Position numbers and translations under genes: made by a program. The notes below the pieces were generated by a model. The model saw only the letters and a program-made list of their open reading frames with translations. It ran no database searches and had not been told where the DNA came from. Below are positions 1-32,000 of a stretch of 32,000 bases of DNA, one piece after another; positions within the stretch are counted from its first letter, which is position 1, and each line of letters begins with the position of its first letter. Origin of the DNA: Xanthomonas campestris pv. campestris str. ATCC 33913 (GTDB lineage: Bacteria; Pseudomonadota; Gammaproteobacteria; Xanthomonadales; Xanthomonadaceae); contig NC_003902.1 in the NCBI RefSeq assembly GCF_000007145.1, forward strand, positions 4,166,497 through 4,198,496, read 5' to 3'.

Positions 1-127
1 CCAACCGCGCGGCCAGGCTGGCATCGGGCGGTGGTGTGCCATTGCGCAGATCCAGCACCACGAAATCGTTGCCGGCGCCATGCATCTTGGTGAAACGCAA
101 GCGCCCGGTGTGGACGTCAGCGCTCAT
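1..127 (-). CDS. dapF: diaminopimelate epimerase, first 42 codons only (gene runs off the left edge)
   Basis: Reverse-strand ATG at 127..125 reads [30 protein letters not shown]. The MHGxGNDF block is the DapF N-terminal signature. It lies directly downstream of a YifL/LptM-like lipoprotein gene, as in E. coli. It is absent from the ORF track because there is no stop in the window. Confidence 0.85.
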
Positions 128-383
128 TGCCGCTGCTGGCGGGCTGATCCGTGGTCGGCGTGGTCGGCGCGGGCTGGGTGGTGCTGTCGGCCGGCACGGG
201 CGCGGGCGTCTGCGATTCGTCCAGCGGTTGCGGTGCATCCGGCGGCTGCAGCACGGGCTGGGCTTCCACCGGCACCGGCTTCTGCGGCATCACCAGCGGG
301 CCCTTGTTGCCGCAGGCGGCGAGCAGGACGAGGGTCGCACCCACCAGTGCGAGACGAACAGACGGTCGGGACATAATGCTCAT
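117..383 (-). CDS. lptM: small lipoprotein, LptM/YifL-like
   Basis: 88-aa ORF. The signal peptide ends in the lipobox LLAAC, followed by GNKGPLVMP (compare E. coli YifL GCGLKGPLYFP), then a Pro/Thr/Gln-rich tail. It overlaps the dapF start by 11 nt. Confidence 0.75.
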
Positions 384-422
384 GCACCGAAGTATAGCCA
401 GAACACCCTGACTGCCGTGCGC

Positions 423-827
423 TCAGTGCGAGGCGGGCGTTTGCAGTGCGCGCGGCGGCGGCTCCGGGCGCAGCCACAGCCAGATGGCCACCACCGCCAT
501 GCTGCCGATCGACAGGCATTTGACCCACAGCACCGGCACGCACCACAGCATGATGGCGGCGCAGATGGTCATGGTCAGGGTCGCCATCCATTTGGCCTTG
601 CGGCTCACCGCGCGATAGGTCTGCCATTCGACGATGGCCGGGCCAAAGCGCGGGTGCGCCATCAGCCAGCGGTGCAGGCGTTCGGAGCCGCGCGAGGCGG
701 CCCAGGCGGAGATCAGCACGAATACGGTAGTGGGCAGGCCGGGGACGAAGATGCCGACAATGCCGGTGGCCAGGCTGGCATAGGCCAGCAGCCACCACGC
801 CCAGCGGAATCGGTTCGGTCGCGTCAT
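423..827 (-). CDS. ybaN: DUF454 inner-membrane protein, YbaN family
   Basis: 134-aa ORF with the motif GIVGIFVPGLPTTVFVLISAW...RWL..HPRFGP, typical of YbaN/DUF454. It has 3-4 hydrophobic helices. Confidence 0.8.
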   Translation of the reverse strand: MTRPNRFRWAWWLLAYASLATGIVGIFVPGLPTTVFVLISAWAASRGSERLHRWLMAHPRFGPAIVEWQTYRAVSRKAKWMATLTMTICAAIMLWCVPVLWVKCLSIGSMAVVAIWLWLRPEPPPRALQTPASH

Positions 828-1300
828 GGGGGAATGATACGGCCAGTGGTGGGGGTTGGTGGGTGGACGGTTTTTTGTTGCAGGGGATGTGGGGTGCGCT
901 TGGGAGCAGCTTGTGTTGGGGTGCGTGCCATGTGTGTGCGCTCAGGCTCGCTTCGATTTTGCGGCGGCGTTCTTTCAGCCGGATGCTTTGCCCGGAGAAC
1001 GCACGAAGGGGTGGGTTGATTGCGGTGCTTGGGCGACGATTGGTTTGTCGCTTATTGCTGGCACGTCTGAAAGCACGGCAGAGCGAGTGCAGGGCTTTCG
1101 CGCCTGCGGCGCGAGTTCCTTTTGTCTTGGCAAAATGAACCAAAACCGCTGTCGCCGACGCGATCCGGTGCGGTGAAGCCGCACCGGTGCCCTGCGCTCC
1201 TCACCACGCGTGGCACGGCGCCCAAACTCGCTGCGCTCAGACAAGGGCGCCTCTTCGGCCCCGCGCAGCTGCGGTGCTCGGCTCGCTTTAAGGCGACGTT

Positions 1301-1465
1301 GGTGGAGCGAGAGCGTCAGCAGAAGCGAGAGCAGGAGCAGGAAGCGAAAAAACAGGAAGGAAAACGCTAGGTGGGACGGCGGGAAGCGAAGCAGGAAGCG
1401 GAAGCCGGAGCAGAGGTGAAAAGGGGGAAGAAGGAGACGGAAGACGGGAATTGGGAATTGGGAGG
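1301..1465 (+). other. strand-asymmetric purine-rich tract in an ORF-free gap
   Basis: Hand count over 1321-1440 gives 101 purines in 120 nt (84%). The degenerate motif GGAAGCG recurs. The tract ends in (GGGAATT)x2.5. Confidence 0.6.
1446..1465 (+). repeat. heptanucleotide micro-repeat GGGAATT GGGAATT GGGAGG
   Basis: Read directly from the sequence. It lies in inverted orientation to the C-rich block at 1557-1590. Confidence 0.7.
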
Positions 1466-1556
1466 CGGCGGCGGCAACACCAGCCTCCCGCATCCACCGT
1501 CCCCTGACATCCAGGCAAATAGCTAATCGCTAAAAGCCCGCGCGATCTGCTCTTAC

Positions 1557-1590
1557 GAATCCCAAATCCCGACTCCCCAATCCCCGCCCC
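1557..1590 (-). other. canonical G-quadruplex motif on the ptrB sense strand, 4 nt after its stop codon
   Basis: The reverse strand reads GGGGCGGGGATTGGGGAGTCGGGATTTGGGATTC. That is five G3-4 runs with loops of 1, 3, 4 and 4 nt. The motif is certain; any function is unknown. Confidence 0.5.
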
Positions 1591-1594
1591 TCAA

Positions 1595-3709
1595 CTATTT
1601 GACGCCCAGCTGGTCCAGCACGAAGGCATACGATTCGGCCAGTTCGCGGTAGCGGCGGAAGCGGCCGGATTTGCCGCCGTGGCCGGCTTCCATGTTGGTG
1701 CGGAAGACGATCGGGTAGGTGCCGGTGTTGTCGTCGCGGAGCTTGGCGACCCACTTGGCCGGTTCCCAGTACTGCACCTGCGAATCCCACAGGCCGGTTC
1801 CGACGAACATCGCCGGGTAGGCCTGCTTGCGCACGTTGTCGTACGGGGAATACGACAGCATGTAGTCGTAGTAATCCTTGGTTTCCGGGTTGCCCCATTC
1901 ATCGTATTCGTTGGTGGTCAGCGGGATGCTGGCATCGAGCATGGTGGTGACCACGTCCACGAACGGCACCTGCGCCACCATCACCCGGTAGTCCTGCGGG
2001 GCCATGTTGGCCACCGCGCCCATCAGCAAGCCGCCGGCGCTGCCGCCGGAAGCCGCAACGCGGTCCTTGGCAGCGTAGCCCTGTGCCACCAGGCCGCGGG
2101 TGATATCGACAAAGTCGTTGAAGGTGTTCTGCTTGTGCAGCAGCTTGCCGTCGTCATACCACTGCCGGCCCATTTCCTGGCCGCCACGGATGTGCGCGAT
2201 GGCGTACACCACGCCGCGATCCAGCAGGCTCACCGCCGGCAGGTTGAACGCCGGGTCCATCGACATGCCGTAGCTGCCGTACGCGTACTGGAACAACGCG
2301 GCAGTGCCGTCTTTCTTGAAGCCTTTCTTGTAGACCAGCGACACCGGCAGCTTGACGCCGTCGCGCGCGGTCACCCAGACGCGTTCGGTCACGTAGTTGC
2401 CGGCGTCGTAACCGATCACCGGCTGCTGCATGAGCAGCTTGCGCTCGCCGGTCTGGGTATTGAGTTCGTAGGTGGTGGCCGGTGTGGTCAGCGAGGTGTA
2501 GGTGTAGCGCAACCACGCGGTGTCCGGCTCGGAGTTGACCGACAACCCCATCGAATACGCCGACTCGTCGGTCTTGACGTACTCGTGGCTGCCATCGCGC
2601 TTGAGCAGGCGGACGCGCTCCAGGCCACCGGACCGTTCTTCGATGGCGGTGAAGCCATCGAACAGTGCGTAGCTTTCGATATACACGTTCGGGTCGTGCG
2701 CCACCCAGTCGGTCCACTGCTTGCGCGTGGTCGCATTGGTGGGCGCGGTGACCAGCTTGAAGTTCTTGGCGCCATCGGCATTGGTGCGGATCACCCAGCG
2801 GCCACCGAAATGCTCCGGGTGGTATTCGACGTCGCGCTCGCGCTTGGCCAGCACGGTGAAGGTCTCGGGTTTGTCGGCCGGCGCGTAGCGGGTTTCCGAG
2901 GACACCGTGCTCTCCACGCCGATGACGATGTACTTGTCGTCGCGGGTGCGGGAGATGCCCATGTAGAAGCTGTCGTCCTTTTCCTCGTAGACCAGCACGT
3001 CGTCCTTGGCCGGCGTGCCGAGCACGTGCTTCTTGACGCGCACGGTCAGCAGCGTTTCCGGGTCGTTTTCCACATAGAACAAGGTCTTGTTGTCGTCGGC
3101 CCACACCACGTTGGCGGAGACGCCTTCCACGGTGTCCGGATAGACCTCGCCGGTCTCCAGGTTCTTGAAACGGATGGTGTACTGCTGGCGGCCCACTGCA
3201 TCGTCGGCCCAGGCCAGGATGCGGTTGTCCTGGCTGACTTCGGCATCGCCAACACTGAAGTAGCCCTTGCCCTCGGCCAGGGTGTTGACGTTGAGCAGGA
3301 TCTCTTCCGGTGCGTCCATGCTGCCCTTGCGGCGCGCCTGGATCGGGTAGTCCTTGCCGGCCTCGTAGCGCGTGTAATACCAGTAGCCACGCTCGCGGTA
3401 CGGCACGCTGGCATCGTCCTGCTTGATGCGCCCGACGATCTCGGTATACAGCGTGTCTTCCAGCGGCTTCAGCGGCGCCATCAAGGCGTCGGCGTAGGTG
3501 TTTTCGGCGTTGAGATACGCCAGCATGGCCTTGTTCTCACGCTTGTCGTCGCGCAGCCAGTAGTAGTCATCGTTACGGGTGGCACCGAACGGGGCCTTGA
3601 CCACGTGCGGATGCTTGGCCACGTCCGGCGGCGTCGGGAGGGCGGCAAGTGCGGAAGGAACAGAGCTGGTCATCAGGCTGGCGATCAACAAGGTCAGGAC
3701 AGGTTTCAT
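1595..3709 (-). CDS. ptrB: S9A serine peptidase, oligopeptidase B (protease II)-like, with signal peptide
   Basis: The 738-aa ORF is trimmed to the Met at 3709 (MKPVLTLLIASLMTSSVPSALAALP, a signal peptide). It carries DDYYWLRDD near the N-terminus, the nucleophile block GGSAGGLLMG, and GHGG near the C-terminus. Confidence 0.85.
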   Translation of the reverse strand: MKPVLTLLIASLMTSSVPSALAALPTPPDVAKHPHVVKAPFGATRNDDYYWLRDDKRENKAMLAYLNAENTYADALMAPLKPLEDTLYTEIVGRIKQDDASVPYRERGYWYYTRYEAGKDYPIQARRKGSMDAPEEILLNVNTLAEGKGYFSVGDAEVSQDNRILAWADDAVGRQQYTIRFKNLETGEVYPDTVEGVSANVVWADDNKTLFYVENDPETLLTVRVKKHVLGTPAKDDVLVYEEKDDSFYMGISRTRDDKYIVIGVESTVSSETRYAPADKPETFTVLAKRERDVEYHPEHFGGRWVIRTNADGAKNFKLVTAPTNATTRKQWTDWVAHDPNVYIESYALFDGFTAIEERSGGLERVRLLKRDGSHEYVKTDESAYSMGLSVNSEPDTAWLRYTYTSLTTPATTYELNTQTGERKLLMQQPVIGYDAGNYVTERVWVTARDGVKLPVSLVYKKGFKKDGTAALFQYAYGSYGMSMDPAFNLPAVSLLDRGVVYAIAHIRGGQEMGRQWYDDGKLLHKQNTFNDFVDITRGLVAQGYAAKDRVAASGGSAGGLLMGAVANMAPQDYRVMVAQVPFVDVVTTMLDASIPLTTNEYDEWGNPETKDYYDYMLSYSPYDNVRKQAYPAMFVGTGLWDSQVQYWEPAKWVAKLRDDNTGTYPIVFRTNMEAGHGGKSGRFRRYRELAESYAFVLDQLGVK

Positions 3710-3818
3710 CAGATTGGGGTCCGTTGGATGAACGCAATGCCATCCCAGCGCGCGAGTGTGGAAGAGGCCGCCGGGGAGCGTCATGTGTCCGAGGTCATGC
3801 TGGTCTATCATCTTCGCA

Positions 3819-5003
3819 ATGGACTCACTGCTTTCGCCCGTGTCCGGCTATAGCCGCCGCAGCCAGGACATCGCGCCCTTCCATGTGATGGCCCTGCTGG
3901 CCCGCGCCAACGCACTGGAACAGGCCGGCCACGATGTCATCCACCTGGAAATCGGCGAGCCGGACTTCACCACCGCTGCGCCCGTGGTGGCCGCCGGCCA
4001 GGCTGCATTGGCCGCAGGCCACACCCGTTACACCGCCGCCCGCGGGCTGCCCGCGTTGCGCGAGGCAATTGCCGGGTTTTACGCGCAGCGTTACGGCTGC
4101 CACATCGATCCCGAGCGCGTGCTGGTCACCCCGGGAGGCTCCGGCGCTTTGCTGCTGGCCAGCAGCCTGTTGGTCGACCCGAGCAAGCATTGGTTGCTCG
4201 CCGACCCGGGGTATCCGTGCAACCGTCACTTCCTGCGCCTGGTCGAAGCTGGCGCGCAGCTGGTACCGGTGGGCCCGGACAGCGACTACCAACTGACCCC
4301 GGCGCTGGTGGATGCCTGCTGGACGGCCGACAGCGTTGGCGCGTTGGTGGCCTCACCGGCCAACCCCACCGGCAGCGTGCTCTCGCGTGCGCAGTTGGCC
4401 GCCTTGTCGCAGGCCTTGCAGGCGCGTGGTGGCCACCTGGTGGTGGATGAGATCTACCACGGCCTGACCTACGGCCTGGACGCGCACAGCGTGCTGGAAG
4501 TGGACGACAGCGCGTTCGTGCTGAACAGTTTTTCCAAATACTTCGGCATGACCGGCTGGCGCCTGGGCTGGCTGATCGCCCCACCCTCTGCGGTGCCCGA
4601 GTTGGAAAAACTCGCGCAGAACCTCTACATCAGCGCCTCGTCCATCGCCCAGCATGCGGCCCTGGCCTGCTTCACGCCCGAGAGCATCGCCATCTTCGAA
4701 GCGCGCCGCGCCGAGTTCCAGCAACGCCGCGATTACCTGTTGCCTGCACTGCGCGCACTGGGCTTCGACATCGCCGTCGAGCCACAAGGCGCGTTCTATC
4801 TGTATGCCGACATCAGCGCATTCTCCAAGGACGCGCAGGCCTTCTGTACGCACTTCCTGGAAACCGAGCATGTTGCCTTCACTCCCGGCATCGACTTCGG
4901 CTTCCACCGCGCCAACCAGCACGTCCGCATCGCCTATACGCAGAGCCTGCCGCGCCTTGAGCAGGCGGTGGAGCGCATTGCGCGTGGGTTACGGCACATC
5001 TGA
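3819..5003 (+). CDS. PLP-dependent class I/II aminotransferase (aspartate/aromatic-like)
   Basis: Starts at the ATG at 3819 (MDSLLSPVSGYSRRSQDI). It carries the GEPDF motif and the PLP-lysine block SFSKYFGMTGWRLGW. The N-terminal register matches AspC-like enzymes. No Shine-Dalgarno sequence is visible. Confidence 0.85.
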   Translation: MDSLLSPVSGYSRRSQDIAPFHVMALLARANALEQAGHDVIHLEIGEPDFTTAAPVVAAGQAALAAGHTRYTAARGLPALREAIAGFYAQRYGCHIDPERVLVTPGGSGALLLASSLLVDPSKHWLLADPGYPCNRHFLRLVEAGAQLVPVGPDSDYQLTPALVDACWTADSVGALVASPANPTGSVLSRAQLAALSQALQARGGHLVVDEIYHGLTYGLDAHSVLEVDDSAFVLNSFSKYFGMTGWRLGWLIAPPSAVPELEKLAQNLYISASSIAQHAALACFTPESIAIFEARRAEFQQRRDYLLPALRALGFDIAVEPQGAFYLYADISAFSKDAQAFCTHFLETEHVAFTPGIDFGFHRANQHVRIAYTQSLPRLEQAVERIARGLRHI

Positions 5004-5056
5004 ACGGAGATACGAGACGGGCTAACGCCACCCCGCTGACAGTGCAGTCTGCGTGC

Positions 5057-6013
5057 CTACTTGACTGGCCTACTCTGGCCCGCGTCATTGTGTGCCGTAG
5101 CCGCCAACTCGATGCGCCCGTCGGACCGTTTGCCGAGCAGCGCCCGCAACTCCAGCCAATTTCCCTCGTGCGGCCAGCCGGAAAAATTGGCAACCATCTT
5201 TCCGTCGTGCATCAGATAGAAGGTCGGTGTACCCCAACTGTTGATCATTGACCAATCCGCCGTGTGGCGTGCCAGTACGATGGATTGATCCGTATGCGTC
5301 TTATTCCAAGCTTCAAGTACCTCATAATCAAGACGCAGCCCAACAGGCGCAAGCCATACAAGGTGGACCCCTTGCAAGAGCGGATGATGCCTCAGATCGT
5401 CCATGGCTCTCACTGAAAATCTGCAATGCGGATGGACGACCACGACCAGTATGTCTCCGCGCAACGGAATCTGGATTTCGCGCAGCCGCCTCTTGCCTTG
5501 ATCAATGGCATAGGCATTGGGCCTAACCGTAGGCCCCGCCCTGACCACATCGGGTACCGGTTCAAATTCAATGCCGGGATGGGCACCTGCCAGTTGGTCT
5601 GCGTCCGCAAAGCGACGAAACTGGACAAGCGTCTGATGATAGCGCTTCAGCACATCAGGCCCGGCAGTGTCGCCAAATGCTTCCATGACTTCGATCATTT
5701 GCTGCAAATAGCGCTCGTCGTCAGTGTAATAGGCAAGGCGCTGGCTTGCCCGCGACAATGTTTCCAAGCCCGCCCTGGGGACGTCGGCAAGGCGTGGAGA
5801 GTCGAGTACCGGCGCAAACGCTGCGTTATAGGCGTCCGCCAAGCGTTGCAGGCGATCCTTGCGTGGCAGGCTCAGGGTCGCCTCGTCCAGCGCCACCAGG
5901 CGATCGTAAGCGTCATTCAACACGTCAACCGAGGGTTGCGCCCACGCCACAGAGCTAATGAGCAGTACTGTCGAGATAAAAAACCAGCGGAACCGACAAT
6001 GGCCAATCGACAT
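5057..6013 (-). CDS. exported hypothetical protein: helical N-domain plus C-terminal thioredoxin fold with a monothiol HCRFS motif
   Basis: The ORF is trimmed to the ATG at 6013, with GGAGAG 8 nt upstream. The signal peptide is MSIGHCRFRWFFISTVLLISSVAWA|QPS. The C-terminal region reads ILVVVVHPHCRFS...WGTPTFYLMHDGKMV, a TlpA/ResA-like strand-motif-helix plus cis-Pro block. GC is only about 45-57%. Confidence 0.7.
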   Translation of the reverse strand: MSIGHCRFRWFFISTVLLISSVAWAQPSVDVLNDAYDRLVALDEATLSLPRKDRLQRLADAYNAAFAPVLDSPRLADVPRAGLETLSRASQRLAYYTDDERYLQQMIEVMEAFGDTAGPDVLKRYHQTLVQFRRFADADQLAGAHPGIEFEPVPDVVRAGPTVRPNAYAIDQGKRRLREIQIPLRGDILVVVVHPHCRFSVRAMDDLRHHPLLQGVHLVWLAPVGLRLDYEVLEAWNKTHTDQSIVLARHTADWSMINSWGTPTFYLMHDGKMVANFSGWPHEGNWLELRALLGKRSDGRIELAATAHNDAGQSRPVK

Positions 6014-6098
6014 GGCACTGCTCTCCAGTGTGTTGGGAATTCGCGAAGCGCCAGACCCCAATTCGATGGGATCTGGCGGAAGCCGGCCTTGGAATTGA

Positions 6099-6626
6099 CT
6101 AGCAATTGGCACCGATGCAAATCTTTCCCATTGACTGACCGCAGGTAGCCTTAGCTACGCATGCATAATCAGGATAATCTGGATCTTTGCTGGCATCCGG
6201 CCTGTATTCACCACTGATTGCATTTACGGGCTCCCGAGAATCGACGGACGACATGATCGCCTTGCTAAACCCATCTGACTGCCTCAACCCGGGAATAAGC
6301 GCGACTGTTGCCTGCTGGCCGAACAGCGATAGAACCTTATATGCCTCAAGCGCATTCAGTTCCATTTCCAAATCTTGATAGGAATAACTTGCCAAGCCGC
6401 TCTCTGAAAAAACAAGACTATTCAGAAATCGCTCTCTATTTGAAGGAGATAAATACTTCAGGGGCGATTGAGCCGGCATAAATTTTAGATATTCCTGCAG
6501 TTCCGCTCGAGAGCGTATTGGAGCGACTTCCTGTTCCAATAGCCTCCGATCCATGGATGTACCTAAAGCGTTGTTAGACAAACTTACATTTTGAGCAATG
6601 ACACCTGAAGCGATGAAAAAAAGCAT
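6099..6626 (-). CDS. hypothetical exported protein with a C-terminal 4-Cys tail (start codon problematic)
   Basis: 175-aa ORF in roughly 38-45% GC DNA. All four Cys fall in the last 20 residues (CVAKATCGQSMGKICIGANC, then stop). The ATG at 6626 has no usable SD spacing and yields a headless signal peptide (MLFFIASGVIAQN). A better start at 6655 is out of frame. Confidence 0.6.
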   Translation of the reverse strand: MLFFIASGVIAQNVSLSNNALGTSMDRRLLEQEVAPIRSRAELQEYLKFMPAQSPLKYLSPSNRERFLNSLVFSESGLASYSYQDLEMELNALEAYKVLSLFGQQATVALIPGLRQSDGFSKAIMSSVDSREPVNAISGEYRPDASKDPDYPDYACVAKATCGQSMGKICIGANC

Positions 6627-6655
6627 GCTCCCACTGCGATATTCAGGATTTTCAT
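6584..6655 (-). other. 23-codon upstream frame carrying the SD and the signal-peptide n-region, offset by -1 from the 175-aa ORF
   Basis: AGGAG, then 5 nt, then the ATG at 6655. It reads MKILNIAVGACFFSSLQVSLLKM followed by a stop. One extra T in the T7 run (A7 on the + strand, 6616-6622) gives MKILNIAVGACFFFIASGVIAQNVS, in frame with the 175-aa ORF. Confidence 0.5.
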
Positions 6656-6666
6656 AATAGCTCCTA

Positions 6667-6885
6667 TCAAGGGATTTTTATTTTGCAGCATTCTCCTCTG
6701 GAGATAGAGGGGAGGTGGACTCGGGACGCCTCACAGCGACGCGCCCCATTATTTTTTACACCCGATGCACAAAGGACGCAATCACCATTGAGTTCGCATA
6801 TTTTTGAATATTTCGATAGTGGTGGAAAGCTAGCCTTATCCCCGCATGGTGGGCATGGACGCCTCAATCCGCTAAACGCTCCCAC
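6667..6885 (-). CDS. doubtful Cys-rich mini-ORF (72 codons, GTG start inside the peptidase 3' end)
   Basis: 8 Cys in 72 residues, including the CPPCG and CVLC knuckles 20 residues apart. There is no SD. The start overlaps the last 22 nt of the upstream gene. Confidence 0.2.
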   Translation of the reverse strand: MGAFSGLRRPCPPCGDKASFPPLSKYSKICELNGDCVLCASGVKNNGARRCEASRVHLPSISRGECCKIKIP

Positions 6886-8957
6886 AGGAAGCTGTAGGCC
6901 AGCGCCGACATATGCGCCGCCTGCGCATTGTTGGCTGCGCCGCCATGGCCGCCTTCGATGTTCTCGTAGTAGGTCACGTCCTTGCCAGCCTCGATCATCT
7001 TGGCGGCCATCTTGCGCGCGTGGCCAGGATGCACGCGGTCATCGCGCGTGGAGGTCAGGAAGATCACCGGCGGGTAGGTCTTCTTCGGATCGAACAGGTG
7101 ATACGGCGAGAAGGTCTGGATGAATTTCCAGTCGTCGGTGTCAGGATTGCCGTACTCAGCCATCCACGAGGCGCCCGCCAACAGATGGCTGTAGCGCTTC
7201 ATGTCCAGCAGCGGGACTTGCACCACCACCGCGCCGAACAGCTCCGGATACTGGGTCAGCATGTTGCCGGTCATCAGGCCGCCGTTGCTGCCGCCCTGCA
7301 CGCCCAGGTGCTTGGTCGAGGTGATCTTGCGCGCGACCAGATCCTTGGCGACCGCGGCCATGTCTTCATAGGCCTTGTGGCGGTTCTGCTTGAGCGCGGC
7401 CTGGTGCCAGCGTGGGCCATATTCGCCACCGCCGCGAATGTTGGCCACCACGTAAACGCCACCCTTCTCCAGCCAGGCACGGCCCAGGGCGCCGGAATAA
7501 TTCGGCGTCATCGAGATCTCGAAACCGCCATAGCCATACAGCAGGGTCGGCGCGCTGCCATCGAGCTTGAGATCCTTTGGCCGCACCAGGAAGTACGGCA
7601 CGCGGGTGCCATCCTTGCTGGTGGCAAAGTGCTGCTCGATGCTGTCCTCGCCGGCATCGAAGAACGCCGGCATGGTCTTCAGCGGTTGCGGCGCAGTGCC
7701 CACGTCCACCCACGACAAGGTGGTGGGCGTGAGGTAGTCGGTGACGGTCAGCCACAACGCATCGCTGTCATCGCTGTCCACGGCGCCGACATCCACGGTA
7801 CCAAAGGCTGGTGCACCGACAAAGGCGCTTTTCTTCCAGCCATCCTGCGAGGGCGTGATCACGCTCAGGCGGTTCTTGACGTCTTCCAGCACGTTCAACA
7901 CCAGGTGCGAGCGCGTCCAGGTCATGCCGGCCAGCGAGGTGGTGTCGGTGGGCTCGAACAGCACATCGAAGTCGCGCTTGCCCTGCATGAAGGCATCAAA
8001 GCGCGTGACCAGCAGCGAGCCGGCCTTGTAGGTCTTGCCGCCCACCGTCCACGGCTCGCGCAGCTCCAGGGTGAGCCACTCGCGCTTGACGCTCTTGTTG
8101 GCGGAGTTCGGCGCATCCACCTTTACCAGCGCGCCATCGGCCTTCTTGAAATACAGCTCGTCGTTGTAGAAGGCCAGCGTGCGGCTGACGAAATCACGCT
8201 CGAATCCAGGCGTGTCGTCATGCATCGCCATGATGTACATGTCGGTGGGCTTGCCCTCGTACACCACCTTGGCCGTGCTCAGCGGCGTGCCGCGCTTCCA
8301 CTGCTTGGCAATGCGCGGGTAGCCGGAGCTGGTCATCGCGCCGGGGCCGAAATCGGTATAGACGTAGACGGTGTCCTGATCGATCCAGCCCAGCCCGCCC
8401 TTGGCTTCGGGGCGGAAGAACCCGTCCTTGACCCACTGCTTGGTGGACAGGTCAAACTCACGCGTCACGTCCGCGTCGGCACCGCCGCGCGACAGCGCGA
8501 TCAGGCAGCGCTGGTAGCCCGGGCGCAGGCAATCGGCGCCGTGCCAGACCCAGTTCTCTTTCTCGGCCTTGTTGAGCGCATCCAGGTCCAGCACGGTTTC
8601 CCACTTGGGCGCCGCCTTGCGGTATTCGTCCAGCGTGGTGCGCCGCCACAGGCCGCGCTCGTGCTGCTTGTCCTTCCAGAAGTTGTAGTAGTACGGGCCG
8701 ATCTTCTGCACGGTGGGAATCTTGGCATCCGAGTCGAGCACCTCGCGGATACTCGATTCCATCTGCTTGAAGGCCGGGGTCACCGCCAGCCGCGCCTCGG
8801 TCTTGGCGTTCTGCGCCTTGACCCAGTCCAGCGGCTTGGCGCCGGTGACATCTTCCAGCCAGGCATACGGATCATTGGACACGGCGGTTTCCTTTGCAGA
8901 GACGGCGCCAGCAGTGATCAGGCCGGCAACCAGGCAGATCGAGGCGAATTTGGACAT
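6864..8957 (-). CDS. S9A prolyl oligopeptidase-family serine peptidase with signal peptide
   Basis: 697-aa ORF. The signal peptide is MSKFASICLVAGLITAGAVSA|KE, followed by DPYAWLED. The nucleophile block is GVQGGSNGGLMTG, with GGHGG near the C-terminus. Confidence 0.85.
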   Translation of the reverse strand: MSKFASICLVAGLITAGAVSAKETAVSNDPYAWLEDVTGAKPLDWVKAQNAKTEARLAVTPAFKQMESSIREVLDSDAKIPTVQKIGPYYYNFWKDKQHERGLWRRTTLDEYRKAAPKWETVLDLDALNKAEKENWVWHGADCLRPGYQRCLIALSRGGADADVTREFDLSTKQWVKDGFFRPEAKGGLGWIDQDTVYVYTDFGPGAMTSSGYPRIAKQWKRGTPLSTAKVVYEGKPTDMYIMAMHDDTPGFERDFVSRTLAFYNDELYFKKADGALVKVDAPNSANKSVKREWLTLELREPWTVGGKTYKAGSLLVTRFDAFMQGKRDFDVLFEPTDTTSLAGMTWTRSHLVLNVLEDVKNRLSVITPSQDGWKKSAFVGAPAFGTVDVGAVDSDDSDALWLTVTDYLTPTTLSWVDVGTAPQPLKTMPAFFDAGEDSIEQHFATSKDGTRVPYFLVRPKDLKLDGSAPTLLYGYGGFEISMTPNYSGALGRAWLEKGGVYVVANIRGGGEYGPRWHQAALKQNRHKAYEDMAAVAKDLVARKITSTKHLGVQGGSNGGLMTGNMLTQYPELFGAVVVQVPLLDMKRYSHLLAGASWMAEYGNPDTDDWKFIQTFSPYHLFDPKKTYPPVIFLTSTRDDRVHPGHARKMAAKMIEAGKDVTYYENIEGGHGGAANNAQAAHMSALAYSFLWERLAD

Positions 8958-9025
8958 GGGGGTTCCCTAAGAAAGCGAGCCGCCGGACCGTAACATAGCC
9001 GTTCGACGGCTTCCCCTGCCGAAGG

Positions 9026-9337
9026 TCAGGCCGCGCGCACCTGCGTCGCCGTGCGCGAACCCACGCGACGGCGCTGCGCCTGCGGCCCCCGCCGCCGCGT
9101 CCTTGCTGGCCGCTCGCCCCGGCGCGGCAATGCCGGCACGGCGAACCGGTACAGGCTCCACCACGCCAGCATCGGCATGCCGACCAGCCACAGCGGCAAC
9201 CAGCCGATCCACTCGCTATGGCCGCGCGCCGCCGGCCACACCAATACCAGGGCCAGCCCGGCCAGGGCGACCTGGCGCACCGGACGCAGCACGCGTGGGT
9301 CGGGAGTTTCGGAACGACGGGAAAGGCGATGCGACAT
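9026..9337 (-). CDS. small hypothetical membrane protein (two predicted TM helices, Arg-rich tail)
   Basis: Internal ATG at 9337 with GGAG 8 nt upstream. The 103-aa product contains VALAGLALVLVWPAA and WIGWLPLWLVGMPMLAWW hydrophobic segments. Third codon positions are GC-rich. Confidence 0.45.
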   Translation of the reverse strand: MSHRLSRRSETPDPRVLRPVRQVALAGLALVLVWPAARGHSEWIGWLPLWLVGMPMLAWWSLYRFAVPALPRRGERPARTRRRGPQAQRRRVGSRTATQVRAA

Positions 9338-10014
9338 GGCGGCACTCCGTGGCGGGATGGATGAGGACAGGCCGGCAGAATTGCCTGCGGCCATCTCACC
9401 GGCTGCGACCTGTGCGACACCGGTGACAGCGCTGCCGTTTCGCGCGTGTGGCTGGTTGGCGGCGGCGCTGCGCGCTGCTCGCTCGCGGCTGGGGCCCGCG
9501 GTGTTCCCGCCGCCGCTGCGACACTGATGGACTTCCGCCGTGCGTAGGCCGCGCAACGCTGAGCAAGCCTGGCTGGACCAGCACTCGCGCGGTTTCCGGT
9601 TCCGGCACCAACCGCACACCACGGCCGTTACCCACGCGTCGCCAGTAGCGCAGTTCTACCTAAGTGCCGCAATGCGCAGGGCCATCCAAGACAGGCGGCG
9701 GCTGGCCCCAGCACTGGCGCTGTCCCACTGCATGCATCAACCGCCCCCAGCCCTCCCCAACGCGTCGCCGTCACGCGGGCTGATCAGCCAGATCAAGCTG
9801 ATGCGGCATGCGCAGCTGCATCCACCGGCCCGCGGTCAGCGATCAGCGCCGCCACTGTCGCGGCTCCGTCATCTGGCTGCCGTCCACTAGCGCGGCTGGC
9901 ACGCGCGCCCGGCCGGTCCAGCGGCGTTTGTCGACGCCAGGCGCAACCGTTGACGCGAACTTGCCCCCTGCATGCGGTAGTGTGCTGACCCAACTGACCC
10001 TCTGTGACTTTGCG

Positions 10015-10584
10015 ATGCGCCTGACCGTTTCGATCGCCCTCGCTTTCCTGCTCGTGCTTGGCCTGCCCACGGCGCAGGCCAAGGACACACCGACCACGGA
10101 GCGGCCGATCGATCTGTCCAAGATCATGGGCACCTGGTACGTGATTGCACGCATGCCCAACCCGGTCGAGCGCGGCCATGTGGCCAGCCGCGACGAATAC
10201 ACCCTGGTGGAAGACGGCAAGGTGGCGGTGCGCTATCGCTACCGCGAAGGCTTCGAGGAGCCGGAAAAGGAAGTCAACGCGCGCGCCTCGGTGGACGCGG
10301 ACAGCGGCAACCGCGATTGGCGGGTGTGGTTCTACAAGGTCATTCCGGCCAAGCAGCGCATCCTGGAAATTGCACCCGACGGGTCGTGGATGCTGATCTC
10401 CTACCCCGGCCGCGATCTGGCCTGGATCTTCGCGCGCAAGCCGGACATGAGCCGCGACCAGTACCGCACCCTGGTCAACAAGATGCGCGACGACTACGCC
10501 ATCTACACCGACAAACTCAAGCGCGTGCCGCAGCTGCCCGAACAGGTAGGCCGGCTGGGCTTCGAAGTCCCCGACAAGCGCTGA
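10015..10584 (+). CDS. blc: bacterial lipocalin (Blc-like), soluble periplasmic form
   Basis: ATG at 10015. The signal peptide is MRLTVSIALAFLLVLGLPTAQA|KD, with no lipobox Cys. The lipocalin GxW motif is present as IMGTWYVIARMPN. The product is 189 aa. Confidence 0.8.
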   Translation: MRLTVSIALAFLLVLGLPTAQAKDTPTTERPIDLSKIMGTWYVIARMPNPVERGHVASRDEYTLVEDGKVAVRYRYREGFEEPEKEVNARASVDADSGNRDWRVWFYKVIPAKQRILEIAPDGSWMLISYPGRDLAWIFARKPDMSRDQYRTLVNKMRDDYAIYTDKLKRVPQLPEQVGRLGFEVPDKR

Positions 10585-10621
10585 TTGGCGCCCGCGCACG
10601 CGGCCATGCCAGCGTGCGCTC

Positions 10622-10640
10622 CCCGGCGTTGCCCGCCGGG
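10622..10640 (+). terminator. GC stem-loop downstream of blc
   Basis: CCCGGCG-ttgcc-CGCCGGG, a 7-bp stem 38 nt after the stop. There is only a weak T tail (cttgg). Confidence 0.3.
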
Positions 10641-10783
10641 CTTGGAGCCGCGATCAAAACGACTGCGCAGCCGCCAGGGCGCGCGCCCGGTGCTCGAAAC
10701 CGGCATGTATCCACGTACGGTCCGGTTCTTCCGCGCCGCCCGCACCCACCTGACAACTGCCCGCTACGTACCGTTAGCCGCGC

Positions 10784-11749
10784 TTAGTCGTAATTACTCA
10801 ACGCCAGCGATAGCAGCGATTTGGCCTGCTCGCGCAACGACATCGGCTCGACGATTTCCGCGTCCGAGCCGTAGTGCAGCACATCCATCAGCAGCTCGCG
10901 CGAGACGCTGTACGGCACCTTCAGTTCGTAACGGCCGTCGGGCAGGAAGCGCCCTTGCTGCTTGGAATGCCAGTGTTCGTCGGCCACCCAGCGCGCGGCC
11001 TTGGCGCTGAACACGATGGTGGCCCAGCCCTTGGGCGCGCCCGAAAAAATGCCGTAGCTGGCGCCCAGCTGCGCATCCAGTTCGCTGTCGGGCACGTCGC
11101 GCGCGGTGGTATCGATGATGCGCGCGTGGTTGATACGGTCCACCGCAAAGCTGCGCACGCCTTCGCGGCCGTGGTCCCACGCATCCAGGTACCAGTTGTC
11201 GCGGTAATGGGTAATGCGCTGCGGCGACACCGTGCGCTTGGTCGATTCGTCGGTGGAGCGGGCGCGGTAGTCGAAACTCAACTGCTTGCGCTCCAGCACT
11301 GCCGAAGCCACGCTGCGGAAGCTGGCTTCGTCGAGCTTGCGGCCGCGGTGCGGGATCACCCGGACCCGGTCCACCGGCCACTGCGAGACGCCGGCCTGGG
11401 CAGCGAGCAGGCCTTCGATCCGCTGCTGCAGCGGTGCCAGCATCGAGGAGAGCACGCCTCCGCCGGTCCGCGACAGCAGCTGCTGCGAGGCCAGCAAGGC
11501 GTGCAGTTCTTCGGAACTCAGCCACAGGCCCGGCAGCTCGAAGCGGTCGCTTTCGCCAGACAGATAGCGGAAGCCGGATTCGCCGTCGCCCTCCACCGGG
11601 GCCATCAGCGCATCGCGCAGAAAGGCCAGGTCGCGGTAAACGGTGGCGCGGGAACAGCTCAGCTCATCTTGCAGGCGCGCCACCGTGACCGGGTAGCGGG
11701 CCGACTTGAGCAGGCGATGCAGGGCGTTGATACGTTCGTAGCGGTCCAT
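10784..11749 (-). CDS. HTH-WYL domain transcriptional regulator (YafY-like)
   Basis: Trimmed to the ATG at 11749 (MDRYERINALHRLLKS...VTVARLQDELSCSRATVYRDLAFLRD, an HTH). The WYL block is QRITHYRDNWYLDAWDH. A C-terminal WCX-like region follows. Confidence 0.8.
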   Translation of the reverse strand: MDRYERINALHRLLKSARYPVTVARLQDELSCSRATVYRDLAFLRDALMAPVEGDGESGFRYLSGESDRFELPGLWLSSEELHALLASQQLLSRTGGGVLSSMLAPLQQRIEGLLAAQAGVSQWPVDRVRVIPHRGRKLDEASFRSVASAVLERKQLSFDYRARSTDESTKRTVSPQRITHYRDNWYLDAWDHGREGVRSFAVDRINHARIIDTTARDVPDSELDAQLGASYGIFSGAPKGWATIVFSAKAARWVADEHWHSKQQGRFLPDGRYELKVPYSVSRELLMDVLHYGSDAEIVEPMSLREQAKSLLSLALSNYD

Positions 11750-11964
11750 GCGCTGATTATGTCCGAGTCTTCGCGCGGCGGGGTGAGCATCCACACCGCG
11801 CGCAACGCCTGCCTACCCGGCCCGGCGCAGGGGGCGCGGCGCGCCGATCGCCCGAACCGCCAATGAAGCGCGGCTTCACCCGGTCCTGACGCGGTCGCCC
11901 AGTCCGTTATCATGAAATCGCTTTCACCTCTCTGCCTTCCCTTTCGTCTCCAAGAGTGCCGCCC

Positions 11965-12765
11965 ATGTCACGCCGTGCCCCGTTGTCTGCCCTGTTGCCG
12001 CTGTTGTTGATCACGCCCACCGTCTGGGCCCAGGCGATCGCACCGGCGCCGGCAGACCCGGCCGCTGCCTTGATGCCCTCGCCGTGGAGCGGCAGCAGTG
12101 GCGAGCTCGGCTATGCGTCCGCGCACGGCAACAGCACCACCGACAGCCTCAACGGGCGCATCCGCCTGCGCTACACCGATGGCGACTGGATCCACAGCCT
12201 GGATGCCACCGCGCTGCGCTCGAGCTCGGAATACACCAATACCAACGACGACGGCAGCGTGACGCGCGAGCGCCAGACCACCGCCGAGCGCTACACCGGC
12301 AGTGCCGGCAGCGCGCTGCAGCTGGGCGAACACCGCCAGCTCACCGCGACCGGCCGCTACGAACACGATGACTTCGCCACCTACGACCGCCTGGCCACCT
12401 TCGGTATCGGTTACGGCACGCGCCTGATCGATGCCGATCGTTTTTATCTGGATGCGCAGATCGGCCCGGGTATCCGCCGCGCACACAACAGCGACGACGA
12501 CCGCAACGAGACCGGGCTGATCGGCCGTGGTCTGTTCGACCTGAAATACACCGTCACCGACAACACCGATCTGATCAACACGCTGCTGGTGGAATCGGGC
12601 GAATACAACACCTACGCGCAGAACGATTTCGGCGTGCAGGTCAGCATGAATTCGCACTTCGCACTCAAGGCCGCCTGGCAGATGCGCCACAACAGCGACG
12701 TCAGTGAGGGCGACAAGAAGACCGACACGCTGACCACGGTGAACCTGGTCTACACGTTCAAGTAA
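11965..12765 (+). CDS. DUF481 (YdiY-like) outer-membrane beta-barrel protein
   Basis: The signal peptide ends VWA|QA. The body shows an alternating beta-strand pattern with GELGYASAHGNSTT and ends in LVYTFK. The in-frame GTG at 11956 is an alternative start. Confidence 0.7.
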   Translation: MSRRAPLSALLPLLLITPTVWAQAIAPAPADPAAALMPSPWSGSSGELGYASAHGNSTTDSLNGRIRLRYTDGDWIHSLDATALRSSSEYTNTNDDGSVTRERQTTAERYTGSAGSALQLGEHRQLTATGRYEHDDFATYDRLATFGIGYGTRLIDADRFYLDAQIGPGIRRAHNSDDDRNETGLIGRGLFDLKYTVTDNTDLINTLLVESGEYNTYAQNDFGVQVSMNSHFALKAAWQMRHNSDVSEGDKKTDTLTTVNLVYTFK

Positions 12766-12778
12766 GCCATTGCGCTTT

Positions 12779-12863
12779 GTAGGAGCGGCGTTGGCTGCAA
12801 GGGTTTTTATCGATTACGCGCAGGTGTGATCGGTAACGCGTTCGCGGCCAAGGCCGCTCCTAC
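12779..12863. repeat. REP doublet: two inverted GTAG-headed 21-23-nt palindromic units around a ~41-nt spacer
   Basis: GTAGGAGCGGCGTTGGCTGCAAG at 12779-12801 faces CGCGGCCAAGGCCGCTCCTAC at 12843-12863. Confidence 0.8.
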
Positions 12864-12996
12864 GAGATGGCTGGCGGCTTGCAGGGCCGCGGCAGCTGCG
12901 GTGGCGCTCCTCGGGTACGCCATCGGCGATGACGTGATGTCCTAGGCAAATCTCTGCATCTCGCCATCAGCCATGCAGCAACAATGAACCGCTGGC

Positions 12997-13086
12997 GTAG
13001 GAGCGGCCTTGGCCGCGAGGGCTCTGCCGATCAGGTGTCAGCGTCGGTGTTATCGGTAATGCGTTCGCGGCCAAGGCCGCTCCTAC
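12997..13086. repeat. second REP doublet of the same family
   Basis: GTAGGAGCGGCCTTGGCCGCGAG at 12997-13019 faces CGCGGCCAAGGCCGCTCCTAC at 13066-13086. The spacer end ATCGGTAA(T/C)GCGTT is shared with the first doublet. It lies 14 nt beyond the hemC stop. Confidence 0.8.
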
Positions 13087-13100
13087 GGTCTGGCTAGCGC

Positions 13101-14015
13101 TTACAGCTCCGCCAGCAGCTGTGCGGCGCCCTTTTCGAACAGGCCGTCGGCGACGAGGCGGCCGAGGTCTTCGGTAGCGTCAGGGCTGCCGTGCGCCTCG
13201 GCGTGGATCAGGCGGCCGTCGCTGGCACTGCCCACCATGCCCTGCAGGAACAGGTCCTCGCCTTCCCAGCGCGCGAAGGCAGCCACCGGCACGTGGCAAC
13301 TGCCGTGCAGGGCGCGATTCATCGCGCGCTCGGCCTCGACGCAGGCGCGCGTGCGGCCGGCATCCAGCACTGCCAGCAGGTCGTGGATGCGGGCATCGTC
13401 GCCGCGGCATTCCACCGCCACCGCGCCCTGCGCCGGGGCGGGCAGCCACTCCGGTGCGTCCAGCCGCGCGGTGATGCGGGCTTCCAGGCCCAGCCGCTGC
13501 AGTCCGGCGCAGGCCAGCACGATGGCGTCGTAGCCGCCGTTGTCGAGCTTGGCCAGGCGGGTGTTGACGTTGCCGCGCAGGTCGATCAATTCCAGGTCCG
13601 GGCGCGCGGCGCGCAACTGCGCCTGGCGGCGTAACGACGAGGTACCCACGCGTGCGCCCAGCGGCAGGGCCTGCAAGGTGGCGTAGAGGTTGGACACCAG
13701 CGCATCGGCCGGGTCGCCGCGTTCCAGGATGGCCGGCAGCACGAACGGCGCGTCCAGCTCCATCGGCACGTCCTTGAGCGAGTGCACGGCGCAATCGGCC
13801 TCGCCGCGCAGCATGGCCAGCTCCAGTTCCTTGAGGAACAGGCCCTTGCCGCCGATGGCGGCCAGCGAGCGGTCCAGCACTTCATCGCCGCGGGTGCTCA
13901 TCGGCACCAGCACGACCTCCAGCCCGGGGTGGTGCTGGCGCAGCGCGGTGGCGACGTGTTCGCTCTGCCAGAGGGCAAGCGGGCTCTTACGGGTGGCGAT
14001 GCGCAGCGTGGTCAT
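13101..14015 (-). CDS. hemC: porphobilinogen deaminase (hydroxymethylbilane synthase)
   Basis: 304 aa. It carries [32 protein letters not shown], and the dipyrromethane-cofactor Cys region [11 protein letters not shown]. Confidence 0.93.
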
Positions 14016-14045
14016 GCCGCCATTATCGCGGACACGACGCCCAAC

Positions 14046-14792
14046 TCATACCTGGCGCAGTTGTTCGCGCAGGCTGGCCACACAGCGCCGGCTCACTTCC
14101 AGGGTCTGCGGCACGTTGCGCAGCACCGCATGCACCTGGCCATCGCCGCTGCGGCGCAGTTCCACCAGCTCCTCGCGGGCGACCAGGCAATTGCGGTGGA
14201 TGCGCACCAGGCGCTCGGCGAATTCGTCTTCCAGCGATTTGAGCGACTCTTCGATGAGGTCCTCGCCCCGGGCGTGGTGGACGATGACGTACTTCTCCTC
14301 CGCCTGCAGATAGCGGACGTCCTGGATCGCGATCAACCGCAGGCTGCCGCGCAGCCGCGCGCACAGGTGGGTGCGCAGCGGCGCGGCCGGCGCGAGGCTG
14401 GGGGTGCGCCCGGCCAGGTAGGTCGCCACGCGTTGCAGCGCGGCAGCAAGGCGCTCGGGGCGCACGGGTTTCATCAGGTAGTCCAGTGCGGCCGCATCGA
14501 AGGCCGACAGTGCGTGCTGGTCGTAGGCGGTGCAGAACACCACCGCCGGCGGTTGCGGGCGCTGGCGCAGCAGGCGCGCGGTTTCCAGGCCGTCGACCCC
14601 GGGCATGGCGATGTCCAGCAGCACCAGGTCCGGCTGCTGCTGCTCGCACAGCTGCAGGACCTGCTCGCCGTTCTCGGCCTCGCCCACCACCTGCACGTGC
14701 AGATGCTCGCCCAGCAGCAGGCGCAGGCGCTCACGTGCCAGTGGCTCGTCATCGGCGATCAGGACCCGCACTTGCGTGGCCGTCATGGACAT
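14046..14792 (-). CDS. algR: LytTR-family response regulator, AlgR-like
   Basis: The receiver domain reads VLIADDEPLARERL...DLVLLDIAMPGVDG. The C-terminal LytTR block reads IAIQDVRYLQAEEKYVIVHH...LVRIHRNCLV. It sits directly upstream of hemC, as algR does in Pseudomonas. Confidence 0.85.
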   Translation of the reverse strand: MSMTATQVRVLIADDEPLARERLRLLLGEHLHVQVVGEAENGEQVLQLCEQQQPDLVLLDIAMPGVDGLETARLLRQRPQPPAVVFCTAYDQHALSAFDAAALDYLMKPVRPERLAAALQRVATYLAGRTPSLAPAAPLRTHLCARLRGSLRLIAIQDVRYLQAEEKYVIVHHARGEDLIEESLKSLEDEFAERLVRIHRNCLVAREELVELRRSGDGQVHAVLRNVPQTLEVSRRCVASLREQLRQV

Positions 14793-14816
14793 CCCCCTCG
14801 CTGAAGTGATTCCCCC

Positions 14817-15872
14817 TCACTTCAACGGTAATGTGATCTCGCAGGCATAGTAGCCCTCCGACCAGCCGGCCGCCATCCGTGCCCCGGCACCGAATTGAAA
14901 CGCCAACCGGTGCGAGATGCTGGCCTGGGCATGCCCGGCGCCCGCCACCACCAGCGGCGCCTGGGTGCCGGGCTGCGGGGCCGGATTGACGATACGGATC
15001 TGCAACTGGCTGCCTCGCTGCCGCAGCGACAGGTACAAGGTGCCGCCCTCGGGCATGCGCGACACCCCGTGCAGCACCGCGTTTTCCACCAGCGGCTGCA
15101 GCACCAGCCGCGGCATGGGCAACGCCCACGGCAGCGGTTCCTGCTTGTGCCAGCGCACCTGCAGACGATCGCCCAGGCGCAGCGATTCGATGGCCAGGTA
15201 ACGCTCGGCCAGCTCGCATTCGGCGCGCAGCGTGGACACACCCTCGCCCGCCCCCAACGCGGCGCGGAACAGGTCCGACAGGTCCAGCACTGCCTGTTCG
15301 GCCACCACCGGGTCGCGCCGCAGCAGGCTGGCGATGAGGTTCATGCTGTTGAACAGGAAATGCGGGCGGATGCGCGCCTGCAGCGCATCGGCTTCGGCGC
15401 GGGCGTTGGCCTGCACCTGCGCCTCCCAACGATCGCTGACGTAGAAATAGCGCAGCGCCAGCGCGGTGATCAGCACCACCGTGGCTGCACTGCCGAGCGT
15501 AAAACGCCAGAACCCGACCAGCGGGCCGAGCGGGGCCTGGTCGAGCACCGCGTACAGGCCATGCACGATGCCAGCACCCAGCATGGCGACCACTGCGGCG
15601 ATCGACAACGCAGCCAGCCCGCCCAGCCGTGGCGGCAGCCGCGACAAGGACGGCCGCAGCACGCACAGCAGCACGCTCACCGCCAGGGCCAGCCACAGCG
15701 CCAGGCCGCTGGCCGACACGAAGCGCGACAGCGTCAGGCTACGCGCAGCGCCGGCTTCGGGCACCAGGGTCACCACCAGCACCACCAGCTCGGCCAGGCC
15801 GAGCATCGCGCCCAGGCGTGGCAGCCGGCACAGGTCCGGCATCCAGGCGATCTGCGGCGCGGTGTGGGCCAT
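14817..15872 (-). CDS. algZ: LytS/AlgZ(FimS)-type sensor histidine kinase
   Basis: Four N-terminal TM helices. The His_kinase block is RPHFLFNSMNLIASLL and the N-box is LVLQPLVENAVLHGV. It lies 24 nt upstream of the LytTR regulator. Confidence 0.8.
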   Translation of the reverse strand: MAHTAPQIAWMPDLCRLPRLGAMLGLAELVVLVVTLVPEAGAARSLTLSRFVSASGLALWLALAVSVLLCVLRPSLSRLPPRLGGLAALSIAAVVAMLGAGIVHGLYAVLDQAPLGPLVGFWRFTLGSAATVVLITALALRYFYVSDRWEAQVQANARAEADALQARIRPHFLFNSMNLIASLLRRDPVVAEQAVLDLSDLFRAALGAGEGVSTLRAECELAERYLAIESLRLGDRLQVRWHKQEPLPWALPMPRLVLQPLVENAVLHGVSRMPEGGTLYLSLRQRGSQLQIRIVNPAPQPGTQAPLVVAGAGHAQASISHRLAFQFGAGARMAAGWSEGYYACEITLPLK

Positions 15873-15875
15873 GGC

Positions 15876-16544
15876 TCAGACGGCGGTGAAGCGCGCCTGC
15901 ATCCAGTCGCGCAGGGCGTCGATCTCTTCCACGCAGACCTGGTGGCCCATCGGGTAGCTATGCCATTCCAGCGTGAACCCCAGTGCCTGCAGGGCCTGCG
16001 CACTCTGTTCGCCGGCGCGGTAAGGCACCACCGGGTCGGCGCTGCCATGCGCCATGAACAGTGGTTGCGCCAGCGCGCCCGGCTGCAGTTGGCTGGCAGC
16101 GGCGGCCGGATCGGGCAGATAGGTGGACATGGCGATCAACCCGGCCAACGGTACGCGGCGCTGCAGGCCCACCGCCAGGGTGACGGCGCCGCCTTGCGAG
16201 AAGCCGGCCAGCAGGATGCGGTCGGGCGCAATGCCGCGCGCCTGTTCGTTGGCAATCAAGGCCTCGACCTGGGCCACCGACTCGGCGATGCCGACCTTGT
16301 CCGCGCGCTGGGCAAAGTCCATGCCGACGATGTCGTACCAGCCGCGCATGCGCACGCCGTTGTTGATGGTGATCGGGCGGATTGGCGCATGCGGGAACAC
16401 GAAGCGCAGCGCCGGCCACTGCGGGCGCACCAATTCCGGCACCATCGGCGCGAAGTCGCTGCCGTCCGCACCCAGGCCATGCAGCCAGATCACCGCCCAC
16501 TGGGGGTTCGGTCCGGTCTCGCGTTCAATCACGTCCAGCATCAT
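15876..16544 (-). CDS. alpha/beta-hydrolase carboxylesterase/phospholipase (EstB / acyl-protein-thioesterase-like)
   Basis: It carries WLHGLGADG, the nucleophile elbow GFSQGG, and the HG..D..V and GH blocks. The start is taken at MMLDV (16544 or 16541), after GGAAGG. Its stop lies 3 nt before the kinase start. Confidence 0.8.
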   Translation of the reverse strand: MMLDVIERETGPNPQWAVIWLHGLGADGSDFAPMVPELVRPQWPALRFVFPHAPIRPITINNGVRMRGWYDIVGMDFAQRADKVGIAESVAQVEALIANEQARGIAPDRILLAGFSQGGAVTLAVGLQRRVPLAGLIAMSTYLPDPAAAASQLQPGALAQPLFMAHGSADPVVPYRAGEQSAQALQALGFTLEWHSYPMGHQVCVEEIDALRDWMQARFTAV

Positions 16545-16676
16545 CCACCTTCCGGTGACAGGGCTGGGCATTATGCCTTGCGTCCCTGTGCGCTCAGCGC
16601 GCTGCGCAAGGCGGCCAGTGGCGCCGGCTGCTGCCTGCCAGCGAGCGCGGCCGCGGTGACACGCGCCGTGGGTCGC

Positions 16677-18614
16677 TCAGATCAGCGACGGTTCGAGCGC
16701 GGCGGCGCGGCGCAGTTCGGACGCACGCACCAGCACCTTGGGCGGGTCGAGTTCTTCGGGGATGCAGAAGATGCCGGCGCGGCGCAGCGCCAGGCCGGTG
16801 CGGCGCAGCGAGGTCACCGCCACCACCGGGATCGACACCACCATGCCCACGATCACCGGCGCCATCCACGCCGCCAGCGACGGCGACACCAGGTAGGCCA
16901 GCGTGCCCATGAACAGGCCGAACACGCTCAGGCCACCATAGCTGCGGATCAATGCCGGCCACGACAGCTTGCCGTCGTCGCGCACCTGCGCATCCCAACC
17001 CGAATCCTTGCCGGCCAGCACTTCGAACACGCCGCGCGATTGCAGGTACATCACCACCGGCGCCATCAAGGCCGCCAGCACGGTCTCCAGCAGGATGCTC
17101 AACGCGGCGCGGATCGCACCCCCGCAGGCGCGGCGTTCGCGCGGGTTGAGCAGCAGGGCGATATAGCCAAGCAGCTTGGGCGCGAGCAGCACAAACATGG
17201 TGCAGACGAAGATCCAGATCGCGTTGCCGTCGCTGCTGCCGTGCCAGTAGCGCGCCGGCGAGAACGGCAGGCCCTGCGCAAGATCGATGCCTGCGCCTGC
17301 CAGCGGAATGCCGATGCCCACCAGCATCAACATGCCCCACATCGGCGCGGTGAAGTAATGCCCGATGCCGATCATCATGTGCATGCGGCTGATCCAGTGC
17401 AGGCCCTTGGCGCCCACCACCTTGGCGTGCTGCAGGTTGCCCTGGCACCAGCGGCGGTCGCGGACCAGCAGGTCGGTGAGCGTGGGCGGGCCTTCTTCGT
17501 AGCTGCCCTGCAGGTACGGCACCATGTGCATGGCCCAGCCGCCGCGCCGCATCAGTGCCGCTTCGACAAAGTCATGGCTGAGCACATGGCCGCCGAAGGG
17601 CTTGCGCCCACGCAGCGACGGCAGCCCGGCGTGATCGGCAAACGCCTGGGTGCGGATGATGGCGTTGTGGCCCCAGTAATTGCTTTCCGCGCCATGCCAC
17701 CAGGCCACGCCGAAGGCGATGATCGGCCCGTACACGCGGCCGCCGAACTGCTGCATGCGGGCGAACAGGGTCTGCCCGTTCACCACCGCCGGCAAGGTCT
17801 GGATCAGGCCCACGTCCGGGTTGTCTTCCATGCCGGCGACCAGGCGCACGATGGTGTCGCCGGTCATCACGCTGTCGGCGTCCAGGATCAGCATCTGCGG
17901 GTAGTTGCCGCCAAAACGGCGCACCCAGTCGGCCACGTTGCCGGCCTTGCGCGCGGCATTGTCGGCGCGGCGGCGGTAGAAGATGCGGCCATGCCCGCCG
18001 ACGCTGTCACACAGTTCGGCATACACCTGTTCTTCGGCGCGGCCGATGTGCTCGCGGGTGGTATCGCTGAGCACGAAGAAATCGAAGTGCTCCAGTTGCC
18101 CGGTTTCTGCGACCGATTCGTAGATCGCCTGCAGGCCGGCCAACAGGCGGCGCGGGTCTTCGTTGTAGGTGGGCATCAGCAACGCGGTGCGCGTGTGCAG
18201 GCTGGGCAACGGCGCATCCGGATCGATGCCGAGCTTGCGCCCGGCGCGTGCGACCACGGTGATGAAGCCGGCCACCGCGCTGGCGAAGGACATCGCAATC
18301 CAGGCGAACAGCAACACGAACAGGCCCAGCAAACAGCCTTCCAGCACGCTGAAGCCGCCGGGCCACAGCACGCTGAGCATCACCCACACCGCCACCGCGG
18401 TGGCAGTGAGCGTGCCGCCGATCAGATAGAAGCGGCGCAGGCCGATGCCCATCGGCGAGGTGCGCTGGTGGCGTACCTGCAGGCTGCCTTCGCGCAGGGA
18501 TTGTTCGGGCATTGCCAGCGGCGCTTCCGGCGGCAGCGTGGGCTGGCCGGCATCGAGGCTGGAGACGGGAGGTAGATCGGTTGGTGCAGGGGAAAGGGTC
18601 ACGGTGCCGTCCAT
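16677..18614 (-). CDS. opgH: osmoregulated periplasmic glucan glucosyltransferase H
   Basis: 645 aa. The GT2 core reads LMPTYNEDP...LILDADSVM...[12 protein letters not shown] and is flanked by multiple TM helices. This is the typical OpgH/MdoH architecture. Confidence 0.9.
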
Positions 18615-18931
18615 CAGGGCTGCCCGTCGCGCATCTGCGGCGACATTGCGGGCTGAAACGAGATGGCCAATGGCGTGCGCGGCAACGTTGCCACGCGCAC
18701 CGTGTTACGGGCGATCCCGACGGTGTGCGACCACGTCGCAGTAGAACAACTCCAATGCACAAGCTCTCCTGGCTGCGACTTCACGTCGCGGCTCATCCTA
18801 AAGAATCGTTCGTTAAAGGAACCGAAGGCCACCGTTTGCGGTCTTCGCCCCTCCCGACGAGGACCGCGCGGCAGACTACGCCGCAGCGACCGAACGCTAC
18901 CCCAACAGATTGCAGCCTGGCGCGCCGGCTG

Positions 18932-20779
18932 TCACGGCCAGGCGAAGGGCAGCAACGGCCCGCCCAGCCACAGATAGCGCGCCATCCATGCGGAGGCAAA
19001 CGCGATCAACACCGTCAGCGGCACGCCCACGCGCAGGAAATCGGCAAACCGGTACTGGCCGGGATTGAGGATCAGCAGGTTGCCGTGGTGGCCGATCGGG
19101 GTGAGGAACGAGGCCACCGCGCCCATCGCGGTGCACACCACGAACGGAATCGGCGGCAATCCCAGCCCCTGCGCCAGGGCCAGCGCCACCGGCGTCAACA
19201 GCACCGTGGTGGCGGCATCGGACAACACCTGCGTCAGCAACGCGGCGGCGGCAAACATCAACAGCAGCAGGCTCAGCGGCGACAGGCCGTGCGCGTGCGC
19301 CAGCACATGCTCGGCCAGCCAGCGCGCGGTGCCGGTCTGATCCATCGCCATGCCGAGCGGAATCACCCCGGCAATCATCACGTAGATGCGCACGTCGATT
19401 TCGGCGTAGGCCTGTTCGATGCTCACGCAACGGGTGAGCACCATGGCCACCGCGCCGAGCAGGAAGGCGATATGCGGTGGCAGCCACTCGGCCGCGGCCG
19501 CCGCGACGGCGGCCAGCATGATGGCCACTGCCAACGGTGCGCGCCGGCGCCGGCTGCGGCGGCCGTCGAACGGCATCAGCATCAAGAAGCCACGGTGCTG
19601 GGACAGTTGCTGGAAGGTGTGCTGACGGCCCCACAACACCAGCAGGTCGCCTTCCTGCAGCTGCAGCTCGGACAACTCGCCATGCAGCCAGCCTTCCTTG
19701 CGCCACAGCCCGACCACCACCACGCCCATGGTGTGCAGGAAATCGATACGCGACACCGAGCGCCCGACGAATTCCGAATGCGGTGCCACCACCGCCTGCA
19801 CCAGCTGCTCTTCGCCCAGTGCCTCGTGTGGGCGCTGCGGGTCGGTGCGATCCTCGCGCGGCTGCTCGCCGTACTTGGCCACCGCATGCAACGACAAACC
19901 CGGCTCATCCTTGACCGAGGCGATCTCGTCCGGCGAGGCGCGCACCAGCAGCACATCGCCGGCGCGCAGCAGGCCCTCGTTGCTGCTGCGACGCCGGCGC
20001 ATGCCGTTGCGCAACCAATCCACTACCTGCAGCCGTTCGGTGAACGCGGCCTCGAACTCGGCCAGCGGCCGGCCCACCCAGGGCGCATCGGCGTCGACCA
20101 GCAGTTCGGTGTAATAGCGCTCCAGGCGCAGATAGTCCGCGCCGCCATCGTCTTCGCCCTGCCGCTTGGGCAGCAGCCAGCGCCCGGCGAGCATGTAGAG
20201 CATGCCCACGCCGACCAGCACCGCGCCGATCGGGGTGATGGCGAACAGGTCCAGCCGCCCGTGGCCGCCGCGTTCCAGCGCGGCATTGGCGAGCAGAAAG
20301 GCCGGCGCGCTGATCAGGGTCAAGGTGGTGCCCAACGAGGCCGCCAGCGACATCGGCATCAGCAGCCGCGAGGCGGCCAGCTTCTGCTCGCGGGCCAGCC
20401 GCATCATCACCGGCAACATCATCGCGGTGATCATCAGATGGTGCGAAAACGCCGCCAGGGCCGCGGTGGCCGGCATGGTGACCGCGATGGCGCGCCACTC
20501 GCGCCCGCCGGCGGCGCGCCCGATCGCCGCGCCGATACGGTCGGTGATGCCGGTGGCCGACAAGCCGGCCGACAACACGAACACCGCCGCGACAATGATC
20601 GCCGGCTCACTGGAAAACCCGGACAAGGCCTGGGTCGGGGTGAGGATGCCGGTGAGGGTCAACGCCAGCGTCGCCAGCATGGCCACCAGGTCGACCCGCA
20701 GCTTTTCGCTGATGAACAGCACCAGTGCCACCACGAGGATGACCAGAAACACGAGTTGCTGTTGTTCCATTCCACTCAC
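18932..20779 (-). CDS. SLC13/DASS-family anion permease with two central TrkA-C domains
   Basis: 615 aa. Hydrophobic N- and C-terminal halves flank a soluble insert of about 200 aa with duplicated blocks (GRPLAEF...GDVLLVRAS and GRSVSRIDF...GDLLVLWG) that look like TrkA-C. The start may instead be the Met at 20770. Confidence 0.75.
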   Translation of the reverse strand: MSGMEQQQLVFLVILVVALVLFISEKLRVDLVAMLATLALTLTGILTPTQALSGFSSEPAIIVAAVFVLSAGLSATGITDRIGAAIGRAAGGREWRAIAVTMPATAALAAFSHHLMITAMMLPVMMRLAREQKLAASRLLMPMSLAASLGTTLTLISAPAFLLANAALERGGHGRLDLFAITPIGAVLVGVGMLYMLAGRWLLPKRQGEDDGGADYLRLERYYTELLVDADAPWVGRPLAEFEAAFTERLQVVDWLRNGMRRRRSSNEGLLRAGDVLLVRASPDEIASVKDEPGLSLHAVAKYGEQPREDRTDPQRPHEALGEEQLVQAVVAPHSEFVGRSVSRIDFLHTMGVVVVGLWRKEGWLHGELSELQLQEGDLLVLWGRQHTFQQLSQHRGFLMLMPFDGRRSRRRRAPLAVAIMLAAVAAAAAEWLPPHIAFLLGAVAMVLTRCVSIEQAYAEIDVRIYVMIAGVIPLGMAMDQTGTARWLAEHVLAHAHGLSPLSLLLLMFAAAALLTQVLSDAATTVLLTPVALALAQGLGLPPIPFVVCTAMGAVASFLTPIGHHGNLLILNPGQYRFADFLRVGVPLTVLIAFASAWMARYLWLGGPLLPFAWP

Positions 20780-21410
20780 CGCCTGCGATTGCGCCGACCT
20801 TACCTGAGCGCGGTGAAGGCGACATGCGCGTGGTCACGTTTGGGAGCAACTGCGTGTGGGCGGGCGTGCTGCGGCAGTTGCGTTGTGTTTGCGAATGCCA
20901 GCGGCTGCGCGGTGTCGATGGTGTGCTGCACGCATGCACCTTGGACAGATGTGAGTGTCGTGGGTGGGGCGTCATCCCTCACTACGTTGCGGTTGGGCTG
21001 GATAGCCGGGCGTGCAGGCCAGGTCATGCGGAGGCTGCCGAGCGGTCGCGATGAGAATGCACGCCGCAAGCGACACACCGCGGCGCTGTGGTTGTGCGGA
21101 TGCCTTTGTCCAAGGCTTGTTGCTTGGAGCCTGCTTGTTGTTCGGAGACTGCAGAACATGCGCGTGGCAGTAGCTCACGCGCCTGGGATGCATGCACCGA
21201 ATCCCGGCCGTGCAATCGGCAGCGGTGGTAGCACGCGAACTACATTGCGGCGTCAGTTCTATTGCGGAGCTGGCTTCGCCCGTGCGTCGCCATGCCACGC
21301 ACGCCTGGGCCGATGCACACAGGACGGCTTCCCATTGCCGCACTGCGTGCTCCATCGCTGACGCAACCTTGCCTACCACTCCGCAACGCGCACGCGAACT
21401 CTGCGCGCTA

Positions 21411-21435
21411 CTGCCGGCGCAGTGAGCGCCGGCAG
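21411..21435 (-). terminator. perfect 10-bp GC hairpin downstream of the M28 peptidase gene
   Basis: CTGCCGGCGC-agtga-GCGCCGGCAG, 43 nt beyond the stop at 21479. There is no U tract. Confidence 0.35.
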
Positions 21436-21478
21436 CCTACATCTCCACATAGTGACGCAGCAGCGTCGCTACACGGCG

Positions 21479-23128
21479 TTACTTGCGCGCGTCCGCACTG
21501 GTGTCGCGGGTGGCGCGGAACTCCGAATCGCTGCTCCAGTTCGGCCAGGTACGCGCATCGGCAAGCTGCTGGCCCAGGGCGTAGAGGATGCCCAGATCGC
21601 GTGCGGCACCGGCGAAGCTCCAGTCCGGCTTCCACTCATCGCCCTGCTGGTGATAGCGCTTGGCGGTGTAGTCGTCCGATGCCGCCTTGCCTGCGGCCAC
21701 GCCGCCCACTTCCCAATCCTGGCCGGCCGCATACGACAACGCCGGCACGCCACGCTTGGCGAAGGAGAAATGATCGGAGCGGAAGAAGTAGCCCGCCTCC
21801 GGCTTGGGATCGGGCGTGTAGCGCAGCTTCCACTGCCCGGCGACGGTCTTGAGTTGATCCAGCAACTCCAGCTTGGCGGTGCCGTAGATACCGAAATCGC
21901 GCGAGGGAACGAACGGGTTCATGCCGTCCATGTTGATCACCGCCACCGTGGTCGCCAGCGGGTACAGCGGCTTGGAGGCGTAGAACTCCGAACCGAGCAG
22001 GCCCTTTTCCTCGGCGGTGACCGCCAGGAACACCACCGAGCGCTCCGGCTTCGGCCCCTTGGCGAAACCGCGCGCCAGCTCCAGCAATGCGGCCGTGCCG
22101 CTGGCGTTGTCCAGCGCGCCGTTGAAGATGGTGTCGCCGCGTGCATCGGGCTTGCCCACGCCGATGTGGTCCCAGTGCGCGCTGTAGATCAGCGTCTCGT
22201 CGGGATGGGTGCTGCCTTCCAGGCGCGCGACCACGTTGTGCGAGGTGATCACATCCGACTTGACCGTGTAGCTGGCACTCAAGCGTTGCCCCTTGAGTTC
22301 CACCGGCTTGAATGCGCGGGTCTGCGCCTGCTTCTTCAAGGTGTCGAAATCCAGGCCGGCCTGCGTGAACAGACGCGCGGCCAGATCACGCTGGACCCAG
22401 CCTTCCAAGGTGGGATGCGCGGCGCGCGGGTTGTCGCGCACCACATCGAACATGGTGTTGGTGTTGGAGCTGGCCACGGTGTCCCAGCCGTAGGAGGCTG
22501 GCGCGGTTTCATGCACCACCAGCACGCCGAGTGCGCCCTGGCGCGCGCCTTCTTCGTACTTGTAGGTCCAGCGGCCGTAGTAGGTCATGCCCTTGCCATC
22601 GAAGGCGCCCTTGCCGGTCTCGAAATCCGGGTCGTTGATCAGCACCACGGCGATCTTGCCCTTGAGGTCGACACCCTTGAAGTCGTCCCAGTCGCGCTCC
22701 GGCGCCTTGACGCCGTAGCCGACGAACACCAGCGGCGCGTTGGCGATATCGACCTTGGATGAGCCGTCCATTGCCGCGCGGATCGCGATCTCCTTGCCTT
22801 GGGTCAGGGTCTGCGGCGCGCTGCCGCCCTGCACCGTAATACGCGGCGTGCCCACGATATCGGCGCGCCGCAGCGGCACCGCCTGCGTCCACAGGCGCTT
22901 GCCATCGGCGAGATCGCCACCGGGCTGCAAACCGGCCGCGGCAAACTGCGTGCTCAGGTAGGCAATGGTCTTGTCTTCGCCGGCAGTGGCCGGGCCGCGG
23001 CCTTCATAGGCGTCGGAGGCCAGCTCCTTGACGTCACGCGAGATGCGCGCGCCATCGAATGTCGGCGTTGCCGCCATCAGTGCGGTGGAGACCGCCATTG
23101 CCAGCATTCCCAGTCCAACTCGCTTCAC
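21479..23128 (-). CDS. secreted M28-family aminopeptidase with PA domain
   Basis: 549 aa. The signal peptide is MKRVGLGMLAMAVSTALMAA. The metal-ligand blocks are SAHWDHIGVG, DNASGTAALLELARGF and AEEKGLLGSEFY, with FFRSDHFSF near the C-terminus. Confidence 0.85.
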   Translation of the reverse strand: MKRVGLGMLAMAVSTALMAATPTFDGARISRDVKELASDAYEGRGPATAGEDKTIAYLSTQFAAAGLQPGGDLADGKRLWTQAVPLRRADIVGTPRITVQGGSAPQTLTQGKEIAIRAAMDGSSKVDIANAPLVFVGYGVKAPERDWDDFKGVDLKGKIAVVLINDPDFETGKGAFDGKGMTYYGRWTYKYEEGARQGALGVLVVHETAPASYGWDTVASSNTNTMFDVVRDNPRAAHPTLEGWVQRDLAARLFTQAGLDFDTLKKQAQTRAFKPVELKGQRLSASYTVKSDVITSHNVVARLEGSTHPDETLIYSAHWDHIGVGKPDARGDTIFNGALDNASGTAALLELARGFAKGPKPERSVVFLAVTAEEKGLLGSEFYASKPLYPLATTVAVINMDGMNPFVPSRDFGIYGTAKLELLDQLKTVAGQWKLRYTPDPKPEAGYFFRSDHFSFAKRGVPALSYAAGQDWEVGGVAAGKAASDDYTAKRYHQQGDEWKPDWSFAGAARDLGILYALGQQLADARTWPNWSSDSEFRATRDTSADARK

Positions 23129-23242
23129 TGCAGCACCCCGGTGTGATCAAAGACAGCCCCGGAGTGTAGGCCACCGCGCGGCGACGCCACGTGCCATTAG
23201 ATGGGTTGCACAGCACGTACGTACTCGACGCCCGCGCGCAAC

Positions 23243-23261
23243 TTTAATAATATTCATTCTC
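23243..23261. promoter_or_regulatory. Fur-box-like operator in the divergent M28 / TonB-receptor promoter region
   Basis: TTTAATAATATTCATTCTC matches 14 of 19 positions of GATAATGATAATCATTATC. It is the only AT-rich patch in the gap and lies 92 nt upstream of the receptor ATG. Confidence 0.55.
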
Positions 23262-23352
23262 ACTTACGCGCTGCGCAACGTGCCTGACCCAGTGGCGGCA
23301 ACGCCGTGCCTGCCGCTTGCGCGTGCCCTCCCCTTCGTTGCCGAGTGTGTCC

Positions 23353-25581
23353 ATGCCCGTTGCCCTGCTACGCTCCGTGCGCGCCCACTCCCGCCTGTTG
23401 CTGGCGCTGCAGTGCGCCGGTGCGTTGTGTGCCACCGCCGCGCATGCACAGGACAATGCCCCCGCGCCGACAGCAAACACGCTGGACCAGGTGCTGGTGA
23501 CCGGCCGCACCGAGGGCTACCAGGTGCGCGGCACCAATACCGCCACCAAGTTGCCGCTGACGCTGCGCGAGACGCCGCAATCGCTAACGGTATTCACCCG
23601 CCAGCGCATCGAAGACTTCAACCTCATCACCATCGCCGAGGTGTTGCAGCAGACGCCAGGCGTCACCGTGCAGTCCTACGACAGCAACCGCACGCTGTTC
23701 GCTGCGCGCGGATTTGCGATCAGCAACTTCATGTTCGATGGCGTGCCGACCAACTACACCACCGGCGCGGGCGGCAATTCGATCCTCAGCGACACCTCGA
23801 TCTACGAGCGTATCGAAGTGGTGCGCGGCGCCAGTGGCCTGGTGACCGGCTCGGGTAATCCATCGGCCACCGTCAACATGGTGCGCAAGCGCCCCACCAC
23901 GGCGTTCCAGGCCAGTACCAGCCTCAATGTTGGCTCATGGGATTACCGCCGCGCCGAGCTGGACGTTGCCGGCCCGCTGACCTCCGGCGGGCGCATGCGC
24001 GGCCGCGTGGTGGGCGCCTACACCGAAAAGGACAGCTGGGTGCGCTTCCAGCAGGACCGCTCGCCCAGCATGTACGGCGTGCTCGAAGCCGACCTCACCG
24101 ACAGCACGCGGCTGCGCGCGGGCATCGACCACCTCGCCACGCACTCCGATGGCGGTGCGTGGAGTGCCGCGCCGCTGTTCTTCAGCGATGGCACACCGGC
24201 ACGGCTGCCGCGCTCCTACAGCGCCGCAGCACGCTGGAACCGGTGGGAGCGCGAAAGCACCAATGTCTTCGCAACGCTGGAACAGCAATTTGCCGGCGGC
24301 TGGAGCGGGCGGCTTGCCTACAACCATCGCGCCACCGATACCGACAGCCTGCTGTTTGCCGGCTCCAACAGCGCCTCGTTCGCCGATGCGCGCACCGGGT
24401 TGGGATTGCGCGTGTCCGACACCTACGGCGTGTCGGAAACCCGCGAGAACGCGCTGGATCTCTACGCCTCCGGCCCGTTCCAATGGTTGGGCCGTGCGCA
24501 CGAACTGGTGGTCGGCGCCAATCACTACGACCGCGATCTCGGCACGCTGCGCACCGCCATCACCGCGCGTCCCTACAGCCTGACCGCCTTCCCCAGCATC
24601 TTCGACTGGAATGGCGATGTGGGCCGGCCGACCACCACCAATGCCGGCATCCCCAGCAGCATCACCAACACGCAGGAAACAGGCTATTACGCGGCCGTGC
24701 GGCTCAATCCCACCGATGCGTTGAAGCTGATCGGCGGTGGGCGGTATTCCAGCTGGAACACCGCCACGGACAACTATTCGCCGGCCAACCAGTTCACCGG
24801 ACGCAGCGCCGACTACGACGCCGATGCGCTCACCCCGTATCTGGGCGCGATCTACGACCTGAGCCGGCACCTCTCGGCGTTTGTGTCGTATTCGGATGTA
24901 TTCCAGGCACAGAACCTGCGCGACCGCACCAACCAGCAACTGGATCCGGTGGTGGGTGCCAATCTCGAGTACGGCTTCAAGGGCGAGTTCTTTGGCGGTG
25001 CGCTCTACGCCGCGCTCAACGGCTTCCACATGCAACAGGACAACGTGGCCGAAATCGATCCGGAAGTGGCGCCCAACAGCCTGCCCGATGGCAGCTCTGC
25101 GTATCGCGCGGTGTCGGGCGTGGAAACCTGGGGCGGCGAGTTCGAAGTCTCCGGCGCGATCACCCCGGACTGGAGCATGACCGGCGGCTACACCTACGCC
25201 TACAGCACCGACCAGCGCGGCGCGCGGGTGTTCACCACCAGCCCGATGCACCTGGCGCGCTTCAACACCACCTACCGGTTCGGCGACTGGACCCTGGGCG
25301 GCGGGATCAGCTGGCAGAGCGCGGTGTATCAGAATCAGACCATCCCCACCGGGCGCTTCACCGCGGCCGGCGCACCGATCACGCGCAGCGGGCGGGTCAC
25401 CCAGGGCGGCTATCTACTGGTGGATCTGATGGGCCGCTACCGCATCAACGAGCAGCTGAGCGTGGGCGTGACGGTGACCAACCTGTTCGACAAGGTTTAT
25501 TACCGCAACGTGGGCTTCTTCAATTCCGGCTACTGGGGCGAACCGCGGCGGCTATTGTTCAACCTGCGCGCGAACTTCTAA
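23353..25581 (+). CDS. TonB-dependent siderophore receptor (FhuE/FpvA-like)
   Basis: Start at the ATG at 23353 (MPVALLRSVRAH...AAHA|QD). The plug reads ETPQSLTVFTRQRIEDF and ERIEVVRGASGLVTGSGNPSATVNMVRKRP. The barrel ends in LLFNLRANF. Confidence 0.88.
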   Translation: MPVALLRSVRAHSRLLLALQCAGALCATAAHAQDNAPAPTANTLDQVLVTGRTEGYQVRGTNTATKLPLTLRETPQSLTVFTRQRIEDFNLITIAEVLQQTPGVTVQSYDSNRTLFAARGFAISNFMFDGVPTNYTTGAGGNSILSDTSIYERIEVVRGASGLVTGSGNPSATVNMVRKRPTTAFQASTSLNVGSWDYRRAELDVAGPLTSGGRMRGRVVGAYTEKDSWVRFQQDRSPSMYGVLEADLTDSTRLRAGIDHLATHSDGGAWSAAPLFFSDGTPARLPRSYSAAARWNRWERESTNVFATLEQQFAGGWSGRLAYNHRATDTDSLLFAGSNSASFADARTGLGLRVSDTYGVSETRENALDLYASGPFQWLGRAHELVVGANHYDRDLGTLRTAITARPYSLTAFPSIFDWNGDVGRPTTTNAGIPSSITNTQETGYYAAVRLNPTDALKLIGGGRYSSWNTATDNYSPANQFTGRSADYDADALTPYLGAIYDLSRHLSAFVSYSDVFQAQNLRDRTNQQLDPVVGANLEYGFKGEFFGGALYAALNGFHMQQDNVAEIDPEVAPNSLPDGSSAYRAVSGVETWGGEFEVSGAITPDWSMTGGYTYAYSTDQRGARVFTTSPMHLARFNTTYRFGDWTLGGGISWQSAVYQNQTIPTGRFTAAGAPITRSGRVTQGGYLLVDLMGRYRINEQLSVGVTVTNLFDKVYYRNVGFFNSGYWGEPRRLLFNLRANF

Positions 25582-25617
25582 GCGTACGAGGCGCCTTGAC
25601 GGTGGCGCCATGCAAAC

Positions 25618-26598
25618 TCAGAACAGATCCACGCTGCCGGTCTGCTGGTCCACCCGCTGCATCTGCCCGCTGGCGATCAGTTCGCTGTGCACCGCCGCGC
25701 GGTTGCGGCCGTGCTGCTTGGCCCAGTACAGCGCCTTGTCGGCTTCGTCCAGCATCTGGCTGACCAGCCGGCCATCGCTGAGTTCGACGATGCCGGTGCT
25801 CAAGGTCACCGTGCCCACTTGCGGGAAACTGTGCTCGGCCACCGCGCGCCGGAAGCGCTCGAACAGGCTCACTGCGGTGTCGCGGTCCACCCCGCGCAAC
25901 ACGATCACGAACTCCTCGCCACCGAAACGGAACAGCAGATCGTCCTGACGGAAGCAGCGCTGCATCAGCTGGGCCACCAGCAGCAGCACCTCGTCGCCAT
26001 ACAAATGCCCGAAGGTGTCGTTGACGCGCTTGAAATGGTCGATGTCCACGATGCCCAGCCACACCGCGTTCTCCTGCGCGCCATCCGCGTTGGCGGCGAA
26101 CAGGCGCAGGATCATGTCGTCGAAGGTCTTGCGATTGCGCAGGCCCGTAAGTGCGTCGCGCTGGGCGTCGTCGAGCAGGCTGCGGTAGTTCTGGAAAAAG
26201 CGTGCAAAGCCCTGCAGCAAGAGCTGCTCGGCAGCGCCGGGGGCCTGCGTGCCGCCCACGCGCAGACAGGTGCGGATGCCGCGCGCTTCCATCATCGGGT
26301 AGACCAGCAGCGCGCGGCCGTCGTGCTGCAGCTGCACCACTTCGCCCGGGCCGCGCACGTGCGCCAGCAGCGCGCGCGTGGAAGCGTCGTGGATCTCGGC
26401 CACCGTCAGCGACAGCCGGCCGTCCTCGCGCAACCGGGTTTCGGCCATGCTGCGGCCATCGGGGGCGATGCGCAGCAGCGACAATTCTTCGGCCGCACAC
26501 ACTTCGCGCACGGTGCGCAGCAGGGTGAGATCGAGCAGATCGGCGTCGCGGATGGCGGTCAGGTCGACCATCCGTTCCAGCAGCGGCGCTTCGGTCAT
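25618..26598 (-). CDS. diguanylate cyclase (GGDEF) with an uncharacterised N-terminal sensor domain
   Basis: It carries DALTGLRNRKTF, DIDHFKRVNDTFGH, and RQDDLLFRFGGEEF (an RxxD I-site 5 residues before GGEEF). The start is uncertain: the ATG at 26598 is preferred, and 26637 is possible. Confidence 0.85.
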   Translation of the reverse strand: MTEAPLLERMVDLTAIRDADLLDLTLLRTVREVCAAEELSLLRIAPDGRSMAETRLREDGRLSLTVAEIHDASTRALLAHVRGPGEVVQLQHDGRALLVYPMMEARGIRTCLRVGGTQAPGAAEQLLLQGFARFFQNYRSLLDDAQRDALTGLRNRKTFDDMILRLFAANADGAQENAVWLGIVDIDHFKRVNDTFGHLYGDEVLLLVAQLMQRCFRQDDLLFRFGGEEFVIVLRGVDRDTAVSLFERFRRAVAEHSFPQVGTVTLSTGIVELSDGRLVSQMLDEADKALYWAKQHGRNRAAVHSELIASGQMQRVDQQTGSVDLF

Positions 26599-26796
26599 GG
26601 TGGCGGCACCGCACGCACCGGCGCCCGCCGGGAACACCGGTGACAGGCAGGCTCAGGCCTGTGGCGGGTACGCACTGGTATCACGACAGATCACCGCAAT
26701 CAGAGATGTCGGTTCATCGGCGTCTGGGGGGCGAACTTGAGTCCGCTGCCCGGCCCCGCTCAGCGCGCGGCCAGCAAGGTCAATCCCGCCGTTGCC

Positions 26797-26826
26797 GGCC
26801 CCTGACGCCATGCGGGTACAGGGGCC
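26797..26826 (-). terminator. 8-bp GC hairpin just after the SulP stop
   Basis: On the reverse strand, GGCCCCTG-14 nt-CAGGGGCC, 10 nt beyond the stop at 26837. There is no U tract. It could act as a terminator or attenuator ahead of the GGDEF gene. Confidence 0.3.
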
Positions 26827-26836
26827 GCGGCCTGGC

Positions 26837-28333
26837 TCAGGGCAGGGCCGATTCCAGCGCATCCTCGCCCAGGGCGTGGGCCTGCATCAGCCGCCGGCTG
26901 GCGGCATTCAGGCCCTGCACTTGGACCTGCAAGCCGTGGTGGCGCAGGCGCTGCACCACCTTGTCCAGCGCCGCCACCGCGGTGATGTCCCAGAAGTGCG
27001 CGCGGCTCACGTCGATGATGACCTGCTGGCCGGGCACGTCGCGGGCATCGAAGGCATCGATGAACACATCGGCCGAGGCGAAGAACACCTGCCCGCGCAC
27101 GCTGTAGGTGCGCAGCGGGTTGGCCGCGTCGCTGGGGACGATCTGCAGCAGTCCGGACACCTTGAAGGTGAAGAACACCCCGCTCAGCAGCACGCCCACC
27201 GCCACGCCAGCGGCCAGGTTGTGGGTGGCCAGGGTCACTGCGACCGTGGCCAGCATCACCACGCTGGAGGTGCGCGGGTGGGTGATCACGGTGCGCAGCG
27301 AGCGCCAGTCGAAGGTCTCGGCCGAGACCATCACCATGATCGCCACCAACGCCACCACCGGCACCTGCGACACCCACGGCTTGAGCAGCACCATCAGGAT
27401 CAGCAGGAACACGCCGGCAAACAGCGTCGACAGCCGGCCGCGGCCGCCGTATTTCACGTTGCCCACGGTCTGCCCGATCATGCCGCAACCGGCGATGCCG
27501 CCGAACAGGCTGGCGGCCGCATTGGCCAGGCCCAGGCCGGTGCATTCGCGGTTCTTGTTGCTGGGCGTGTCGGTGAGTTCATCGACCACGCGCGCGGTCA
27601 TCATCGATTCGAGCAGGCCCACCATTGCGATGGCCAGCGCCGGCAGCGCGATGATGCGCAAGGTCTCCAGCGTCAACGGCACGCCGGGCCATTGCAGGAA
27701 CGGCAGCGCGGTGGGCAGCTTGCCCAGGTCGGCCACCGTCTTCAGCGGCAGGTGCAGCGCGCTGCTGGCCACCGTGAGCAGCAGGATGCACAGCAGCGGC
27801 GACGGAATGGCTGAGACACCGGGCAGCCGCAACCGCGGCAGGCCGTAGATGATGGCCAGGCCCACGCCCAGCGTGACCCAGGTGGTGGGGTTGGCACCGA
27901 GCAGGTGCGGCAGCTGCGCGGCGAAGATCAGCACCGCCAGCGCGTTGACGAACCCGGTCCGCACCGAGCTGCTGACAAAGCGCATCAGCACGCCCAGGCG
28001 CAGCAGCCCGAACACGATCTGCACCAGCCCGGCGAGCAGCCCGGCGGCGAGCAGATACGGCAACCCATGCGTGGCCACCAGCGGCGCAGCCACCAGCGCC
28101 ACCGAGCCGGCGGCTGCGGAAATCATCGCCGGCCGTCCGCCACAAAACGCGATCACGATGCCGATCACAAACGACGCGAACAAGCCGACCTGCGGGTCCA
28201 CGCCTGCGACGAACGCAAAGGCGATGACTTCGGGAATCAGGGCGAACGTGGCAACGGCGCCAGCCATCAGTTCGCGCGCAGGCGAGGCGCGCCATTGCGC
28301 CAGTTCGGTGCGCAGGAAGGACATGGGGGACAC
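26837..28333 (-). CDS. SulP-family anion permease with C-terminal STAS domain
   Basis: 498 aa. It carries AGAVATFALIPEVIAFAFVAGV and multiple TM helices. The STAS tail reads YSVRGQVFFASADVFIDAFD...IIDVSRAHFWDITAVAALDKVV. Confidence 0.88.
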   Translation of the reverse strand: MSPMSFLRTELAQWRASPARELMAGAVATFALIPEVIAFAFVAGVDPQVGLFASFVIGIVIAFCGGRPAMISAAAGSVALVAAPLVATHGLPYLLAAGLLAGLVQIVFGLLRLGVLMRFVSSSVRTGFVNALAVLIFAAQLPHLLGANPTTWVTLGVGLAIIYGLPRLRLPGVSAIPSPLLCILLLTVASSALHLPLKTVADLGKLPTALPFLQWPGVPLTLETLRIIALPALAIAMVGLLESMMTARVVDELTDTPSNKNRECTGLGLANAAASLFGGIAGCGMIGQTVGNVKYGGRGRLSTLFAGVFLLILMVLLKPWVSQVPVVALVAIMVMVSAETFDWRSLRTVITHPRTSSVVMLATVAVTLATHNLAAGVAVGVLLSGVFFTFKVSGLLQIVPSDAANPLRTYSVRGQVFFASADVFIDAFDARDVPGQQVIIDVSRAHFWDITAVAALDKVVQRLRHHGLQVQVQGLNAASRRLMQAHALGEDALESALP

Positions 28334-28415
28334 TCCAGGGACAAGAACGACAGTCCTGCGGACAGCGCGCAGGGGGCACTAGTGTGCGGGAAAGCGACCG
28401 CTCCCGCAGCCGCGA

Positions 28416-28431
28416 TGTGATCGGTGCGGCA
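28416..28431. promoter_or_regulatory. weak CRP/Clp-type half-site
   Basis: TGTGA-tcggtg-CGGCA. Only the left half matches TGTGA-N6-TCACA. Confidence 0.3.
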
Positions 28432-28442
28432 ATGGTGTTTTC

Positions 28443-28458
28443 TGTGGGGACGATCACA
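28443..28458. promoter_or_regulatory. CRP/Clp-type binding site upstream of engXCA
   Basis: TGTGG-ggacga-TCACA matches 9 of 10 positions of TGTGA-N6-TCACA. Its centre lies about 86 nt upstream of the ATG. Confidence 0.55.
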
Positions 28459-28536
28459 CCACGCGACGCGCGCACAGACCAAGATGCCCGCCTTACCGCG
28501 CTCGGGTGTCGAGCCCGGTTCTCTAGGGAGATCACC

Positions 28537-29991
28537 ATGTCCATATTCAGGACCGCAAGCACGCTCGCTTTGGCCACCGCCCTCGCACTGGCCGCCGGGC
28601 CGGCCTTCAGCTATTCCATCAACAACAGCAGGCAGATCGTCGACGACAGCGGCAAGGTCGTGCAGCTCAAGGGTGTGAACGTGTTCGGCTTCGAAACCGG
28701 CAACCACGTGATGCATGGCCTGTGGGCACGCAACTGGAAGGACATGATCGTGCAGATGCAGGGCCTGGGCTTCAACGCCGTGCGCCTGCCGTTCTGCCCG
28801 GCCACGCTGCGTAGCGACACCATGCCGGCCAGCATCGACTACAGCCGCAACGCCGACCTGCAGGGCCTGACCTCGCTGCAGATCCTCGACAAGGTGATCG
28901 CCGAATTCAATGCGCGCGGCATGTATGTGCTGCTGGATCACCACACCCCCGATTGCGCCGGCATTTCCGAGCTCTGGTACACCGGCTCCTATACCGAGGC
29001 ACAGTGGCTGGCCGACCTGCGCTTTGTGGCCAACCGCTACAAGAACGTGCCGTATGTACTCGGCCTGGATCTGAAGAACGAACCGCACGGCGCCGCCACC
29101 TGGGGTACCGGCAACGCCGCCACCGATTGGAACAAGGCTGCCGAGCGCGGCTCGGCCGCGGTGTTGGCGGTCGCGCCGAAGTGGCTGATCGCGGTGGAAG
29201 GCATCACCGACAACCCGGTGTGCTCCACCAACGGCGGCATCTTCTGGGGCGGCAACCTGCAGCCGCTGGCCTGCACCCCGCTCAACATCCCGGCCAACCG
29301 CCTGCTGCTGGCCCCGCACGTGTACGGCCCGGACGTGTTCGTGCAGTCGTACTTCAACGACAGCAACTTCCCCAACAACATGCCCGCCATCTGGGAACGC
29401 CATTTCGGTCAGTTCGCCGGCACGCATGCGCTGTTGCTGGGCGAGTTCGGTGGCAAGTACGGCGAAGGCGACGCACGCGACAAGACCTGGCAGGACGCGC
29501 TGGTGAAGTACCTGCGCAGCAAGGGCATCAACCAGGGCTTCTACTGGTCGTGGAATCCCAACAGCGGCGACACCGGCGGCATCCTGCGCGATGACTGGAC
29601 CAGCGTGCGCCAGGACAAGATGACCCTGCTGCGCACGCTGTGGGGCACCGCCGGCAATACCACGCCGACGCCGACTCCCACACCTACGCCCACACCGACA
29701 CCGACGCCTACCCCCACGCCGACGCCCACCCCGGGCACCAGCACCTTCAGCACCAAGGTGATCGTGGACAACAGCTGGAACGGCGGCTATTGCAACCGCG
29801 TGCAGGTGACCAACACCGGCACCGCCAGCGGCACCTGGTCGATCGCGGTGCCGGTCACCGGTACGGTCAACAACGCCTGGAATGCGACCTGGTCGCAGAG
29901 CGGCAGCACGCTCAGAGCCAGCGGCGTGGACTTCAACCGCACCCTGGCAGCCGGCGCCACCGCCGAGTTCGGCTTCTGCGCCGCGAGCTGA
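28537..29991 (+). CDS. engXCA: major extracellular endoglucanase: GH5 catalytic domain, (TP)12 linker, CBM2
   Basis: ATG at 28537 after GGGAG. The product starts MSIFRTASTLALATALALAAGPAFS (signal peptide). The GH5 blocks are LKNEPHG (acid/base) and GEFGG (nucleophile). The C-terminal CBM2-like region reads NSWNGGYCNRVQVTN...FGFCAAS. I recognise the sequence as Xcc EngXCA from memory. Confidence 0.95.
   Translation: MSIFRTASTLALATALALAAGPAFSYSINNSRQIVDDSGKVVQLKGVNVFGFETGNHVMHGLWARNWKDMIVQMQGLGFNAVRLPFCPATLRSDTMPASIDYSRNADLQGLTSLQILDKVIAEFNARGMYVLLDHHTPDCAGISELWYTGSYTEAQWLADLRFVANRYKNVPYVLGLDLKNEPHGAATWGTGNAATDWNKAAERGSAAVLAVAPKWLIAVEGITDNPVCSTNGGIFWGGNLQPLACTPLNIPANRLLLAPHVYGPDVFVQSYFNDSNFPNNMPAIWERHFGQFAGTHALLLGEFGGKYGEGDARDKTWQDALVKYLRSKGINQGFYWSWNPNSGDTGGILRDDWTSVRQDKMTLLRTLWGTAGNTTPTPTPTPTPTPTPTPTPTPTPTPGTSTFSTKVIVDNSWNGGYCNRVQVTNTGTASGTWSIAVPVTGTVNNAWNATWSQSGSTLRASGVDFNRTLAAGATAEFGFCAAS
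29662..29733 (+). repeat. (Thr-Pro)x12 interdomain linker
   Basis: Twelve ACN-CCN pairs read directly. Codon choice varies among ACG/ACT/ACA/ACC and CCG/CCC/CCT, so the DNA-level repeat is imperfect. Confidence 0.9.
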
Positions 29992-30105
29992 GTGCACTGT
30001 GGCGGGTACGGCTCCCGTGTCCGCTACCTTTGCAACATGCAGTGGCATTGTGGAGGCGCTGCGTAGCAGGTTGATGATCACCTGCGGCGCCTAACCCACG
30101 ACCTC

Positions 30106-30171
30106 GTAGGAGCGCCCTTGGGCGCGATGGGCATTCCCGATAAAGCCCATCGCGCCCAAGGGCGCTCCTAC
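30106..30171. repeat. 66-nt GTAG-headed REP palindrome, copy 1 (perfect)
   Basis: GTAGGAGCGCCCTTGGGCGCGATGGGC-attcccgataaa-GCCCATCGCGCCCAAGGGCGCTCCTAC. Confidence 0.85.
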
Positions 30172-30179
30172 GTTTTTTT
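30106..30179 (+). terminator. REP hairpin plus T7 run acting as an intrinsic terminator for engXCA
   Basis: A perfect 27-bp stem (30106-30132 pairs with 30145-30171) and a 12-nt loop, followed 1 nt later by TTTTTTT (30173-30179). It begins 114 nt after the stop codon. Confidence 0.6.
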
Positions 30180-30292
30180 GGCGTTGGAACGTTGTCCAGC
30201 GTCTGCACGGTCATCTGGTTGACGAAGACGCCGCAAGATCGCAGCGACAGCCGTGATCGAGTAGCAACACCGCAGAACCACACAATCTTTCC

Positions 30293-30358
30293 GTAGGAGC
30301 GCCCTCGGGCGCGATGGGCATTGCCGATAAGGCCCATCGCGCCCAAGGGCGCTCCTAC
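30293..30358. repeat. 66-nt REP palindrome, copy 2 (one stem mismatch)
   Basis: GTAGGAGCGCCCTCGGGCGCGATGGGCattgccgataagGCCCATCGCGCCCAAGGGCGCTCCTAC. Confidence 0.85.
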
Positions 30359-30468
30359 GAAGCTGCAACCTCGGAGCGCGTTCGAATCAGCATTCGCACA
30401 TGTCGTGACGGCAACAGCGCCGCTCGATCGGATGCATCACGCAGTAATCCAATCACACGCAATGCCCC

Positions 30469-30535
30469 GTAGGAGCGCCCTCGGGCGCGATGAGGCATTG
30501 CCGATAACGCCCATCCCGCCCAAGGCCGCTCCTAC
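30469..30535. repeat. REP palindrome, copy 3 (degenerate)
   Basis: GTAGGAGCGCCCTCGGGCGCGATGAGGCATTGCCGATAACGCCCATCCCGCCCAAGGCCGCTCCTAC. Confidence 0.75.
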
Positions 30536-30646
30536 CGGTTTCCGTGCGGCTGCAGACAAGCAGGCGCGGCCGCAGATAGCATTAAATCGCCGCGTGAAAC
30601 AGCCGATATCCACGACAACGCTCCCGCGTCTTTGTGGACATCCTTC

Positions 30647-32000
30647 ATGTATCTCGTCAGTTCGTTGCGCCGGCATGTTGCCAATCTCCCACTCACCCGC
30701 AAGTTCGTCCTGTTGTGCACGCTGCTCGCCGTTGGCGTGATCCTGCTGGCGGTTGCCGCAGCGCGTCTGCAATACCTGGATCTGGTCGAAGCACGCAAGC
30801 TCAGCGTCAAGACCGAAGTGGAAATGGGCCTGACGGTGATGCAGCACTACGCCGACAAGGTGAAGGCCGGCGAGCTGAGCAAGCAACAAGCCATGGAAGC
30901 GGCGCGTACCACGCTGGCGGATATGCGCACCAATGACGGCGTGGATTACTTCTTCATCGTCGACCCGCAGATGCGCATCCTGATGCATCCCAAGCGGCCG
31001 GTCGGCACGGACATGTCCGATTACAAGAGTGACGCCGGGCAGTACGTCTACCGCGATATCAAGACCGCCATCGACAGCGGCGATGGCTTCAGCTACTACG
31101 ACGCGCCCAAGCCCGGCAAGAGAGAGCAGTTGCCCAAGATCAGCTATGCCAAGGTGTTTCCGGCCTGGAACTGGGTGCTGGTGATGGGCGTGTACGCCGA
31201 AGACATCCAGGTGCAGGCGTGGGGATTCACCCGCACGCTGACGCTGATCGGCGGCGCGCTGGTAGCCATGGTGATCGGCCTGTGCTGGTTGATTGCCTCG
31301 GCCATGGCTGCACCGCTGCGTGCTGCAACGCGCACCGCCGAGGCGATCGCTTCGGGCCGGTTCGACAACGACATCCGCGTCGAGTCGCGCGATGAAACCG
31401 GCCAGCTGATGCACAGCATGGCGCAGATGCAAACCCAGCTGCAGCGCTTCAATGGCGAGATGCAGACCATGATCCGCCTGCAGCAGGGGGAAAACATCGC
31501 GCACCGCATCCCGGAAGACTTCCCCGGCGATTACGGCAGCCTGGCGCATGGCGTGAACACAGTGGTCTTCGAGCACCTGGACGCCATCAACGAAGCGATG
31601 GATGTGATGAGCGACTATGGCCGCGGCGATCTGCGCCGCGACATGCGCCGCCTGCCCGGCCAGCGCGCAGCGCTGCATGAGGCGCTGGACACGGTGAAGA
31701 CCAATCTGTCGGCGATCAATGGCGATATCGCGCGGCTTGCCGATGCCGCCGCGCGCGGCGATTTCTCCGCACGTGGCGACCAGGCGCGCTATCAGTTCGC
31801 CTTCGCGGAAATGGTGCAGGCGCTCAACCGTTTGATGCAGCAGGCCGACGCCGGCCTGGACGATGTCGGCCGCATCATGGCCGCGATCGCCGACGGCGAT
31901 TTGTCGCAGCGGGTGGAATCGCATTACGAAGGTGCGTTCGGGCGCCTGGCCAATGCGGCCAACCGCACCGCGATCCAGCTCACTACTATCGTGCAAGGCA
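30647..32000 (+). CDS. methyl-accepting chemotaxis protein, N-terminal 451 codons (runs off the right edge)
   Basis: My own translation from the ATG at 30647 gives MYLVSSLRRHVANLPLTRKFVLLCTLLAVGVILLAV (TM1). A Cache-like periplasmic block follows (GVDYFFIVDPQMRILMHP...GFSYYDAPKPG...WNWVLVMGVY), then TM2. The HAMP domain reads PLRAATRTAEAIASGRFDNDIRVESRDETGQL, followed by further HAMP-like repeats (GDFSARGD, GDLSQRVE). The frame is open to the window end. Confidence 0.85.
   Translation, partial: MYLVSSLRRHVANLPLTRKFVLLCTLLAVGVILLAVAAARLQYLDLVEARKLSVKTEVEMGLTVMQHYADKVKAGELSKQQAMEAARTTLADMRTNDGVDYFFIVDPQMRILMHPKRPVGTDMSDYKSDAGQYVYRDIKTAIDSGDGFSYYDAPKPGKREQLPKISYAKVFPAWNWVLVMGVYAEDIQVQAWGFTRTLTLIGGALVAMVIGLCWLIASAMAAPLRAATRTAEAIASGRFDNDIRVESRDETGQLMHSMAQMQTQLQRFNGEMQTMIRLQQGENIAHRIPEDFPGDYGSLAHGVNTVVFEHLDAINEAMDVMSDYGRGDLRRDMRRLPGQRAALHEALDTVKTNLSAINGDIARLADAAARGDFSARGDQARYQFAFAEMVQALNRLMQQADAGLDDVGRIMAAIADGDLSQRVESHYEGAFGRLANAANRTAIQLTTIVQG

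Follow-up and report, generated by a model that had tools for sequence, protein, structure and literature searches.

Between two conserved genes of Xanthomonas campestris pv. campestris str. ATCC 33913 lies a short AT-rich stretch with two genes, one for a putative exported protein with a four-cysteine tail and the other for a putative exported protein with a thioredoxin-like fold. What do these genes do, and do they act together? We analyzed the 32,000 nucleotides around them (contig NC_003902.1, positions 4,166,497 to 4,198,496), which we call the window and in whose coordinates all features are given. An earlier note, made from the letters of the window, had suggested that the two genes form a self-contained unit, perhaps a maturation pair or else a toxin or bacteriocin with its immunity protein. 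We will refer to the gene for the Cys-tailed protein as A and to the gene for the thioredoxin-like protein as B. The question matters because these are two sizeable families without a Pfam or NCBIfam model that form an obligate gene pair with thiol-disulfide logic.

A low-GC islet at a variable junction

The islet (5004..6863, delimited by GC content and by the ends of similarity to other genomes) fills exactly one intergenic slot, as the earlier note had claimed: it runs from the stop of an aminotransferase gene (5003) to the stop of an S9 peptidase gene (6864). Its GC content is 53.5%, compared to 64.6% upstream and 66.8% downstream, and it is the sole region of its kind in the 32 kb: all 500-nt segments with less than 55% GC start at 5181-6631. 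The five hand counts of GC in the earlier note could be repeated exactly (38.3, 45.0, 45.0, 56.7, and 70.0%). At third codon positions, GC is 0.46 in gene A and 0.64 in gene B, versus 0.84-0.86 in the flanking genes.

Both flanks are core genes. The class I/II aminotransferase (3843..5003, plus strand; Pfam Aminotran_1_2, E = 1.8e-56; NCBIfam PRK08960) is convergent with gene B and is syntenic across Xanthomonas and Stenotrophomonas. The S9 prolyl-oligopeptidase-family peptidase (6864..8957, minus strand; Pfam Peptidase_S9 and Peptidase_S9_N) lies upstream of gene A on the same strand and is 80-94% identical in Xanthomonas and Stenotrophomonas, whether the islet is present or not. The AT-rich spacer between the peptidase stop and the start of gene A (6656..6863, minus strand, 48% GC) presumably contains the promoter. 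A search of this spacer for the sigma-70 consensus gave no match, and its part beyond 6667 has no counterpart in the islets of X. melonis, X. populi, and X. arboricola.

The earlier note proposed looking for empty junctions in related genomes, and these exist. The aminotransferase/peptidase junction is occupied in at least four Xanthomonas species, empty in others, polymorphic within X. arboricola, and filled with other cargo in some Xanthomonas. In Stenotrophomonas, the junction is empty and the A-B pair is carried elsewhere in the genome. When the window is compared to genomes with an empty junction, similarity stops at about 4996 and at 6860-6864. Of the marks of a mobile island, the islet has a composition unlike its host and a patchily occupied junction. 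It has no integrase, transposase, or tRNA, as had been noted before, repeats at its edges are not above chance, and comparisons to plasmids and phages at the DNA and protein levels gave no match. As the same junction is occupied in at least four species and the islet varies little within X. campestris (9 SNP columns and 3 indels over about 1.9 kb in nine aligned islets), it is not a recent arrival.

Gene A and its cysteine tail

Both genes are on the minus strand, in agreement with the earlier reading of two same-strand ORFs. As read in the window, gene A (6099..6626, minus strand) is a 175-aa ORF for a predicted exported protein, whose N-terminus has been shortened by a frameshift. The earlier description of a leader, a Cys-free body, and a C-x5-C-x7-C-x4-C tail is correct for the body and the tail; the leader is not intact in this strain, as a frameshift in a T run truncates it. 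The 175-aa ORF is 98% identical to the 188-aa product of other X. campestris genomes (P0010).

Members of the A family consist of a signal peptide, a variable linker, a helical core of about 85 residues, another variable linker, and a C-terminal four-Cys motif of about 26 residues. Judging from its sequence, the leader resembles a Sec signal peptide. The core was located from family alignments (6282..6530, minus strand; about residues 33-115 of the window's ORF) and contains the motifs APIRS, LSP..R.RF..SL.F, and LSLFG.Q.T. Its mean column entropy is 1.9 bits, versus 3.2 bits in the linkers, and AlphaFold2 models it with block-mean pLDDT of 72-90 (P0010 residues 41-120). Comparison of the core to the PDB, by fold and by sequence, gave no match. 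The core matches the tail in its degree of conservation, so it may represent a functional domain rather than a propeptide. A linker contains a tandem 9-nt repeat that encodes PDY-PDY (6165..6182, minus strand), with two copies here and three in other X. campestris genomes; it shows up as a nine-base indel when X. campestris islets are aligned, and again in the comparison with P0010.

The tail forms the end of the protein (6102..6179, minus strand) and reads D-Y-P-D-Y-A-C-x5-C-x7-C-x4-C, with the cysteines arranged as C-VAKAT-C-GQSMGKI-C-IGAN-C. AlphaFold2 gives it a low-confidence model. The spacing C-x5-C-x7-C-x3/4-C is found in 118 of 122 family members, the last residue is Cys in 112 of the 122, and the number of cysteines in the mature protein is even in 118. 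These features fit fully intramolecular disulfides, so any bond between A and B would be transient. Upon this conserved scaffold, the loop between the second and third cysteines has six hypervariable positions (entropy of 3.0-3.7 bits). A profile search for A found 979 cluster representatives (about 1000 clusters); the A and B families are large and are not a local oddity.

Gene B and its monothiol site

Gene B (5057..6013, minus strand) encodes a predicted exported monothiol thioredoxin-fold protein of 318 aa, as given by the ORF list and by homologs that align from the same start. Its ATG at 6013 is 85 nt downstream of gene A, as stated earlier. The spacer (6014..6098, minus strand) has a GGAG 9 nt before the start of gene B, and no terminator-like site was found between the two genes. 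A putative signal peptide (5939..6013, minus strand; MSIGHCRFRWFFISTVLLISSVAWA, with cleavage before QPS) was read by eye from a basic n-region, a hydrophobic core, and an A-x-A site.

The remainder of B comprises two domains, and AlphaFold2 and Foldseek bear out the earlier prediction of a helical N-terminal domain and a TlpA/ResA-like monothiol fold. The helical domain (5582..5929, minus strand; residues 29-144) is conserved across the family and is modeled as seven helices with pLDDT above 90. The thioredoxin-fold domain (5132..5551, minus strand; residues 155-294) was identified by comparing the model (pLDDT 85.2, pTM 0.78) to the PDB: Foldseek reported a probability of 1.0 for FetE (8t4c), 2l5o, TlpA (4txo and 1jfu), ResA (1st9), and CcmG (1kng), with target-normalized TM scores of 0.45-0.64. 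The matches ranked above E = 0.004 are bacterial proteins of the TlpA, ResA, and CcmG types, a deiodinase, and peroxiredoxins; plain thioredoxins rank lower.

The active site is P-H-C-R-F-S (5414..5431, minus strand), with Cys197 as its thiol and Ser200 at the position of the resolving cysteine. P195, C197, and S200 are invariant in one alignment of B homologs. Of 30 family members, 29 have a C-x-x-S/T/A site and one has CHFC; two members in addition to these 30 have CGFT. The CHFC member confirms that the serine of B occupies the resolving position. The CRFS form is found only in some Xanthomonas. Mature B has a single cysteine in 23 of the 30 members. The putative cis-proline loop at Thr262-Pro263 (5225..5230, minus strand), where T-P is nearly invariant, is the only stretch of B with sequence-level similarity to solved thioredoxins.

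Neither protein could be placed in a family by Pfam, NCBIfam, or PADLOC, just as the earlier note could name no family for either. B had no match in Pfam at E up to 0.1 (including Redoxin, AhpC-TSA, and Thioredoxin_x) and no meaningful match in NCBIfam at E up to 1; the best match among its homologs was to Thioredoxin_2 (E = 0.22). A literature search found no description of either family.

The two genes travel together

Wherever a related locus offers enough sequence, A lies next to B on the same strand and their order is unchanged, which supports the view of the earlier note that they are a self-contained unit. The pair is present in Xanthomonas, Stenotrophomonas, Lysobacter, Tahibacter, and 23 metagenome contigs, and all of the named hosts are Xanthomonadales. 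Gene B is directly 3' of gene A in X. arboricola, X. melonis, X. populi, and Tahibacter-like loci. At 26 metagenome loci, the ORF after A matched the HMM for the B family in 21 cases, and two more had partial B ORFs (23/26); the remaining three contigs run out within 216 nt of A. The two genes keep their adjacency, order, and strand at identities down to 21-40% and in at least five genomic contexts (between the aminotransferase and the peptidase, between a TonB receptor and PAP2, after alpha-lytic proteases, beside CFA synthase, and at ubiB/rep). In 17 related loci, a short spacer separates the genes. Across 30 loci, the pair has no third gene conserved beside it, and we saw no B without A in the loci examined. 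The islet represents one instance of a conserved two-gene module that stands alone. The earlier note had listed three observations that would speak against a unit, and we saw none of them: the proteins do not belong to known unrelated families, co-conservation is not lacking, and the islet is not an ancient core segment of native-like composition.

The pair is AT-richer than its host in 13 of the 13 loci measured. This creates an evolutionary puzzle: a cassette without mobility genes sits at one junction across Xanthomonas species, yet it is AT-rich in every host examined.

A frameshift in gene A

The original start of gene A (6584..6655, minus strand) has an ATG at 6655-6653 behind an AGGAG at 6665-6661. 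Three-frame translation shows that it now encodes MKILNIAVGACFFSSLQVSLLKM and then a stop, while a single frame in other X. campestris genomes gives MKILNIAVGACFFFIASGVIAQ... (P0010). A one-base alignment gap places the difference in a homopolymer within the part that encodes the signal peptide (6616..6622, minus strand), which is T7 here and T8 in the in-frame allele. Because the run has seven T's instead of eight, the ribosome-binding site and the ATG are out of frame with the 175-aa ORF. This cuts the body of A off from its start codon and from the front of its signal peptide, and in this strain, A is probably silent or produced at a low level via an internal ATG or slippage. The earlier note missed this frameshift; B is intact in the same strain.

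Two of the nine aligned X. campestris islets have the T8 allele (L122 and L123). More broadly, 286 collection blocks contain this very 175-aa product and 91 contain the T8 allele, and T8 co-circulates on both SNP backgrounds of the B region. Two X. populi genomes have A frameshifted, by G8 and G6 runs, with B intact, and A is also frameshifted at one metagenome locus.

A proposed role for B as the helper of A

We propose that B serves the Cys knot of A as a private partner, either shuffling its disulfides or holding it, within a stand-alone module; we would put the chance that this is correct at slightly below even. In its favor are the constant pairing of A and B in differing contexts, the fold and monothiol site of B, the suitability of a natural CxxS site for shuffling, and, in A, the even number of cysteines at fixed spacing and the variable loop on a conserved scaffold. 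DsbA, the general oxidase, would form disulfides in the tail of exported A. The helical domain of B would dock on A, probably at the conserved core, and the lone thiolate of B would attack mispaired disulfides, giving a transient mixed disulfide that would be resolved by A's own thiols. B could thus be a private shuffling isomerase and a holding chaperone that does not need a supply of reductant. Finished A would be a knot of two disulfides (three in about 30% of members) that displays one hypervariable loop, and such a knot would suit binding in the periplasm or extracellularly, for example in antagonism or signaling. If this is true, then the bacterial envelope gains a self-sufficient, client-specific monothiol isomerase or holdase, along with a family of Cys-knot products that are exported and carry a variable loop. 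The hosts are soil, rhizosphere, and plant-pathogenic Xanthomonadales, among which these products could serve in competition or signaling.

Some points count against this proposal. First, xanthomonads possess general DsbA/DsbC-type machinery, so the need for a private isomerase is an assumption. Second, the pair is not accompanied by a processing protease or an outer-membrane exporter, and the release of a small peptide is therefore unsupported. Third, the window and two X. populi genomes combine an intact B with a frameshifted A, which suggests that B may be useful without A and that an immunity or holdase role fits at least as well as an isomerase role. Fourth, the model of the tail of A is of low confidence.

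Among solved structures, B is closest to the TlpA, ResA, and CcmG types, with which it shares its modeled fold, a predicted extracytoplasmic location, a putative cis-Pro loop, and a nucleophilic Cys where helix 1 begins. In contrast to their CxxC site, however, its site is CxxS/T/A; it also has an extra helical N-terminal domain of about 115 residues and lacks a Pfam or NCBIfam match. TlpA and ResA have a membrane or lipid anchor, whereas B appears to have a cleavable signal peptide and no such anchor. Also, B is always encoded beside one Cys-tailed partner and not beside genes for the assembly of cytochromes or copper centers.

In its putative mechanism, B resembles the natural monothiol PDI-family proteins Eug1p, TMX5, and ERp44, whose thioredoxin-fold sites lack a resolving Cys. 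ERp44 has a CRFS active site, the same tetrapeptide as in B. The likeness is not one of descent: the nearest structures to B are bacterial and TlpA-type, and B is itself bacterial, predicted to be periplasmic, and encoded beside a single presumed client. We considered and rejected descent of B from a PDI a-domain, as no PDI-family protein was among the 50 Foldseek matches listed. Having lost the resolving Cys, a monothiol site cannot oxidize or reduce on its own. The natural CxxS sites of yeast Eug1p (CLHS and CIHS) do not oxidize, yet they are fit for disulfide shuffling (PMC2195995). The natural CRFS site of human TMX5 can trap clients, which it holds in mixed disulfides (PMC11443168). Such trapping counts against the isomerase reading of B.

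DsbC and DsbG also have a periplasmic thioredoxin fold behind an extra N-terminal domain. They are products of core genes, with a CxxC site, DsbD-dependent reduction, a beta-rich dimerization domain, and many substrates; B instead has a monothiol site and a helical N-terminal domain and is the product of an accessory gene tied to A. As in B, a Thr precedes the cis-Pro in both DsbC and DsbG (PMC2665069).

There are other secreted products with helpers or layouts of this kind. Dedicated oxidoreductases include PedC for pediocin and MauD for methylamine dehydrogenase. Similarly, the sublancin (sunA) operon of prophage SPbeta encodes a disulfide-dependent secreted product together with its own oxidoreductases bdbA and bdbB; papers on sublancin and BdbB include PMC6391423 and PMC4336743. 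These helpers are CxxC oxidases or membrane DsbB-like proteins, and their larger operons also encode a transporter, a modification enzyme, and immunity, whereas B is monothiol, has no sequence relationship to them, and is in a two-gene unit. On the side of A, STa and STb, the heat-stable enterotoxins of E. coli, are pre-pro-peptides with a Cys-rich C-terminal mature part. A shares with them and with cone-snail toxin precursors, as far as its sequence goes, a signal peptide, a conserved "pro" region, a short disulfide-rich C-terminus, and a hypervariable loop within a fixed Cys frame, but A has a larger core, with about 85 conserved residues, and no similarity to these toxins in sequence. The cone-snail precursors are reported to be folded by PDI (PMC6275033).

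A broader claim would be that A and B represent an undescribed class of secreted disulfide-knot products that combines a private monothiol helper, spread as a cassette, and homopolymer on/off switching. A would be a Sec-exported pre-pro-protein with a C-terminal two-disulfide knot that ends on a free C-terminal Cys and displays one hypervariable loop; a private monothiol thioredoxin would fold or hold A without DsbD-type recycling. The minimal cassette, without mobility genes, would spread among Xanthomonadales and other Gammaproteobacteria, and the runs in the signal peptide (T8/T7 in X. campestris; G6/G8 around the in-frame G7 in X. populi) would act as the switches. That all of these hold jointly is somewhat unlikely.

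Alternative explanations

Instead of being folded by B, A could be a toxin or bacteriocin, with B as its immunity protein. A or a knot released from it would harm competitors or the envelope of the producer, and B would capture A in the periplasm, by a mixed disulfide or non-covalently. A patchy, AT-rich, stand-alone module of two genes on one strand would suit this, as would the hypervariable loop upon the conserved scaffold and the two A genes in tandem at one locus. Also, B intact beside a frameshifted A, as in the window and in X. populi, is the pattern expected for an orphan immunity gene, and CRFS can serve as a natural client trap (PMC11443168). Some neighbors are from conflict systems (Imm35 and a weak match to Imm1 in Tahibacter; alpha-lytic proteases and an X-Tfe T4SS effector in Lysobacter), but these are seen in just two genera, and PADLOC gave no match. 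Furthermore, no lysis, dedicated export, or processing gene is conserved beside the pair across 30 loci, and the leaders look Sec-like, with no double glycine. The even number of cysteines in A argues against a lasting covalent adduct with B, and the tail is near-identical among X. campestris, X. melonis, and strain NCPPB 1067, so it does not diversify quickly over short range. Overall, we think a toxin with its immunity protein is rather unlikely.

Another possibility is that A is a pseudogene that is decaying in this strain and that the low GC content reflects relaxed selection. The T7 frameshift parts the body of A from the ribosome-binding site, the start codon, and the first part of the signal peptide; the out-of-frame runs in two X. 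populi genomes, the frameshifted A at one metagenome locus, and the empty junction in several relatives point the same way. However, hundreds of X. campestris assemblies (the 286 blocks) share an unbroken and identical frame of A past the run, with only 9 SNP columns over 1.9 kb among nine genomes. Also, B is never disrupted, T8 circulates alongside as the in-frame allele (91 blocks, both backgrounds), and low GC is family-wide and includes intact pairs (13/13 loci). So, we consider decay improbable.

Third, the pair could have a role in the redox or metal chemistry of the envelope: the tail of A would bind copper or zinc or carry redox equivalents, and B would reduce or repair it, as TlpA does for ScoI and CoxB. 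Four closely spaced cysteines could chelate a metal, and the structural matches to B include the mixed disulfides of TlpA with ScoI and CoxB (4txo and 4txv) and FetE of an iron-uptake system (8t4c). This seems very doubtful because a monothiol site cannot complete a reduction cycle alone (PMC2195995), because Thr before the cis-Pro is reported to be absent in reductases (PMC2665069), and because the loci share no DsbD/CcdA-type partner, metal transporter, or regulator close to the pair. A hypervariable loop between Cys2 and Cys3 is also unlike a conserved metal site, and genes for housekeeping redox roles are not usually accessory, patchy, and AT-rich.

Finally, it is hardly credible that A and B are unrelated hypothetical genes that are neighbors by chance in a horizontally acquired fragment, as their adjacency, order, and strand are kept at 21-40% identity in at least five contexts, including the metagenome loci.

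We also considered whether A is a RiPP precursor that is modified by a tailoring enzyme. The architecture of A is compatible with such a precursor, and given its signal peptide, tailoring would act after export. Against this candidate, the neighborhood offers no recognized tailoring-enzyme class or recognition element: B has no Pfam or NCBIfam match, and no other gene is conserved beside the pair.

Nature provides an experiment in the in-frame T8 and frameshifted T7 strains of X. campestris and in the occupied and empty junctions of X. arboricola.

A and B form a conserved two-gene module

The two minus-strand genes of the islet, A (a Cys-tailed exported protein) and B (a monothiol thioredoxin-fold protein), are a conserved module of large families. 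Word-indexed protein searches gave few relatives: 5 for A and 9-12 for B. The idea that these are very rare families can be rejected, as an exhaustive profile search with A returned 979 cluster representatives (E up to 0.001; 733 were below 1e-10). The matches are mostly 165-200 aa long and align from the core of A through its last Cys. We also scanned metagenomes for A with a 26-sequence subset of the 122-sequence alignment, which gave 26 loci. At 21 of these, the B-family HMM matches the same-strand ORF straight after A; 2 further loci have partial B ORFs there, and the other 3 contigs stop within 216 nt past A. A is likewise followed by B in X. arboricola, X. melonis, X. populi, Tahibacter soli and its relatives, Stenotrophomonas, and Lysobacter. 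When all neighboring ORFs were compared with each other, A and B alone were common across loci. Thus, the pair is a self-contained unit, as the earlier note had supposed: adjacency and order are kept, and no third gene is shared.

The pair is flanked by the aminotransferase and S9 peptidase genes in Xanthomonas and by TonB-dependent receptor and PAP2 genes in Stenotrophomonas. It adjoins cyclopropane-fatty-acid synthase genes in Tahibacter and lies behind two tandem alpha-lytic protease genes in Lysobacter (CP091194; locus L127, 2489-5612 and 9334-11874). In a genome with about 50% GC (locus L102, 6965-8550), A-B lies between ubiE-ubiJ-ubiB and a rep/uvrD helicase gene as a two-gene, AT-rich islet (GC3 of 0.27-0.28, as compared to 0.48-0.67 for the ubi/rep neighbors). 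This mirrors the picture in the window in a lower-GC genome. Other candidate partners were rejected. LysR regulators are near the pair in some loci, effectively in three lineages only, and the S9 peptidases are core genes that occur with or without the islet and are missing from the other A-B contexts.

The named hosts of A or B are Xanthomonas, Stenotrophomonas, Lysobacter, Luteimonas, Thermomonas, and Tahibacter. All of the organism-named members are from Xanthomonadales, save for one on a 3.4-kb contig from a MAG that bears the label Achromobacter. Two long metagenome contigs (39% and 50% GC) show that the range of the family is wider than these hosts.

B is a thioredoxin-fold protein with a monothiol site

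B (318 aa) begins at an ATG at 6013 on the minus strand, behind a GGAG and, as first counted, 85 nt after A. Its leader, as read from the sequence, is MSIGHCRFRWFFISTVLLISSVAWA, followed by QPS. In the AlphaFold2 model, which is confident (pLDDT 85.2, pTM 0.78), residues 29-144 form helices and residues 155-294 form a thioredoxin fold. According to Foldseek, this second domain matches FetE, TlpA, ResA, and CcmG at a probability of 1.0, and the TlpA matches include mixed-disulfide complexes with ScoI and CoxB. The model and the structural matches bear out the initial description of a helical N-domain with a TlpA/ResA-like thioredoxin fold. B has the look of TlpA and ResA, but the tests for a CxxC site and with sequence models failed. 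By sequence only, the likeness of B to solved thioredoxins is confined to the cis-Pro loop (Thr262-Pro263; E ~0.05). Neither A nor B has a match in Pfam, NCBIfam, or PADLOC, so the earlier statement that neither could be assigned to a family holds.

The active site of B is P-H-C-R-F-S, with Ser at the position of the resolving Cys. Of 30 members, 29 have C-x-x-S/T/A here. The remaining one (locus L114, 2107-3129) has CHFC, which is the sole dithiol site seen and establishes that the B site is homologous to CxxC sites; the A partner of this protein has an ordinary four-Cys tail. There is a single Cys beyond the leader in 23 of the 30 members, and the cis-Pro loop is kept (T-P, or S-P in one clade). 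B is not a CGFS monothiol glutaredoxin, because the general motif is C-x-x-S/T/A and the nearest folds are TlpA-type. A peroxiredoxin was also ruled out on sequence (there is no Thr or Ser three residues ahead of the Cys).

A has a conserved core and a cysteine tail

Gene A (6626-6099, minus strand) encodes 175 aa as read in the window. The Cys-free body and four-Cys tail that had been noticed are there, and the protein ends with ...DYPDYA-C-VAKAT-C-GQSMGKI-C-IGAN-C. Across the family, variable linkers join a conserved core of ~85 residues to a signal peptide in front and to the tail behind. Mean column entropies are 1.9 bits for the core and 3.2 bits for the linkers, and AlphaFold2 gives the core block-mean pLDDT values of 72-90.

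The tail follows the consensus D-[YH]-x-x-Y-x-C-x-x-[RP]-[AG]-T-C-x6-I-C-x2/3-N-C. Of 122 members, 91 space their cysteines as C-x5-C-x7-C-x3-C and 27 as C-x5-C-x7-C-x4-C, like the window. The last Cys is the C-terminus in 112 members, and the number of post-leader cysteines is even in 118 (four in 82 and six in 35). Six positions, lying between the second Cys and the Ile that precedes the third, are hypervariable (3.0-3.7 bits); the remainder of the tail is conserved.

No relative of known structure or function was detected for A: sequence, profile, and Foldseek searches against PDB gave no match, and no Pfam or NCBIfam model matched when the 122 members were scanned singly (hmmscan). Nor did hhalign of A against B find any similarity.

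Tail spacing and B site go together. With four residues between the final two cysteines (IC-IG-x-NC), the B site is CGFS or CRFS in each of 8 pairs. With three residues there, it is CHFS, CNPS, CGYT, or another sequence in 15 of 16 pairs; only locus L002 deviates, with CGFS. This pairing could reflect shared ancestry rather than co-adaptation.

Some loci depart from the usual layout. Locus L090 (2-948) has two A genes in tandem, and protein P0024 has 265 aa and two A-type core domains without a Cys tail. In locus L099 (7001-7530), A is split by a frameshift and B is without its active-site part.

Gene A is frameshifted in ATCC 33913

In other X. campestris genomes, A is a protein of 188 aa (P0010) with the N-terminus MKILNIAVGACFFFIASGVIAQ... 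and a normal signal peptide. In the window, there is a good ribosome-binding site (AGGAG, 6665-6661) and an ATG (6655) upstream of A, and this frame reads MKILNIAVGACFFSSLQVSLLKM and then stops. The frames are set by a run of T, which has 7 T in the window (6622-6616) and 8 T in the in-frame X. campestris genomes. Thus, the leader that the earlier note ascribed to A is a signal peptide in the 8-T form; in the window, it is broken by a frameshift that had been overlooked. In this strain, the 7-T run thus disconnects the body of A from both its start codon and the charged front of the signal peptide. An ATG inside A (6626) is preceded by a GGGAG at a distance of just 1 base. This strain probably makes little or no A; B is intact beside it. 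Simple decay of the islet in this strain is a less likely account.

The 7-T run is not a sequencing error, because identical copies of the 175-aa product are on record in 286 collection blocks, many of which are complete genomes. There are 91 blocks with the 188-aa form. The 8-T genomes have an additional third 9-nt PDY repeat in A and are not confined to one of the two SNP backgrounds of the B region. Two X. populi genomes (loci L087 and L088, ~5308-5400) have a G run at the equivalent place, where the signal-peptide part of A gives way to its body; the run is 6 G long in one genome and 8 G long in the other. Neither length keeps A in frame, as 7 G would. (No S9 peptidase gene was called upstream of the islet in either locus.)

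How the pair may work

A thioredoxin-fold site that has the nucleophilic Cys alone cannot carry a disulfide, so it cannot oxidize or reduce a substrate unaided. Such a site can attack a disulfide in a substrate, whose own thiols then set it free. We propose that the Cys of B attacks a disulfide of A in this way, and that A's own thiols then release B. Yeast Eug1p, with CxxS sites, has been described as "suited for shuffling reactions" (PMC2195995). Alternatively, the CRFS site of B might act as a trap that holds A in a mixed disulfide. TMX5, which has a CRFS site, is described as a "natural trapping" protein whose clients are held in mixed disulfides (PMC11443168). The even Cys count and fixed spacing of A suggest that it would end up with two or three disulfides, all of them intramolecular, so any A-B bond should be transient. 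Given the precedents for shuffling and trapping and the probable intramolecular end state of A, we rank first, and tentatively, the reading that B is a private partner of A that shuffles or holds its knot.

A second possibility, which we consider rather unlikely, is that the pair is a toxin plus immunity system. The survival of B where A is frameshifted and the hypervariable loop in the A tail would both fit, as would conflict-system neighbors in Tahibacter (Imm35) and Lysobacter (alpha-lytic proteases and an X-Tfe effector). Specifically, in three Tahibacter-like loci (L003, 5551-7099; L001, 430-1680; L004, 5664-6914), a protein of 416-417 aa is encoded directly upstream of A-B. It has no Pfam family and a weak match to Imm1 (E 0.013). 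L003 also encodes a 95-aa protein of the Imm35 immunity family (E 2.7e-13). In the Lysobacter locus, a Zeta_toxin/XVIPCD protein, of the Xanthomonadales T4SS antibacterial effector type, is encoded ~2 kb from A-B. Finally, a role for the pair with a metal or in a redox relay is less likely.

If B is a private partner of A, then its mode of action would resemble that of a monothiol PDI or a DsbC-type isomerase. A resembles heat-stable enterotoxins and conotoxins in its pre-pro-peptide look. Pediocin PedC and MauD follow the same logic of a product with its own oxidoreductase. The sublancin operon has this genetic logic as well, with a Cys-rich exported product and its own oxidoreductase (PMC6391423, PMC4336743). 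Literature searches found no description of the A-B pair; as far as these searches reach, the A family, the minimal two-gene cassette, and a monothiol helper with a helical domain are undescribed.

The islet and its history

The five hand-counted GC values in the earlier note were all exact, and the islet is GC-poor as claimed: the GC content is 53.5% in 5004-6863, 64.6% before it, and 66.8% after it. Across the whole 32 kb, 500-nt windows with under 55% GC start only within 5181-6631. GC3 is 0.46 for A and 0.64 for B, as compared to 0.84-0.86 for the flanking genes. A and B are also AT-richer than the host in 13 of 13 metagenome loci with enough flank (mean difference in GC of −9.2 points for A and −7.2 points for B).

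The islet fills a single intergenic slot, also as first described, from the aminotransferase stop (5003, plus strand) to the S9 peptidase stop (6864, minus strand). Alignments to empty-junction genomes break off at ~4996 and at 6860-6864. As before, we found no integrase, transposase, tRNA, or edge repeats at the islet. No direct or inverted repeats at the edges are above chance, and a 10-nt exact repeat (6724 and 6857) is, by our estimate, at chance level for 2.3 kb. Searches of the islet for plasmid and phage similarity and for defence systems (PADLOC) gave no match, and a promoter and terminator scan of the islet gave nothing useful.

A genome scan seeded with the aminotransferase was dominated by Pseudomonas and gave 4 Xanthomonas and 11 Stenotrophomonas informative loci, of which 13 were analysed. 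In the Xanthomonas and Stenotrophomonas loci examined, the aminotransferase is bracketed by an oligopeptidase-B-like S9-family peptidase (1595-3811 in the window) and a prolyl-oligopeptidase-like one (6864-8957); this order is core synteny. It is not kept in the sole Pseudomonas locus checked. A-B occupies the junction in X. campestris and also in X. melonis, in X. populi, and in one X. arboricola genome (CP011256). The junction is empty in X. arboricola NL_P126, X. chitinilytica, and most Stenotrophomonas. The gaps at empty junctions are ~40-360 bp, as estimated from alignment ends, and two genomes have ~610 bp of unrelated sequence there. X. floridensis has 1.5 kb of unrelated cargo with 66% GC (locus L007, 8150-9675). 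One ORF in this cargo has a lipoprotein-like leader (9068-9652, minus strand), and two others resemble a split P-loop kinase-like gene (8262-8794, minus strand).

Between X. campestris and X. arboricola, protein identity is 93% for the flanks, 46% for A, and 51% for B. For X. melonis and X. populi, DNA identity is 72-75% in the islet and 89-91% in the flanks. Among nine X. campestris genomes, the islet has 9 SNP columns and 3 indels. Judging from these comparisons, the islet is old in Xanthomonas, faster-evolving than its flanks, and polymorphic in its presence. Natural controls are at hand: strains with 7 T versus 8 T, and occupied versus empty junctions.

A 72-aa ORF with 8 cysteines (6667-6885, minus strand) begins within the 3' end of the peptidase gene and spans the AT-rich spacer; its upper coordinate (6885) is where the islet had first been taken to end. 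This ORF is probably non-coding, as nothing in other Xanthomonas islets corresponds to the region and two X. campestris genomes have a disruptive 1-nt indel at 6805. The sole Rfam match in the window is the Xanthomonas small RNA sX9 (RF02228; 10705-10779, plus strand; 67.9 bits, E 2.8e-10).
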